Shown: positions 1 to 50,765 of the stretch, piece by piece
How positions within the stretch are numbered: position 1 is the first letter of the stretch
Layout: each line of letters begins with the position of its first letter
Origin: an uncultured Oribacterium sp.
Lineage (GTDB): Bacteria; Bacillota; Clostridia; Lachnospirales; Lachnospiraceae
DNA: 50,765 nucleotides
Assembly (NCBI GenBank): GCA_902485915.1
Contig: CABTMH010000169.1
Location: forward strand, 1 to 50,765
Direction of reading: 5' to 3'
Notes under the pieces: model-generated
What the model saw: only the letters and a program-made list of their open reading frames with translations
Database searches by the model: none
Told to the model about the DNA's origin: nothing
Translations under genes and position numbers: made by a program

Positions 1-52
1 GGTACATCAAGGGTGAGATGTCGCAAGACGAAGGCTGAAATCGATGACAAAA

Positions 53-115
53 AACTTCCAGAGATAGCAAAACAAGCTCGCTAGAGGAGCTTTAGTTGCA
101 AAATCTCTGGAAGTT
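53..115. repeat. Long imperfect inverted repeat (hairpin) upstream of the BCCT gene
   Basis: Outer arms AACTTCCAGAGAT (53-65) and ATCTCTGGAAGTT (103-115) are perfect complements; inner GCAA/TTGC and AAGCTC/GAGCTT also pair. Confidence 0.7.
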
Positions 116-191
116 CACATACAGTAGAATTCGCTTGACGCGGCTGCCCTTCGGTGCTATATTGTTCAAAACATTTAAGAAGAAGGAGAAA

Positions 192-1757
192 ATGAACATG
201 AAACAGGACGAGAATGAAAAACTCGAACAGCTGGTGTCGGATCGGAGTCGCATCGACTGGATGATCACGCTGGTGCCGTTTGCGCTGATCGTGGTGCTGG
301 CGCTGCTGTTTTTTCTTCTGCCGGACGCGTCGAACGCCGTGCTCGGCGGTATCCGGACCTTTCTGGGGGACAGCTTCGGGCTGTACTATCTTCTGATCGG
401 TCTCGGAACGGCCGTGATGTCGCTCTACATCGCGTTCTCGCGCTATGGCCGCATCGTGCTCGGTGCGCCGGATGAGAAGCCGAAGTACAGCTTCTTCCAG
501 TGGGGGGCCATGATGTTCACGGCGGGGCTCGCCGCCGATATCCTGTTCTACTCCTTCTGCGAGTGGATCCTCTACTGGGAAGACCCGCACACCGTGGAGA
601 TGGGCAGCCGCATGGACTGGGCCAGCACCTTCACGCTGTTCCACTGGGGCCCGATTCCGTGGGGCTTCTACCTCGTGCTCGCGGTGGCCTTCGGCTTCAT
701 GCTGCATGTCCGGAAGCGGACGCGCCAGAAGTATTCAGAAGCCTGCCGTCCGATCCTCGGGAAGTACACCGACCGTCTGCCGGGCCGTTTCATCGACCTC
801 CTCGCCGTGTTTGCGCTCCTCGCCGGCACCGCAACCACCTTTTCTGTCGCTACGCCGCTCCTCAGTGAAGCGCTGAAGACGCTCCTCGGTATCGACCTCC
901 CGGATCGTACCATCACGATCGCGATTCTGCTCGTGACCTGCGTGCTCTACACCTGCGCGGTCATGCGTGGCATGCTCGGCGTCTCTCTGCTCGCCAATGT
1001 CTGCACCTACTGTTTTTATGGCTTACTTCTCTACGTGCTCGTCTGCGGCGGAGAAGCGCGCTTCATCCTCGAGACCGGCTTCTCCGCGATGGGGCGTCTC
1101 GCGCAGAACTTCCTCGGCCTCGCGACCTATACGGATCCGACGAGAAGCACCGGTTTCGCCCAGAACTGGACGATTTTCTACTGGGCATACTGGATGGTAT
1201 GGTGCGTGGCAGCGCCGTTTTTCATCGGATCGATATCCCGTGGTCGCACCATCCGCTCGACGATTCTCGGCGGCTATGTCTTCGGCATGGGTAGCACCTT
1301 CGTCAGCTTCATCGTGCTCGGGAATTATGGACTGGGACTTCAGATGTCCGGTCGCTTCGACATCGTCGCTCTTTATGAGCAGACGCAGAACCTGTACACC
1401 ACCATCATCACCATCATCCAGCAGCTGCCGCTCGCGAAGGTCGTGCTCGTGCTGCTCATCGTGACGATGATCGCCTTCTATGCGACCTCCTTCGATTCCA
1501 TCGCCCTGGTAGCTTCCCAGTACAGCTATCAGAACCTCGGAAAGGACGAGGAGCCGCAGGGCTGGATCAAGGCACTCTGGTCGGTGCTGCTCATCCTGCT
1601 TCCGGTCGCCCTCGTCTTCTCAGACAGCTCCATGGCGAACCTTCAGTCCGTCAGCATCATCGCAGCCTTCCCGATCGGTGCCGTCATCGTCCTGATCACT
1701 GCCGCGTTCCTGAAGGACGCGAAGGCGTATCTGGAGGAGATGAACGGACATGAATGA
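192..1757 (+). CDS. BCCT-family (betaine/carnitine/choline) transporter
   Basis: About 12 hydrophobic segments; family motifs PKYSFFQWGAMMF, FHWGPIPW, WTIFYWAYW, ISRGRTIR. Start moved to ATG 192 after the AAGGAG RBS. Confidence 0.92.
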   Translation: MNMKQDENEKLEQLVSDRSRIDWMITLVPFALIVVLALLFFLLPDASNAVLGGIRTFLGDSFGLYYLLIGLGTAVMSLYIAFSRYGRIVLGAPDEKPKYSFFQWGAMMFTAGLAADILFYSFCEWILYWEDPHTVEMGSRMDWASTFTLFHWGPIPWGFYLVLAVAFGFMLHVRKRTRQKYSEACRPILGKYTDRLPGRFIDLLAVFALLAGTATTFSVATPLLSEALKTLLGIDLPDRTITIAILLVTCVLYTCAVMRGMLGVSLLANVCTYCFYGLLLYVLVCGGEARFILETGFSAMGRLAQNFLGLATYTDPTRSTGFAQNWTIFYWAYWMVWCVAAPFFIGSISRGRTIRSTILGGYVFGMGSTFVSFIVLGNYGLGLQMSGRFDIVALYEQTQNLYTTIITIIQQLPLAKVVLVLLIVTMIAFYATSFDSIALVASQYSYQNLGKDEEPQGWIKALWSVLLILLPVALVFSDSSMANLQSVSIIAAFPIGAVIVLITAAFLKDAKAYLEEMNGHE

Positions 1758-1808
1758 AGAGGAGATGAACGGGCATGAATGAAGAGAAGATGAACGGATA
1801 TGAATGAA
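1734..1808 (+). repeat. 3 x 25-bp tandem repeat of the BCCT 3' end
   Basis: GAGGAGATGAACGGACATGAATGAA at 1734; variants at 1759 and 1784. Confidence 0.9.
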
Positions 1809-1812
1809 ATAG

Positions 1813-1844
1813 AAAAGCGGCAGAGGACATCCTCTGCCGCTTTT
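1813..1844. terminator. Bidirectional intrinsic terminator
   Basis: AAAAGCGGCAGAGGA-ca-TCCTCTGCCGCTTTT between convergent genes. Confidence 0.85.
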
Positions 1845-1861
1845 GTGATCAGATATTGTGA

Positions 1862-2635
1862 TCAGATATTGTCTTCAGAAGCGTTTTTAAAACTTGAAAG
1901 GGCATCGCTGGTTTTTTCTGAAGCACCTTCTTTTAAGGAACCATCCATATTGACGTCTTCGAGAATCGGGTTCACATCCCCGTCGTGGCTGTGGTCCTCT
2001 TTCGGCATGAACCGGAGGAAGATATGCTCGAACATCGTAGAGTTGATCCAGGCGATCAGCGCGAAGCCCATCAGCATCAGAAATGCAGACAGCCATGGCA
2101 TATAGAATAACAGAATATACCATACCAGCAGAATCACGACATCACAGATCAGCATCGAAATCGTGGATCCGAGATAGCGGATCGACATCAGGATGGCGTT
2201 CAGGATGGTGTTTCTGGTCGTATTTTCGAACCTGCTTAAGATCGGCCATACATACAGGAAGACGAAGATCCAGACGACGATCATAGTGAACACGACCGCC
2301 TGCAGGAAGAACTTCACCGTCTCAGAGCCGGTCGTCATCTGTCCGAAGAACCAGAAATCGAAGCCCAGCACCGCAGCGATCAGCAGCATCGGGATCCATA
2401 TGATCGTCGCCTGCTTGAAATTCTGCCTGAACGAGCGAAAGAACATCCGAAAATCACCGTAATCCTCATTACGAACATACTTCAGTGTGCAGTAGTACAG
2501 CGCCGTCGTGGACGCACCGATCGTCACGACCGGAATCGAGCAGACGAACCACAGAAGGTTCAGCACGATCATATCCCCGAGCCGGCCCACGAAACGCCAG
2601 ATCGGATTATCATAATTAAAAAAGCTCTGTAACAT
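1862..2635 (-). CDS. YesL/DUF624-family membrane protein
   Basis: Typical N-terminus FFNYDNPIWRF...LNLLWFVCSIPVVTIGASTTALYY and FFRSFRQNFKQAT; start at ATG 2635 after a GGGGGA RBS. Confidence 0.85.
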   Translation of the reverse strand: MLQSFFNYDNPIWRFVGRLGDMIVLNLLWFVCSIPVVTIGASTTALYYCTLKYVRNEDYGDFRMFFRSFRQNFKQATIIWIPMLLIAAVLGFDFWFFGQMTTGSETVKFFLQAVVFTMIVVWIFVFLYVWPILSRFENTTRNTILNAILMSIRYLGSTISMLICDVVILLVWYILLFYMPWLSAFLMLMGFALIAWINSTMFEHIFLRFMPKEDHSHDGDVNPILEDVNMDGSLKEGASEKTSDALSSFKNASEDNI

Positions 2636-2757
2636 TATGTCCCCCAGTTTTTTCTCATTCATGCCCCTGTTCATATGAGGCACATCTGAACAGACGTATG
2701 CAAATTGATTCAACAGAATTCTAGCATATTCTGATCGATAGATTCAATGCTTCGATT

Positions 2758-3426
2758 TTACTTCGAAAGACGCCGGAGTACTTCCGGGAGCTCGGAGATT
2801 TCGCGAATCACCGCCTTCGGGTTCGCGACAGTGCCGAAGCCGTAGCTCGCATAGATGAAGCTGATACCGGCCTGTGCGGCGCCGGCCTCGTCCATCGCGG
2901 TATCGCCGACGTAGACACAGCTCTCCTTCGTAAGGCCATTGCGCTCCATCAGAAGCCGGATGTTGCTGCCCTTTTTCTTTCCGGTTCGTCCATAACACTC
3001 GAAGTCCTGCACATCGCCCTCGACCTCTACCGGTCCCAGGATCCAGCCGGCATCCTCGATGAGGGTCTCGATATAACCATCCTGGCAGTTCGATACGATA
3101 TAGACGCGGTAGCCCTCCTCATGGAGACGCTCGATCGTCTCCATACAGCCCGGATAGAAATCCCCGCTGTGGGCACGAAGATACTGGTCCTCGTTCTCCA
3201 TGCAGTCCTGCATGATCAGCGCCCGCAGCTCCTCCGAGATATCCGGCAGCATCATGTAGCTGATCTCATACATCGTATGGCCCATGAAGCGGTACATATC
3301 CTCGACCGTGATCTTCACGCCCTTCGTTTCCGGATGACGGTCCAGCACCTCCTGCCAGGCAGCCGTCACCTGACGCGCCGAGTCCCATAAGGTACCATCC
3401 ACATCGAATATCACATTTCTGATCAT
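2758..3426 (-). CDS. HAD-family hydrolase (phosphoglycolate phosphatase-like)
   Basis: Motifs FDVDGTL, VSN and YVGDT..D. Confidence 0.9.
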   Translation of the reverse strand: MIRNVIFDVDGTLWDSARQVTAAWQEVLDRHPETKGVKITVEDMYRFMGHTMYEISYMMLPDISEELRALIMQDCMENEDQYLRAHSGDFYPGCMETIERLHEEGYRVYIVSNCQDGYIETLIEDAGWILGPVEVEGDVQDFECYGRTGKKKGSNIRLLMERNGLTKESCVYVGDTAMDEAGAAQAGISFIYASYGFGTVANPKAVIREISELPEVLRRLSK

Positions 3427-3550
3427 GCTCTTATCTCCATTTTTTCTGAACGATACAGGCCCGGGATACCGTTTTTCCTGACACCTGTTCCTGCACTTTC
3501 TGAAGTGTAGCAGAAGTCTCTGTACTCAAAAAGTCAAATTTGAATTCTGC

Positions 3551-3636
3551 GTTCATAGTCCGTTCATATTTGAACCTGAATGTTAACAGAATGTTCACGT
3601 GCCCCACATACTTTGTTCACCATTGACCTATATATT
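3551..3636 (+). promoter_or_regulatory. 11-bp-phased GTTCAY direct repeats followed by a TATATT -10 (putative response-regulator-activated promoter)
   Basis: GTTCAT at 3551 and 3562; GTTAAC 3582, GTTCAC 3593, degenerate CCACAT 3604, GTTCAC 3615; TATATT at 3631-3636, 10 nt after the last box. Confidence 0.55.
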
Positions 3637-3642
3637 ATAACC

Positions 3643-3742
3643 AAGATAACAAATAAGTTATCGATTTAAGAAGATTTTTTTCATAATACTCGGGCAGGGA
3701 TCGAAGGATCACCTGCCCTCCTCCCTTTTATGGGGCTTTTTT
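3643..3742 (+). ncRNA. Candidate small RNA A (anti-start-codon and anti-SD tracts)
   Basis: ORF-free; 5' hairpin GATAAC/GTTATC, then GATTTTTTTCATAAT, GC hairpin 3692-3718, CTCCTCCC and a T-run. Layout matches candidate B. Confidence 0.6.
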
Positions 3743-3744
3743 CT

Positions 3745-3814
3745 TTACTTTTCTCTCGTCAACCGGCTTCCCGACACGTCTCCATGCCTGATCAGTACAC
3801 GTGTGAACAGTAAC
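3745..3814 (+). repeat. Intergenic REP/MITE-like repeat, copy 1
   Basis: TTACTTTTCTCTCGTCAAC...CCGGCTTCCCGACACG...CCTGATCAGTACACGTGTGAACAGTAAC. Confidence 0.85.
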
Positions 3815-3853
3815 GGACAGACAAAAATAGTTCTTAATTTAGTACAAGACGGC

Positions 3854-3907
3854 TTGATGACATGAAAGGGGCTGTGCTATACTGAATGTGTTTTGAAAAC
3901 GCTTACA
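3854..3907 (+). promoter_or_regulatory. kdgK promoter with a cre/LacI-type operator
   Basis: TTGATG-18-TATACT with an extended TG; TGAAAACGCTTACA (3894-3907) matches the cre consensus TGWAANCGNTNWCA. Confidence 0.65.
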
Positions 3908-3969
3908 AGTGGTACTGCGCTTTCAGGTAAACCAGTTAGGTTCTGTCGGCATAGTGCGGACAGTTTTAA

Positions 3970-5079
3970 ATGGAGGAAGTTATGGATTTAAATTTAAGAC
4001 CAGCAAATGAGTGTGCATTTGATGCGGTTTCTCTGGGTGAGGTTATGCTTCGTCTGGATCCGGGTGAGGGTAGAATCAGAACTGCCAGATCCTTCCGTGC
4101 ATGGGAAGGCGGCGGAGAGTACAACGTTATCCGCGGACTTCGTAAGTGCTTCGGCTTAAAGACCGCTGTTCTTACTGCACTTGCAGATAACGAGGTCGGC
4201 CATCTGGTTGAGGACTTCATGATGCAGGGTGGTGTGGATACATCCCTCGTAAAGTGGATGGACACCGACGGAATCGGCCGCGTATGCAGAAACGGTCTGA
4301 ACTTCACTGAGAGAGGCTTCGGTATCCGTGGTGCAAAGGGCTGCTCTGACCGTGCAAACACCGCTATTTCCAAGGCTACACCGGCTGATTTTGATTTCGA
4401 TTACATCTTCGGTGAGCTCGGCGTTCGCTGGCTCCACACCGGCGGAATCTATGCAGCTCTTTCTGAACAGGCTTCTGAGACTGCAATCGCTGCGATCAAG
4501 GCTGCGAAGAAGTATGGCACCATCGTTTCCTATGACCTTAACTACCGTCCTTCCATGTGGTCCGCAATCGGCGGCCAGGCAAAGGCTCAGGAGGTAAATA
4601 AGGAGATCGCTCAGTACGTTGACGTTATGATCGGTAACGAGGAAGACTTCACCGCTTGCCTCGGCTTCCAGATCGAGGGCCAGGACGAGTCTCTCAAGGA
4701 GCTCAACATCGACGGCTACAAGAAGATGATCAACGAGGCTGTAAAGACCTACCCGAACTTCAAGGCAGTTGCAACGACGCTTCGTACCGTTCACACGGCA
4801 ACCGTAAACGACTGGTCCGCACTCTGCTGGGCAGACGGCGAGATCTACAAGGCAGCTGATTATAAGGGCCTCGAGATCATGGATCGTGTCGGCGGCGGCG
4901 ACTCCTTCGCATCCGGCCTCGTATATGGCCTCATGACCACCGGCGATGCGGAGAAGGCTGTAAACTACGGTGCAGCGCATGGCGCACTCGCGATGACCAC
5001 TCCTGGTGATACCACGATGGCAACCAAGAAGGAAGTAGAAGCGATCATGGGCGGCGCAGGCGCACGTGTACAGCGTTAA
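3970..5079 (+). CDS. kdgK: PfkB-family sugar kinase, 2-keto-3-deoxygluconate kinase-like
   Basis: Motifs LGEVMLRL, GGGEYNV, DLNYRPSMW and DRVGGGDSFASG; true start may be ATG 3982. Confidence 0.8.
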   Translation: MEEVMDLNLRPANECAFDAVSLGEVMLRLDPGEGRIRTARSFRAWEGGGEYNVIRGLRKCFGLKTAVLTALADNEVGHLVEDFMMQGGVDTSLVKWMDTDGIGRVCRNGLNFTERGFGIRGAKGCSDRANTAISKATPADFDFDYIFGELGVRWLHTGGIYAALSEQASETAIAAIKAAKKYGTIVSYDLNYRPSMWSAIGGQAKAQEVNKEIAQYVDVMIGNEEDFTACLGFQIEGQDESLKELNIDGYKKMINEAVKTYPNFKAVATTLRTVHTATVNDWSALCWADGEIYKAADYKGLEIMDRVGGGDSFASGLVYGLMTTGDAEKAVNYGAAHGALAMTTPGDTTMATKKEVEAIMGGAGARVQR

Positions 5080-5109
5080 TTCCGAACTGGATTCGTTCTA
5101 AAGTAAACT

Positions 5110-5147
5110 GAAAACCTCCTCTTGCCTTCGGGTAAGAGGAGGTTTTC
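5110..5147 (+). terminator. Intrinsic terminator after kdgK
   Basis: GAAAACCTCCTCTTGCC-ttcg-GGTAAGAGGAGGTTTTC. Confidence 0.85.
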
Positions 5148-5222
5148 GGTATTCAGGCTTATAAATGTCCACTATATTCCGTTCGGATTTTCGAAATGCT
5201 CGATGGGATCAGCCATCACACA

Positions 5223-5387
5223 GCAGAACCGGCACCATAGGGGAACCAGCTTGCGCATTCAAAGAACAGGTTCTTATGAAAAGTCCGTGTAGGGGATACA
5301 GATTTATCTGTAATGCCCTACACGGACTTTTCATGAGGTTCTGTACTTTGAACTAAGTGAGCGGTTCCCCTACGGTGGCGGTTCTGC
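5223..5387. repeat. 165-bp near-perfect palindrome (MITE/REPIN-like)
   Basis: Paired blocks GCAGAACCG/CGGTTCTGC, TAGGGGAACC/GGTTCCCCTA, TTCAAAG/CTTTGAA, ATGAAAAGTCCGTGTAGGG/CCCTACACGGACTTTTCAT and TACAGAT/ATCTGTA. Confidence 0.85.
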
Positions 5388-5399
5388 GTCCGCAACAAA

Positions 5400-6095
5400 T
5401 CAGGCGACGTTCATCACGAGCGGTACCAGGATCACGGTGAGGATTCCCGCCACACAGATACTGATGGACCCCATGGCACCCTCGATCTCACCGAGCTCCA
5501 GTGCCTTCGCGGTACCCACCGCATGTGCCGAGGTACCGAGCGCCAGACCCCGCGCGATCGGATGATCGATATGGAAAAGCCGGAACACCAGCTCTGCGAT
5601 CATGTTGCCGAGGATGCCCGTGATGATGATCGCCGCCACGGTCAGCGTGACGATACCGCCCGCCTCCTCCGACACGCCCATGCCGATCGCCGTCGTGATC
5701 GACTTCGGCAGCAGTGTGGCGATGTGCTCCGCGGTCAGTCCGAACAGCTTCCCCATGATGAGAATGCTGAGAATCGAGCAGAGCGTGCCGGCGGTGATCG
5801 CCGCCAGCACCGCCACCAGATTATCCTTCAGCAGCCGGAGCTGCTTGTACATCGGAATCGCGAGACAGACCGTCGCCGGCGTCAGCAGGTAGCTGAGCAG
5901 ATTCGCACTCGCCTTGTAATCCTCATATGGAATCTGGAAGATCACCAGCACCGCGATGACCATGATCGTCGACACCAGCAGCGGATTCAGGATGGCGACA
6001 CGGAACTTCGCCTTCAGCCGGACGGCCAGCAGAAATAAAAAGATACTTAAGATTAAACCGAAATAGCCAGAGCTCTGCAGCGCTTCTTTCATCAT
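5400..6095 (-). CDS. lrgB: LrgB/CidB-family membrane protein
   Basis: Motifs LLTPATVCLAIPMY, LLPKSITTAIG and ARGLALGTSAHAVGT. Confidence 0.9.
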   Translation of the reverse strand: MMKEALQSSGYFGLILSIFLFLLAVRLKAKFRVAILNPLLVSTIMVIAVLVIFQIPYEDYKASANLLSYLLTPATVCLAIPMYKQLRLLKDNLVAVLAAITAGTLCSILSILIMGKLFGLTAEHIATLLPKSITTAIGMGVSEEAGGIVTLTVAAIIITGILGNMIAELVFRLFHIDHPIARGLALGTSAHAVGTAKALELGEIEGAMGSISICVAGILTVILVPLVMNVA

Positions 6096-6667
6096 GCCTC
6101 CTCCTTTCGCTCCGCTTCCGCGGAAGTCATCTGTGCAGCGTCGGAAGCATTGGCCTCCGCCTGTGACGCATGGCGCTGTACTTCCTTCTCATGCAGGATC
6201 TCACGGTAGCCGTTCGCACCATCGATCTCACCGTTCGGACTCAGCGCGCGGCGACCGATGCCGAAGGTCTCATGCGGCTCGAGGGAAAGCTCAGCGGCCT
6301 CTGCATCCTGATCCTCCTTCGGCTCACTGCGCCGAAGAATCGCGGTCGCGGTCAGGCCCGTGACGACCATGACGAGCACCGTCGACACGACGATGATCAC
6401 GAGGTATGGCAGGAGCACCGGGAGCAAGATATCGATGGCACTCATGATGCCGACCGCCGCCGGAATGAACATCATGGTCATGGTGTCGAGCAGGAAATTA
6501 CCCGCGCCCTCGACCTCCGGCAGCTTCACGATCCCGGTCACCAGTGCGATGAGCAGCAGGATCATACCATATACACCTGCCGGAACCGGAAGTGGCAGGA
6601 GTGTGTTCAGCAGTTCACCGAGAAAGGTGAATGCGATGATCCACATGATTTCTTTTACGTATTTCAT
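6092..6667 (-). CDS. CidA/LrgA-family holin-like protein with a C-terminal extension
   Basis: GELLNTLLPLPVPAGVYGMILL and FIPAAVG; adjacent to lrgB; start at ATG 6667 after an AGAGGG RBS. Confidence 0.88.
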   Translation of the reverse strand: MKYVKEIMWIIAFTFLGELLNTLLPLPVPAGVYGMILLLIALVTGIVKLPEVEGAGNFLLDTMTMMFIPAAVGIMSAIDILLPVLLPYLVIIVVSTVLVMVVTGLTATAILRRSEPKEDQDAEAAELSLEPHETFGIGRRALSPNGEIDGANGYREILHEKEVQRHASQAEANASDAAQMTSAEAERKEEA

Positions 6668-6794
6668 GGAACCCTCTTTTCTTAATAGAATGTATTCATA
6701 AATCAGGTAAATACTAGTGGGCGACCTTTCGCGGATATCCGGAAGGACGACCCACAATGGCCTCCATTATACCCTCGTGACCGGCACTGTAAAG

Positions 6795-6870
6795 CGTTAA
6801 TTTTTCGTCGACTGGATTCAGGCTTTCCGACACGGCCACTACCTAATCAGTACACGGGCGAACAGGAACC
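6795..6870 (+). repeat. Intergenic REP/MITE-like repeat, copy 2 (degenerate)
   Basis: TCGTCGACTGGATTCAGGCTTTCCGACACGGCC...CCTAATCAGTACACGGGCGAACAGGAACC. Confidence 0.75.
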
Positions 6871-6988
6871 ATGCATAGAAAGGTATGTGATTCTGTGCAT
6901 TTCCCCTATTGTGCTTTGCAGAAAATCCATTATACTAAAATGCGGTGGTTAACGATTTACTACGTTCAATTTCATATGGAGGGTAAAG

Positions 6989-7858
6989 ATGACAGATTTT
7001 AAGCCAGTGAAGGAAGGCAAGGTTCGTGAGATCTATGATCTCGGAGACAAGCTCATCATGGTCGCAACCGACCGTATTTCCGCATTTGATGTGATCCTGC
7101 ACAACCAGATCACAGAGAAGGGTAAGGTTCTGACCCAGATGTCGAAGTTCTGGTTCGATCTGACGAAGGATGTAATCCCGAACGATCTGATTTCTGTTGA
7201 GAACGAGGATATGCCGGAGTTTTTCCAGCAGCCGGAGTTTGAGGGCAGAGCGACACTGTGCAAGAAGCTCGAGATGATCCCGATCGAGTGCATCGTACGT
7301 GGCTACATCACCGGTTCCGGCTGGGAGAACTATAAGAAGGACGGCACCATCTGTGGTATGAAGCTCCCGGAGGGCCTCGTCGAGTGTGCGAAGCTTCCTG
7401 AGCCGCTTTACACTCCGTCGACGAAGGCAGAGCTCGGCGATCACGATGAGAACATCAACTTCGAGCAGTCCATCGTGGTTCTCGAGAAGGCATTCCCTGG
7501 CAGAGGCGAGGAGATCGCTACGAAGATCAAGGATGCAACGATCGCTGTCTATAAGAAGTGTGCAGACTATGCACTTTCGAAGGGCATCATCATCGCCGAT
7601 ACCAAGTTCGAGTTCGGTCTCGATGAGGATGGCAACGTGCTCCTCGCAGATGAGGTTCTGACACCGGACAGCTCCAGATTCTGGAGACTCGACCAGTACA
7701 AGCCAGGTGAGGGACAGTCCAGCTTCGATAAGCAGTTCGTACGTAACTGGCTGAAGGCAAACCCGGATAACAACGCAACCCTTCCGCAGGAGGTCGTGGA
7801 TAAGACCATCGCTCTCTATAAGGAAGCGTACACTATGCTGACCGGTAAGGAGATCTGA
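6989..7858 (+). CDS. purC: SAICAR synthetase
   Basis: Motifs GKVREIY, TDRISAFD, ECIVRGY, DTKFEFG, DEVLTPDSSRFW and SFDKQ. Confidence 0.97.
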   Translation: MTDFKPVKEGKVREIYDLGDKLIMVATDRISAFDVILHNQITEKGKVLTQMSKFWFDLTKDVIPNDLISVENEDMPEFFQQPEFEGRATLCKKLEMIPIECIVRGYITGSGWENYKKDGTICGMKLPEGLVECAKLPEPLYTPSTKAELGDHDENINFEQSIVVLEKAFPGRGEEIATKIKDATIAVYKKCADYALSKGIIIADTKFEFGLDEDGNVLLADEVLTPDSSRFWRLDQYKPGEGQSSFDKQFVRNWLKANPDNNATLPQEVVDKTIALYKEAYTMLTGKEI

Positions 7859-7909
7859 GGATTATAACAGATCCTGTGGTTTCGTTTTTTGAACAAATTC
7901 AAAAACATC

Positions 7910-7942
7910 GAGCGTCATGTATGTACATGGCGCTCTTTTTTT
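7910..7942 (+). terminator. Intrinsic terminator after purC
   Basis: GAGCGTCATGTA-tg-TACATGGCGCTC followed by a T-run. Confidence 0.8.
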
Positions 7943-8090
7943 GTATAATTTTCGCAGAAAACCCTGCTTTTTCGCACAGATTTGTTAAAATTTCTACAAA
8001 TCCATGGGATCTCACGAAATTACACGATGGATGCGAGAAACAGATTACGAAAATCGATGTCATATCGAACACACAAATAAGGAGTCCACC

Positions 8091-9536
8091 ATGGCAGATC
8101 ATTACGATGAGAACTACGAGGAAGTCGTATCCCTTCCGGGCGTAGATACCGATGGCGAACGCACAGAGAATATCGATGATGGACGGATTCGTCGACCGTC
8201 TGAGTTTTTCGTCCGCACCACGGGCGACGATATCGACGAACAGGAGCATGCCCGACGCGAATACTTTAATAAGGTCATCGGCGAAGCAGAGAGTGACGCA
8301 CTGCAGACAGAGGAGGGGCTGGGCCCAAACGCCGAAAGCTCCCTGCTCTACCGCATCTGGTCCCGCGTGAATCATGAAAGCGAGGAAGCCGTCGCCGGCA
8401 TCGTCGAGAAGAAGGTCGAGTATGTCGAGCTCTTTTTCGACCTCATCTTCGTGTATAGCCTCCGTACGATCAACGCACTGTTTCATGCCTATGAGCATTC
8501 CTTCCCGCCGATGAGCGCGATCCAGACCTTCCTTTTTCTGACCGCGGTCGTCATGCAGGTCTGGATGTTTACCACGATGTTTTTTAACCGTTACGGCCGG
8601 AAAGCCCTCCGGGATTACATCAGTATCTTCATCAATATGTACCTCCTGTACTACATGGCGAGCGGCTCGAACCACCACTGGCTCGATCACTATATCCGCT
8701 ACCACGGGGCCTGGGCACTGATCATGCTGAACCTCGCGTATCGAAACTGGGACAAGCTGCGTTTCGCCCCGCATCTCGATGACATCGACCGGAGGATACT
8801 CGGGGCGAATGTCATCCATTATCTCATCGAGTGCGGTATCATCCTCGTGTCGATCCCGGTGCATGAAATCACCGGACTCGTGCTCTCGCCGCTTGCGCTG
8901 ATTTACGGCTATGTCGCAAAAGCCAGTGAGTTCCGTGCCTATAAGGCGAGACCGTGCGACTTCCCGCACCTCGCCGAGCGAAATCTGCTGCTCGTGATCC
9001 TGACCTTCGGTGAGATGATCATCGGCATCGCCAGCTTCTTCGAAACGGGTAAGAATGTGCTTCTGAACATCATTTCCTTCCTGATCGTCATCGGCATGTT
9101 CCTGAGCTACGGCTTTTTTAACGACAATGTCCTCGACCACCACAGGAAGACCTCCGGCCTCGGCTTCCTCGCGATCCACGTCATCATGATCCTCGCGATC
9201 AACTCGACGACCATCGCGCTCGAGCTCCTCGCGCGCCCGCTGGTCCCGCTTCTGCCGAAGACCATGTGGATGACCAGTATGCTGCTCGTCTACTATCTGT
9301 GCCTGCTGGCGACCGAACGCTATGCGAAAGAACACCTTCGGACGAACCGCTTTAAGTTCATAGGCACCGTCCTCTCGATCCTGGTGGCCTATCTCTGCCT
9401 GATGCTGCTCGGCGGACATCATCAGCTGGTGGGTGCCTTTATCACCCTCGTCTTTGTATATGGTATCTTCGGCTTCCTGCTGCACATCCACCACAGTAGC
9501 CTCCGCAAGATGAAGATCGGCGGATACATCTCATAA
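8091..9536 (+). CDS. Low temperature requirement protein A (LtrA) family membrane protein
   Basis: Motifs KKVEYVELFFDLIFV and HLAERNLLLVILTFGE; TAAGGAG RBS before ATG 8091. Confidence 0.85.
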   Translation: MADHYDENYEEVVSLPGVDTDGERTENIDDGRIRRPSEFFVRTTGDDIDEQEHARREYFNKVIGEAESDALQTEEGLGPNAESSLLYRIWSRVNHESEEAVAGIVEKKVEYVELFFDLIFVYSLRTINALFHAYEHSFPPMSAIQTFLFLTAVVMQVWMFTTMFFNRYGRKALRDYISIFINMYLLYYMASGSNHHWLDHYIRYHGAWALIMLNLAYRNWDKLRFAPHLDDIDRRILGANVIHYLIECGIILVSIPVHEITGLVLSPLALIYGYVAKASEFRAYKARPCDFPHLAERNLLLVILTFGEMIIGIASFFETGKNVLLNIISFLIVIGMFLSYGFFNDNVLDHHRKTSGLGFLAIHVIMILAINSTTIALELLARPLVPLLPKTMWMTSMLLVYYLCLLATERYAKEHLRTNRFKFIGTVLSILVAYLCLMLLGGHHQLVGAFITLVFVYGIFGFLLHIHHSSLRKMKIGGYIS

Positions 9537-9556
9537 AATCGAGACCCGAAATGCGT

Positions 9557-9615
9557 CATCGGTCCTCCGGCCCGCTACCGGCTTTCCGACACGCCCATCC
9601 GGCCCCCCCCCTGAC
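9557..9615 (+). repeat. Intergenic repeat, copy 3 (internal module only)
   Basis: CATCGGTCCTCCGGCCCGCTACCGGCTTTCCGACACGCCC matches the interior of copies 5 and 8. Confidence 0.75.
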
Positions 9616-9711
9616 CTTATGAAGAATAGAGATTGAGTTCACTCCTCTGAAATGCTAGAATAGTCGCGTACATTTGTTTGACGGATTATTCTCTTTTCAG
9701 AGGAGTTTTTT

Positions 9712-10905
9712 ATGAAACTGATTCACTGCGCAGACCTGCATCTCGACAGCCGGATGAGCACGCATCTCGGGGATGCGGCAGCCCGGGAGCGGCGGCAGGA
9801 ACTGCTCGGCACCTGGCTCCGCCTCGTCACGTACGCGGAGCAGCATCAGGTGCGCGCGATCCTCATCGCCGGCGACCTCTTCGACCGGCCGGCCGTGAGT
9901 CTGACGACGGCGCATGCTGTCCTCGAGAGCGTACGTACCCACCCGGAGATCGCGTTTTTCTATTTAAAAGGAAATCATGACACGGACAGCTTTCTGAACC
10001 AGGCGGAGAGCCTGCCGGAGAATCTCTATACCTTCCAGGACACCTGGCGGAAGTACCGGCTGTTGGACCATCTCGTGATCGCCGGCCGTGAGTTTACGGA
10101 ATCCGGCACCCTGAACGAGCTGGCGGCGAAGACCCTGCGCCTCGAAGAGGCCGATGTGAACATCGTCCTCCTCCATGGGCAGATCAGCGAAAGCACTGCG
10201 CAGGACAGTGCGTCGACTGAAACGATCCGTCTCGCGGACTATGCGCATCAGGGCATCGATTATCTGGCGCTCGGACATGTGCACCAGTACCAGGAGGGAA
10301 GCCTCGACGGGCGCGGAAGCTGGTGCTATCCTGGCTGCCTCGAGGGACGTGGTTTCGATGAGTGTACGCAGCATGGCTTCGTCCTGCTCGATATCGATGA
10401 GGCGACACATCAGATCCGGCGTCAGCTCGTGGATATCAGTACACGCCATCTCTGGACGGTGCCGCTGGATGTGCAGGGGCTTGACTCGTCGATGGCGATC
10501 GTGCGGCGTGCGCGTGCCCTGCTGTCACTGCTTTCCGGAACGCCGAGTGCGGATCCGGCGATCGCGGAGATCCCGGCAGAGCGCGTCGAGGCGATCCTTC
10601 AGGCGGGGGCCGGGGTGCGCATGCGCTCGCAGGATCTCGTGAAGCTGGAGCTTCGCGGCGCGCTTGCGATGGATGTGGAGCTTAGCCTCGACTTCATCCG
10701 TACGCAGCTTGCACCGATGTTTTACTTTCTTCGGGTCGTGGATGAGACACGGCGTTTCATCGACCCGTCGATGTATCAGCATGATAAATCGCTGAAGGGC
10801 GCGTTCGTCCACTCGGTCGAGGAGGATGCGACGCTCGATGAGCAGACGAAGGCGGCGGTGATCGAAGCAGGCCTCCGGCTGCTGCGGGGCGAGGAGCTTC
10901 TGTGA
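9712..10905 (+). CDS. SbcD/Mre11/YhaO-type metallophosphoesterase (DNA repair exonuclease)
   Basis: Motifs HCADLHL, AGDLFD, GNHD, LHG, YLALGHVH and YPGCLEGRGFDE. Confidence 0.9.
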   Translation: MKLIHCADLHLDSRMSTHLGDAAARERRQELLGTWLRLVTYAEQHQVRAILIAGDLFDRPAVSLTTAHAVLESVRTHPEIAFFYLKGNHDTDSFLNQAESLPENLYTFQDTWRKYRLLDHLVIAGREFTESGTLNELAAKTLRLEEADVNIVLLHGQISESTAQDSASTETIRLADYAHQGIDYLALGHVHQYQEGSLDGRGSWCYPGCLEGRGFDECTQHGFVLLDIDEATHQIRRQLVDISTRHLWTVPLDVQGLDSSMAIVRRARALLSLLSGTPSADPAIAEIPAERVEAILQAGAGVRMRSQDLVKLELRGALAMDVELSLDFIRTQLAPMFYFLRVVDETRRFIDPSMYQHDKSLKGAFVHSVEEDATLDEQTKAAVIEAGLRLLRGEELL

Positions 10906-10993
10906 GTGGAGCGCCGTGGCAGAACGGGACAGATCGGGCAGTGCTTCCGAGGAGCGTGTCCCTGTAAAGATAGAGAGAATCGAAGGATTGTAG

Positions 10994-13180
10994 ATGAGAT
11001 TACTGAACTGTCAAATCGATAATTTCGGAAAGCTGCAGCATCTGGAGCTTGACTTCCAGGACGGGCTCAATGTCTTCCTCCGGGAGAACGGCTTCGGGAA
11101 GTCGACGCTGGCGGCCTTTATCCGGGTCATGTTCTATGGACTGTCCGGTGAGCGGAAGGCGCAGGACAGCGACAATGAGCGGAAGAAATACCGTCCATGG
11201 CAGGGCGGCAGCTTCGGTGGCTCGCTCTGCTTCGCGCTCGACGACGGAAAGTGCTACCGCATCACACGGCACTTCGGCGAGCGGAAGGGGCAGGACCAGT
11301 TCATGCTCTACGATGCGGAGACGAATCTGCCGTCGAAGGACTATAGTGAGCGCATCGGAGAGGAGCTCTTCCGCATCGATGAGACCTCCTTCCGGCGTAC
11401 CTGCTTCATCGGGCAGCAGGCGCTCGAAACCGGCGTGACCTCGGAGATCAACGCGCGTATCGGTAACGTCTCGGAGGATCCGGAGGATATGAACCGCTAT
11501 GCAGAGGTCATCGAGCAGCTGAAGGATGAGATCAATGCACTCTCACCGGCGCGGCGGACCGGTGCGATCTTTAAGAAACGCCTGGAGCTCGAAGAGCTGA
11601 AGAACGGCTGTGCCGGTCGGGAAGCGGAAGAGAAGCAGGCGGTCGACGGGGCGGCCGCACTCCACCAGGCGCGCGAAACGAAGCAGCGCCTGCAGTCGGT
11701 ACTGGAGAGCACCAGCCGCCGACTGGTCCAGCAGAGTCAGCAGCAGGACGCGATCCGCGACCGGATGGAGTATGACCGCCTGTGCGCGGCCTGCAGCGAC
11801 AGCCGGACGCGACTCCTGGAGCAGGAGCGGCGGTACCTCGGCACCTTGAGCGGAGAGCAGCGGGCGCAGCAGCTGCAACGGGAGCTGCGGCGTCTCCAGG
11901 AGACCTTCCGGAGCGGACTGCCATCGGAAGCTGAGATGCGCGGCGCGGAGAAGCGCCTCGGTCGCATCGCCTGGCTGGCCGATCGCATCGCCGGCCTCGA
12001 GCAGCAGGGTGGACGTCGGAGACGGAAGGCATCGCCGCAGAAGCGTGCGCAGCAGACACACGCCTTCGCCGGGCTACTGCTGTCCCTCCTTCTGCTGCTG
12101 GCCGGTGTGTACGGTCTTCTTCACTTCGGCGGGAACATCCTGCCGGGTGTCGTGCTGCTCGGTCTCGCGGCGCTCGCGTTGCTGTTGTCTACCGCTTGCT
12201 TCGTGAAAAGCACTGGAACGAAGAACGATGATCAGGAGCGCATGGCAGCGATGCAGAACATGCGTGTGGAGTTCGAGCGACTGAACCAGGAGCTGAACCG
12301 CTTCCTGAGCCGTTTCTATCCGGAGATGGACTACAGTGCCGCTGCGGATTATTTTACGGTGGTGGAGGGAGATGATGTCGGTGGCGAAGACATTGACCGA
12401 AGACATCCGAACCGGGCAGCCCTGCTCCGCCGGCTCGGCACGGACATGCTCAGCTACAGCCGGCTTACGGATATCCGAACGATCGCCATCGAGCTCTCGA
12501 AGCGACAGCATGCGCAGGAGGCCTTCGAGCAGAGCCATGATATGGAGCAGCTGCGCGCGATCCGGCGACCGGTGGAGGCAGCGGAGAGTCTCGCAGCGCT
12601 GAGCCAGCAGATGCAGACACTGCGGGCACAGCTCGAAGAGCTCGACACCCGTATCCAGCAGCTGTCCGCTGAACAGGAAGCATCGGAGCGCAGACTGGCG
12701 GAGCTGTACGAGATGGAGCGGCACGCACAGCAGGCCCTCGAGGACCTCGCTGCGATGGAGCAGCGCCACCATCGGCTGACGCTCGTCCGCGACCACCTCA
12801 CGAAGGCACGGAACGACTTCACGAAGCAGTACATGGACCCGATGATGGATGCGTTCACGAAGTACTACCGTATCCTGGCCAATGCCTCGCAGCCGGCGAT
12901 TCCGTTCCGCATGGATGCGGATTTTAACGTGCATCTCCTCGCAGAAGGAGAGGCGCGTAATACGGAGCTTCTTTCTGCCGGCTACCGGAACCTCGTGGAG
13001 CTCGCGCGGCGCATGGCCTTCATCGACGCCATGTATGAGGAGGAGAAGCCGTTCATCCTCCTCGATGACCCGTTCATCAACCTCGATCCGCCGAAGGTCG
13101 AGGGCGGCATGCGCTTCCTCGAGGCCATCGCCCGCGACCACCAGGTGATTTACTTCACCTGCCATGAAAGCCGGCGATAA
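10994..13180 (+). CDS. SbcC/Rad50/YhaN-like ATPase with coiled coils and an internal membrane hairpin
   Basis: Walker A ENGFGKST, signature LSAG, Walker B ILLDDPF, QVIYFTCH. Confidence 0.88.
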   Translation: MRLLNCQIDNFGKLQHLELDFQDGLNVFLRENGFGKSTLAAFIRVMFYGLSGERKAQDSDNERKKYRPWQGGSFGGSLCFALDDGKCYRITRHFGERKGQDQFMLYDAETNLPSKDYSERIGEELFRIDETSFRRTCFIGQQALETGVTSEINARIGNVSEDPEDMNRYAEVIEQLKDEINALSPARRTGAIFKKRLELEELKNGCAGREAEEKQAVDGAAALHQARETKQRLQSVLESTSRRLVQQSQQQDAIRDRMEYDRLCAACSDSRTRLLEQERRYLGTLSGEQRAQQLQRELRRLQETFRSGLPSEAEMRGAEKRLGRIAWLADRIAGLEQQGGRRRRKASPQKRAQQTHAFAGLLLSLLLLLAGVYGLLHFGGNILPGVVLLGLAALALLLSTACFVKSTGTKNDDQERMAAMQNMRVEFERLNQELNRFLSRFYPEMDYSAAADYFTVVEGDDVGGEDIDRRHPNRAALLRRLGTDMLSYSRLTDIRTIAIELSKRQHAQEAFEQSHDMEQLRAIRRPVEAAESLAALSQQMQTLRAQLEELDTRIQQLSAEQEASERRLAELYEMERHAQQALEDLAAMEQRHHRLTLVRDHLTKARNDFTKQYMDPMMDAFTKYYRILANASQPAIPFRMDADFNVHLLAEGEARNTELLSAGYRNLVELARRMAFIDAMYEEEKPFILLDDPFINLDPPKVEGGMRFLEAIARDHQVIYFTCHESRR

Positions 13181-13192
13181 ACAGAAGTGAAA

Positions 13193-13229
13193 AACAGCGG
13201 AGGGTGGCTATCTGCCACCCTCCGCTGTT
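13193..13229. terminator. Bidirectional terminator-like hairpin
   Basis: AACAGCGGAGGGTGGC-tatct-GCCACCCTCCGCTGTT between convergent genes. Confidence 0.8.
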
Positions 13230-13334
13230 AAGCTTTCCGGCTCTTCCTGCCGGACTCTTCCGCTGTTAAGCTTTCCGGCTCTTCCTATCGGCCTCTTCCG
13301 CTGTTAACGCTTCCGACTCTTCCTGCCAGTCTCC
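13221..13334 (-). repeat. 3 x 38-bp tandem repeat of the gntR 3' end
   Basis: TCCGCTGTTAAGCTTTCCGGCTCTTCCTGCCGGACTCT at 13221; variants at 13259 and 13297, the last containing the real stop codon. Confidence 0.9.
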
Positions 13335-14017
13335 GAAGCGGCTTCCGCCTCATCGACGAGGTTCTGCGAAACGGTCATCTCCTGATTATCGATGTGCTCC
13401 TTCATCAGTGTCTTCGCGCGGATGAGATCACGGATCCGGATAGCCTGCAGGATCTCCTCATGCTCATGCACGAGGATGCCACGCTTCGCCTCGTCCTTGA
13501 TGTACTCGAGACGGTAGCGGTACATCTGCTCCCGGAGATTATTGATCATCTGGACGAGCTTCTCGTTTCCGGAGGCCTTATAGATGATGTCATGGTAGGC
13601 CTCATCGGCCTCGGCGATCTCGATCTCCGTACCGCCGTTTTTCACGACCTTCTGGAAATTATCCTCCGCAGCACTCAGCTCCCGAAGCTCCTCATCGGAG
13701 ATCCGCTGACAGGCGAGGTCCGTCGCCAGCTCCTCCAGGGCCCCACGCACCTCGAGGGTATCCTGCAGATTCTTGTGGGATATCTTCGCGACCTCGGCGC
13801 CTCGGCGCGGAATCATCAGTACGAGACCTTCCAGCTCCAGCTTTCGGATCGCCTCACGAATCGGTGTACGAGAGACACCGAGCTTCTCGGCGAGCTGGAT
13901 CTCCATGAGACGTTCACCCGGCTTCAGCTCACCCTTCAGGATCGCCTGACGGAGTGTGTTGAACACGAGATCCCGTAAAGGAAGATATTCATTCATATTT
14001 ACTGTAAAATCATTCAT
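13304..14017 (-). CDS. GntR (FadR/FCD) transcriptional regulator
   Basis: PGERLMEIQLAEKLGVSRTPIREAIRKLELEGLV plus an FCD domain; GGAGG RBS upstream; GTG 14020 is an alternative start. Confidence 0.93.
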   Translation of the reverse strand: MNDFTVNMNEYLPLRDLVFNTLRQAILKGELKPGERLMEIQLAEKLGVSRTPIREAIRKLELEGLVLMIPRRGAEVAKISHKNLQDTLEVRGALEELATDLACQRISDEELRELSAAEDNFQKVVKNGGTEIEIAEADEAYHDIIYKASGNEKLVQMINNLREQMYRYRLEYIKDEAKRGILVHEHEEILQAIRIRDLIRAKTLMKEHIDNQEMTVSQNLVDEAEAASETGRKSRKR

Positions 14018-14046
14018 CACTGTACTTGTCCTCCGAAGAAAATCGT

Positions 14047-14964
14047 TCACAGGCGGGCTGGGCGGCTCGGTGAGGTTCTGGATGGCTTCCGCCATGGCTC
14101 GGTGAGGTATACCTGCTTCGCGAGTCCGCTTTCTTTCGCGGAAAGCAGAGCCTGATAGCAGGCCTGTGCCTTTTCGGGATCGTCGAAGAGGCCGAACACC
14201 GTCGGGCCGGAGCCGGACATCATGGCATTCAGTGCGCCGAGCGCCATCATACGCTCTTTGATGGCGTCGATTTCCGGATGCTGCCGGCTGGTGACGGTTT
14301 CGAGGATATTGCCCATCTGTCCGGCGACCGCACGTACATCCCGCGCCTTCAGCGCCTCGATCACCTGATCCACATCCGGGTGTGCCTCCGCCGGGAGCGT
14401 GTTGACATGCAGGTTCTCGTAAACGGCCTTCGTGGATACCGAGATCGCCGGCTTCGCAAGCACGATCGAGCAGGCCGGCAGTGCCGGAAGCGGGGTCAGG
14501 ATCTCTCCGATGCCCTCGGACAGTGCCGTCCCGCGCATGAGACAGAACGGGATGTCCGCCCCGAGCTGCACACCGCGCTTCTTCAGCTCTTCGATACTCA
14601 GCCGGAGATCAAACAGCCGGTTCATACCGTACAGTACCGCGGCCGCATCCGCAGATCCTCCAGCCATGCCGGCGGCCACCGGGATGACCTTCCGAAGGGA
14701 CATCCGGACACCGCCCTCGAGATGGAACTCGTCCATCAGCATCTTCGCCGCCCGGTACATGAGATTGTTTTCGTTGACCGGCAGAACCGGCAGATTGGTT
14801 TTCAGCACGATGCCTGACCTGTCGGTTCGCTCCATATCGATGTTGTCGTGGAGCTTCACGGTCTGCATGATCATGCGGACATCATGATAACCGTTCGGCC
14901 GCTGCCGCAGCACGTCGAGCGACAGATTGATTTTGCCATATGCCTGAAGCTTGATGTGATTCAT
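14047..14964 (-). CDS. ispE: 4-diphosphocytidyl-2-C-methyl-D-erythritol kinase
   Basis: Motifs GKINLSLDV, IPVAAGMAGGSADAAA, LGADIPFC and MSGSGPTVF. Confidence 0.96.
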   Translation of the reverse strand: MNHIKLQAYGKINLSLDVLRQRPNGYHDVRMIMQTVKLHDNIDMERTDRSGIVLKTNLPVLPVNENNLMYRAAKMLMDEFHLEGGVRMSLRKVIPVAAGMAGGSADAAAVLYGMNRLFDLRLSIEELKKRGVQLGADIPFCLMRGTALSEGIGEILTPLPALPACSIVLAKPAISVSTKAVYENLHVNTLPAEAHPDVDQVIEALKARDVRAVAGQMGNILETVTSRQHPEIDAIKERMMALGALNAMMSGSGPTVFGLFDDPEKAQACYQALLSAKESGLAKQVYLTEPWRKPSRTSPSRPARL

Positions 14965-15083
14965 AACTCCCTGTTTCCTTGATTTGTATTTTGACCTTTG
15001 TATACATTACGCTTATTTTAGGGCATTCTGCTGCTTAAAGCAAGCATTCCGCTTCTCTTATGTACAGAAATCGAAACATCAAA

Positions 15084-15158
15084 TTGACAAATCATTAAAG
15101 CACGCTTATACTCTGTAACACGAGTGACACATTGTCACTTTTAGTGACATCATGTCAC
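15084..15158 (+). promoter_or_regulatory. SigA promoter with two tandem palindromic TetR operators
   Basis: TTGACA(15084)-17-TATACT(15107); AGTGACA-cat-TGTCACT (15123-15139) and AGTGACA-tca-TGTCAC (15143-15158). Confidence 0.8.
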
Positions 15159-15239
15159 CTACTCGGAAAATGATACCGGCACAGACGTGAAGCGGCGATA
15201 TGCGGAGCGTTCGAGGCGCCGTCCAGGAGAGGAGATTTT

Positions 15240-15908
15240 ATGGCGACGGAAAGATTTCTTAAGCTTTCCCAGGATAAAAAAGACAGAATACTACAGGCAG
15301 CAAGGCATGAATTTGCGAGGGTCCCGTTCGAGGATGCCTCCATCAATCAGATCATCAAGGCATCAGGGATCTCCCGCGGCAGCTTCTATACCTACTTCGA
15401 GGATAAGCTGGATCTCCTCCACTATGTATTTCGTAATGAGGGGATGCGAAACGAAGAGTACTTCCGGGAACTTCTGCTTCGGAAACAGGGAAACTACTGG
15501 GAAGCGCTTCGTGAATGGGTCTACAGCATCGAAAAGCTCATCGACGAAGGCTCTATCCAGGAAGACATCAACATCATGATGCAGAGTGGTATGATGCAGC
15601 GCGTCATCGCATTTTCGGAAAGTGGAAAGATGGATCATGCGGAGATCGCGAAAACAGAGTGGTTTCGAAAACAGGTTGATCCGGGGTGTTTTCGGCATTA
15701 TGACCGGCCGAGGCAGTTTGAGTCCATCATCCGCCTAGGAAACGCCGTCGCGATGATGACGCTCATGGCGCTGGTCGGGCATGCGAAGGAGCATCACGCG
15801 CGCATCCTTCAGAACTTTGAGATGGAGCTTGCAGTTCTGCGGGAAGGCGCGGATCCGCATTTCTCGAGAGAAGAGGAGCCGGCCGGTGAAGTGAGCGCAG
15901 GCGTGTAA
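15240..15908 (+). CDS. TetR/AcrR-family regulator
   Basis: HTH region SINQIIKASGISRGSFYTYFEDKLDL. Confidence 0.93.
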   Translation: MATERFLKLSQDKKDRILQAARHEFARVPFEDASINQIIKASGISRGSFYTYFEDKLDLLHYVFRNEGMRNEEYFRELLLRKQGNYWEALREWVYSIEKLIDEGSIQEDINIMMQSGMMQRVIAFSESGKMDHAEIAKTEWFRKQVDPGCFRHYDRPRQFESIIRLGNAVAMMTLMALVGHAKEHHARILQNFEMELAVLREGADPHFSREEEPAGEVSAGV

Positions 15909-16065
15909 GCCATAGTGCCGCGTTCAAAACAGTTTTCACGAAAGGGCGGAAGCGAGCGCAGGCGAGTAAGCCATCTGCGTCCAGGTCGACGACATTGGTC
16001 GGATGCAGTAAGCGTCGGAAGATCAAACGGGAAAATCACACAATCAGAAAAACAGGAGATTATAT

Positions 16066-17229
16066 ATGAAGAAACAGGTAAAAATCGCCATCGGTGCCGT
16101 CGTTGTGCTCGGCTTTGCAGGGCTCGTCGCGACGCGCATCATGAAGCCACAGGAGGAGATGCAGACGAAGGGGCTGCCGGCGGTCACGCTGACCACGGCG
16201 ACGGAGGGAAGCATCGAGCAGACGACCTCGCTTATGGGTACGGTTCAGCCGTCCGATACCTACTATATCACCCCGAAGGTGGCCGGTGAGCTGATCGAAA
16301 TCTATGTGCAGAACGGCCAGTCCGTCGAGGCGGGGGCGCCGATCGCGAAGATCGATAACCAGAAGCAGATCGATGCCGCGAAGTCTCAGCTGGAGGCGGC
16401 CAATGCTTCCGTTCAGGCGGCTTCGCAGCAGGCAGCGACTGCGCAGGATGCAGTGAATCGTATGACGCCGCTCTACGAGTCCGGCGATATCTCTGTGCAG
16501 AGCTATCAACAGACCTCGAACTCCGCAAAGGCAGCCGCTTCTCAGGTGGATGCTGCGAAGGCCCAGGCGGCGAGTGCGAAGCTGAACTATGAGACTCAGG
16601 TGGAGTTCGCTACGGTGACTGCACCGGCGGCCGGCGTCGTACAGAACCAGAACATGACGCTGCACGGTATGGTCTCCCAGTCCTCTCAGCTCTGCGTCAT
16701 CACCGGTACCGGCGCGAAGGTCGTCCAGTTTAACGTGACCGAGGAGGTCCTTCAGAACCTGACGATGGGCCAGACCGTAACCGTAGAGAAGAACGGCACC
16801 AGCTACAGTGGTACGATCACGAAGCTGAGCCAGCTCGTGGATCCGCAGTCGGGCCTCTTCCCGGTGGAGGCGACCCTTTCCGGCGCCGAGGCGCTGTCCG
16901 ATGGCAGCAGCACGAAGCTTTCCCTGGTGGCTGCGAGGGCAGACCACAGCCTGCTCGTGCCGGTGGATGCCGTGTACTATTCCGGTGGAAATCCATACGT
17001 GTATACCTATGAAGATGGTCTCGTGAAGCGTGTCTTCATCACCACCGGTATCTCCGATGATCAGTACTATGAAGTGACCGATGGCCTCGATGGCACGGAG
17101 CAGATCGTGAACAGCTGGACCGATGACATCTATGATGGTGCCGAGGTCCGGATCGTGGATGCGAACGGCCAGACGATCGAGGATGCATCCACAGAGCAAG
17201 AGACGACAGAGACCCGCGCAGCAGACTGA
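16066..17229 (+). CDS. RND efflux membrane fusion (adaptor) protein
   Basis: N-terminal TM anchor, lipoyl halves (PKVAGEL..VQNGQSVEAG; VTAPAAGVV), alpha hairpin, C-terminal VITTGISD. Confidence 0.92.
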   Translation: MKKQVKIAIGAVVVLGFAGLVATRIMKPQEEMQTKGLPAVTLTTATEGSIEQTTSLMGTVQPSDTYYITPKVAGELIEIYVQNGQSVEAGAPIAKIDNQKQIDAAKSQLEAANASVQAASQQAATAQDAVNRMTPLYESGDISVQSYQQTSNSAKAAASQVDAAKAQAASAKLNYETQVEFATVTAPAAGVVQNQNMTLHGMVSQSSQLCVITGTGAKVVQFNVTEEVLQNLTMGQTVTVEKNGTSYSGTITKLSQLVDPQSGLFPVEATLSGAEALSDGSSTKLSLVAARADHSLLVPVDAVYYSGGNPYVYTYEDGLVKRVFITTGISDDQYYEVTDGLDGTEQIVNSWTDDIYDGAEVRIVDANGQTIEDASTEQETTETRAAD

Positions 17230-17247
17230 ACCTGAGGAGAGAATACT

Positions 17248-20200
17248 ATGCATAAAATAACCGAATTTGTCCTGAAAAGACCGGTTACCACCTTCCTCGT
17301 GGTCATCAGTCTGATCTTCTTCGGATTCATGTCCATCACGAACCAGAAGATGGAGCTTATGTCCGATATCGATATGCCGATGATGATCGTCAGCACAACC
17401 TATGCGGGCGCATCACCGGAGGATGTGGATAAGCTGATTACGAAGCCGATCGAGGATGGTGTATCCGTTCTGTCAGATGTGAAGGAGGTCACCTCCCAGT
17501 CAGCGGAAAACTATGGCATGACCATCATCCAGTATGAGTATGGTACGGATATGGATGAGGCCTATGATGCGCTGAAGAAGAAAATGGATTCCATCAAGTC
17601 GAAGCTTCCGGATGGCGCGGATGATCCGATCTACCTCGAGATGAACATGAACGGACAGCCGTCCATGTACCTCACGGTGCAGAACCCGACGCAGGAGAAC
17701 ATGTACAACTACGTCGAGAATGATATCGCACCGGAGTTCAACAAGCTGAGCTCGGTTGCATCGGTGGATACCACAGGTGGGCAGAAGCAGTACGTACAGA
17801 TCCAGCTGATTCCGGAGAAGCTGAAGCAGTATCATCTCTCCATGTCGACGGTGGCACAGCTTGTCGGTGCTGCGGATTTCAGTTATCCGGCAGGTACCAC
17901 CAGTGTCGGCAGCCAGGATCTTTCCGTCACCACTTCGGTCAGCTACCCGGATGTGCAGTCGCTTCAGAATATCCCGATCGTCACCGGAAACGGCAGTACG
18001 ATCTACCTGAAGGACATCGCCCTCGTGCAGCTCGCACTGGAGGACCAGTCGGCCATCGGTCGCTATGACGGAAATGATACGATGATGCTGAGCATCACGA
18101 AGACCCAGGACTCCTCGGCGGTAAGCATGTCGAAGGAAGTCATGGAGGAGGTAAATGAGCTCAAGCAGAAGGATGAGAATCTCGATATCATCGTCGTCAC
18201 CGACGAGGCGGACATGATCAAGAGCTCGCTTTCATCCGTTTTCCAGACCATGATCGCCGCCGTCATCATCTCGATGGTCATCATCTTTATCTTCTTCGGT
18301 GACGGGAAGGCATCCCTCATCGTCGGTACCTCCATCCCGATCTCGATCCTGACGGCGCTCATCGCGATGTGGGCGATGGGCTACTCCCTCAACATGATCA
18401 CGATGTCTGCGCTGGTGCTCGGCGTCGGCATGATGGTCGATGACTCCATCGTCGTCCTGGAGGCCTGCTTCCGTGCGATGGATAAGTATGTGGCGATCGG
18501 CGTGAAGACGCGTCGCAGCGCAGCGGTCGAGGCCGTGAAGACGGTCGGAGGATCCGTTCTCGGATCGACCGTCACGACCTGCGTCGTATTCCTGCCGCTC
18601 GGCTTCCTGACCGGTCTGTCCGGACAGTTCTTCGCACCGCTCGGCTTCACCATCGTGTTCTGTATGATCGCCTCGCTGATTTCAGCGGTTTCCATCGTAC
18701 CGCTCTGCTTCGTCTTCTATAAGCCGAAGGAGAACACGAAGGCACCGGCCTATAAGGCGATCCGCAGCATGCAGGGCGGCTACCGCCGTATCATGGAGAA
18801 GCTGCTTCGTCATAAGAAGATGGTGCTTCTCTCGACCGTCGGCCTGCTGATTCTTTCCTTCCTGCTGGCATCGCAGATCCGTACGGAGATGATGCCGCAG
18901 ACCGATCAGGGCCAGGTCAATATCACGGTTTCGACGAAACCAGGTCTCAAGATCGAGGAGGTGGATAAGATCCTTCAGAACATCGAGGCCATGGTCGCTG
19001 CCGATCCGGATACCGAGGACTATATGGTGAGCGCCGGCAGCTCGGGCATGATGTCCATGATGGGCGGTGGCGGCAACAGTGTCACCGCGTACCTGAAGAA
19101 GGATCGCAGCATGTCCACGAAGGAAAAGGCGAACGAATGGCGGAAGGCCCTTGATGGCACGAAGGATGCGGTCATCACCGTCGAGTCCTACAGTATGATG
19201 TCGACGATGTCCGTCGATAACGATACCTATTCTACGATCATCACCTCGACGAACTATGATAAGCTGAAGGAAGCATCCGATCAGATCGTAGACGAGCTTC
19301 GTCAGCGGAAGGATGTCACGGCTGTTCACTCTTCCCTCGAGAATGCAGCACCGCTCATCCGCTTCCATGTCGACCCGATCAAGGCCGCAGCCGAGGACCT
19401 CACCCCGGTACAGGTCGGTCAGCAGCTCTACAGCATGCTTTCCGGTACGAAGGCGATGACCATGCAGGTTGATGATGAGGATGTGGATGTGAAGGTCGAG
19501 TATCCGAAGGATGAGTATGACCATCTTCAGAAGGTAGAGGATATCTTCCTGAGCACGCCGACCGGTGCCCAGGTACAGCTGAAGGATCTCTGCGATATCA
19601 GGTTCGAGGATTCTCCGGCCACCATCGTACGAGATGATCGTAAGTATCAGGTGACCATCACGGCGGATTATACGGATCTCGCGGATAAAAAGACCTCGAA
19701 GACCATCGATCAGGAGGTCATCGCGAAGTACCTTACGAACGGGATCGGCTACGCAGAGAGCGCCAGCACGAAGATGATGATGGAGGAGTTCAGCTCGCTG
19801 GGCATGGCCATCATCATCGCGATCTTCCTGATCTGGGTGGTCATGGCAGCACAGTTTGAGTCGATGCGCTTCTCGTTCATGGTCATGACGACCCTGCCGT
19901 TTGCGCTGATCGGTTCCTTCTTCCTGCTGTGGATCGTGGATGCGACGATTTCCATGCCGTCCCTCCTCGGTTTCCTGATGCTGATCGGTACCGTCGTAAA
20001 TAACGGTATCCTCTATGTCGATACCGTCAATCAGTACCGTATGGCGATGCCACTCCAGCGTGCCCTCATCGAGGCCGGTGCGACCCGACTTCGTCCGATT
20101 CTGATGACGACCCTCACGACCGTCATCTCCATGGTGCCGATGGCGATGGGGATCGGTGACAACGGACAGATGATGCAGGGCCTCGCCCTCGTCGACGTCG

Positions 20201-20439
20201 GTGGACTCACCGCCTCGACCATCCTCGCCCTTCTGATGCTGCCGACCTACTATGCGGTCATGGATAAGCGAAAGCGAAACGTCGAGCAGGATGTTCCGGA
20301 GGCCGGCTATATGGAGGGTCGCAATCCGGCAGAGTATTATCAGAAGAAAGCAGCATCGGAGTGGGAGCGCTACGGTACACCGGACGATGATCCGACCCCG
20401 ATGGACGATGCGGATATGACCGATGGATTTCCAGATTAA
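17248..20439 (+). CDS. AcrB/SwrC-type RND efflux permease
   Basis: 1063 aa; KRPVTT, YAGASPEDV, GMMVDDSIVVLE, GTVVNNGIL and RLRPILMTT. Confidence 0.95.
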   Translation: MHKITEFVLKRPVTTFLVVISLIFFGFMSITNQKMELMSDIDMPMMIVSTTYAGASPEDVDKLITKPIEDGVSVLSDVKEVTSQSAENYGMTIIQYEYGTDMDEAYDALKKKMDSIKSKLPDGADDPIYLEMNMNGQPSMYLTVQNPTQENMYNYVENDIAPEFNKLSSVASVDTTGGQKQYVQIQLIPEKLKQYHLSMSTVAQLVGAADFSYPAGTTSVGSQDLSVTTSVSYPDVQSLQNIPIVTGNGSTIYLKDIALVQLALEDQSAIGRYDGNDTMMLSITKTQDSSAVSMSKEVMEEVNELKQKDENLDIIVVTDEADMIKSSLSSVFQTMIAAVIISMVIIFIFFGDGKASLIVGTSIPISILTALIAMWAMGYSLNMITMSALVLGVGMMVDDSIVVLEACFRAMDKYVAIGVKTRRSAAVEAVKTVGGSVLGSTVTTCVVFLPLGFLTGLSGQFFAPLGFTIVFCMIASLISAVSIVPLCFVFYKPKENTKAPAYKAIRSMQGGYRRIMEKLLRHKKMVLLSTVGLLILSFLLASQIRTEMMPQTDQGQVNITVSTKPGLKIEEVDKILQNIEAMVAADPDTEDYMVSAGSSGMMSMMGGGGNSVTAYLKKDRSMSTKEKANEWRKALDGTKDAVITVESYSMMSTMSVDNDTYSTIITSTNYDKLKEASDQIVDELRQRKDVTAVHSSLENAAPLIRFHVDPIKAAAEDLTPVQVGQQLYSMLSGTKAMTMQVDDEDVDVKVEYPKDEYDHLQKVEDIFLSTPTGAQVQLKDLCDIRFEDSPATIVRDDRKYQVTITADYTDLADKKTSKTIDQEVIAKYLTNGIGYAESASTKMMMEEFSSLGMAIIIAIFLIWVVMAAQFESMRFSFMVMTTLPFALIGSFFLLWIVDATISMPSLLGFLMLIGTVVNNGILYVDTVNQYRMAMPLQRALIEAGATRLRPILMTTLTTVISMVPMAMGIGDNGQMMQGLALVDVGGLTASTILALLMLPTYYAVMDKRKRNVEQDVPEAGYMEGRNPAEYYQKKAASEWERYGTPDDDPTPMDDADMTDGFPD

Positions 20440-20451
20440 AAGGAGAACTCA

Positions 20452-21633
20452 ATGAAGAAAAGCAGAAAGCAGATGACCGCCCTGACGCTGGTGCTCAGTA
20501 TGGCGATGTCCGGACAGGCACTCGCCGTGACAGGGGCGACGATCGATTATGCACCGGCGCAGACCTCCTATGAGCGGGAGCGGACGGCAGAGCAGTGGGC
20601 GACGCTGCGCGATCAGGTGATCACCTGGGATGAGCTGCAGGACCTCGTGCATGAGTATAATCCGACGGTGTCGGCGATGTGGCTGAACTATCGGAATAAC
20701 GAGAACAGTGGCACCTACGATCTCGACTACGATGATGTGCTCGACGCCATCGAGAGCACGTATTCGAATTCGCTGGGAAACGGAGACATCTCGGATGCCA
20801 CGGCAGAGATGACCCGGAGTACCTCGCTCGCGGGTATCGAAACGACGATTCAGAATTCGGACCGGCAGATCGTGGAGCTTACGAATCAGAAGACCGAGCA
20901 GAACATGACGGAGGCGATCCGGCAGCAGATCATCGCGATCTATACATCGGAGCTTACGAAGGAGCTCGATCAGCTGACGGCGGAGTATAACGAGACGAAG
21001 ATCGGCGTCGCCGAGCGGAAGCTGCAGGCGGGCACGGGTACGGAGCTCGACGTGCTGACGGCACAGAAGACGGCGAAGGATGCGAAGGCTGCGCTGCAGG
21101 CCGCGACCGCGGATGCCACGAAGGCGCGACAGACCGTGCTCGTGAACCTCGGCTGGAACTACGATGCGACGCCGGAGATCTGTGCGGTGCCGGAGGTGAC
21201 GGAGGAGATGATTTCCGCACTCGATCTCGCCCAGGATACGAAGACGGCACTTCAGAATAATTACCAGCTGAAAATCGATCAGCGGAAGCTCGCGCTGGCC
21301 GAGAGCGACGGCACGAAGAACACGACGCAGATTACCGTGACGAACGACGAGAATCAGGTGCAGTCGAACATGACAGCCCGCTATAACGCCGTTCTGAGTG
21401 CACAGAACGAGCTTCGGAAGGCAGAGCTGAATCTGCAGAATATGCAGACGACGCTCGGACGTGTGACCCGGAGCTACGCAGCAGGCGCGGCGAGTGCGCG
21501 TGATCTCGAAGATGCGCAGTACAGTGCATCGGCGGCAGAGTATACCGTGAAGCTCGATCGCTATGCGCTTCAGAGTGCATACTTCAGCTACCTCGCCGGC
21601 CGGGATGGCCTCGCGGGCAGCAGCGCGTCCTGA
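20452..21633 (+). CDS. TolC/OEP-like secreted coiled-coil protein 1
   Basis: Sec signal peptide ending ALA; OEP-like motifs (RKLQAGTGTELDV, YAAGAASARDL); position in the RND operon. Confidence 0.7.
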   Translation: MKKSRKQMTALTLVLSMAMSGQALAVTGATIDYAPAQTSYERERTAEQWATLRDQVITWDELQDLVHEYNPTVSAMWLNYRNNENSGTYDLDYDDVLDAIESTYSNSLGNGDISDATAEMTRSTSLAGIETTIQNSDRQIVELTNQKTEQNMTEAIRQQIIAIYTSELTKELDQLTAEYNETKIGVAERKLQAGTGTELDVLTAQKTAKDAKAALQAATADATKARQTVLVNLGWNYDATPEICAVPEVTEEMISALDLAQDTKTALQNNYQLKIDQRKLALAESDGTKNTTQITVTNDENQVQSNMTARYNAVLSAQNELRKAELNLQNMQTTLGRVTRSYAAGAASARDLEDAQYSASAAEYTVKLDRYALQSAYFSYLAGRDGLAGSSAS

Positions 21634-21761
21634 CGTAACGGATAAGCATGCATTGGATCGAATCGAGGAAGCACAGGCGTCGTGCCGATGCGCGTGTCCG
21701 CACCGTGCATACAGCATGCCGGATACGGTTCTGATTTGATCCGATGAACAGGAGAGTGACG

Positions 21762-23018
21762 ATGAAGAACAGAACATATATGACCGCGCTTCTGATCCTG
21801 ACGCTCGGTGCCTATGGTTGTGGATCGCCTGCATTGGCCGCGACTACGACCATCAGCCATCCGCTGTACGGTGAAAGCCACACGCTGACGGGGCAGGATA
21901 GCACGGGACGGCCGGATGGGATGGATGACGCCACCTGGGCGGCGCTCATGGATGATGTCATCGAGTACAGCGAGATCCCGGATCTCGTGGAGTACCGGAG
22001 TATCATCGGGCGGACGCAGACGGCGATGATCGATGGACAGGCTGAAGGTATGGGGCAGGTGGTGGATGCGCTGTCGGGTACGATCAGTGATCTGAGAGAC
22101 ACCATCTCGGAGCTCCGGGAAAAGGCGACGGACAGTACGAGCGAGGAAGAGAAGCAGGCGTATCTTATGCAGATAAAGAGCATGGAATATGCCATCAGCT
22201 CCACGAACAGCGCGTCGCCTACCTATGCGAAGAACCAGATGGAAGGCGGTATTTCGACCCTCGTGACGAAGATGAAGCAGGGACTGCACCCGACGAAGGT
22301 GGCCATGATCTCCGGCATGAACAGTGCGTTCGTGGGCTACCAGAGTCTCGTGGAGCTCCGGGAGATGTACGCGGAGCAGGTCGAGATGTACGAAGGGATG
22401 TATGAGCGTGCTGAGCGGCAGCAGGCCCTCGGCTCGGCGACGACCCTCGAGGTACAGCAGGCGAAGGGGAATCTCGAGGGTGTGAAGCTGAGCCTCTCCG
22501 ACACCGAAGAGAAGCTGCGTTCCGTGAAGGATGCCATCGCGCTGACGCTCGGATGGAATGCGGCGGATACCGCGAAGGTGACGATCGGAAAGCTTCCGGC
22601 GTACGACATAAGCTATATGACCGGCCGGAATCTCGACGCGGACATCGCTGAGGCACGGCTCCATAATGTGGCCTATGGCAGCGCGATGAGTACGGTTGAT
22701 AAGAACATCACCGGCTATACCGCGACGGATATCGAGCGGAGATCCGCGGAGCAGAACCTGAACATCACGATGACGGAGCTCTATAACGCGGCCGTGCAGG
22801 CGGGTACAGACTATGAATCGGCGCAGCTCGGCTTCCAGATCGCGGACCGGCAGAAGGCCTCGGCGGAGCGTATGCTGGCTGCCGGCATGATGAGCCTCAC
22901 GGATTATAAGGCAGCATCGATGCAGTATATCGCATCGAAGATGCAGGCGGACATGTCCGCCATCAACGCTTCTCAGGCGGTGCTGAACTACCAGAACGCA
23001 CTGCAGGGCATCCTGTGA
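21762..23018 (+). CDS. TolC/OEP-like secreted coiled-coil protein 2
   Basis: Signal peptide; QQALGSATTLEV and LAAGMMSLTDY; shares W..L.D.VI with protein 1; GGAG RBS before ATG 21762. Confidence 0.7.
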   Translation: MKNRTYMTALLILTLGAYGCGSPALAATTTISHPLYGESHTLTGQDSTGRPDGMDDATWAALMDDVIEYSEIPDLVEYRSIIGRTQTAMIDGQAEGMGQVVDALSGTISDLRDTISELREKATDSTSEEEKQAYLMQIKSMEYAISSTNSASPTYAKNQMEGGISTLVTKMKQGLHPTKVAMISGMNSAFVGYQSLVELREMYAEQVEMYEGMYERAERQQALGSATTLEVQQAKGNLEGVKLSLSDTEEKLRSVKDAIALTLGWNAADTAKVTIGKLPAYDISYMTGRNLDADIAEARLHNVAYGSAMSTVDKNITGYTATDIERRSAEQNLNITMTELYNAAVQAGTDYESAQLGFQIADRQKASAERMLAAGMMSLTDYKAASMQYIASKMQADMSAINASQAVLNYQNALQGIL

Positions 23019-23048
23019 TGCCTTCGGTTTCATCGTAGTATGGCGGTT

Positions 23049-23113
23049 CCCGTTACTGTGCACACGTGTACTGATCAGGCAGGGCCGGAGGGCAACCATC
23101 AGAAACACAGTAC
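23049..23113 (-). repeat. Intergenic repeat, copy 4 (reverse orientation, subfamily B)
   Basis: Reverse complement GTACTGTGTTTCTGATGGTTGCCCTCCGGCCCTGCCTGATCAGTACACGTGTGCACAGTAACGGG. Confidence 0.9.
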
Positions 23114-23351
23114 GATAATATTTTTTTAAAAGAACGATGTACAAAATGTTGCGCACTCCATGTGTTAGTATATGGGATGTCGGAAAGCTTGAAAAAGCGT
23201 CTCCTGCGCGGGTTTTGTGCATCGTTTTTTCTAGTCTGTCTGCAGACTAGAACTATGGTCTGCAGACAGACTATGGTCGACATAACGACTATATTCAAAG
23301 GATAAACACTATGCTATACTTCGTGCAAAGGAAAAGGAAGGTGTATACTCC

Positions 23352-23404
23352 TTGACAGTGACAGGATTTAAGCTTAAAATGATGAATTAAAAGAACATAC
23401 GTTT
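23352..23404 (+). promoter_or_regulatory. recA SigA promoter and LexA (Cheo) box
   Basis: TTGACA(23352)-17-TAAAAT(23375); GAAC-ATAC-GTTT at 23393-23404 fits the Firmicutes GAAC-N4-GTTY box. Confidence 0.85.
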
Positions 23405-23419
23405 TTACGGAGGATAGAC

Positions 23420-24532
23420 ATGGCAGCGAAGACCAGTAAGGCACCGGTTGACTATAATCAGGATCATGACCAGAAGCTGAAGGCCCTGGATGTGGCACTC
23501 ACACAGATCGAAAAGAATTTTGGTAAGGGCTCAATCATGAAGCTCGGTGAGTCTGCCGCAAATCTTAATATCGAAACCGTACCGACCGGATCCCTTTCCC
23601 TGGATATCGCGCTCGGTGCCGGCGGCTACCCGAAGGGAAGAATCATCGAGATCTATGGACCGGAGTCCTCTGGTAAGACGACGCTCGCGCTCCATGCCGT
23701 GGCCGAAGTGCAGAAGCGTGGCGGGATCGCCGGCTTCATCGATGCAGAGCATGCACTGGATCCGAAGTACGCGCAGAACATCGGCGTCGATATCGATAAT
23801 CTCTATATTTCCCAGCCGGATTCCGGTGAGCAGGCACTGGAGATCGCCGAGACGATGGTGCGCTCCGGCGCGATCGACATCCTAGTCATCGACTCGGTCG
23901 CTGCCCTCGTTCCGAAGGCGGAGATCGATGGTGAGATGGGCGACAGCCACGTCGGTCTGCAGGCACGACTCATGTCGCAGGCGCTTCGTAAGCTGACGGC
24001 GGTCATCGCGAAGTCGAACTGTATCCTGATCTTCATCAACCAGCTGCGTGAGAAGGTCGGCGTGATGTTCGGAAATCCGGAGACGACGACCGGTGGACGG
24101 GCACTGAAGTTCTACGCCTCCGTCCGACTGGATATCCGTCGGGTGGAGACCCTGAAGCAGAACGGGGATGCCGCCGGTAACCGTGTACGTGTAAAGGTTG
24201 TAAAGAACAAGATCGCCCCGCCGTTTAAGCAGGCGGAGTTCGATGTCATGTTCGGCGAGGGCATCTCGAAGGCCGGTGACGTCCTGGATCTTGCGGTCAA
24301 CGAGAACATCGTCGAGAAGTCTGGTGCATGGTTTGCTTATCATGGCGACAAGATCGGACAGGGCCGTGAGAATGCGAAGGAGTACCTCCGCCAGAATCCG
24401 GCGACCATGGCGGAGATCGAAGGTCTCGTACGCGAGAAGTACGGACTGCCGAAGGACGAGTTTGCCGAGGCGGCTGCGCAGCAGATGCAGTCAGACGATG
24501 TGGACGATGCGGACGAAGAGGATGAGATGTAA
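23420..24532 (+). CDS. recA: Recombinase A
   Basis: Motifs [30 protein letters not shown] and [12 protein letters not shown]. Confidence 0.99.
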
Positions 24533-24550
24533 GTCTGCATTTTCTTATCA

Positions 24551-24586
24551 GCCGGATGATTCCGATGGGGATGATCCGGCTTTTTT
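24551..24586 (+). terminator. Intrinsic terminator between recA and recX
   Basis: GCCGGAT...ATCCGGC followed by TTTTTT. Confidence 0.7.
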
Positions 24587-24652
24587 GTGCGGATTCATGA
24601 GCATCATACGAAGGGCGAAAAGGTGCATGCATCTGCAGGAAAGGAAGCGTCA

Positions 24653-25213
24653 TTGAAAAGTCTGGAGGATTTTCAGAGAGAGCATGGCAGTGGGGAGCGT
24701 TATGTGCTGGACCCGGATCAGCTGAGCGAGCGGGAGAAGCTTGTGAATCGCTGTAAGGAGCGCTGCCTCTATCTCATCGAGCACTCAGAGAAGAGCGAAT
24801 CCCGTCTCCGGGAGAAGCTTCGGAAATCCGGAAAATACACGGAGGATATCATCGATGAAGCGATGAAGATGCTGAAGAGCTATGGGTACATCGATGATCG
24901 GCGATTCGCTGAGCAGCTGATTAAAACCTATGCTGGACAGAAGTCGCTCCGGGAGATCGAGCAGAAGCTCTACCAGCGTGGCGTCGGACAGGCGGAGATC
25001 CGTGCGGCGATGGATGCCTTCCGTGCAGACGAGCAGCGCGCCGGCAATGCGGAGCTTCTGGCCGTGCAGCGGGCGATTCGTAAGAAGTGTAAGGATACGG
25101 AGGCACTCGGCGTAGAGGAGAAGCGGAAGCTCTATGCCGCGCTGCTCCGGAAGGGCTTCAGCTATGAGCTCGTGACACGGGCACTGGCAATCGATGCCGG
25201 AGAAAGCCTGTAG
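24653..25213 (+). CDS. recX: Regulatory protein RecX
   Basis: LKSYGYIDDRRFA, KLYQRGV, LLRKGFSYE; directly after recA; TTG 24653 start inferred from an AAGGA RBS. Confidence 0.88.
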   Translation: MKSLEDFQREHGSGERYVLDPDQLSEREKLVNRCKERCLYLIEHSEKSESRLREKLRKSGKYTEDIIDEAMKMLKSYGYIDDRRFAEQLIKTYAGQKSLREIEQKLYQRGVGQAEIRAAMDAFRADEQRAGNAELLAVQRAIRKKCKDTEALGVEEKRKLYAALLRKGFSYELVTRALAIDAGESL

Positions 25214-25313
25214 CCTTACTGCTGATCAGGATCTGTCGTGCAAAATATAATTGCATGCCCAGGCCACATATGCTAAGATACCGATTCGTGACGAAAAACA
25301 GCCGGAGGGTATC

Positions 25314-25760
25314 ATGGCAGATAAATACGATTGCTTGAAACTGGAAAACCAGCTTTGCTTCCCACTCTATGCATGTGCGAAGGAGGTCGTACGGCACTAT
25401 AAGCCGTTCCTGGATAAACTGGATCTGACCTATACGCAGTACATCGTGATGATGGTGTTATGGGAGAAGAAAAGTGTGAACGTAAAGACGCTCGGAGAGA
25501 ATCTGTACCTGGATTCCGGTACATTGACCCCGCTGCTGAAGCGACTCGAAACGAAGGGACTCATCCGACGGGCTCGCTCCCACAGTGACGAGCGTGCACT
25601 GGATGTCTCCATCACCGAGAAGGGTGAGGCACTTCGGGAAGACGCACTCGATATCCCGCGGGAAATCAACGCATGTATGCAGCTTCAGAAAGATGAGATC
25701 CATGCTCTGTATACACTGCTTTATAAGACCCTGGACGGCGTCGAAGCGTCCATCGCATAG
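25314..25760 (+). CDS. ohrR: MarR-family regulator, OhrR-like
   Basis: LENQLCFPLY (redox-sensing Cys), LTYTQYIVMMVLW and LDSGTLTPLLKRLE. Confidence 0.8.
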   Translation: MADKYDCLKLENQLCFPLYACAKEVVRHYKPFLDKLDLTYTQYIVMMVLWEKKSVNVKTLGENLYLDSGTLTPLLKRLETKGLIRRARSHSDERALDVSITEKGEALREDALDIPREINACMQLQKDEIHALYTLLYKTLDGVEASIA

Positions 25761-25776
25761 GAAACGGTATGTATGA

Positions 25777-25811
25777 AAAACTGTTCGCAGCCTGCTGCGG
25801 GCGGTTTTTTT
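25777..25811 (+). terminator. Intrinsic terminator after ohrR
   Basis: AAAAACTGTTCGCAGC-ct-GCTGCGGGCGGTTTTT. Confidence 0.7.
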
Positions 25812-25827
25812 GTTCTTCCCCTTCTTG

Positions 25828-25856
25828 TTGACATGATTGTTATATTTATATAAAAT
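25828..25856 (+). promoter_or_regulatory. SigA promoter of rny
   Basis: TTGACA-17-TAAAAT. Confidence 0.75.
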
Positions 25857-26010
25857 TAGGTGGTTGAGTTAATGTAATTTGAAAATAATTTCAAATATAA
25901 GCTGTATTATAAATAGAATTGGTCTGGGCCGGGACGGACAGTCTGCCGTTTTGACTCGTTCACATATCTGTTTGTACATTAACAACATAATAGTGAAGGA
26001 GGAACACAAA

Positions 26011-27552
26011 GTGACCATCGTTATCGTTGTGGCAGTGGCCGTTGTGACAGGCCTCATTATGTTCTTCGCTGGAACAAACAAGGCAAAGAGCGACTTCGAA
26101 AAGACAGTCGGCTCCGCTGAGAAGAAATCCAGAGAGATCATCGATGATGCGATCAGAACAGCTGAGAATAAGAAGCGTGAAGCTCTTCTCGAGACGAAGG
26201 AAGAGGCATTAAAGGCGAAAAACGATCTGGATAAGGAGATCAAGGACCGTCGTAAGGAGGTATCCGATCTCGAGCATCGTATGCTGAAGAGAGAGGAAGC
26301 ATCTGAGAAGAAGGCTGCTTCCCTGGATCAGAAGGAGCAGGAGCTCCGGATGCAGCAGGAGCGGATGCAGAAGAAGGAAGCCGAGATCGACGAGCTGCAT
26401 AATCAGAAGGTGACGGAGCTCGAGCGTGTATCCGGTCTCACGAGAGATCAGGCGAAGTCAGAGCTTCTGAAGTCCCTCGAAGAGGACACGAAGCACGATT
26501 ATGCGAAGATGATTCGCGAGTATGATAATCAGGCGAAGGAAGAGGCGGAGAAGAGCGCCCGCAACTACATCGTGGATGCGATTCAGCGCTGTGCAGCCGA
26601 TCAGGTGACCGAGTCGACCGTTTCCGTCGTGCAGCTTCCGAATGATGATATGAAGGGCCGCATCATCGGCCGTGAGGGACGTAATATTCGTACACTGGAG
26701 CAGCTGACCGGCGTAGAGCTGATCGTCGACGATACGCCGGAGGCGGTTGTTCTTTCCGGATTTGATCCGGTGCGTCGTGAGGTCGCCAGAATCGCCCTCG
26801 AGAAGCTCATCGTCGATGGACGTATCCATCCGGCGAGAATCGAAGAGGTCGTAGAGAAGGCACAGAAGGAAGTCGACGAAACCATCCGTGAGGAGGGTGA
26901 TGCCGCTGTCCTCGAGGTCGGCGTACACGGTCTGAATCCGGAGCTGGTGAAGCTTCTCGGTCGTATGAAGTTCCGTACCTCCTATGGTCAGAATGCACTT
27001 CGTCACTCCGTGGAGGTCGCACAGATTTCCGGACTCCTCGCCGAGGAGCTCGGACTCGACGTTCGTATGGCGAAGAGAGCCGGTCTGCTGCATGATATCG
27101 GTAAGGCCATCGACCACGATATGGAAGGAACGCATGTCCAGCTCGGCGTCGATCTCTGCAAGAAGTATCATGAGCCGGAGGTGGTCATCAACACCGTGGC
27201 ATCACATCATGGCGGTACCGAGCCGACATCCCTGATTGCCTGTCTCGTCGCCGCAGCCGATGCGATTTCCGCAGCTCGTCCGGGCGCACGTCGTAAGTCT
27301 CTCGAGACCTACACGAATCGTCTGAAGGAACTCGAGGATATCACGAACTCCTACAAGGGCGTAGAGAAGTCCTTCGCCGTTCAGGCCGGACGAGAAGTGC
27401 GTATCATGGTTGTCCCGGATCAGGTATCCGACGATGATATGACCATCATGGCACACGATATCGCGAAGCAGATCCAGGATCAGATGCAGTATCCTGGCGT
27501 CATCAAGGTCAACGTGATCCGCGAATCCCGTGCCGTAGACTACGCGAAGTAA
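26011..27552 (+). CDS. rny: Ribonuclease Y
   Basis: N-terminal TM, coiled coil, KH domain ([13 protein letters not shown]), HD domain (LLHDIGKA); GTG start after AAGGAGG. Confidence 0.97.
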
Positions 27553-27578
27553 ACAGAATCAATCATCATATGATGTAG

Positions 27579-27614
27579 AGAAATCCCTGCAGGCGATGCC
27601 CTGCAGGGATTTCT
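27579..27614. terminator. Terminator hairpin after rny
   Basis: AGAAATCCCTGCAGG-cgatgc-CCTGCAGGGATTTCT. Confidence 0.8.
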
Positions 27615-27623
27615 TACTATATA

Positions 27624-27731
27624 GTTACGGTGCACGCGTCAACTGTCCTCCGGCAGGGGCGTGTCGGTCCTCCGTCCTGCTACCGGCTTCCCGACACGCC
27701 CCTGCCGGATCAGTACACGAGCGAACAGTTC
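27624..27731 (+). repeat. Intergenic repeat, copy 5 (full length, perfect 19-bp inner stem)
   Basis: TCCGGCAGGGGCGTGTCGG (27649-27667) pairs with CCGACACGCCCCTGCCGGA (27691-27709); ends GATCAGTACACGAGCGAACAG. Confidence 0.9.
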
Positions 27732-27857
27732 TCCTGAAATGAGGAGACCCCGGTGAAGCCGAAGCTCCACCGGGGCAATTATGAAAAATCTATCAATTGG
27801 AGAAAAATACCAACATTCATGTTGCACAGAACGCTTTCTTCATCTAACTTTCTGTAC
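27727..27857 (-). ncRNA. Candidate small RNA B (apparent paralogue of A)
   Basis: Minus strand: 5' stem TGTACAGAA/TTCTGTGCA, then GATTTTTCATAAT, 12-bp stem CCCCGGTGGAGC-TTCG-GCTTCACCGGGG, then CTCCTC. Confidence 0.6.
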
Positions 27858-27863
27858 ATTGTT

Positions 27864-27896
27864 AATATAATCTCGAAATATGAATAAATTATGAAC
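27864..27896 (-). promoter_or_regulatory. GTTCAT-N5-ATTCAT repeat, 10 nt, TATATT -10 (promoter of candidate sRNA B)
   Basis: Minus strand GTTCAT(27896)-aattt-ATTCAT(27885), 10 nt, TATATT(27869-27864); same spacing as at 3615-3636. Confidence 0.55.
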
Positions 27897-28003
27897 AAAC
27901 GGTAAATGTTTTTGCTTTTTGAAATATTTCGACTGATTGAGTTGCTGTCGCATTTGTGGTAACGTATAACAAGTAAACTTAGCTTTATCTGTTAGGAGAA
28001 TAC

Positions 28004-29722
28004 ATGCCGAAAAATAAAACACTGATCCCGCATAACACGGAGCGTGAGGTGCTGGTCACGGGCCATCGTAACCCGGATACCGACTCCATCTGCGCTGCGA
28101 TCGCATACGCAAACCTGAAAAATAAAATCACCGGCAGCTGTAAGTACATCCCTTGTCGCGCCGGCGAGCCATCCCGTGAGACCGCCTTCGTTCTCGATTA
28201 CTTCGAGGTTCCGGAACCACGGCTGATCACCACCGTAAAGACCCAGGTCTCCGATATCGAGTACCGTCAGACCCCGGGTGTAAATAAAAACATGTCCCTC
28301 AAGAAGGCATGGACCATGATGAACGAGGGCAATGTCGTCACCCTTCCAGTCGTCACGAAACGGAACGCCCTGGAAGGCGTCATCACCATCGGCGATATCG
28401 CGAAGTCATATTTTAATGTCTATGACTCGCAGATCATCTCGAAGGCGCATACACAGTTTTCAAACATCCAGGAAACACTGGAAGCGACCGTCGTTACCGG
28501 TGATGTCAAGCGCTTCTGCACCGAGGGAAAGGTGCTGATCGCAGCCGCCAACCCGGAGATGATGTCCTACTATATCGAGAAGCACGACATCGTCCTCCTC
28601 GGAAACCGTGCGGAGAATCAGCTCTCTGCGATGGATAACGGTGCCGACTGCATCATCATCTGTGAGGGTGCGGATGTTTCTCCGACCATCAAGGCACTGG
28701 CCGAGCAGAACGGTATGATCATCATGGTCACCAGCTACGACGCCTATACCGCAGCGCGACTCATCAACCAGTCGATGCCGATCAACTACTTCATGACGGA
28801 GGATAATCTGATTACCTTCACCGAGGACGACTTCGTGGATGATATCCATGACATCATGGCGAGCAAGCGTCACCGTGATTTCCCGGTCCTCAGTAAGGAC
28901 GGTTCCTACCTCGGTATGATTTCCCGCCGAAATCTCCTCGGAAATCATGGCAAGCAGGTCATCCTCGTGGATCATAACGAAGCCGGACAGGCGGTCGAGG
29001 GCATCGAATCTGCCGACATCCTCGAGATCATCGATCACCATAAGATCGGTGCCGTGCAGACCATGTCCCCGGTATACTTCCGAAACCAGCCGCTCGGCTG
29101 CTGCTCGACGATCATCACGATGATGTACCGTGAGAGTGGCGTGGAGATCGATCGTACGACGGCCGGTCTTCTGATGTCTGCGATCATCTCTGATACCCTG
29201 CTCTTCCGTTCGCCGACCTGCACGCCGAAGGATGAGAAGACCGCACGTGAGCTTGCGGAGATCGTCGGTGTCGACATCGAGAAGTACGCCTTCGATATGT
29301 TCTCCGCCGGCTCGAACCTGAAGGGGAAAACCATCAAGGAAATCTTCTACCAGGATTTCAAGCACTTCAAGGCCGGCAAGGTCGACTTCGGTGTCAGCCA
29401 GGTAACCTCCCTGAATAAGGAAGAGCTCGAAAGCATGAAGGACGCGCTGGAGGATTTCGCCCTCGAGGCGATGAAGATCGAGGGAATCGACATGAGCTTC
29501 ATCATGCTGACGAACATCCTCGAGCGCAGTACCGACCTCCTGGCCATCGGATCCGGCGCAGGCCCGCTCGTGAATACTGCCTTCGCCGTAGAATCAGTGC
29601 GGAGACCTGCACGAAGCGAAGGCGAGAAGGCAGTCGATGCCTGGTCCGTCGAGCTTCCGGGTGTTGTTTCACGTAAGAAGCAGCTCGTGCCACAGCTGAC
29701 CCTTTTCGCAGAGCAGCTGTAA
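28004..29722 (+). CDS. ppaC: Mn-dependent family II inorganic pyrophosphatase with a CBS-DRTGG-CBS insert
   Basis: Motifs GHRNPDTDS, LVDHNE, IIDHH, AIISDTL and GVVSRKKQ. Confidence 0.93.
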   Translation: MPKNKTLIPHNTEREVLVTGHRNPDTDSICAAIAYANLKNKITGSCKYIPCRAGEPSRETAFVLDYFEVPEPRLITTVKTQVSDIEYRQTPGVNKNMSLKKAWTMMNEGNVVTLPVVTKRNALEGVITIGDIAKSYFNVYDSQIISKAHTQFSNIQETLEATVVTGDVKRFCTEGKVLIAAANPEMMSYYIEKHDIVLLGNRAENQLSAMDNGADCIIICEGADVSPTIKALAEQNGMIIMVTSYDAYTAARLINQSMPINYFMTEDNLITFTEDDFVDDIHDIMASKRHRDFPVLSKDGSYLGMISRRNLLGNHGKQVILVDHNEAGQAVEGIESADILEIIDHHKIGAVQTMSPVYFRNQPLGCCSTIITMMYRESGVEIDRTTAGLLMSAIISDTLLFRSPTCTPKDEKTARELAEIVGVDIEKYAFDMFSAGSNLKGKTIKEIFYQDFKHFKAGKVDFGVSQVTSLNKEELESMKDALEDFALEAMKIEGIDMSFIMLTNILERSTDLLAIGSGAGPLVNTAFAVESVRRPARSEGEKAVDAWSVELPGVVSRKKQLVPQLTLFAEQL

Positions 29723-29796
29723 AGTACGTGCACGATCAGAGGCTGAAGCCAGTCCTTCAGCCACGTTCTGGAGAAGTGGAATAGAGAGGAGACACT

Positions 29797-30321
29797 ATGA
29801 ACATTACGATGATCGGAATGCCATCCAGCGGCAAGTCCACCGTCGGCGTACTGCTGGCGAAGCGACTGGGGATGAGCTTTGTGGATGTCGATATCGTCAT
29901 CCAGGAGAAGACGGGGAAGCTTCTGAAGGAAATCATCGCTGAAAAAGGACAGCAGGGCTTCCTGCAGGTCGAAGGCGATATCGCGGCGGGGCTCGATGTA
30001 GAGAACTCGGTCATCGCACCGGGTGGCTCCATCTGTTACGAGGACTGGGCGATGCAGCACCTCCGGTCCATCGGTAAGGTCGTCTACCTCGACATCAGCT
30101 ACGATGAGATGGTACGCCGCATCGGTAACATCGTCGACCGTGGCGTCGCGATTCCGGATGGCTACACACTGAAAGACCTGTATGATGAACGGACCCGCCT
30201 CTATGAAAAGTATGCGGATATCCGCATCGATGAGCGTGGCAAGAGCCTGGGACAGGTCGTGGATGAGCTGCGCAGGATCTTCACAACACAGTATAAGGAT
30301 GAACTGAATCTGCCGCGGTAA
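29797..30321 (+). CDS. aroK: Shikimate kinase
   Basis: Motifs IGMPSSGKSTVG, VIAPGGS and ER..LYEKYAD. Confidence 0.88.
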   Translation: MNITMIGMPSSGKSTVGVLLAKRLGMSFVDVDIVIQEKTGKLLKEIIAEKGQQGFLQVEGDIAAGLDVENSVIAPGGSICYEDWAMQHLRSIGKVVYLDISYDEMVRRIGNIVDRGVAIPDGYTLKDLYDERTRLYEKYADIRIDERGKSLGQVVDELRRIFTTQYKDELNLPR

Positions 30322-30453
30322 ACCAGCCTCCTCCATTCATGCGAGGCTGGTGCATAAGATGCATACGGCCACTGCACGCTGGAAGCATCATGACGTGAAC
30401 GCAGGCTGTCGACTGCGCGCATCCGATAGAACATGGATACAGGAGGAAAAGAG

Positions 30454-33087
30454 ATGGCGGATAATTATACAAAACGACTGGTGCTGGGAATCCTCGCACA
30501 CGTAGATGCGGGGAAGACGACGCTGTCGGAGCGAATTCTCTATACTTCCGGACGCATCCAGAAGCTGGGAAGAGTAGATAAGGGCGATGCCTATCTCGAT
30601 ACCGACCAGATGGAGAAGGAACGCGGCATCACCATCTTTTCGAAGATGGCGAGCTTTCAGCTTCAGGATATCGCGGTGACCCTCCTCGATACGCCAGGAC
30701 ATGTGGATTTTTCCGCCGAGATGGAGAAGACCCTGTCCGTGATGGATTATGCGATCCTCGTGGTCAATGGTGCGGATGGTGTACAGGGACACACCGAGAC
30801 CCTATGGCGTCTGCTGGAACGCTACCATGTTCCGTGTTTCGTGTTCGTAAACAAGATGGATCAGCCGGGGACGGAGAAGTCAGCCCTGATGGCAGATCTG
30901 GAAAAACACTTCGGTATGCGCCTCGTTGATTTCAGCGAGGCCGGCCGCTACGCGATGGCCGAGGCGCTGAAGGAAAATATCGCCATGTGCGACGAGCACT
31001 GCATGGAGCGCTACCTCGAAACCGGTGTCCTCGAGCCGAAGGATGTGCGGAACATGATCCTCGACCGGAAGCTCTTTCCGGTATTTTTCGGTTCGGCACT
31101 GAAGGGCGATGGCGTGGAGGCACTGCTCCAGGGGATGTACCAGCTGATCGAAATTCCGCTCTATCCGACGAGCTTCGGGGCCCGCGTGTTTAAGATCGGA
31201 CGGGATGCACAGGGCCATCGCCTTTCCTATATGAAGATTACCGGTGGCGAGCTGAAGGTGCGTGCCGAGCTTCTGCCAGGCGAGAAGGTGCCGGAGCTTC
31301 GTTTCTACAGCGGTGTGAAGTATACCACCGCGGATATGGCGGAAGCCGGATCCGTCGTGGCGATCCCGGATCTTCCAGGACTGAAGACCGGCGACAGCCT
31401 CGGCTGTGAGCCGGCAGGACGTGACCCGAGTCTGCGTCCGGTGCTGGACTATCAGCTCGTATCCGAAGATGTGGATGCGCTGGAGCTCTATCGGAAGCTG
31501 CAGTCGCTTGCCGATGAATTCCCGGAGCTCCATATCCGTTGGGACAGTACGCAGAAGGAGATTCACATTCATCTCATGGGGGAGGTCCAGACCGAGATCC
31601 TGAAGCGCATGGTGAAGGAGCGCTATGGTATCGAGATCGGGTTTTCAGCCGGTCGCATCCTCTACCAGGAAACGATTGCGGGACCGGTCGAGGGTGTGGG
31701 CCATTTCGAGCCGCTCCGACACTATGCCGAGGTGCATCTTCTGCTGGAACCACTTCCGCGCGGCAGCGGTCTTCAGTTCCGAACCGACTGTTCCACCGAT
31801 GCGCTGGCGATCAACTGGCAGCGTCTCGTACTGACCCACTTAAAGGAGCGTGAGCATATCGGTGTGCTCACCGGCAGCCCGGTCACCGATCTTCGCTTCA
31901 CACTCGTGGCCGGACGGGCCAGCAACAAGCATACCGAGGGTGGCGATTTCCGTGAGGCGACCTACCGGGCGGTGCGCCAGGGTCTCCGGAAGGCGGAGAA
32001 CATCCTGCTGGAGCCGTACTATGCCTTCACGCTCGAGATTCCGACCGACTATGTCGGCCGTGCGATGACGGATCTCTCAAATATGAACGCACACTTCGGC
32101 TCTCCGGAGATGAAGGGGGAGCGGGCAGTACTCGAGGGTACCGCACCGGTCGTTCGGATGCGGAACTATCATCAGGAGGTGATGGTCTACACGAAGGGGC
32201 TGGGCAGTCTCACTCTGCGCTTCAGCGGCTATGATCGCTGTCATAATCCGGAGGAGGTGATCCTCGCCCGGGGCTATGACCCGGATCAGGATATCCTGAA
32301 TCCATGCTCCTCCGTCTTCTGTGCGCATGGTACCGGCTTCATCGTGCCGTTTGATGAGGTGGAGAGCTACATGCATGTCGAGTCACCGCTTGCACTGGAT
32401 GGCCCGGTGGAGAAGCGTGACTTCGAAGCGGATGCCCTGCGCCTCGAGCGTATGCATGAGGGGAAGAAGGACGAGGGCTACCGGAGCGGCGGTCATTACA
32501 TCGCTGATCAGGAGCTCGAGGATATCTTCGTGCGTACCTATGGACCGATCAAAAACCGGGCGAAGGACATGAACATCGCGAGTGCCCGCACCATCCGTGC
32601 GCGGGAAAAGGAAGCAAATCTCGCAGAGAACCGCCGGGTGAAGAAACCGCTGGTGAAGAAAAAGAATTATCTGCTCGTGGATGGCTATAACATCGTGTTT
32701 GCCTGGGAGGAGCTGAAGACACTGGCCGCGGTGAATCTCGATGCCGCGCGCGGAAAGCTCCTCGATATCCTCTCGAACTATGCCGGTTATACCGGTGTCG
32801 AGCTGATCGTCGTGTTCGATGCCTATCGTGTGGCAGGGCATGTCGTAGAGCAGACGAAGTACCATAACATCTACGTGGTCTTCACGCGGGAAGCGATGAC
32901 GGCCGACGAGTACATCGAGGAGGAGACCCACGAGCTCTCGAAGCAGTATAACGTCACCGTGGCGACCTCGGATAAGGTGGTGCAGGTCATCACCTGGGGA
33001 AGCGGTGCCGTCCTGTGGTCCGCCCAGGACCTGCTTCGTGAGGTGCAGCGCTGTGAAGGAGAGATCCGAAAGGAGTGGCATGTTTAA
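30454..33087 (+). CDS. TetM/EF-G-like translational GTPase fused to a C-terminal NYN (YacP/Rae1-like) RNase domain
   Basis: G1 AHVDAGKT, G2 RGITI, G3 DTPGH, G4 NKMD, LLEPYY; C-terminal LLVDGYNI...VVFDA...TADEYIE...VATSD. ATG 30454 after AGGAGG. Confidence 0.88.
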   Translation: MADNYTKRLVLGILAHVDAGKTTLSERILYTSGRIQKLGRVDKGDAYLDTDQMEKERGITIFSKMASFQLQDIAVTLLDTPGHVDFSAEMEKTLSVMDYAILVVNGADGVQGHTETLWRLLERYHVPCFVFVNKMDQPGTEKSALMADLEKHFGMRLVDFSEAGRYAMAEALKENIAMCDEHCMERYLETGVLEPKDVRNMILDRKLFPVFFGSALKGDGVEALLQGMYQLIEIPLYPTSFGARVFKIGRDAQGHRLSYMKITGGELKVRAELLPGEKVPELRFYSGVKYTTADMAEAGSVVAIPDLPGLKTGDSLGCEPAGRDPSLRPVLDYQLVSEDVDALELYRKLQSLADEFPELHIRWDSTQKEIHIHLMGEVQTEILKRMVKERYGIEIGFSAGRILYQETIAGPVEGVGHFEPLRHYAEVHLLLEPLPRGSGLQFRTDCSTDALAINWQRLVLTHLKEREHIGVLTGSPVTDLRFTLVAGRASNKHTEGGDFREATYRAVRQGLRKAENILLEPYYAFTLEIPTDYVGRAMTDLSNMNAHFGSPEMKGERAVLEGTAPVVRMRNYHQEVMVYTKGLGSLTLRFSGYDRCHNPEEVILARGYDPDQDILNPCSSVFCAHGTGFIVPFDEVESYMHVESPLALDGPVEKRDFEADALRLERMHEGKKDEGYRSGGHYIADQELEDIFVRTYGPIKNRAKDMNIASARTIRAREKEANLAENRRVKKPLVKKKNYLLVDGYNIVFAWEELKTLAAVNLDAARGKLLDILSNYAGYTGVELIVVFDAYRVAGHVVEQTKYHNIYVVFTREAMTADEYIEEETHELSKQYNVTVATSDKVVQVITWGSGAVLWSAQDLLREVQRCEGEIRKEWHV

Positions 33088-34606
33088 GCGTCAGTGGTGG
33101 CGTATGTCCATCGACCGGAAGGTGCAGAGCTTTGCAGCTGTGATCGTATTCATCATACTGGTCTCGGCCGGCTTCGCCATATTCACGATGAACTATTCTC
33201 TCCGCGACTACGGTCAGCTCCTCGATGAGAACCGCGCCTGCCAGTCCTTCATGAAGGCGATGGAGGAGGAGGGGCATGCCTTCGCCGGCTATGTTTCTGC
33301 CGGTACCGAAACGGCTCGGGATACACTCGAGAAGGCGATTCACCGTACGGAGCGCTCGATCGATGCGCTTCCGTTTGATTATGAAACCATCGGAGCAGAA
33401 CGCTATGCCCGTACCTGGAACATCCAGAATGCCTATCAGCAGTATGCGGCGTTCCGTGACGAGATGCTGTCTGGAAGCATGAATCGGACCGACTTCCTGA
33501 AGCATCTCAATGAATACAATCAGCGGGAGGATTACCTCGAGCAGTATTCCCGCCGGCTGCTGCAGCTGACCGTAGAGGCTGGCTCGAGTGCGTATACCGA
33601 GAAGCTCCCGCTCTTCCGGGTGCTGCCGTTTATTTTTGTTAACTTTACGCTGATTATGCTCGTCATCGTCGTAGAGATGGGAAACGTGATGAAGGAATCC
33701 ATCGCGAAGCCGGTCCGGGAGCTCAGCCAGGAGGCGCAGCGCATCGCCCGTTCCGACTTCTCTGGCGAGGATATCCACGTAGAAAATCGGGATGATCTCG
33801 GTGAGCTCGTGTCGATCTTTAACGACATGAAGCATGCGATGGAGGAGAATATAAAGACGATTCAGGAAAACCATCGGATGACCGAGCTGCTGCAGCAGGA
33901 GAAGCTCGAGAACAGCGAGATGGAGAAACGGCTCAATGCAAATCGGCTTGAGCTGCTGAAGAGCCAGATCAACCCGCATTTCCTCTTTAATACACTGAAT
34001 ATGATCGGCTCCATGGCGGATCTCGAGGATGCCCCGACGACCGAGAAGATGACGCAGTCGCTTGCACAGCTCTTCCGGTATAATCTGAATACACGCGAGC
34101 AGATCGTGCCGATCGAAATGGAACTCCGCATCGCTGAAAACTATATGTATCTTCAGAAGATGCGTTTCGGAAGTCGCATACAGTATCAGGTGATCACGCC
34201 GGAAGACATCAGCCATATTCGTATTCCGTCCTTTACGATGCAGCCGCTGGTGGAAAATGCCATCGTACACGGTCTGTCGAAGAAGGAACAGGGCGGTACG
34301 GTTTCCGTTACCGTGACCGAGGATCCGACGACGCAGATCGTCACCCTCCTGATCGAGGACGATGGACTGGGGATCGCGGAAGAACGACTGTCCGCACTGA
34401 ACGCCCGCATGCATAACCCGGAGGAAAATAAGACTGCGCGGATCGGCATCGGTCTCGGCAATATCTATCGCCGGATTCGTACACTCTACCCGGAGGGTGG
34501 TGATCTCAGCATTGACGCAAAGGAAGGCATCGGTACACGCATCACACTGACGATCCCACAGGAACGGGAGGGAGTGGAAGCGCGTCCGGCGCCGGAGGGG
34601 GTCTGA
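33080..34606 (+). CDS. YesM/LytS-type sensor histidine kinase
   Basis: Two TMs, HAMP domain, SQINPHFLFNTLN, QPLVENAIVHG, DDGLG, GIGLGNI; ATG 33080 after AAGGAG. Confidence 0.93.
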   Translation: MFKRQWWRMSIDRKVQSFAAVIVFIILVSAGFAIFTMNYSLRDYGQLLDENRACQSFMKAMEEEGHAFAGYVSAGTETARDTLEKAIHRTERSIDALPFDYETIGAERYARTWNIQNAYQQYAAFRDEMLSGSMNRTDFLKHLNEYNQREDYLEQYSRRLLQLTVEAGSSAYTEKLPLFRVLPFIFVNFTLIMLVIVVEMGNVMKESIAKPVRELSQEAQRIARSDFSGEDIHVENRDDLGELVSIFNDMKHAMEENIKTIQENHRMTELLQQEKLENSEMEKRLNANRLELLKSQINPHFLFNTLNMIGSMADLEDAPTTEKMTQSLAQLFRYNLNTREQIVPIEMELRIAENYMYLQKMRFGSRIQYQVITPEDISHIRIPSFTMQPLVENAIVHGLSKKEQGGTVSVTVTEDPTTQIVTLLIEDDGLGIAEERLSALNARMHNPEENKTARIGIGLGNIYRRIRTLYPEGGDLSIDAKEGIGTRITLTIPQEREGVEARPAPEGV

Positions 34607-34683
34607 CCCATCTGCAACATGCTTAAGACGAAGGGGAGCAGATCCCGTCAGGTTTCAATTTATAGTGAGGAAAGGAGCTGCGT

Positions 34684-35502
34684 ATGTACAGAATTCTGGT
34701 GGCAGATGATGAGGCCATCGAGCGGAAGGTGCTGGTGAAAAAGCTGCGCCAGAAGTTCGGTGAGGAAACGGCGGAATTTTACGAGGCGGAGAACGGGCGC
34801 GAGGTACTGAAGCTGTATGAGGAAAAGGGCGCGGATATCCTGCTGCTGGACATCGAGATGCCCGGCATCACGGGACTGGAGGCAGCGGAGCAGATTCGTC
34901 AGAAGGACCGGGACTGTGCCATCCTTTTTCTAACCGCCTTTAATGAGTTTGACTATGCACGAAAGGCGATTTCGGTGCATGCGCTCGATTATCTTCTGAA
35001 GCCGTATGATGAGACGGAGCTGTTTCTCTCGATGGATTCGGCGATGCACTATGTCGATGAGGTGAAGGCTGGTCAGCTTCAGCCACTGCCACAGGTGGAG
35101 ACGGAAGCTTCGTCCGGTGGATCCTCCGGGATGGAAACGCCGGGGCAGAGCGAAGCAGGCCATGCACAGGAAGAAAGTGGTGAGGACAGGATCGTATCCC
35201 GTATGCGCCACTACGTGGAGACGCACTATATGGAGGACGTCTCCGTACTCGATATTGCAAGTGCCTTCGGCTACAGCGAGGCGTACTTCTGTAAGCTCTT
35301 CAAGCAGAACTTCGGAAAGAATTTCGTGACCTATCTGACAGAGTACAGGGTAGAGCTCGCGAAGAAGGAGCTCGCGGATCTTTCCTGCAACGTAAAGGAA
35401 GTAGGGCAGCGGGTCGGCTATGCGGACAGTAATTACTTCACGAAGGTGTTCCGCCGGATCACCGGCATGAGTCCGTCCGAGTATCGAAATCATCTGGGCT
35501 GA
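34684..35502 (+). CDS. YesN-type response regulator (receiver domain plus AraC HTH)
   Basis: Motifs ADDE, LLDIEMPG, YLLKP and YFTKVFRRITGMSPSEYR. Confidence 0.95.
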   Translation: MYRILVADDEAIERKVLVKKLRQKFGEETAEFYEAENGREVLKLYEEKGADILLLDIEMPGITGLEAAEQIRQKDRDCAILFLTAFNEFDYARKAISVHALDYLLKPYDETELFLSMDSAMHYVDEVKAGQLQPLPQVETEASSGGSSGMETPGQSEAGHAQEESGEDRIVSRMRHYVETHYMEDVSVLDIASAFGYSEAYFCKLFKQNFGKNFVTYLTEYRVELAKKELADLSCNVKEVGQRVGYADSNYFTKVFRRITGMSPSEYRNHLG

Positions 35503-35616
35503 TTGTTCATAAAAACGTCATAATGGTGAGAGAAGCTATCATCTGCTGTGAATATCGCACAGATTACATTTCTTATTTTTGTACACTATGATAAAAGTGA
35601 ATAATAATTGTGAACA

Positions 35617-35684
35617 AAATGTTAAAATAGTACGGCAAATGTCAGAATTTTCCTCTGTCTCGACGCAGAATTGTTCTTTATAAT
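35617..35684 (+). promoter_or_regulatory. Putative activator-dependent TRAP promoter with a 20-bp-spaced direct repeat
   Basis: AAATGTTAAAAT (35617) and AAATGTCAGAAT (35637); TATAAT at 35679 with a poor -35. Confidence 0.45.
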
Positions 35685-35751
35685 GTACCTATGTGTGAAA
35701 GACATCCGCAGAGTGTGGATGTCAAATTATACAAAATGGAGGATATCTATT

Positions 35752-36912
35752 ATGAAGAAGAGAATCTTAAGTGGCGTTCTCGCCGCAACCATGGTTGCAT
35801 CCCTTGCAGCCTGTGGCTCATCCAAGCCGGCTGAGACTACTGCAGCAGCTACTACGGCAGCAGCTACGGAGGCAGCTACCGAGGCAGCTGCTGAGGAGAC
35901 CACTGCAGCAGCAGAGGAGAAGGCTACCGAGGCCGCAGCAGACGGTGAGTACACTGTGAACGAGGCTGCAGCAGCTGACCCGGCTGTTACCCTGACCATG
36001 GCAGAGGTTAACCCGCTCGAGGGTACCATCTGCGGACAGATGGATACCAAGTTTAAGGAGGCTGTTGAGGCGATCTCCGGTGGTTCCATCACCATCGACC
36101 TTCAGGCATCCGGCGTACTCGGCGCAGAGCAGGACGTTCTTGACTCTATGCTCGGCGGTGGCGGAGACATCGATATGTCCCGTATCTCTGCATTCGCTCT
36201 GACTTCCTACGGCGCATCCAAGTCCGTTCTTCTTTCTCTCCCGTACGTTTTCGAGTCCAGAGAGCATTTCTGGAACTTCGTACACAGCGATCTCGGCGCA
36301 GAGATTCTGAACGAGTCTGAGGAGGCTGGTGTTGGTATCAAGGGCCTCTTCTACGGCGAGGAGGGCTTCAGACACTTCTTCACAGTTGAGAGCAAGCCGG
36401 TTTCTACCGTTGCTGATCTTAAGAACATGAAGATCCGTGTTTCTAACGACCCGATCATGCAGAAGATGGTTTCTTCTCTCGGTGCAAACCCTGCATCTGT
36501 TTCCATGACCGAGCTTTACTCCGCACTTCAGACAAACACGGTGGATGGTGCTGGTCAGCCGATCGCAAACTATGCTTCCAACCGTTTCGACGAGGTAGGT
36601 CCGAACCTTACACTGGATGGTCACACACTGGGCGCAATCGAGGTTGTTATCTCTGATGAGTCCTGGAACAACAAGCTGACCGACAACCAGAGAGACGTTA
36701 TCACCGAGGCTTCCAAGATCGCTTCTGATTACTGCCAGAAGATCGCTGCTGAGACAGAGGAGAAGGTTCTCGAGGAGCTCAAGGGCCGTGGCTGCAACGT
36801 CATCGAGATCGCTGATAAGTCCGAGTGGGAGGCTGCATGCGCACCGATCACCGAGGAGTATGCTACCGGCGAGCTTAAGGATGTGCTTGATCAGATCAAG
36901 GCACTTGCTTAA
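35752..36912 (+). CDS. dctP: TRAP transporter substrate-binding lipoprotein (DctP family)
   Basis: Lipobox LAAC, Ala/Thr/Glu linker, LSLPYVF, GFRHF, DLKNMKIRV, ELYSALQT. Confidence 0.93.
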   Translation: MKKRILSGVLAATMVASLAACGSSKPAETTAAATTAAATEAATEAAAEETTAAAEEKATEAAADGEYTVNEAAAADPAVTLTMAEVNPLEGTICGQMDTKFKEAVEAISGGSITIDLQASGVLGAEQDVLDSMLGGGGDIDMSRISAFALTSYGASKSVLLSLPYVFESREHFWNFVHSDLGAEILNESEEAGVGIKGLFYGEEGFRHFFTVESKPVSTVADLKNMKIRVSNDPIMQKMVSSLGANPASVSMTELYSALQTNTVDGAGQPIANYASNRFDEVGPNLTLDGHTLGAIEVVISDESWNNKLTDNQRDVITEASKIASDYCQKIAAETEEKVLEELKGRGCNVIEIADKSEWEAACAPITEEYATGELKDVLDQIKALA

Positions 36913-36954
36913 TCTTTAAAAAGTAACCAGACGTCATTTTCGAATGACATGTAG

Positions 36955-36987
36955 TGAGGTGCTCACGGCGTGTCCGTGAGCACCTCA
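36955..36987 (+). other. Intercistronic stem-loop after dctP (probable mRNA stabiliser)
   Basis: TGAGGTGCTCACGG-cgtgt-CCGTGAGCACCTCA with no adjacent U-tract. Confidence 0.6.
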
Positions 36988-37007
36988 TCGTTTTAGAAGG
37001 GGGATCT

Positions 37008-37568
37008 ATGCTTGACGCTTTAAAAAAGTTTGAGCCAATCTATGATTGGGTTTACAAAATCGTCATGGTGCTCTGTAAGCTGCTTCTCGTAGCTGATATC
37101 CTCATCATGACCTGGGTTGTACTGGGACGTTACCTCACCTTCTTACCGGCGCCAGGCTGGGGCGAGGAGACGATCCTGACACTGATGGCCTATATGTCCG
37201 TGCTTTCTGCGGCACTGGCTATCCGTCGTAATGCACATATTCGTATGACGACCTTCGATCGTTATCTTCCGACGGGGCTTCTGAAGGCCCTGGATCTTCT
37301 CGATGATATCGCTGTCATGATACTGGCGATCATCATGCTGGTCGTCGGCTGGAAGTATGCGAACGGCATCGGTGCGAAGGGTTCCTTCATCTCCATGCCA
37401 TGGCTCAGTAAGAAGTGGATGTATTTCCCGATTCCGCTGGCCGGCTTCGCGATGATTTTCTTCGAGCTGGAGCGCTTAGTGATCGATATCGAGCACATCC
37501 TGGATAAGAATTATAAGCCGGATGACGGCATGCATTTTGAAACACCGGATGAAAAGGAGGCGAAATAA
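37008..37568 (+). CDS. dctQ: TRAP small permease
   Basis: Four TMs; VLGRY, WGEE and HIRM motifs. Confidence 0.9.
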   Translation: MLDALKKFEPIYDWVYKIVMVLCKLLLVADILIMTWVVLGRYLTFLPAPGWGEETILTLMAYMSVLSAALAIRRNAHIRMTTFDRYLPTGLLKALDLLDDIAVMILAIIMLVVGWKYANGIGAKGSFISMPWLSKKWMYFPIPLAGFAMIFFELERLVIDIEHILDKNYKPDDGMHFETPDEKEAK

Positions 37569-37570
37569 TT

Positions 37571-38905
37571 ATGGCTAATACAACCGCTATTGCAGTTCTC
37601 CTGATCACATTCTTCGTACTGATTTTCCTTAGAGTACCGATTGCGTACTCTGTAGCACTTTCTTCTGTCTGCTGTCTGCTTTACCAGGGACTTCCGCTGA
37701 ATACGGTGGCACAGCAGATGGTAAAGGGTATTTCTTCGTTCTCACTGATGGCCGTTCCGTTCTTCATCACCATGGGTGTCTACATGGGAACCGGTGGTAT
37801 CTCTGAGAAGCTGCTGGATCTGGCGGACGCCTTCGTCGGCTGGATGACCGGTGGTCTCGCCATGGTAAACATCCTGGCATCCTACTTCTTCGGTGGTATC
37901 TCTGGATCCGCTTCTGCAGATACCGCATCCCTCGGCTCTCTTGAGATCCCGATGATGGTAAACCGTGGTTATGATGTCGACTTCGCAACGGCTGTTACCA
38001 TCGCATCCTCTGTGGAGGGTATGCTGGTTCCGCCATCCCACAACATGGTTATCTATGCGACGACGGCAGGTGGTATCTCCATCGGTTCGCTCTTCCTCGC
38101 AGGTTACCTTCCAGGTGTTGTTCTCGCAGGTTCCCTGATGATCGGTTCCTACATCATCTCGAAGAAGAGACACTATCCGAAGGGTGAGCCGTTCTCACTG
38201 AAGAGACTGGGCCGCAGCCTCGCAACCTCCATCTGGGCACTGATGTGCATCCTGATCGTCGTTGTCGGTGTCGTAGCCGGCGTGTTCACAGCGACCGAGT
38301 CTGCTGCGATCGCCGTTATCTACTCACTGCTTGTATCGATTTACATTTATAAGGGTATCACCTGGAAGCAGGCATGGGAGTGCCTCGACAGCTGTGTAGA
38401 GACCCTCGGTATCGTGCTGATCCTCATCTCTACTTCCTCGATCTTCGGCTACTGCCTGACCAGACTCCATGTTCCGGATCTCGCAGCAAACCTGATCACC
38501 GGTGTTTCGAACAACCCGGTTGTCATCGCACTGCTCGTGAACCTCATCCTTCTGATCCTCGGCTGCATCATGGATATGGCCCCGATCATCCTGATTTCGA
38601 CCCCGATTCTCCTTCCGATCGTTATGAATATCGGTATGGATCCGGTTCAGTATGGTATCATCCTCGTTCTCAACTGTGGTATCGGTCTTCTGACACCACC
38701 GGTAGGTTCGGTTCTGTTCATCGGTGCAGCGATCGCGAAGCGTCCGATGGAGAAGATCGTCGTAGCGATGCTTCCGTTCTATGTGATGATGGTCGTAGCA
38801 CTGATGCTGATTACGTTCGTTCCGAACATCTCCCTCCTCATCCCGAAGCTTTTCGGCTATGTACAGCAGGGTACTGGTGTTCTTTCCATGATCGGCAAGT
38901 TGTAA
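37571..38905 (+). CDS. dctM: TRAP large permease
   Basis: Motifs LMAVPFFI, FGGISGSASAD, LVPPSH, FTATES and IGLLTPPVG. Confidence 0.95.
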   Translation: MANTTAIAVLLITFFVLIFLRVPIAYSVALSSVCCLLYQGLPLNTVAQQMVKGISSFSLMAVPFFITMGVYMGTGGISEKLLDLADAFVGWMTGGLAMVNILASYFFGGISGSASADTASLGSLEIPMMVNRGYDVDFATAVTIASSVEGMLVPPSHNMVIYATTAGGISIGSLFLAGYLPGVVLAGSLMIGSYIISKKRHYPKGEPFSLKRLGRSLATSIWALMCILIVVVGVVAGVFTATESAAIAVIYSLLVSIYIYKGITWKQAWECLDSCVETLGIVLILISTSSIFGYCLTRLHVPDLAANLITGVSNNPVVIALLVNLILLILGCIMDMAPIILISTPILLPIVMNIGMDPVQYGIILVLNCGIGLLTPPVGSVLFIGAAIAKRPMEKIVVAMLPFYVMMVVALMLITFVPNISLLIPKLFGYVQQGTGVLSMIGKL

Positions 38906-38936
38906 GCAGCGTGTCTGCATGTGAATTTATGCGATT

Positions 38937-38972
38937 AAAAAGCGCGGCGGTTGAATCCGCCGTGCTTTTTTT
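38937..38972 (+). terminator. Intrinsic terminator after dctM
   Basis: AAAAAGCGCGGCGG-ttgaat-CCGCCGTGCTTTTT. Confidence 0.8.
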
Positions 38973-39007
38973 ATAAGATGGATGCGAACAGGAAGAGAGG
39001 TATATGC

Positions 39008-39508
39008 ATGCGTTATCATTTTAAGTACAGAAACGGCGTGAAGGAGATGTGGGAGCTCGCGATGATCTATCAGTACAGCTCGATGGTCGGTGTGGTCAAT
39101 GTCGTCTTTACCTTCGCGATGGCGGTCCTCGCGGGTGCCAGCTACGGAAATCACTGGATGGGCTGGCTCATCGTTTCGGCGTTCGGTACGGTTTATTTCC
39201 CGCTTATTCAGCCACTGATCGTTTATGTTCGATGCAGAAAAAATGCAGTGAAGATCCAGGAGGATACAGAACTTGCATTTTCGGAGGAGCAGATCTATAT
39301 CACCGTAGGGGAGCAGCACCAGACACTGACATGGAAGGAAATCTATGCGGTTCGTCGCTATCTGAATCTGACCGTGCTGTATACCGGACGTGGACACGGA
39401 CTGGTGATTCCGGGCTATGCCTTCCAGAGTAAAGACGAAAGTAAATCCTTCCTTCAGTTTGCAGAGACAAGTGCAGTGAAGGCCCACCCGGCGAAGAAGA
39501 CGAAGTGA
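39008..39508 (+). CDS. YcxB-like membrane protein
   Basis: Two TMs followed by a beta-rich tail with W.EI and L.IP patterns. Confidence 0.65.
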   Translation: MRYHFKYRNGVKEMWELAMIYQYSSMVGVVNVVFTFAMAVLAGASYGNHWMGWLIVSAFGTVYFPLIQPLIVYVRCRKNAVKIQEDTELAFSEEQIYITVGEQHQTLTWKEIYAVRRYLNLTVLYTGRGHGLVIPGYAFQSKDESKSFLQFAETSAVKAHPAKKTK

Positions 39509-39535
39509 CGGTAGACAGTGAAGAGACGCGGTGAC

Positions 39536-40696
39536 ATGAAGAAACAGACGATTTTTTCTTTCAGAGGACGCAGAAAGTGCCTGCTGCTGAGCCTCAGCGG
39601 TATCGTTCTGCTGAGTCAGCTACCTGGATGCAGTGCGGCAGCGGCCGACGCGCCGAAGAAAGCGAGCTCGCAGGATACAGGCGGTGCCGGTGTGGCGTCG
39701 AGGTCAGGTGCGGATGCTGCGGGGACTGCAGACGTACAGACGGATCGATCGCAGAAATCCCGCGAGAAGCAGAAAAAGACCCCGGAATATGTCTTCAGCT
39801 ATGCTGACAACCAGACGGGCAATTATCCCACTGTCCAGGCAGCACGACGCTTTGCAGACCAGGTGAAGCAGGAAACCGATGGCCGCATCGAGATACGTGT
39901 GTATCCGAACGCAGAGCTCGGGGATGAGGCTTCTGCGGTCCAGCAGGTATCGTATGGTGGCATCGATTTCTGCCGTTGTTCTCTCTCGAATCTGTCGGAC
40001 TATAGTGAAGAAACGCTCGTACTGCAGCTGCCTTATCTATATGAGGACCGCGACCATATGTGGCGGGTACTGGATGGGGAGATCGGCGTACAGGTGAAGG
40101 ACAGCTTCCAGGGAAGCGGTATGGTTGCACTTTCCTGGTTTGATGCCGGCGTTCGTAATTTCTATACGACGGATAAAGCGATCCACTGTCTCGAGGACAT
40201 GCAGGGGATGAAGATCCGTGTCCAGCAGGCAGCACTCGCAGAAGACATGGTGGAGGCGCTGGGTGCGGAAGCGATGCCGATCGTCTACGAAGCCGTCAAG
40301 GATGCGCTGCGGACCGGTGAGATCGATGGCGCGGAAAACAACTGGGCGTCCTATGAGGCGATGGAACATGACGAAATCGCCCGGTACTATACCGTAGATG
40401 AGCATATGCGCGTTCCGGAGCTGATGCTCGTCAGCAGTGCGACCTGGACGCAGCTTTCCGAGGAGGATCAGGCGACGATTCAGCGCTGTGCAGATGCGGC
40501 CGGCCTCTATGAGCGTGCGCTCTGGACGGCACGTGAAGCGAGCGCACGGGAGAAGTGTCTTCGGGAGGGCACCGTCGAAATCGTGCTTTCAGATCAGGAA
40601 AAGAAGCGCTTCCGGGATGCTGTTTCTCCTCTTTACAAAAAGTACTGCGGGGATTATGCTGAACTCGTTGAAAAAATCAATGAAATAAGAGATTGA
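39536..40696 (+). CDS. Second TRAP DctP-family substrate-binding protein
   Basis: Motifs VYPNAELGDE, LQLPYLY, GVRNFY, GMKIRV and IDGAENN. Confidence 0.9.
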   Translation: MKKQTIFSFRGRRKCLLLSLSGIVLLSQLPGCSAAAADAPKKASSQDTGGAGVASRSGADAAGTADVQTDRSQKSREKQKKTPEYVFSYADNQTGNYPTVQAARRFADQVKQETDGRIEIRVYPNAELGDEASAVQQVSYGGIDFCRCSLSNLSDYSEETLVLQLPYLYEDRDHMWRVLDGEIGVQVKDSFQGSGMVALSWFDAGVRNFYTTDKAIHCLEDMQGMKIRVQQAALAEDMVEALGAEAMPIVYEAVKDALRTGEIDGAENNWASYEAMEHDEIARYYTVDEHMRVPELMLVSSATWTQLSEEDQATIQRCADAAGLYERALWTAREASAREKCLREGTVEIVLSDQEKKRFRDAVSPLYKKYCGDYAELVEKINEIRD

Positions 40697-40714
40697 TAAG
40701 AAGGTAGAGAATAT

Positions 40715-42118
40715 ATGTATCAGATTCAGTTTGATAAGCCTGTACACGTTCATTTCATCGGTATCGGCGGTATTTCCATGAGCGGTCTCGCCGAGATCCT
40801 GCTCTCACGGAAATTCCCGGTGTCCGGCTCCGACAGCCATGAGTCAGCATTGACCGACCAGCTGGCAGAGCAGGGCGCGGTGGTCCACTATCCGCAGATG
40901 GCAGAGAACATCACAGATGACATCGATGTCGTCGTCTATACGGCGGCGATTCATCCGGATAACCCGGAGTTCAGAGCCGCACAGGAGAAGAATCTCCCGA
41001 TGCTGACCCGGGCCCAGCTCCTCGGTGAGATCATGCGGAACTATAAGGAGGCGATCAATGTCTCGGGCACCCATGGAAAGACGACCACGACCTCGATGAT
41101 CACGGAGATCCTGCTCGAGGCGCATAAGGATCCGACCGTTTCCGTCGGCGGTATGCTGAAGGACATCGGTGGAAACATCCGCGTCGGTGGACGGGAGACC
41201 TTCGTCGTGGAGGCCTGTGAGTACACGAATTCCTTCCTGAGCTTCTTCCCGACCATCGAGGTCATCCTGAACGTCGAAGCCGATCATCTCGATTTCTTCA
41301 AGGACATCGATGATATCCGTCACAGCTTTAAGCTCTTTGCAGAGAAGCTGCCGGAGGATGGCCTGCTGGTGATTAATAAGGACATCAAGCACAGCGAATA
41401 CTTCACGCAGGCGCTGAAGTGCCGGGTCGTCACCTTCGGACACGAGAAGGATGCAGACTATACGGCAAACTTCATCAGCTACGATAAGTTCGCACATCCG
41501 AGCTATACCCTTTTCTATAAGGGCGAAGAGCTGGCGAAGGTGGAGCTCGGCGTCACCGGCGAGCATAACATCTATAACTCGCTTGCGGCGGTTGCAGTCG
41601 CCCGTTCGCTCGATATCCCGATGGAGACGATCCTGCGTGGCCTGAAGCGCTTCACCGGCACAGACCGCCGCTTCCAGAAGAAGGGCAGTGTGAACGGCTT
41701 CACCATCATCGATGACTATGCGCATCATCCACAGGAGATCGCAGCGACCATCGAGGCGGCGAAGAAGTATCCGCATCGGAAGCTCTGGATCGTATTCCAG
41801 CCGCATACCTACAGCCGTACAGCAGCACTGCTCGATGATTTTGCAGGTGCGCTGAGCCAGGCGGATGAGATCGTGCTGGCGGACATCTATGCGGCACGAG
41901 AAAAGAACACCATCGGCATCAGCTCCGATGATCTTCGGAAGCATATGCTCGAGCAGAATACAAATGTATATTACATTCCGAAGTTTGAAGACATCGAGGA
42001 CTTCCTCCTGCAGCATGTAGAGGAGGGCGATGTCCTGATTACGATGGGTGCAGGCGATATCTATAAGGTCGGCGACGACCTGCTGAAGCAGCCAGGTGCC
42101 ATCGTGGAAGAAGCCTGA
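40715..42118 (+). CDS. murC: UDP-N-acetylmuramate--L-alanine ligase
   Basis: Motifs HFIGIGGISMSG, GTHGKTTT, EACEY, DHLD, DDYAHHP, FQPH and MGAGD. Confidence 0.98.
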   Translation: MYQIQFDKPVHVHFIGIGGISMSGLAEILLSRKFPVSGSDSHESALTDQLAEQGAVVHYPQMAENITDDIDVVVYTAAIHPDNPEFRAAQEKNLPMLTRAQLLGEIMRNYKEAINVSGTHGKTTTTSMITEILLEAHKDPTVSVGGMLKDIGGNIRVGGRETFVVEACEYTNSFLSFFPTIEVILNVEADHLDFFKDIDDIRHSFKLFAEKLPEDGLLVINKDIKHSEYFTQALKCRVVTFGHEKDADYTANFISYDKFAHPSYTLFYKGEELAKVELGVTGEHNIYNSLAAVAVARSLDIPMETILRGLKRFTGTDRRFQKKGSVNGFTIIDDYAHHPQEIAATIEAAKKYPHRKLWIVFQPHTYSRTAALLDDFAGALSQADEIVLADIYAAREKNTIGISSDDLRKHMLEQNTNVYYIPKFEDIEDFLLQHVEEGDVLITMGAGDIYKVGDDLLKQPGAIVEEA

Positions 42119-42123
42119 TCAGA

Positions 42124-42163
42124 CGAGGTCAGAACCCCTTACGCGGGTTCTGGCCTCGCTTTT
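42124..42163 (+). terminator. Intrinsic terminator after murC
   Basis: CGAGGTCAGAACCC-7nt-GGGTTCTGGCCTCG followed by CTTTT. Confidence 0.8.
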
Positions 42164-42191
42164 CGTTACTGTTCAATCGTGTAGTGACCGG
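42164..42191 (-). repeat. Intergenic repeat, copy 6 (single arm, reverse, degenerate)
   Basis: CGTTACTGTTCAATCGTGTAGTGACCGG resembles the reverse complement of the core. Confidence 0.65.
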
Positions 42192-42270
42192 ATCCAACTG
42201 AAAATGTAAGCGTTTGCAGAAAAGAAATAAGTTTTCATCAACAGGAATTAATGGAAATCCACCGCTATGC

Positions 42271-42446
42271 TGTGGATAAACACCGGATTGTACTATTTAA
42301 ATACAATCCGTTGCCGCCCTTGACATCGATTTTACGTGCTTTTACACATTGCAAGAAAATTGTAAACAATTTAGAATCGAGATGTAGGTCTTGACTTTTC
42401 AGCTGTGAACATTATCCACCGTGATGTGGATAACTTAGGTGGATAA
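42271..42446. promoter_or_regulatory. DnaA-box cluster
   Basis: Perfect TGTGGATAA at 42271 and 42425; one-mismatch TTATCCACC at 42412 and GGTGGATAA at 42438. Confidence 0.8.
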
Positions 42447-42464
42447 AGTTGTGGACTGGATCGG

Positions 42465-42493
42465 TTGAAGAGCCTTGCCCCCTGTGTTATCAT
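42465..42493 (+). promoter_or_regulatory. Putative SigA promoter of the dnaD-dnaC operon
   Basis: TTGAAG-17-TATCAT with an extended TG. Confidence 0.55.
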
Positions 42494-42642
42494 CATTTCA
42501 CCGAAGCAAACGGTGGTCCTGCCACCGGGCATTGCGGTGGGCGTGTACCCTGAGAACGACGTCTGCGTGATCGATTTTGCATCGGATTTTTTTAACTGTA
42601 GATTTCCGTATCACGGAATGTAGATAGAACCGGGTAGTTGAG

Positions 42643-43449
42643 ATGGGCACAAATATTGTTGATAACCTTGCGGTACATGCGACCTGTATTTCGAACGATT
42701 TTCTGGATAAGTATCTGGGATCGGCGAACGGGGATTATATAAAAGTATATCTGCTGATGCTTCGGCATAAGGGCGAGCAGTTTACGGTGACGGATGCGGC
42801 GGATGCGCTGAATCTGACCGACGGCGATATCGAGCGTGCCGTGCGCTACTGGGAGAAGCAGGGTGTGTTTAAGGCGGGGACCGATGCCCTCGTTCGCGAG
42901 GAGCTTCATCAGACCTGCGATTCAGAGGAAGAAGCAGAGGGACAGAGCGCTGAAGCTGCGTCGGCCGCGATTCCGTCACAGGCGATGGAGCAGGCCGAGC
43001 AGAAGCTCGAGAAGCTTTCTGGTACCGTCGATGATGTGTTCGATGATGAGGAGTTCGCCGGTATCCTGTTTGTGGCGAAGCATGTTCTTCCGACACTTCC
43101 GAGCATCCGTCAGGTGGAGACGCTTCAGTATATGTATAAAGATCTCCACATGCAGGCCGATGTCATCGAGTATCTGCTGGAGTACTGTGCGAGCATCAAG
43201 AAGACGACCAGCAAGTATCTGCAGGCCGTTGCGATTAACTGGCACGAGCAGGGCATCGTCACGCTGGCACAGGCACGGGAGCTGATCCGGTCCTTCGAAG
43301 AGAAGAAGACGAAAAAGAAGACCAGTGGTTCCAGCTCCAGAAACAACAAGTTCCTTAACATCGCAAAGTCAGAAATCGATTATGACAGCATCGCGCAGAA
43401 GCGTGTGCTGGACAGGATGAAGAATGGCACTCACGAATGCACAGTATAA
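42643..43449 (+). CDS. DnaD/DnaB-domain replication protein
   Basis: ISNDFLDKYL..ANGDYIKVYL N-terminus; DnaD-domain-like VIEYLLEYC...YLQAVAINW. Confidence 0.82.
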   Translation: MGTNIVDNLAVHATCISNDFLDKYLGSANGDYIKVYLLMLRHKGEQFTVTDAADALNLTDGDIERAVRYWEKQGVFKAGTDALVREELHQTCDSEEEAEGQSAEAASAAIPSQAMEQAEQKLEKLSGTVDDVFDDEEFAGILFVAKHVLPTLPSIRQVETLQYMYKDLHMQADVIEYLLEYCASIKKTTSKYLQAVAINWHEQGIVTLAQARELIRSFEEKKTKKKTSGSSSRNNKFLNIAKSEIDYDSIAQKRVLDRMKNGTHECTV

Positions 43450-44395
43450 TCAAATCATGCACGTCTATGACGTCCGTCGCATGAAGGATGCGTTGCATCT
43501 CGAGGCACGGAAAAAGGACGCGTATCAGAAGCTTCCGGAGCTGAAGGCTCTGGAGGCTTCTGTGCGCGCGGAGGCGGGACGTACGCTCCAGCTGATGCGG
43601 GAGGGACAGAAGGAGGAGCTTCGGAACCTGAAGGACCATATCCGCGCCATCGGCGAAGAGAAGAAGGATCTGCTCGTACGAAACGGCTTTCCGGCAGACT
43701 ATCTCGAGATGCAGTATACCTGTCCGGACTGCCAGGATACCGGCTTCGTCGGTGGGGAGAAGTGTCACTGCTTCAAAAAGATGCAGATGCAGTTTATCTA
43801 TCAGCAGTCCCATCTCGGACGCATCGTACGAACACAGAACTTCGATCACTTCGATCTCACACGCTTCGATGATCGGGAGCTGATCGATGCTGCGGGCGGA
43901 AAGACGAACCGTCAGTATATGGCGGAGGTCCGGAATCTGCTGCTGGACTGGACGCAGAACTTCGATGAGCAGCATGGTAACGTGATCCTGATGGGAAATC
44001 CGGGTACCGGAAAGACCTTCCTCATCAACTGTGTGGCGAAGGCGCTGATGGACAGCTATCATTCGGTGATTTATTTCACCAGCACGGATCTCTTCGACAG
44101 CTTTTCGAGAGCACTTCGGCATGATGTGGAGGAGCAGGAGGAGACAGAGGATGCGATCATGAACTGTGATCTCCTCGTGATCGATGATCTCGGTACGGAG
44201 ATGAACAACAGCTATACGACCTCGCGTCTCTTTTATGTGCTGAATCAGCGGATGGTACTGCATAAGTCGGTGATGATTTCGACGAATCTGAACTTCCGGT
44301 CGATGCAGGATCGTTATTCCGATCGTATCGTCTCCCGTATCATGGCGGAGTACGACTACATCCCGCTCTACGGAGTGGACCAGAGGCTGCGCTGA
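43424..44395 (+). CDS. DnaC/DnaI-like helicase loader ATPase
   Basis: Zn motif CPDC..G....CHC, Walker A GNPGTGKT, LLVIDDLGTE, ISTNL, RIVSRI. Confidence 0.9.
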   Translation: MALTNAQYNQIMHVYDVRRMKDALHLEARKKDAYQKLPELKALEASVRAEAGRTLQLMREGQKEELRNLKDHIRAIGEEKKDLLVRNGFPADYLEMQYTCPDCQDTGFVGGEKCHCFKKMQMQFIYQQSHLGRIVRTQNFDHFDLTRFDDRELIDAAGGKTNRQYMAEVRNLLLDWTQNFDEQHGNVILMGNPGTGKTFLINCVAKALMDSYHSVIYFTSTDLFDSFSRALRHDVEEQEETEDAIMNCDLLVIDDLGTEMNNSYTTSRLFYVLNQRMVLHKSVMISTNLNFRSMQDRYSDRIVSRIMAEYDYIPLYGVDQRLR

Positions 44396-44423
44396 GCCGG
44401 AAGCAGCCACAGATCTCGGAGTA

Positions 44424-44484
44424 TGGTGCCTCCGTTGCCCCCTCCGTTGCCCCTGCCTGATCCGTACACGAGTGAGCAGTAACG
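44424..44484 (+). repeat. Intergenic repeat, copy 7, with an internal 12-bp duplication
   Basis: CCTCCGTTGCCC twice, then CTGCCTGATCCGTACACGAGTGAGCAGTAACG. Confidence 0.85.
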
Positions 44485-44596
44485 AAAAAATCCGTCGTTA
44501 TAGAATGAATGGTAAAAAGATGTTGACAGGCATGACTGTTTACATATATAAAGAAGGTTGATTTGAGATTGGAACGTTTCTAAGGAGGAGAGAGAA

Positions 44597-45811
44597 ATGT
44601 CAGATTCCAGAACTTCAGAGTTTATTGAGCGTATCCCGGTGGGACCACTGGCGCTGATGCCGCTCGATTCGATCCAGCCACTGGGCCAGAAGGTCGATGA
44701 GTATCTTTCTACATGGCGTACCCGCCGTGAGAGTGATCATAAGGAGACCATCGCCTTCAACGGCTACCAGAAGGACAGCTATATCGTACAGGCGAAGGTA
44801 TCCCGCTTCGGCTCCGGTGAGGCGAAGGCGAACATCCTCGAGACCGTACGTGGCGTGGATCTGTATCTGATGGTCGACGTCATGAACTATTCACAGACCT
44901 ACAGCCTGTTCGGCCAGGTGAACCACATGTCCCCGGATGATCACTACAGCGATCTGAAGCGTGTCATCGCAGCGACGACCGGCAAGGCGAAGCGCATCAA
45001 TGTTATCATGCCGTTCATGTATGAGTCCCGCCAGCACAAGCGTACCGGACGTGAGTCCCTCGACTGCGCGATGATGCTCCAGGAGCTTCATGCGATGGGC
45101 GTGGAGAACTTCATCACCTTCGATGCACATGATCCACGTGTCATGAATGCGATCCCGCAGGACAGCTTCGATAACATCTCCTGCTCCTACCAGTTCATCA
45201 AGGCGATCCTCACACATGTAGAGGATCTCGATATCGATAAGAACCACATGATGATCATCTCTCCGGATGAGGGTGGTATGAGCCGTGCGATCTACTACGC
45301 AAACGTGCTCGGCATCGACATGGGTATGTTCTATAAGAGACGTGACTACTCTAAGGTAGTGAACGGCCGTAACCCGATCGTGGCCCATGAGTTCCTCGGC
45401 GCAGATGTAGAGGGTAAGGATGTGTTTATCATCGACGATATGATCTCCTCCGGTGAGTCCCTCATCGATACGGCGAAGGAGCTGAAGGAGCGTAAGGCGA
45501 GACGTGTCTTCGCATGCTGCACCTTCGGTCTCTTCACCTCCGGCTTCAACAAGTTCGACCAGGCGTACGCGAACGGCACCTTAAACGGTGTCTTCACCAC
45601 GAACCTGATCTATCAGCAGCCGGAGCTTCTTACGAAGCCATGGTATGTCAGCGTTGATATGGCGAAGTACATCGCACTGATCATCGATAACCTGAACCAT
45701 GATATGTCGATCTCGACGATCCTGGATTCCAGCCAGAAGATCAACGATAAGGTCGCTGCATACAGAAGCCATCGCGAGGAGATGACCCAGCAGATGGAGC
45801 TTCCACTCTAA
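44597..45811 (+). CDS. prs: Ribose-phosphate pyrophosphokinase
   Basis: Motifs RFGSGE, YESRQH, FDAH, ISPDEGG and IIDDMISSGES. Confidence 0.95.
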   Translation: MSDSRTSEFIERIPVGPLALMPLDSIQPLGQKVDEYLSTWRTRRESDHKETIAFNGYQKDSYIVQAKVSRFGSGEAKANILETVRGVDLYLMVDVMNYSQTYSLFGQVNHMSPDDHYSDLKRVIAATTGKAKRINVIMPFMYESRQHKRTGRESLDCAMMLQELHAMGVENFITFDAHDPRVMNAIPQDSFDNISCSYQFIKAILTHVEDLDIDKNHMMIISPDEGGMSRAIYYANVLGIDMGMFYKRRDYSKVVNGRNPIVAHEFLGADVEGKDVFIIDDMISSGESLIDTAKELKERKARRVFACCTFGLFTSGFNKFDQAYANGTLNGVFTTNLIYQQPELLTKPWYVSVDMAKYIALIIDNLNHDMSISTILDSSQKINDKVAAYRSHREEMTQQMELPL

Positions 45812-45824
45812 ACCGTATGGATTT

Positions 45825-45928
45825 GGTTACTGTTCGCTCGTCAACTTGATTCAGGCCGGGGCCGTGTTGAGAAGCTGGCATCGGTCCTCCGACCCGCGGC
45901 CTGATCAGTACACGAGTGAACAGCAACC
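45825..45928 (+). repeat. Intergenic repeat, copy 8 (complete, both terminal inverted repeats)
   Basis: GGTTACTGTTCGCTCGT (45825-45841) vs ACGAGTGAACAGCAACC (45912-45928), 15/17 complementary; inner TCAGGCCG/CGGCCTGA also pair. Confidence 0.9.
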
Positions 45929-45956
45929 GATGACCGATATGCAGATCGATATACGA

Positions 45957-45985
45957 AAGAGTCGCCGTTGCAGGCGGCTCTTTTT
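45957..45985 (+). terminator. Terminator after prs, overlapping the next -35
   Basis: AAGAGTCGCC-gttgca-GGCGGCTCTTTTT. Confidence 0.7.
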
Positions 45986-46003
45986 CTATGTAAAATAAAA
46001 GCT

Positions 46004-47317
46004 ATGAATCCGACACAAGAAAACAGATTTCGAAATAAAATAAACTGGTACGTCTTCCTGATGTCCCTGCTCGTCGTCCTGATTCACAGCGTAAACCTCG
46101 CGATCGATAACACGACGCTGAGCTCGATGATCCTGACCGCGGACCATACCGGCGCAGCGCTTTCCGGCATCACCGGCGTCGCCGGCCATATCGAGCATCT
46201 CCTGTCGAACGCCCTCGGGCAGATGGCCGTGCCGGGCTTCTTTCTGATCTCCGGCTACCTCTTCTTCCGGGCCCTGCATGGCTTCCGGGATATCGGACGG
46301 AAGTGGCAGGAGCGGGTCTGGTCGCTGCTTGTACCCTATGGCGCATGGAATGTGCTCTGGTATCTCGCTTATGTGCTGATCGGCCGTCGCCACTTCTCCC
46401 TCACGGCGATGAGTGAGGCTGCCGCGAACTACAGCTGCAATCCGACCTTCTGGTATATGTACCAGCTGATGCTGCTGACGCTCCTCGCACCTCTTCTCTA
46501 CCTGCTGCTTCGAAACGCGTACGTGATGCTCCTGTCCCTTCTCCTGCTCGCCGCCGCGATCGGTGCAGGCGCCACGCTCCCGATGGTCAATGCAGACGCC
46601 CTCATCTATTATGGCGTCGGCGCCCTGTTCGCCTGTCACGGGCGGGGGCTGTTCGAAGGCGCCGCAGCGGATGCCCGGTTTCTCCGGAAGGCGATGCCGG
46701 GAGATGTGAAAGGGGATGCGGATATCGTCGTCCTGCCGGCGGCAGCGAAAGCCCGTCAGCGTCGCAGCTCCATGAAGAGAGGGTGCCGCATCGCTGGCAT
46801 TGGCCTCCTGCTGCTGGCGTGGCTGCTGCAGATCCTGACCCCGGCGAAGCTGATGAGCTTCGTGCTCTACGATGGGAGCGGCATCGCGCGGATGTCGATG
46901 CCGGCCTACCTCATGAGTGGAGGGGCGCTGGCGCGCTGGATCGGAAAGGGCCTGCAGCAGTTTCCACTGTTTGTGCTTTCGCTCTCCGGAAGTGGTGCGC
47001 AGGCGCTCGTCGCCATCGTGCGACGACTGCTGCTCGTGCTCGGCGTCTGGTTCGTCCTGCCTGCAGACCGTCTGCCGGAAGCGCGGCCCTATATGAAAAA
47101 CAGCTTCTTTCTGTACGCAGTGCATTATCCGATTGCGCGCGCACAGTATTATATGATACAGTACTTGGGCATTCCGTACGATGGATGGGGAGAAGCCGTG
47201 CGCCTCGCGCTGTACCTGCTGACCCCGGTGGTCGCTGTCGCGGCCGCGTACGGGCTGAAGCGTGTACTGAAACGATACCTGCCGCTGCAGTGGATGATTC
47301 TCAGCGGAGGACGATAG
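46004..47317 (+). CDS. Acyltransferase-3 family membrane protein
   Basis: Motifs LVVLIHS, AVPGFFLISGYLFF, R..SLLVPY..W, FWYM and SFFLYAVH. Confidence 0.85.
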   Translation: MNPTQENRFRNKINWYVFLMSLLVVLIHSVNLAIDNTTLSSMILTADHTGAALSGITGVAGHIEHLLSNALGQMAVPGFFLISGYLFFRALHGFRDIGRKWQERVWSLLVPYGAWNVLWYLAYVLIGRRHFSLTAMSEAAANYSCNPTFWYMYQLMLLTLLAPLLYLLLRNAYVMLLSLLLLAAAIGAGATLPMVNADALIYYGVGALFACHGRGLFEGAAADARFLRKAMPGDVKGDADIVVLPAAAKARQRRSSMKRGCRIAGIGLLLLAWLLQILTPAKLMSFVLYDGSGIARMSMPAYLMSGGALARWIGKGLQQFPLFVLSLSGSGAQALVAIVRRLLLVLGVWFVLPADRLPEARPYMKNSFFLYAVHYPIARAQYYMIQYLGIPYDGWGEAVRLALYLLTPVVAVAAAYGLKRVLKRYLPLQWMILSGGR

Positions 47318-47324
47318 GAGTCTT

Positions 47325-48335
47325 ATGTTTATTGCAGATCATTGGAAAGATTATGAGGTTATCGACACATCAAACGGCGACAAGCTGGAGCGCTGGGGGA
47401 AGTACATCCTCCGTCGCCCGGATCCGCAGGTTATCTGGCAGACATCCTTCCGGAATCCGTACTGGAAGAAGCTGAACGGCCACTATCATCGCTCGAACAA
47501 GGGCGGCGGCGAGTGGGAGTTCTTCGATCTTCCGAAGCAGTGGAAGATTTCCTACGTGCTCGGTGGCGTCGATGCAGCGGTATCGACCCTGGAGCCGGAC
47601 ATGCGTGCGACCTACTGCCCGACGGCACCGGTCTATGCACATCTCGAGAAGCTTCCGGTAGAGAAGCGCACCCTGACCTTCCATCTGAAGCCGTTTACGT
47701 TTAAGCATACCGGTCTCTTTCCGGAGCAGGCGGCGAACTGGGACTGGTTCTCGGATCGTATCCTCGGGGAAACAGAGCGTCGGAAGCAGGCCGGTATCGA
47801 CCGTCCGGTGAAGGTGCTGAATCTCTTCGCCTATACGGGCGGCGCGACCCTGGCCGCGGCCGCGGCCGGTGCCCAGGTGACCCATGTAGACGCCTCGAAG
47901 GGCATGGTGCAGTGGGCGAAGGAAAACGCGGAGGCCTCCCATCTCAAGGATGCGCCGATCCGCTGGCTCGTCGATGACTGTATGAAGTTCGTCGAGCGTG
48001 AGATCCGCCGTGGGAACACCTATGATGCGATCATCATGGATCCGCCGTCCTATGGTCGTGGACCGAAGGGAGAGATCTGGAAGATCGAGGATTCGGTCTA
48101 TCCGCTCGTGCAGCAGGCGGCGAAGCTGCTGACAGAAGACAGCATCTTCTTCCTCATCAACTCCTACACGACCGGACTGCAGCCGGCGGTCATGAGCTAT
48201 ATGCTCGGCACGGCGATCCGTGCACGCCTTGGCGGCGTGATCCACTCAGAAGAGGTCGGCCTGCCGGTGACGGAAACCGGACTCGTGCTGCCATGCGGCT
48301 GCAGTGGCCGCTGGGAAAGCTGCGAAAAGTCATAA
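47325..48335 (+). CDS. Class I SAM-dependent methyltransferase (RlmI/YwbD-like)
   Basis: Motifs KHTGLFPEQ, VLNLFAYTGG, VDAS and IMDPPSY. Confidence 0.88.
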   Translation: MFIADHWKDYEVIDTSNGDKLERWGKYILRRPDPQVIWQTSFRNPYWKKLNGHYHRSNKGGGEWEFFDLPKQWKISYVLGGVDAAVSTLEPDMRATYCPTAPVYAHLEKLPVEKRTLTFHLKPFTFKHTGLFPEQAANWDWFSDRILGETERRKQAGIDRPVKVLNLFAYTGGATLAAAAAGAQVTHVDASKGMVQWAKENAEASHLKDAPIRWLVDDCMKFVEREIRRGNTYDAIIMDPPSYGRGPKGEIWKIEDSVYPLVQQAAKLLTEDSIFFLINSYTTGLQPAVMSYMLGTAIRARLGGVIHSEEVGLPVTETGLVLPCGCSGRWESCEKS

Positions 48336-48637
48336 TAGTAGAGAAAACAGCATTGGCCGAAGGCGGGATGCGTGACGGCCGAAGCCACGGCGACGCGTGT
48401 GAATGTAAGAGAATCGTAAGCATTTCACTGGGATTATTCAGTATTCTTCATGGAATAGAAATTGCATTTGCATGGGTGAAAGGCTATTATTATAGCATAA
48501 GTATGATGCAGACTGGAAAATCGTCCGGCGAGGCGCACACACGCGCATACATTATGTCCGGAAGTGGGCGGTGATGGCCGGAGCCAGTGCATCCACAAGC
48601 GTTGGGGCCGGTAGAGCCGGGTCCGGAGGGATACGAT

Positions 48638-49885
48638 ATGATGAAAGAAAAGCTTAGAAAACTTCTGATCGCAGCCGGTGCGCTTGCGGTGATTTCCGCG
48701 ACGAGTGCATTGGCAGCCGGCTGGACGACGAACACCAGCGGCGAGCCGGTATATATGCAGGATAACGGAAGCGTGGCAGCGAACGCCTGGATTAAGGCCG
48801 AGAGCAACGGTCAGGTGATCTGGTACTACGCTACCGGGAACGGCACCCTGAAGAAGGGCGGCTGGCAGACCGTCGGCGGCTATCGCTACTACTTCGATGA
48901 GATGGGTGTGATGCAGACCGGCTGGGTGGATGGAAACAGCTACTACTGTAATCCGAACACAGGTGCCGCTGTTTCAGGCTGGCAGTACCTCACGATTCCG
49001 GAGGAGGACCAGAGCTTCTATGAAGACGATGCGAACTACAGCACGAATCATGCAGCCTGGTATTTCTTCGCCACCGGAACGAATAAAAAGTACGCATCCG
49101 ATAACTATAACGTGACTGTGAAGACCGTCAACGGTCTCAAGTACGGCTTCGATGAGAATGGCGTGATGCAGCTCGGATGGTCGAAGGTGCAGGATACGAC
49201 GCCGGAGATCAGCGGATACATGTATTTCGCGATGAAAACCGATGACCACTTCAAGCAGGGCCAGCTGATCGAGAACACCTGGTATACGACGACCGGACCG
49301 CAGAACAGCGATGGCTCCTATGATGAGAGTCTCGCCAGCGGTGATGTAGAGTATTTCTACTTCCGCTCGAATGGACGACCGGCAGCCGGCACGACAGGCA
49401 ACTTCCTCGTGCAGTCCATCGGCGGTAAGAAGTACCTCTTCAACGAAAAGGGAAATCCGGTATATGGCATGCAGAAGGGTTCTACGACGACCGACGCTAG
49501 CGTACATTACTACTACTGTGGATCCAGCAGGGCAGACTGCTCGGTAAAGACCGGACGCTTCGTGATGACCGAGGCGGATGGCGATAAGATCACCTACTAT
49601 GCAGAGAGCAACGGCCGTGGCTACACCGGCGTGAAGAACGGTTACCTCTACTATGAGGGCAGACTGCAGCAGGCGGATCAGAGCGCGAAGTACCAGACCT
49701 GCTACGTAGATGGAAAGAACTACGTGATCTCTTACTCCGGACTGGTCATGAAGAGTAAAACAAATCTCCGCGATGCGGATGGTAATAAGGTATCGACGAA
49801 CGCTGACGGTACGCTGAAGGAGAACCTCGATGGCAGCCTCGAGGCGATGACGGCGACCCCGCCGGATGTCGATGACATCGACTGA
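48638..49885 (+). CDS. Secreted cell-wall/choline-binding-repeat surface protein
   Basis: Signal peptide ending ALA; repeats GWQTVGGYRYYFDEMGVMQTGW, KYGFDENGVMQLGW, KKYLFNEKG; no catalytic domain recognised. Confidence 0.85.
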   Translation: MMKEKLRKLLIAAGALAVISATSALAAGWTTNTSGEPVYMQDNGSVAANAWIKAESNGQVIWYYATGNGTLKKGGWQTVGGYRYYFDEMGVMQTGWVDGNSYYCNPNTGAAVSGWQYLTIPEEDQSFYEDDANYSTNHAAWYFFATGTNKKYASDNYNVTVKTVNGLKYGFDENGVMQLGWSKVQDTTPEISGYMYFAMKTDDHFKQGQLIENTWYTTTGPQNSDGSYDESLASGDVEYFYFRSNGRPAAGTTGNFLVQSIGGKKYLFNEKGNPVYGMQKGSTTTDASVHYYYCGSSRADCSVKTGRFVMTEADGDKITYYAESNGRGYTGVKNGYLYYEGRLQQADQSAKYQTCYVDGKNYVISYSGLVMKSKTNLRDADGNKVSTNADGTLKENLDGSLEAMTATPPDVDDID

Positions 49886-49906
49886 TGATGATTTTCTTTC
49901 TATTAT

Positions 49907-49945
49907 AGAAGAGAGCCCGCTTCCGAAAGGAGCGGGCTCTCTTCT
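49907..49945 (+). terminator. Terminator hairpin
   Basis: AGAAGAGAGCCCGCTTCC-gaaa-GGAGCGGGCTCTCTTCT. Confidence 0.8.
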
Positions 49946-49982
49946 GTAAATTTGTGGCATTTTAGAGTCTTCCGAGCTTGTA

Positions 49983-50047
49983 GTACTGTATTTCTGGTGC
50001 CTGCCATCCGGCCCTGCCTGATCAGTACACGTGTGAACAGTGACGGG
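49983..50047 (+). repeat. Intergenic repeat, copy 9 (subfamily B)
   Basis: GTACTGTATTTCTGGTGCCTGCCATCCGGCCCTGCCTGATCAGTACACGTGTGAACAGTGACGGG; 58/65 identical to copy 4. Confidence 0.9.
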
Positions 50048-50067
50048 CGGTGCTGTGAAAAAAAGGC

Positions 50068-50234
50068 TTGCAATTCAGAAAAGCAGATGGTATTATATGA
50101 CACGCACGGCAAGGTGGTTACCTGCTGTGCTGTACATTATATCGTGATACACACGGCAGTGTGGAAACGTGTATCGGATTTTATGCACGTTTTCAGAAAA
50201 ATTGCTTGCAATAAAAAAGCATGTGTGTTATCTT
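50068..50234 (+). promoter_or_regulatory. Two tandem SigA promoters of the S10 operon
   Basis: TTGCAA(50068)-17-TATTAT(50091) and TTGCAA(50206)-17-TATCTT(50229). Confidence 0.65.
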
Positions 50235-50242
50235 TGTACACG

Positions 50243-50433
50243 CTGTGACATGATAGCAATGAAATGAAGATTGCTTGCATGGACGAAAGCCAAGATCCGT
50301 ACAACAGTATCCTTTGGATCCAGTGAGCCTCCGGGCTCCGCCTGAGAGTTGAGACGGCAACCAAGTATAAGTCATGTAAGAGAACTTCAGGGAGCGAATG
50401 TCTAGTTTAGAAACTGACGGCAGGTCACTGTAC
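50243..50433 (+). ncRNA. Structured rpsJ (S10 operon) leader RNA
   Basis: GTGAC/GTCAC closing stem; TGAAG..CTTGCATG/ATGTAAG..CTTCA stem; GGAGCGAATGTC and AGTTT/AAACT elements; lies between the promoter and rpsJ. Confidence 0.6.
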
Positions 50434-50563
50434 TACAATTTAATCCATCAAACAGCAGATGGATTTGCGCAGATCGATCCTTTATCTCACATGGGACAGG
50501 TGTGCGCGTTAATGTACAGTCACCGACTTATCGTCAAATCACCGATAGGAGGCGACTTTTTTT

Positions 50564-50765
50564 ATGGCAAGTCAAGTAATGAGAATCACACTTAAGGCTT
50601 ACGATCACGTCCTTGTAGACGAGTCAGCCGCAAAGATTGTGGAGAACTGCAAGAAGACAGGTTCACAGGTATCCGGTCCGGTTCCACTTCCGACGAAGAA
50701 GGAGATCGTAACCATCCTTCGTGCTACACACAAGTACAAGGACTCTCGTGAGCAGTTCGAGCAGA
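50564..50765 (+). CDS. rpsJ: 30S ribosomal protein S10 (truncated by the window edge)
   Basis: Manual translation [26 protein letters not shown]...[39 protein letters not shown]. Confidence 0.98.

Follow-up and report, generated by a model that had tools for sequence, protein, structure and literature searches.

What is encoded at positions 3643–3742 of a 50,765-nt contig from an uncultured Oribacterium sp. (the whole contig is referred to as the window), with a minus-strand HAD hydrolase gene on one side and a plus-strand PfkB kinase gene on the other? A preliminary description had read this segment, here called A, as an ORF-free small RNA in which a 5' hairpin, an anti-AUG tract, a GC hairpin, an anti-SD tract and a U-run follow one another. 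All of these parts were recovered, the segment is free of overlapping ORFs of at least 80 aa, and its fold has a stability z-score of -3.56, with 1 of 200 shuffled sequences being equally stable. The parts of A are as follows:

3643..3742, plus strand: small RNA of subtype A, predicted transcript (fold, homologues, strand asymmetry and covariation).
3645..3662, plus strand: 5' hairpin, conserved at the genus level and variable across the family.
3675..3691, plus strand: anti-start-codon tract, U7-CAUAAU and then the complement of an SD–AUG spacer (alignment).
3692..3718, plus strand: GC-rich bridging hairpin, variable in sequence with its pairing kept.
3719..3729, plus strand: CU-rich anti-Shine-Dalgarno tract followed by U4; its core, CUCCUCCC, is invariant in the genus alignment.
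3722..3742, plus strand: weak 3' hairpin (3722–3735) and U-run (3737–3742), a possible terminator (fold).

By complementarity, U7 is assigned to Lys codons and CAU at 3682–3684 is the anti-AUG. With the stem folded, the two tracts complement SD-spacer-AUG-Lys-Lys, which is the pairing order that had been claimed for them. Folding of the free RNA shows that the anti-SD part at 3722–3725 can sit inside the small 3' hairpin; a 3' hairpin of that kind, and with it partial self-pairing of the anti-SD, occurs in 74 of 180 family copies, and a U-tract lies no more than 8 nt away in 163 of the 180. A terminator scan made no call at the 3' hairpin and U-run of A. Of the 28 distinct leaders seen in subtype A, 25 form a fold at the 5' end with a free energy of -3 kcal/mol or lower. 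Contigs from four RNA runs, which show neither strand nor ends, included one 62-nt piece covering 3685–3746 with 7 differences. A REP-like palindromic repeat lies directly downstream of A (3746–3780) and also of its paralogue B (27640–27730), and searches started from A and from B gave 5 and 17 further matches to it elsewhere in the genome.

Does A belong to a family that has already been named? The preliminary description had recognised none, and Rfam bears this out. Over A itself, with E up to 10, the best Rfam match was suhB (13.7 bits, E 6.1), which is nothing worth noting, the cores of 8 homologous loci gave no match, and the family of A has no Rfam match to RoxS/RsaE or LhrC. The only gathering-threshold match of Rfam 15 over the window was an S10-Clostridia ribosomal protein leader at 50251–50423.

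Homologues of A were found by blastn in 22 of 24 genomes of the same genus and in 0 of 16 genomes from other families. In the 18 genus homologues that were aligned, both tracts, the UUUUCAU and CUCCU stretches on whose conservation the original proposal had been made to depend, are invariant while the interior of the stem changes; the anti-start tract is identical in 18/18 of these blastn homologues and in 23/23 subtype-A rows, the latter having been selected by pattern. A scan of the genome for anti-AUG...anti-SD pairs returned 56 sites, and a strong enclosed hairpin was present only at A and at about 27790 on the minus strand, where a paralogue lies:

27727..27857, minus strand: small RNA of subtype B, core 27741–27788, with the same architecture as A and a shorter SD–AUG spacing.

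A third subtype, C, exists outside the window. A strict pattern matched 54 of 400 genomes of the family (reversed-pattern control, 0) and gave at least 120 matches in GTDB. Among the GTDB matches listed, the titles are almost all Lachnospiraceae, they include Oribacterium records with a core identical to that of A, and the carriers include the cultured species Enterocloster aldenensis and Blautia luti. Listed matches titled Prevotella (L101), Bacteroides (L142) and Selenomonadales (L141) have the core typical of B and may come from mislabelled bins; a match titled Alphaproteobacteria (L111) looks like a chance match. From 197 loci we took 180 distinct elements (34 of subtype A, 69 of B and 77 of C), which were picked by their tracts and are thus informative only for stem, promoter and strand, not for tract conservation. 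The covariance-model search of Lachnospiraceae that the preliminary description had proposed found the family widely, in at least 52 of 120 genomes (a lower bound, with 43 candidates scored per genome) and in 0 of 76 genomes of sister families of the order; the model was made from B and C, where A and B had been envisaged, and subtype A may be undercounted by it. Subtype A is a minority form, its 16-nt seed being present in 14 of 400 family genomes against 8 for the control. A loose pattern run on 300 genomes of the class returned 37 sites outside the family, and none of the 24 examined was sRNA-like with a box or a bridging stem. The usual neighbour of B is an Mn-pyrophosphatase gene and that of C a gene resembling, by eye, a small alarmone synthetase, and the neighbours of subtype A vary among loci. 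At one locus (L376, G241:C29), a pair of divergent family-like cores, of which one has a box, is separated by about 550 nt and may represent tandem paralogues.

Is the bridging hairpin maintained as RNA, and on which strand? Across the 7 outer pairs of the subtype-A stem, 98.8% of 161 cells are paired, 31 of them being compensatory; none of 500 shuffles reached the observed pairing, and slid registers gave 31–66%. Among 150 unique cores the median stem length is 11 pairs, with 200 G-U pairs when read on the plus strand and 26 on the minus strand. Of 98 tetraloops on the plus strand, 68 are GNRA and 8 UUCG, and there are none of these on the minus strand. The GNRA loops and the G-U asymmetry indicate selection on a single-stranded RNA of the plus strand.

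Upstream of both RNAs in the window are sequence elements that could serve as a regulated promoter:

3551..3621, plus strand: direct-repeat array of 11-bp period, consensus RTTCAYA, the last repeat starting at 3615; putative boxes for an OmpR-family activator (sequence, genus alignment).
3631..3636, plus strand: -10 hexamer of A, 10 nt past the last box (spacer test, genus alignment).
27864..27896, minus strand: promoter of B, with two perfect boxes, 10 nt and a -10 hexamer (top genome-wide score).

The first, second and last positions of the -10 hexamer of A are invariant in the 18 genus homologues, and transcription of A is predicted to start near 3643. One to five repeats, mostly two to four, precede the family copies with the same 11-bp period, and the spacer between the last RTTCAY and TAnnnT is exactly 10 nt in 152 of 175 copies; other spacers were seen in 1–19 copies each, except for 52 at spacer 12. 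A box 10 nt ahead of the -10 is the typical geometry of OmpR-family activators. Predicted transcripts range from about 75 to 142 nt across subtypes A, B and C.

A search with the promoter pattern alone, in 60 family genomes and this one, gave 36 matches against 2 for the control. Thirty promoter-picked loci comprised 14 with a canonical RNA (one of them B), 3 with a divergent RNA of the same plan, 7 with an htrA-like gene and 6 others, so that a CAU-hairpin-C-rich arrangement lies downstream of the promoter in 17 of the 30. This search supports an association of box and RNA in a way that is not circular. By eye, the pstS promoter of this genome has TTTACA repeats of similar geometry, which fell below scoring in a matrix scan, and pstS was absent from the 30 promoter-picked loci; the related pstS repeats leave room for PhoP as a possible regulator of the boxes. 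Two genes preceded by a box in this genome were discarded as regulon members, since the box of hpf was conserved in 0 of 5 cases and that of ftsH had 1 marginal counterpart among 26 others scored. Box-like promoters were also seen before a 363-aa protein without a Pfam match (G000:C175:5427-5560) and before a Zn_peptidase_2 membrane protease (C200:22693-22790). At a further site (L213, G000:C110:781-900), a good box and -10 lead into the 3' end of an oppositely oriented cell-wall-binding-repeat gene; they could yield another short transcript, with CAUAAU in it and a strong hairpin at its end.

Taken together, the conservation, the covariation, the strand asymmetry and the dedicated promoter support the original proposal that A is an unnamed small RNA with a split anti-RBS. 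We conclude that it is very probably the gene of a structured RNA that occurs family-wide, is uncatalogued and has a regulated promoter to itself.

Which mRNAs might such an RNA act on? The preliminary description had pointed to one start in the window:

35738..35765 (ATG at 35752), plus strand: translation start of a dctP lipoprotein gene, candidate target of A (co-fold; match to the TRAP DctP family).

The 14-bp helix with two G-U pairs that had been claimed between this start and A was reproduced by co-folding, and it ranks 17 of 1861 crude gene starts. With gene and lipoprotein calls made crudely by script, lipoproteins account for 15 of the top 50 co-folding partners of A and 31 of the other 1811. 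Of the lipoproteins in this genome, 29 of 46 start MK[KR]. Of 30 best-fit starts listed first in a survey of 30 family genomes, 13 belonged to lipoproteins and 19 to exported or membrane proteins, and MKK starts sampled in two other genomes comprised 28/57 lipoproteins and 45/57 exported or membrane proteins. The enrichment of lipoproteins is largely due to the Lys codons that follow AUG in signal peptides, and it arises in part by construction, as any RNA directed against an SD and an A-rich AUG context ranks MKK starts high. An AUU at -3 to -1 was considered as a signature of target starts. In this genome it precedes the AUG of 10/29 lipoproteins against 2/56 other starts, a bias not replicated in two other genomes (10/20 against 18/37). 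Genomes with and without a match to the RNA model differ little (9.2% and 7.0%; rank test, p = 0.08), and among genes of high codon bias AUU is found in 11% of non-lipoproteins and 13/28 lipoproteins. The signature was therefore rejected as partly a high-expression effect, without replication and weak across genomes. Of the exported-protein target class that had been claimed, the enrichment of lipoprotein starts held in this genome; it is mostly a Lys-codon effect, and the AUU signature did not hold. From sequence, a target class made up of exported-protein, Met-Lys-Lys mRNAs is plausible.

An alternative that we consider unlikely is that the RNA is real and acts on a single dedicated mRNA or a handful of them, perhaps by stabilisation or activation, rather than on an exported-protein class. 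The spacer tract of each subtype is near-invariant, as expected for a dedicated partner, the failure of the AUU class signature to replicate points in the same direction, and csRNA5 of streptococci alone has a positive effect on competence genes (in the part of PMC4507080 available). However, none of the starts in this genome is a match to the split site as a whole, and the best partners of A and B differ and are mostly imperfect. The one long match across the junction that was followed into other genomes, at gltX, was lost in 5/5 of them, and gltX was dropped as a dedicated target.

Somewhat less credence still is due to the idea that the conserved single strands bind a protein or act as an RNA sponge, their likeness to an anti-RBS being incidental or secondary. 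Invariant single-stranded motifs beside a variable stem are typical also of protein-binding RNAs, and the RNA is more strictly conserved than any target found for it. Against such a decoy, all three subtypes have tracts complementary to SD and AUG-Lys, correctly ordered and spaced, and the divergent members L236, L240 and L242 retain CAU (or CAC) and the C-rich tract.

A role for A as 5' leader of, or attenuator for, the downstream gene, or as a plain intergenic terminator, is highly improbable. A PfkB-family, kdgK-like gene does lie on the plus strand about 230 nt downstream, and U-tracts follow the stem, but a plus-strand gene comes next at only 2 of the 18 loci of subtype A and at 10 of all 61 loci, and a terminator would need neither invariant flanking tracts nor activator boxes of its own. 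At 43 of 61 loci the RNA has opposite-strand genes on either side, an arrangement that speaks for a stand-alone gene and against a leader. A functional minus strand is hardly credible at all: it does read SD-hairpin-AUG-Lys-Lys, as the start of a small peptide split by a hairpin might, most of the flanking genes are encoded on it, and split starts are known in another family (L355, L356), but the ORFs from the minus-strand AUG run from 3 to 86 codons (medians 8–14) with no conserved length, the tetraloops and G-U pairs both favour the plus strand, and the boxes and -10 are oriented along it. At L355 and L356, in another Clostridia family, an SD, a hairpin and then the AUG of a 297-aa lipoprotein-like gene follow one another, an arrangement that is the mirror image, in cis, of the plan of the small RNA.

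What else might a promoter of this type control? The box-bearing htrA-like genes among the promoter-picked loci, of which 5 were scanned, encode membrane-anchored trypsin-plus-PDZ proteins in which the His and Ser motifs found in active HtrA are missing; by eye, the genes are divergent from a mutS2-like gene. This protease-dead HtrA paralogue is found family-wide (L225, L226, L229, L243, L301–L321; G000:C192:8529-9533). Of 21 genomes across the family, 10 have a strong box in front of it, with none in reverse orientation, but in the window's own genus 0 of 5 do; the copy in this genome runs past the end of its contig. Before catalytically intact htrA, a box was present in 1 of 4 cases in one set and weakly in 1 of 2 in another, mostly not above shuffled sequences. 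Promoters of intact htrA have by eye a different repeat of 11-bp period, GACACA/AACACA-like (L446, L447, L451, L452, L454; G000:C180:1270-1320), which suggests that a second regulator may act there.

When the 56 parsed OmpR-family genes (beside 13 unparsed ones) were scored for a box of their own, the two best were orthologues of the gene at G000 C65:12777-13460, a candidate regulator that has the box in 4 of 10 orthologues and in this genome, and to which an NCBIfam scan assigned no name. A second candidate (C112:2958-4013) adjoins the mutS2/dead-htrA locus in three genomes and lies behind mutS2 in this genome.

A working model can be drawn from the anatomy of promoter and tracts, from which we infer transcription, the regulator, pairing in vivo and repression. 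A would belong to a group of sibling small RNAs in Lachnospiraceae (A, B and C) that act in trans and are switched on by an OmpR-family response regulator bound to the 11-bp repeats that overlap the -35. Its rigid GC hairpin would couple the anti-AUG/anti-Lys tract to the anti-SD tract, so that a three-way junction would let both pair with a single translation-initiation region, and the pairing may block 30S loading and lower translation. The best fit of SD to AUG after GGAG differs between subtypes (4 nt for B, 5 nt for C and 6 nt for A), which would suit coverage of a class of mRNAs and not of one partner. That class would consist of Met-Lys-Lys starts, about half of them lipoproteins, mostly solute-binding proteins. 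We regard it as likely that the RNA, under two-component control, represses the translation of multiple targets, Met-Lys-Lys mRNAs that are for the most part those of lipoproteins. More tentatively, and with the odds somewhat against it, the protease-dead HtrA chaperone and the sibling small RNAs may form an undescribed regulon for envelope or secretion quality control, in which the RNAs would recognise the mRNAs of exported proteins as a class by reading, across the three-way junction, the SD, the start codon and the Lys codons in the N-region of the signal peptide, each subtype being fitted to an SD–AUG spacing of its own.

Lachnospiraceae are dominant gut anaerobes, and to our knowledge small-RNA regulation in them is little described. 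A family-wide small RNA with a predicted promoter, a co-regulated gene and a target class can be tested directly in the cultured carriers. The stem-bridged split anti-RBS would be an unusual mode of start-site recognition and, if the model is true, recognition of Lys codons would allow nutrient-binding lipoproteins to be throttled as a class.

How does this RNA compare with known systems? A literature search confined to papers outside subscription found no prior description of the family. Table S1 of Fremin and Bhatt 2021, which has no sequence column, gave no motif match in the material available (PMC8040213); it is possible that the alignments of that study hold an earlier bare prediction of the hairpin.

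Similar in logic are small RNAs of the sigmaE and Cpx responses of enterobacteria (MicA, RybB, MicL, CpxQ), the arm of a stress regulon that cuts envelope-protein synthesis. They share the combination of chaperone or protease with small RNA, and differ in their unrelated sequence and structure, Hfq-dependent seeds and Gram-negative hosts. Within Bacillota, C-rich small RNAs are induced by two-component systems, RoxS/RsaE by ResD/SrrA and LhrC by LisRK. Pairing of a C-rich tract with the SD is common to these RNAs and ours, whereas a stem-bridged anti-AUG/anti-Lys tract is absent from them; RoxS pairs with SD regions through C-rich tracts, as stated in the available part of PMC4409812. The CssR box may resemble RTTCAYA. 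CssRS of Bacillus subtilis is of OmpR type and induces htrA genes upon misfolding of exported proteins (PMC12826053, in part); the excerpted text of PMC12826053 mentions no small-RNA arm, whereas here small RNAs carry the box, and that of PMC6057675 does not print the CssR box consensus. In regulons of CssRS type a box stands before htrA genes; here the RTTCAYA box stands before part of the dead paralogues and occasionally before intact htrA, which by eye has the GACACA-like repeat.

The strongest likeness is to the CiaR-controlled csRNAs, which the preliminary description had invoked in concept; given the promoter geometry and the HtrA-family gene in the regulon, it is stronger than was claimed. 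On the portions of the sources available, csRNAs depend on CiaRH for expression and occur only in streptococci (PMC3091779), and pair with both SD and AUG of targets that include comC and four transporter genes (PMC4507080). Sibling small RNAs with an anti-SD and an anti-AUG are thus common to both systems (PMC3091779, PMC8186281, PMC4507080, in part). The CiaR box is NTTAAG-N5-TTTAAG, a hexamer repeated directly after a 5-nt spacer as in the boxes here, and its distance of 10 nt to the -10 box, used to predict CiaR promoters (PMC3091779, in part), is that of the direct repeat in 152/175 copies here. An OmpR-family regulator and htrA in the regulon are also features of that system (PMC12826053, PMC4507080, in part); here the regulator is a predicted one and the HtrA protease-dead. 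In contrast, the CiaR TTTAAG is present in 0 of 175 copies, where the box is RTTCAY, and so is the nonamer [A/C]UCCUAAA[A/C] (0 of 175). In csRNAs both tracts lie in one unpaired region between stem-loops, whereas here a covarying stem separates them, and the hosts are Lachnospiraceae, not streptococci. By analogy, then, this RNA family would work like CiaR/csRNA/HtrA while failing membership of the csRNAs, which suggests that the CiaR-csRNA-HtrA logic of streptococci has either arisen again or is older than thought.

What the first reader, a model, noticed from the sequence alone, without database searches (positions are those of the whole stretch)
27727..27857. Candidate sRNA B: second member of the same family, on the opposite strand
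Between rny and ppaC the minus strand repeats the design of sRNA A: same promoter geometry, 5' stem, GAUUUUUCAUAAU, a 12-bp GC stem, then CUCCUC. The stem has a C(UUCG)G tetraloop and a G-U pair that exist only on the minus strand, which supports the orientation. The stem sequences differ between A and B while the single-stranded anti-AUG and anti-SD tracts are kept, as expected for a multicopy base-pairing sRNA family under one regulator.
Basis: partly seen in the sequence, partly recalled or inferred. Interest (0 to 1): 0.85.

Follow-up and report, generated by a model that had tools for sequence, protein, structure and literature searches.

The report
Conserved multicopy anti-ribosome-site small RNA
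This is very probably a real small non-coding RNA gene of about 125 bases, conserved beside the pyrophosphatase gene in many Lachnospiraceae and present as several sister copies per genome, whose exposed tracts mirror a ribosome-binding site and start codon and so probably block translation of transporter lipoprotein genes.

Summary
On the minus strand at 27736-27860 lie 11-bp-spaced direct-repeat boxes, a -10 (TATATT) 9 nt after the last box, a 5' stem, an invariant AUAGAUUUUUCAUAAUU tract, a 13-bp GC hairpin with a UUCG loop, and a UCUCCUCAUUU tail.

- **Conservation:** the element has no Rfam match. It is single-copy in 32 of 50 same-genus genomes and in at least 120 species (Hungatella, Enterocloster, Lacrimispora, Oribacterium and others). 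In 70 of 78 loci it lies divergent from a ppaC-like gene.
- **Strand:** hairpin covariation, G-U pairs (128 sense, 15 antisense) and tetraloops (44 sense, 2 antisense) all point to the minus strand.
- **Plus-strand ORF:** it is not conserved (7-42 codons, only MKN(L) kept).
- **Candidate A (3619-3728, +):** it shares the box-N9-TATATT promoter, the 5' stem, the anti-AUG tract and CUCCUC, but scores only 14 bits against B's covariance model.
- **Siblings:** complete relatives carry 2-4 copies (types A, B, C).

The best reading is a response-regulator-driven, multicopy anti-translation-initiation sRNA. It works like streptococcal csRNAs or Listeria LhrC but is not homologous to them. Predicted targets are lipoprotein solute-binding proteins.

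Expression, the 3' end, the regulator and the targets remain untested.

The parts
27879..27906 (-). Three direct-repeat boxes (TTTACC, TTCATA, TTCATA) with an 11-bp period. This is the presumed binding array of an OmpR/PhoB-type response regulator. Most other genera have four boxes.
   Evidence: family consensus of 99 distinct sequences; box composition.
27864..27869 (-). -10 hexamer TATATT, 9 nt after the last box; there is no -35.
   Evidence: TATACT 63, TATATT 23, other 13 of 99; no canonical sigma-70 promoter called.
27736..27860 (-). sRNA B as matched by the covariance model. The inferred start is near G27857 and the inferred 3' end near 27734-27737.
   Evidence: 114 bits, E 1.8e-20; conservation edges.
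27824..27857 (-). 5' stem-loop (GUACAG/CUGUGC). The sequence varies but pairing is kept within the genus.
27777..27793 (-). AUAGAUUUUUCAUAAUU tract, predicted unpaired, complementary to AAUUAUGAAAAAUCUAU (anti-start-codon; CAU at 27783-27781). AUUUUUCAUAAUU is invariant in all 99 distinct sequences and AUAG is at least 90% conserved.
   Evidence: (invariant columns).
27748..27775 (-). GC hairpin with an invariant CCCC/GGGG base, a covarying top and a UUCG loop.
   Evidence: (82.6% paired against 76.2% shuffled, 0 of 500 shuffles reaching it; 7 pairs with double changes).
27737..27747 (-). UCUCCUCAUUU tail (anti-Shine-Dalgarno). CUCCUC is invariant. This is the likely 3' end region.
   Evidence: conservation stops here.
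3616..3729 (+). Sibling sRNA A: last box TTCACC, 9 nt, TATATT, 5' stem, GAUUUUUUUCAUAAU, hairpin, UCCUCCCUUUU.
28004..29722 (+). ppaC-like pyrophosphatase gene (DHH, DRTGG, CBS, DHHA2), divergent from B. It is a conserved neighbour, not part of the RNA.
   Evidence: synteny in 70 of 78 loci.
27617..27732 (.). Dispersed genomic repeat inserted just beyond the 3' edge of B. It is not part of the RNA.

Best explanation
B is a stand-alone, trans-acting small RNA gene on the minus strand. It is one of two siblings in this genome (A is the other) and belongs to a Lachnospiraceae sRNA family with 2-4 copies per genome.

**Inferred mechanism**
1. A response regulator of the OmpR/PhoB type binds the 11-bp-spaced TTCAYA boxes that replace the -35 element. 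It activates transcription from the -10 placed 9 nt downstream.
2. The roughly 120-nt RNA has a variable 5' stem-loop, a single-stranded anti-start-codon tract, a GC hairpin and a pyrimidine-rich anti-Shine-Dalgarno tail.
3. The two tracts flank the hairpin and are together the reverse complement of one contiguous translation initiation region, GAGGAGA followed by AAUUAUGAAAAA. They could therefore clamp SD and AUG at once, around a three-way junction, and block 30S binding.
4. The best predicted targets are mRNAs of exported lipoproteins, mostly transporter solute-binding proteins.

**Status of each step**
- Shown: conservation, structure, strand, shared promoter design, multicopy nature.
- Inferred: transcription, the 3' end, the regulator, pairing and targets.
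For: **Conservation**
- Single copy in 32 of 50 genus genomes.
- Found in 6 of 150 other sampled genera.
- AUUUUUCAUAAUU, the CCC..GGGG stem base and CUCCUC are invariant in 99 distinct sequences while the flanks diverge.

**Structure**
- Hairpin covariation score is 0.202 against 0.116 in shuffles, with 0 of 500 shuffles reaching it.

**Strand**
- G-U pairs: 128 sense, 15 antisense.
- The hairpin is more stable in sense in 77 of 99 sequences, equal in 8, less stable in 14.
- GNRA or UUCG loops: 44 of 99 in sense, 2 of 99 in antisense.

**Promoter**
- Four boxes, 9 nt, then TATACT or TATATT in 86 of 99 sequences.
- A is the second-best genome-wide hit of B's promoter matrix: B 52.1 bits, A 18.0, next 8.6.

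**Siblings**
- 12 true siblings among 15 pattern hits in 5 genomes, against 1 control hit. All have box arrays.
- Gene neighbours of the A and C types vary, which indicates independent genes.

**Targets**
- Duplexes at or below -20 kcal/mol number 189 of 5036 start-site candidates for B. Reversed arms give 30 and five shuffles give 37-154. For A the figures are 255 against 70.
- Top hits are lipoprotein solute-binding proteins.
- ATTATGAARAA starts occur in 9 of 170 lipobox-like genes against 2 of 4866 others.

**Not coding, not catalogued**
- The opposite-strand ORF varies from 7 to 42 codons.
- No Rfam family matches.
Against: - No expression data. The sequencing runs found were contigs of relatives and show no transcript ends.
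- No canonical terminator follows the hairpin. Only 24 of 99 loci have one within 160 nt, at inconsistent distances. The 3' end is therefore unknown.
- No single target has long complementarity in four complete genomes.
- Target enrichment is modest, and one shuffle came close to the real arms (154 against 189). Lipobox genes in the top 25 number 7 against 4 for the control.
- Invariance of 17 nt and of the stem base exceeds what short seed pairing needs. That could point to a protein partner instead.
- A scores only 14.3 bits on B's model.
- The 90% synteny with ppaC hints at a local role that this model does not explain. The ppaC start site is not a good predicted target.
Confidence: 0.65

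Rival explanations
1. The RNA, or its promoter region, acts locally on the divergent ppaC-like gene. The box array and overlapping -10 elements would form a switch in which regulator binding turns the sRNA on and ppaC off. Alternatively, a ppaC transcript starting inside or beyond the sRNA gene would be controlled by cis-antisense pairing.
For: - 70 of 78 loci have the DHH-family gene divergent within 700 nt.
- In many genera its ATG lies about 20 nt from box 1, so the ppaC promoter must overlap the boxes or the sRNA promoter.
- The reverse complement of the sRNA -10 region reads as a possible -10 on the other strand (my reading).
Against: - Siblings A and C have the same design without ppaC nearby.
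- 8 of 78 B loci lack the neighbour.
- Conservation stops at the sRNA 3' edge, so there is no conserved ppaC-sense promoter beyond it.
- The hairpin's G-U pairs and tetraloops disfavour a functional plus-strand RNA.
- In this genome about 100 extra nt separate the boxes from ppaC.
Confidence: 0.12
2. It is a protein-binding (sponge or scaffold) RNA. The two invariant single-stranded tracts and the invariant stem base would form a platform for an RNA-binding protein, and the resemblance to an anti-initiation site would be incidental.
For: - 17 invariant nt plus an invariant CCCC/GGGG stem base across genera is more than seed pairing needs.
- No long-complementarity target was found.
- Target statistics are modest.
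Against: - Sibling types keep UUUUUCAUAAU and CUCCUC but change the stem completely. This argues that the single-stranded tracts, not a shape, are what matters.
- Their order and polarity exactly mirror SD followed by AUG.
- No candidate protein is encoded nearby.
Confidence: 0.12
3. The functional unit is on the plus strand. It would be a small ORF (29 codons here, start at 27781) whose Shine-Dalgarno sequence GAGGAGA is brought next to its AUG by the intervening hairpin.
For: - With the hairpin closed, GAGGAG would lie about 6 nt from the AUG.
- An ATG AAA AAT start is present in all 99 sequences.
Against: - ORF length varies from 7 to 42 codons and only MKN(L) is kept.
- 64 of 99 sequences share identical first 18 nt with no synonymous change.
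- There are 4-nt indels within the genus.
- G-U pairs would become A-C mismatches on this strand (128 against 15).
- In A the corresponding ORF is 8 codons.
Confidence: 0.04
4. It is only DNA-level regulatory sequence (an operator cluster) plus a stray hairpin or terminator, with no RNA product of its own.
For: - The boxes are DNA motifs, and TTCATA also occurs inside the conserved RNA tract.
- No expression evidence was obtained.
Against: - The hairpin covaries and is strand-asymmetric.
- The best-conserved block lies 60-110 nt downstream of a well-placed -10.
- The same module recurs at unlinked loci.
Confidence: 0.04

Closest known systems
csRNAs (cia-dependent small RNAs, ccnA-E) of Streptococcus, controlled by the response regulator CiaR
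   Same: - Several sibling sRNA genes per genome.
- Each is driven by a promoter in which a response-regulator direct repeat with an 11-bp period replaces the -35 and sits about 10 nt upstream of the -10.
- RNAs of roughly 50-200 nt carry unpaired anti-SD and anti-AUG (CAU) sequences and are thought to block translation initiation.

Source: PMC3091779, passages read.
   Different: - The boxes are TTCAYA, not TTTAAG, and the spacer is 9 nt, not 10.
- No sequence or Rfam similarity.
- The host is Lachnospiraceae (Clostridia), not Streptococcus.
- The anti-AUG and anti-SD tracts are split by a GC hairpin, with the anti-SD in the 3' tail, rather than lying together between the 5' stem-loop and the terminator.
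- One copy is syntenic with ppaC.
LhrC1-5 of Listeria monocytogenes, controlled by LisR
   Same: - A multicopy sRNA induced through an OmpR-family two-component system (cell-envelope stress, heme).
- It represses surface or lipoprotein mRNAs by pairing at the ribosome-binding site. My recollection is that the targets include an oligopeptide-binding protein; that detail is recalled.

Source: abstracts of PMC4132741 and PMC5880928, seen in the listing.
   Different: - LhrC uses repeated UCCC motifs in loops and single strands (recalled), with no anti-AUG tract.
- No Rfam match here.
- Different promoter boxes.
RsaD (Rfam RF01819) and other C-rich staphylococcal Rsa sRNAs
   Same: An A-type sibling in [Clostridium] asparagiforme gives a sub-threshold match: 34.1 bits against a gathering score of 50. 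The general layout is shared: stem-loop, pyrimidine-rich single strand, terminator.
   Different: - The score is below the family threshold.
- The alignment rests on generic hairpins and a U-run.
- B and the window's A give no match.
OmrA/OmrB of enterobacteria (OmpR-activated sibling sRNAs)
   Same: Paralogous sRNAs under one OmpR-type regulator share a conserved pairing end and have divergent middles. The title and abstract of PMC12692685 were seen in the listing; the rest is recalled.
   Different: The omrA and omrB genes lie next to each other, depend on Hfq and pair through their 5' ends. They are not anti-SD plus anti-AUG clamps and are unrelated in sequence.

Membership tests
csRNA (CiaR-dependent sRNAs) | CiaR direct repeat (N)TTAAG-N5-TTTAAG placed 10 nt upstream of the -10 | tested here: not met
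   The boxes are TTCAYA/TTTACA, 9 nt from the -10. The csRNA definition comes from PMC3091779.
csRNA (CiaR-dependent sRNAs) | Unpaired anti-SD and anti-AUG sequences | tested here: met
   CAU within AUAGAUUUUUCAUAAUU, and CUCCUC, are both outside predicted helices. Here, however, a hairpin separates them.
csRNA (CiaR-dependent sRNAs) | Sequence or structure homology to known csRNAs (Rfam model) | tested here: not met
   No csRNA hit even at E up to 10 on 27500-28050, at gathering score on the whole window, or at E up to 1 on three sibling loci.
csRNA (CiaR-dependent sRNAs) | Followed by an intrinsic terminator | tested here: inconclusive
   A GC hairpin is present, but its tail is UCUCCUCAUUU and no canonical terminator is called. 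24 of 99 loci have a canonical terminator within 160 nt.
LhrC family | Homology to LhrC, with repeated UCCC motifs | tested here: not met
   No Rfam match. There is a single CUCCUC tract. The UCCC criterion is recalled.
RsaD (RF01819) | Score at or above the Rfam gathering threshold (50 bits) | tested here: not met
   34.1 bits for an A-type sibling of another genome; nothing for the window's A or B.
OmpR/PhoB-type activator-dependent promoter | Direct hexamer repeats with an 11-bp period abutting the -10 in place of a -35 | tested here: met
   3-4 boxes with an 11-bp period, then 9 nt, then the -10, in 99 distinct B-type sequences and in the A and C types. No -35 is called.
OmpR/PhoB-type activator-dependent promoter | Binding and activation by a specific response regulator | not testable with these tools
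   No two-component genes lie next to any copy. Resemblance to the PhoP, HssR and HitR repeats is recalled only; the HssR repeat sequence was not in the texts read.
Sibling (multicopy) base-pairing sRNAs | Two or more unlinked copies per genome sharing the putative pairing tracts but differing elsewhere | tested here: met
   A and B in this genome. Four, three, two and two copies in four complete relatives.
Sibling (multicopy) base-pairing sRNAs | Transcript detected, and pairing with targets shown | not testable with these tools
   Only contigs of relatives were retrievable.

The most novel reading that the evidence does not exclude
The family is a 'split clamp' translation-initiation mimic. 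Its 3' tail copies the anti-SD end of 16S rRNA, and a CAU-containing tract copies the initiator anticodon. A rigid hairpin holds the two side by side, so that one contiguous SD-AUG region is captured in a three-way junction.

With 2-4 copies under one envelope- or phosphate-responsive regulator, it would be a class-specific shut-off for MKK-type lipoprotein and transporter-binding-protein synthesis in a major clade of gut and rumen Lachnospiraceae. It would be wired back-to-back with the pyrophosphatase gene ppaC in a reciprocal switch.
Probability: 0.3. Interest if true: 0.8.

Novelty: new variant of a known kind. Interest (0 to 1): 0.68.

Why it matters
Almost nothing is known about small-RNA regulation in Lachnospiraceae, a dominant family of gut and rumen bacteria. 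Four literature searches of the held library found no report of this element.

This family is conserved in over a hundred species, and its promoter, structure and pairing tracts can be read directly from the sequence. That gives directly testable handles:
- which two-component system drives it;
- whether a hairpin-split anti-SD plus anti-AUG clamp blocks initiation;
- why one copy is locked to ppaC.

It would also be a ready candidate for a new Rfam family, and an independent, convergent counterpart of the streptococcal csRNAs.

Tried and rejected
- **Expression.** The look-up of sequencing runs returned 16 runs, all kept as contigs, with shares of 0.00-0.24. Laying X1, X2, X4 and X9 gave 6 contigs of relatives lying on the rny-to-ppaC stretch. 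There were no transcript ends and no strand information, so this is no support either way.
- **Single long target.** AATTATGAAAAATCTAT with up to 2 mismatches in four complete genomes gave exact matches only at the sRNA loci. There were 12 other hits against 8 for the control.
- **ppaC as trans target.** It ranks 3187 of 5036 here. The mean over 67 species is -14.3 kcal/mol, against -12.4 for reversed arms and a -13.2 background. Rejected.
- **Regulon and regulator.**
  - The 55-nt matrix found only B, A and one weak site.
  - A four-box matrix was not discriminating and missed B itself.
  - A strict promoter pattern in four genomes found the B loci plus one other site.
  - A looser box pair added three unexplained sites.
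  - No two-component genes flank any copy.
  - The HssR repeat sequence could not be verified in the papers held.
- **CUCCUC as the 5' arm of a terminator.** Only 5 of 99 loci fit.
- **Separate downstream terminator.** Present in 24 of 99 loci, at scattered distances.
- **Technical failures.** One Pfam call failed on my out-of-frame references and was repeated without them.

Full report
**What is there**

The interval lies between rny (25879-27552, +; RNase Y domains) and a ppaC-like gene (28004-29722, +; DHH, DRTGG, CBS, DHHA2). Reading the minus strand gives, in order:
- three hexamer boxes with an 11-bp period (TTTACC 27906-27901, TTCATA 27895-27890, TTCATA 27884-27879);
- nine bases, then TATATT (27869-27864);
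- a 5' stem, GUACAG (27857-27852) with CUGUGC (27829-27824);
- an A/U-rich stretch ending in AUAGAUUUUUCAUAAUU (27793-27777);
- a 28-nt GC hairpin (27775-27748) with a UUCG loop;
- UCUCCUCAUUU (27747-27737).

The minus strand folds at -38.5 kcal/mol (z -3.1) and the plus strand at -31.8. In the whole 2.19-Mb assembly, TTTTCATAAT-N20-50-YCTCCTC occurs exactly twice, at A and at B. The reversed control gives 0.

**It is a conserved unit**

- A blastn search of 61 related genomes matched 20 of 36 same-genus genomes. It matched none of 24 genomes from 24 other families of the order.
- A covariance model built from 20 genus sequences scores B at 114 bits (E 1.8e-20). It finds one copy in each of 32 of 50 genus genomes.
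These are overwhelmingly Lachnospiraceae, including Hungatella hathewayi, Enterocloster lavalensis, [Clostridium] asparagiforme, Lacrimispora and Oribacterium.
- With one genome sampled per genus, the core occurs in 6 of 150 other genera. It therefore marks a sub-clade of the family, not the whole family.
- Across 99 distinct sequences, AUUUUUCAUAAUU, the CCC..GGGG stem base and CUCCUC are invariant. AUAG just upstream is at least 90% conserved.
- Conservation begins at the boxes and ends directly after the tail.
- Contigs of relatives replace window 27617-27732 with other sequence and resume likeness at 27733/27734, the 3' edge. That replaced stretch is a dispersed repeat with roughly 100 partial copies in the genome. 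Part of it also lies downstream of A, in the opposite relative orientation, so it is not part of the RNA.
- Rfam 15 has no family for the element.

**Which strand**

| Test (99 distinct sequences) | Minus (sRNA) sense | Opposite sense |
|---|---|---|
| Mean hairpin energy (kcal/mol) | -19.98 | -17.72 |
| Sequences in which the hairpin is more stable | 77 | 14 (8 equal) |
| G-U pairs in the hairpin | 128 | 15 |
| GNRA or UUCG tetraloops | 44 | 2 |

- On the MAFFT alignment the hairpin is 82.6% paired against 76.2% in shuffles (0 of 500 reach it). Seven pairs show double changes, and the covariation score is 0.202 against 0.116. The best slid control reaches 0.167. The sequences are related, so these figures overstate independence.
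- The 5' region shows no strand bias overall. Within the genus, however, the 5' stem changes sequence while keeping its pairing.
- The plus-strand ORF fails as a gene. Its length ranges from 7 to 42 codons and only MKN(L) is kept. In 64 of 99 sequences the first 18 nt are identical with no synonymous variation. There are 4-nt indels within the genus.

**Promoter**

- The family consensus has four boxes (TTCATA, TTTACA, TTCATA, TTCAYA) at 11-bp spacing, then nine bases, then TATACT (63 of 99) or TATATT (23 of 99).
- The simple scan finds no -35.
- This is the layout of promoters activated by OmpR/PhoB-type response regulators; that reading is established knowledge, recalled.
- The boxes resemble my recollection of the Bacillus PhoP box and, more closely, of the staphylococcal HssR direct repeat. 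I could not verify the HssR repeat in any paper I read, so the regulator is unidentified.
- No two-component genes flank any copy.

**Relation to A**

- A (3616-3729, +) has TTCACC, nine bases, TATATT, a GATAAC/GTTATC stem, GAUUUUUUUCAUAAU, a different hairpin, and UCCUCCCUUUU.
- It is single-copy in 47 of 50 genus genomes.
- By my reading of the 19 pattern hits, it is present in 15 of 300 other genera. I dropped three hits as spurious because they lack the hairpin and CUCCUC.
- B's covariance model gives A only 14.3 bits (E 1.9). That is the third-best hit in the window but not significant.
- A 55-nt promoter matrix built from B-type sequences ranks A second in the whole genome: B 52.1 bits, A 18.0, next 8.6.
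- Relatives settle the question of a multicopy family. The generic pattern gives 15 hits in five genomes against 1 for the control. Twelve are true siblings, with box arrays, a -10, a short 5' part, UUUUUCAUAAU, a hairpin and CUCCUC. The copies number four in [C.] asparagiforme, three in Clostridium sp. AT4, two in H. hathewayi, two in Lacrimispora sinapis and one in a further same-family genome (G124). They fall into three stem types.
- Neighbours of the A and C types vary. Seven of 14 A loci lie next to a sodium:alanine symporter, and the rest are diverse. These are therefore stand-alone genes.

**How it probably works (inferred)**

Read 3' to 5', the tail and the tract are the complement of GAGGAGA directly followed by AAUUAUGAAAAAUCUAU. 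That is one contiguous Shine-Dalgarno plus start-codon region, with the hairpin projecting at the junction.

- In this genome such start regions are typical of exported lipoproteins. ATTATGAARAA starts occur in 9 of 170 lipobox-like candidates against 2 of 4866 others (a crude gene and lipobox call of my own).
- Duplex energies of the joined arms against 5036 candidate start regions reach -20 kcal/mol or better 189 times for B. Reversed arms give 30 and five shuffles give 37-154. For A the figures are 255 against 70. The A and B scores correlate at r = 0.63.
- The best B hit (-29.8 kcal/mol) is an SBP_bac_3 lipoprotein, whose 20-nt start region pairs with both arms without a gap by my manual reading of its sequence.
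- Other top hits are NlpA, DctP, ABC_sub_bind, SBP_bac_5 and a PstS-like protein.
- The enrichment is modest: 7 lipobox genes in the top 25 against 4 for reversed arms.
- No long-complementarity target exists in four complete genomes.
- ppaC is not a good predicted target.

**Open points**

- No transcript evidence could be obtained.
- The 3' end is uncertain. The hairpin is followed by a pyrimidine tract rather than a U-run. Only 5 of 99 loci build a terminator from CUCCUC. Only 24 of 99 have a canonical terminator within 160 nt, at scattered distances, against 3 of 95 control stretches.
- In [C.] asparagiforme the A-type copy is followed about 40 nt after CUCCUC by a canonical terminator, which would leave CUCCUC single-stranded between two hairpins.
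- The 90% synteny of the B type with a divergent ppaC-like gene is unexplained. Its ATG is often about 20 nt from box 1. This suggests a shared or reciprocal control region.

**Comparison with known systems**

- The closest functional analogue is the streptococcal csRNA family. It has several copies per genome, a response-regulator direct repeat about 10 nt upstream of the -10, and unpaired anti-SD and anti-AUG sequences (PMC3091779, passages read).
- Listeria LhrC1-5 under LisR is a second analogue (abstracts only).
- Membership in either is excluded. The boxes differ, there is no Rfam similarity, the host taxon differs, and the two anti-initiation tracts are split by a hairpin.
- Four searches of the held library found no report of this element. 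Supplements and subscription journals were not searched.

**Verdict**

This is a new, widely conserved sRNA family of a known functional kind with an unusual split-clamp layout.

| Claim | Confidence |
|---|---|
| Real RNA gene on the minus strand | about 0.9 |
| Full mechanism as stated | 0.65 |

Noticed in passing
window 27617-27732 (also 3762-3811, and about 100 places in the genome): A dispersed intergenic repeat with a 19-bp inverted repeat (27649-27667 / 27691-27709) and a conserved GATCAGTACACG..GAACAGT end. It lies just beyond B's 3' edge. Contigs of relatives lack it and carry 67 or 136 other letters in its place, so it looks like a REP- or MITE-like insertion.
   Followed up: partly
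G000 contig C208, about 20852-20930, upstream of the gene at 21025-21993: A PstS-like lipoprotein gene (PBP_like_2) has TTTACA-N5-TTTACA, followed further on by TTTACA, 9 nt and TAGTAT. This is the same box-N9-minus-10 geometry as the sRNA promoters and may be a Pho box. The gene is also among the top predicted targets of B.
   Followed up: partly
L240 1439-1545 (-), [Clostridium] asparagiforme A-type sibling: A sub-threshold Rfam match to RsaD (34.1 bits against gathering score 50). A canonical terminator lies about 40 nt after CUCCUC, so in that species the RNA may be about 60 nt longer, with CUCCUC between two hairpins.
   Followed up: partly
window 27579-27614: The rny terminator hairpin is symmetric and could terminate both strands. 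If B reads through its own hairpin and the repeat, this would be the next stop.
   Followed up: no
window 35609-35625 (-): A further box pair, TTAACA-N5-TTCACA, followed by another TTCAC, lies beside a lipoprotein gene whose start is near 35752 (+). It was not examined further.
   Followed up: no
window 50251-50423 (+): The S10-Clostridia ribosomal protein leader (RF03136, 41.2 bits) is the only Rfam family above threshold in the window.
   Followed up: no
L016 compared with L083; L076, L097, L098, L116, L123, L147: A same-genus locus is letter-identical, over the stretch shown, to a record titled Oribacterium sp., which suggests the window's genus label. Several 'cleanbin' records that carry the element are titled Prevotella, Bacteroidaceae, Succinatimonas and the like, which are probably wrong bin labels.
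   Followed up: no
L261 (G076:C1:3790868), L259, L260: Three extra GTTCAYA-N4-RTTCAYA box pairs in complete relatives are not followed by an sRNA module. They may be further regulon members.
   Followed up: no
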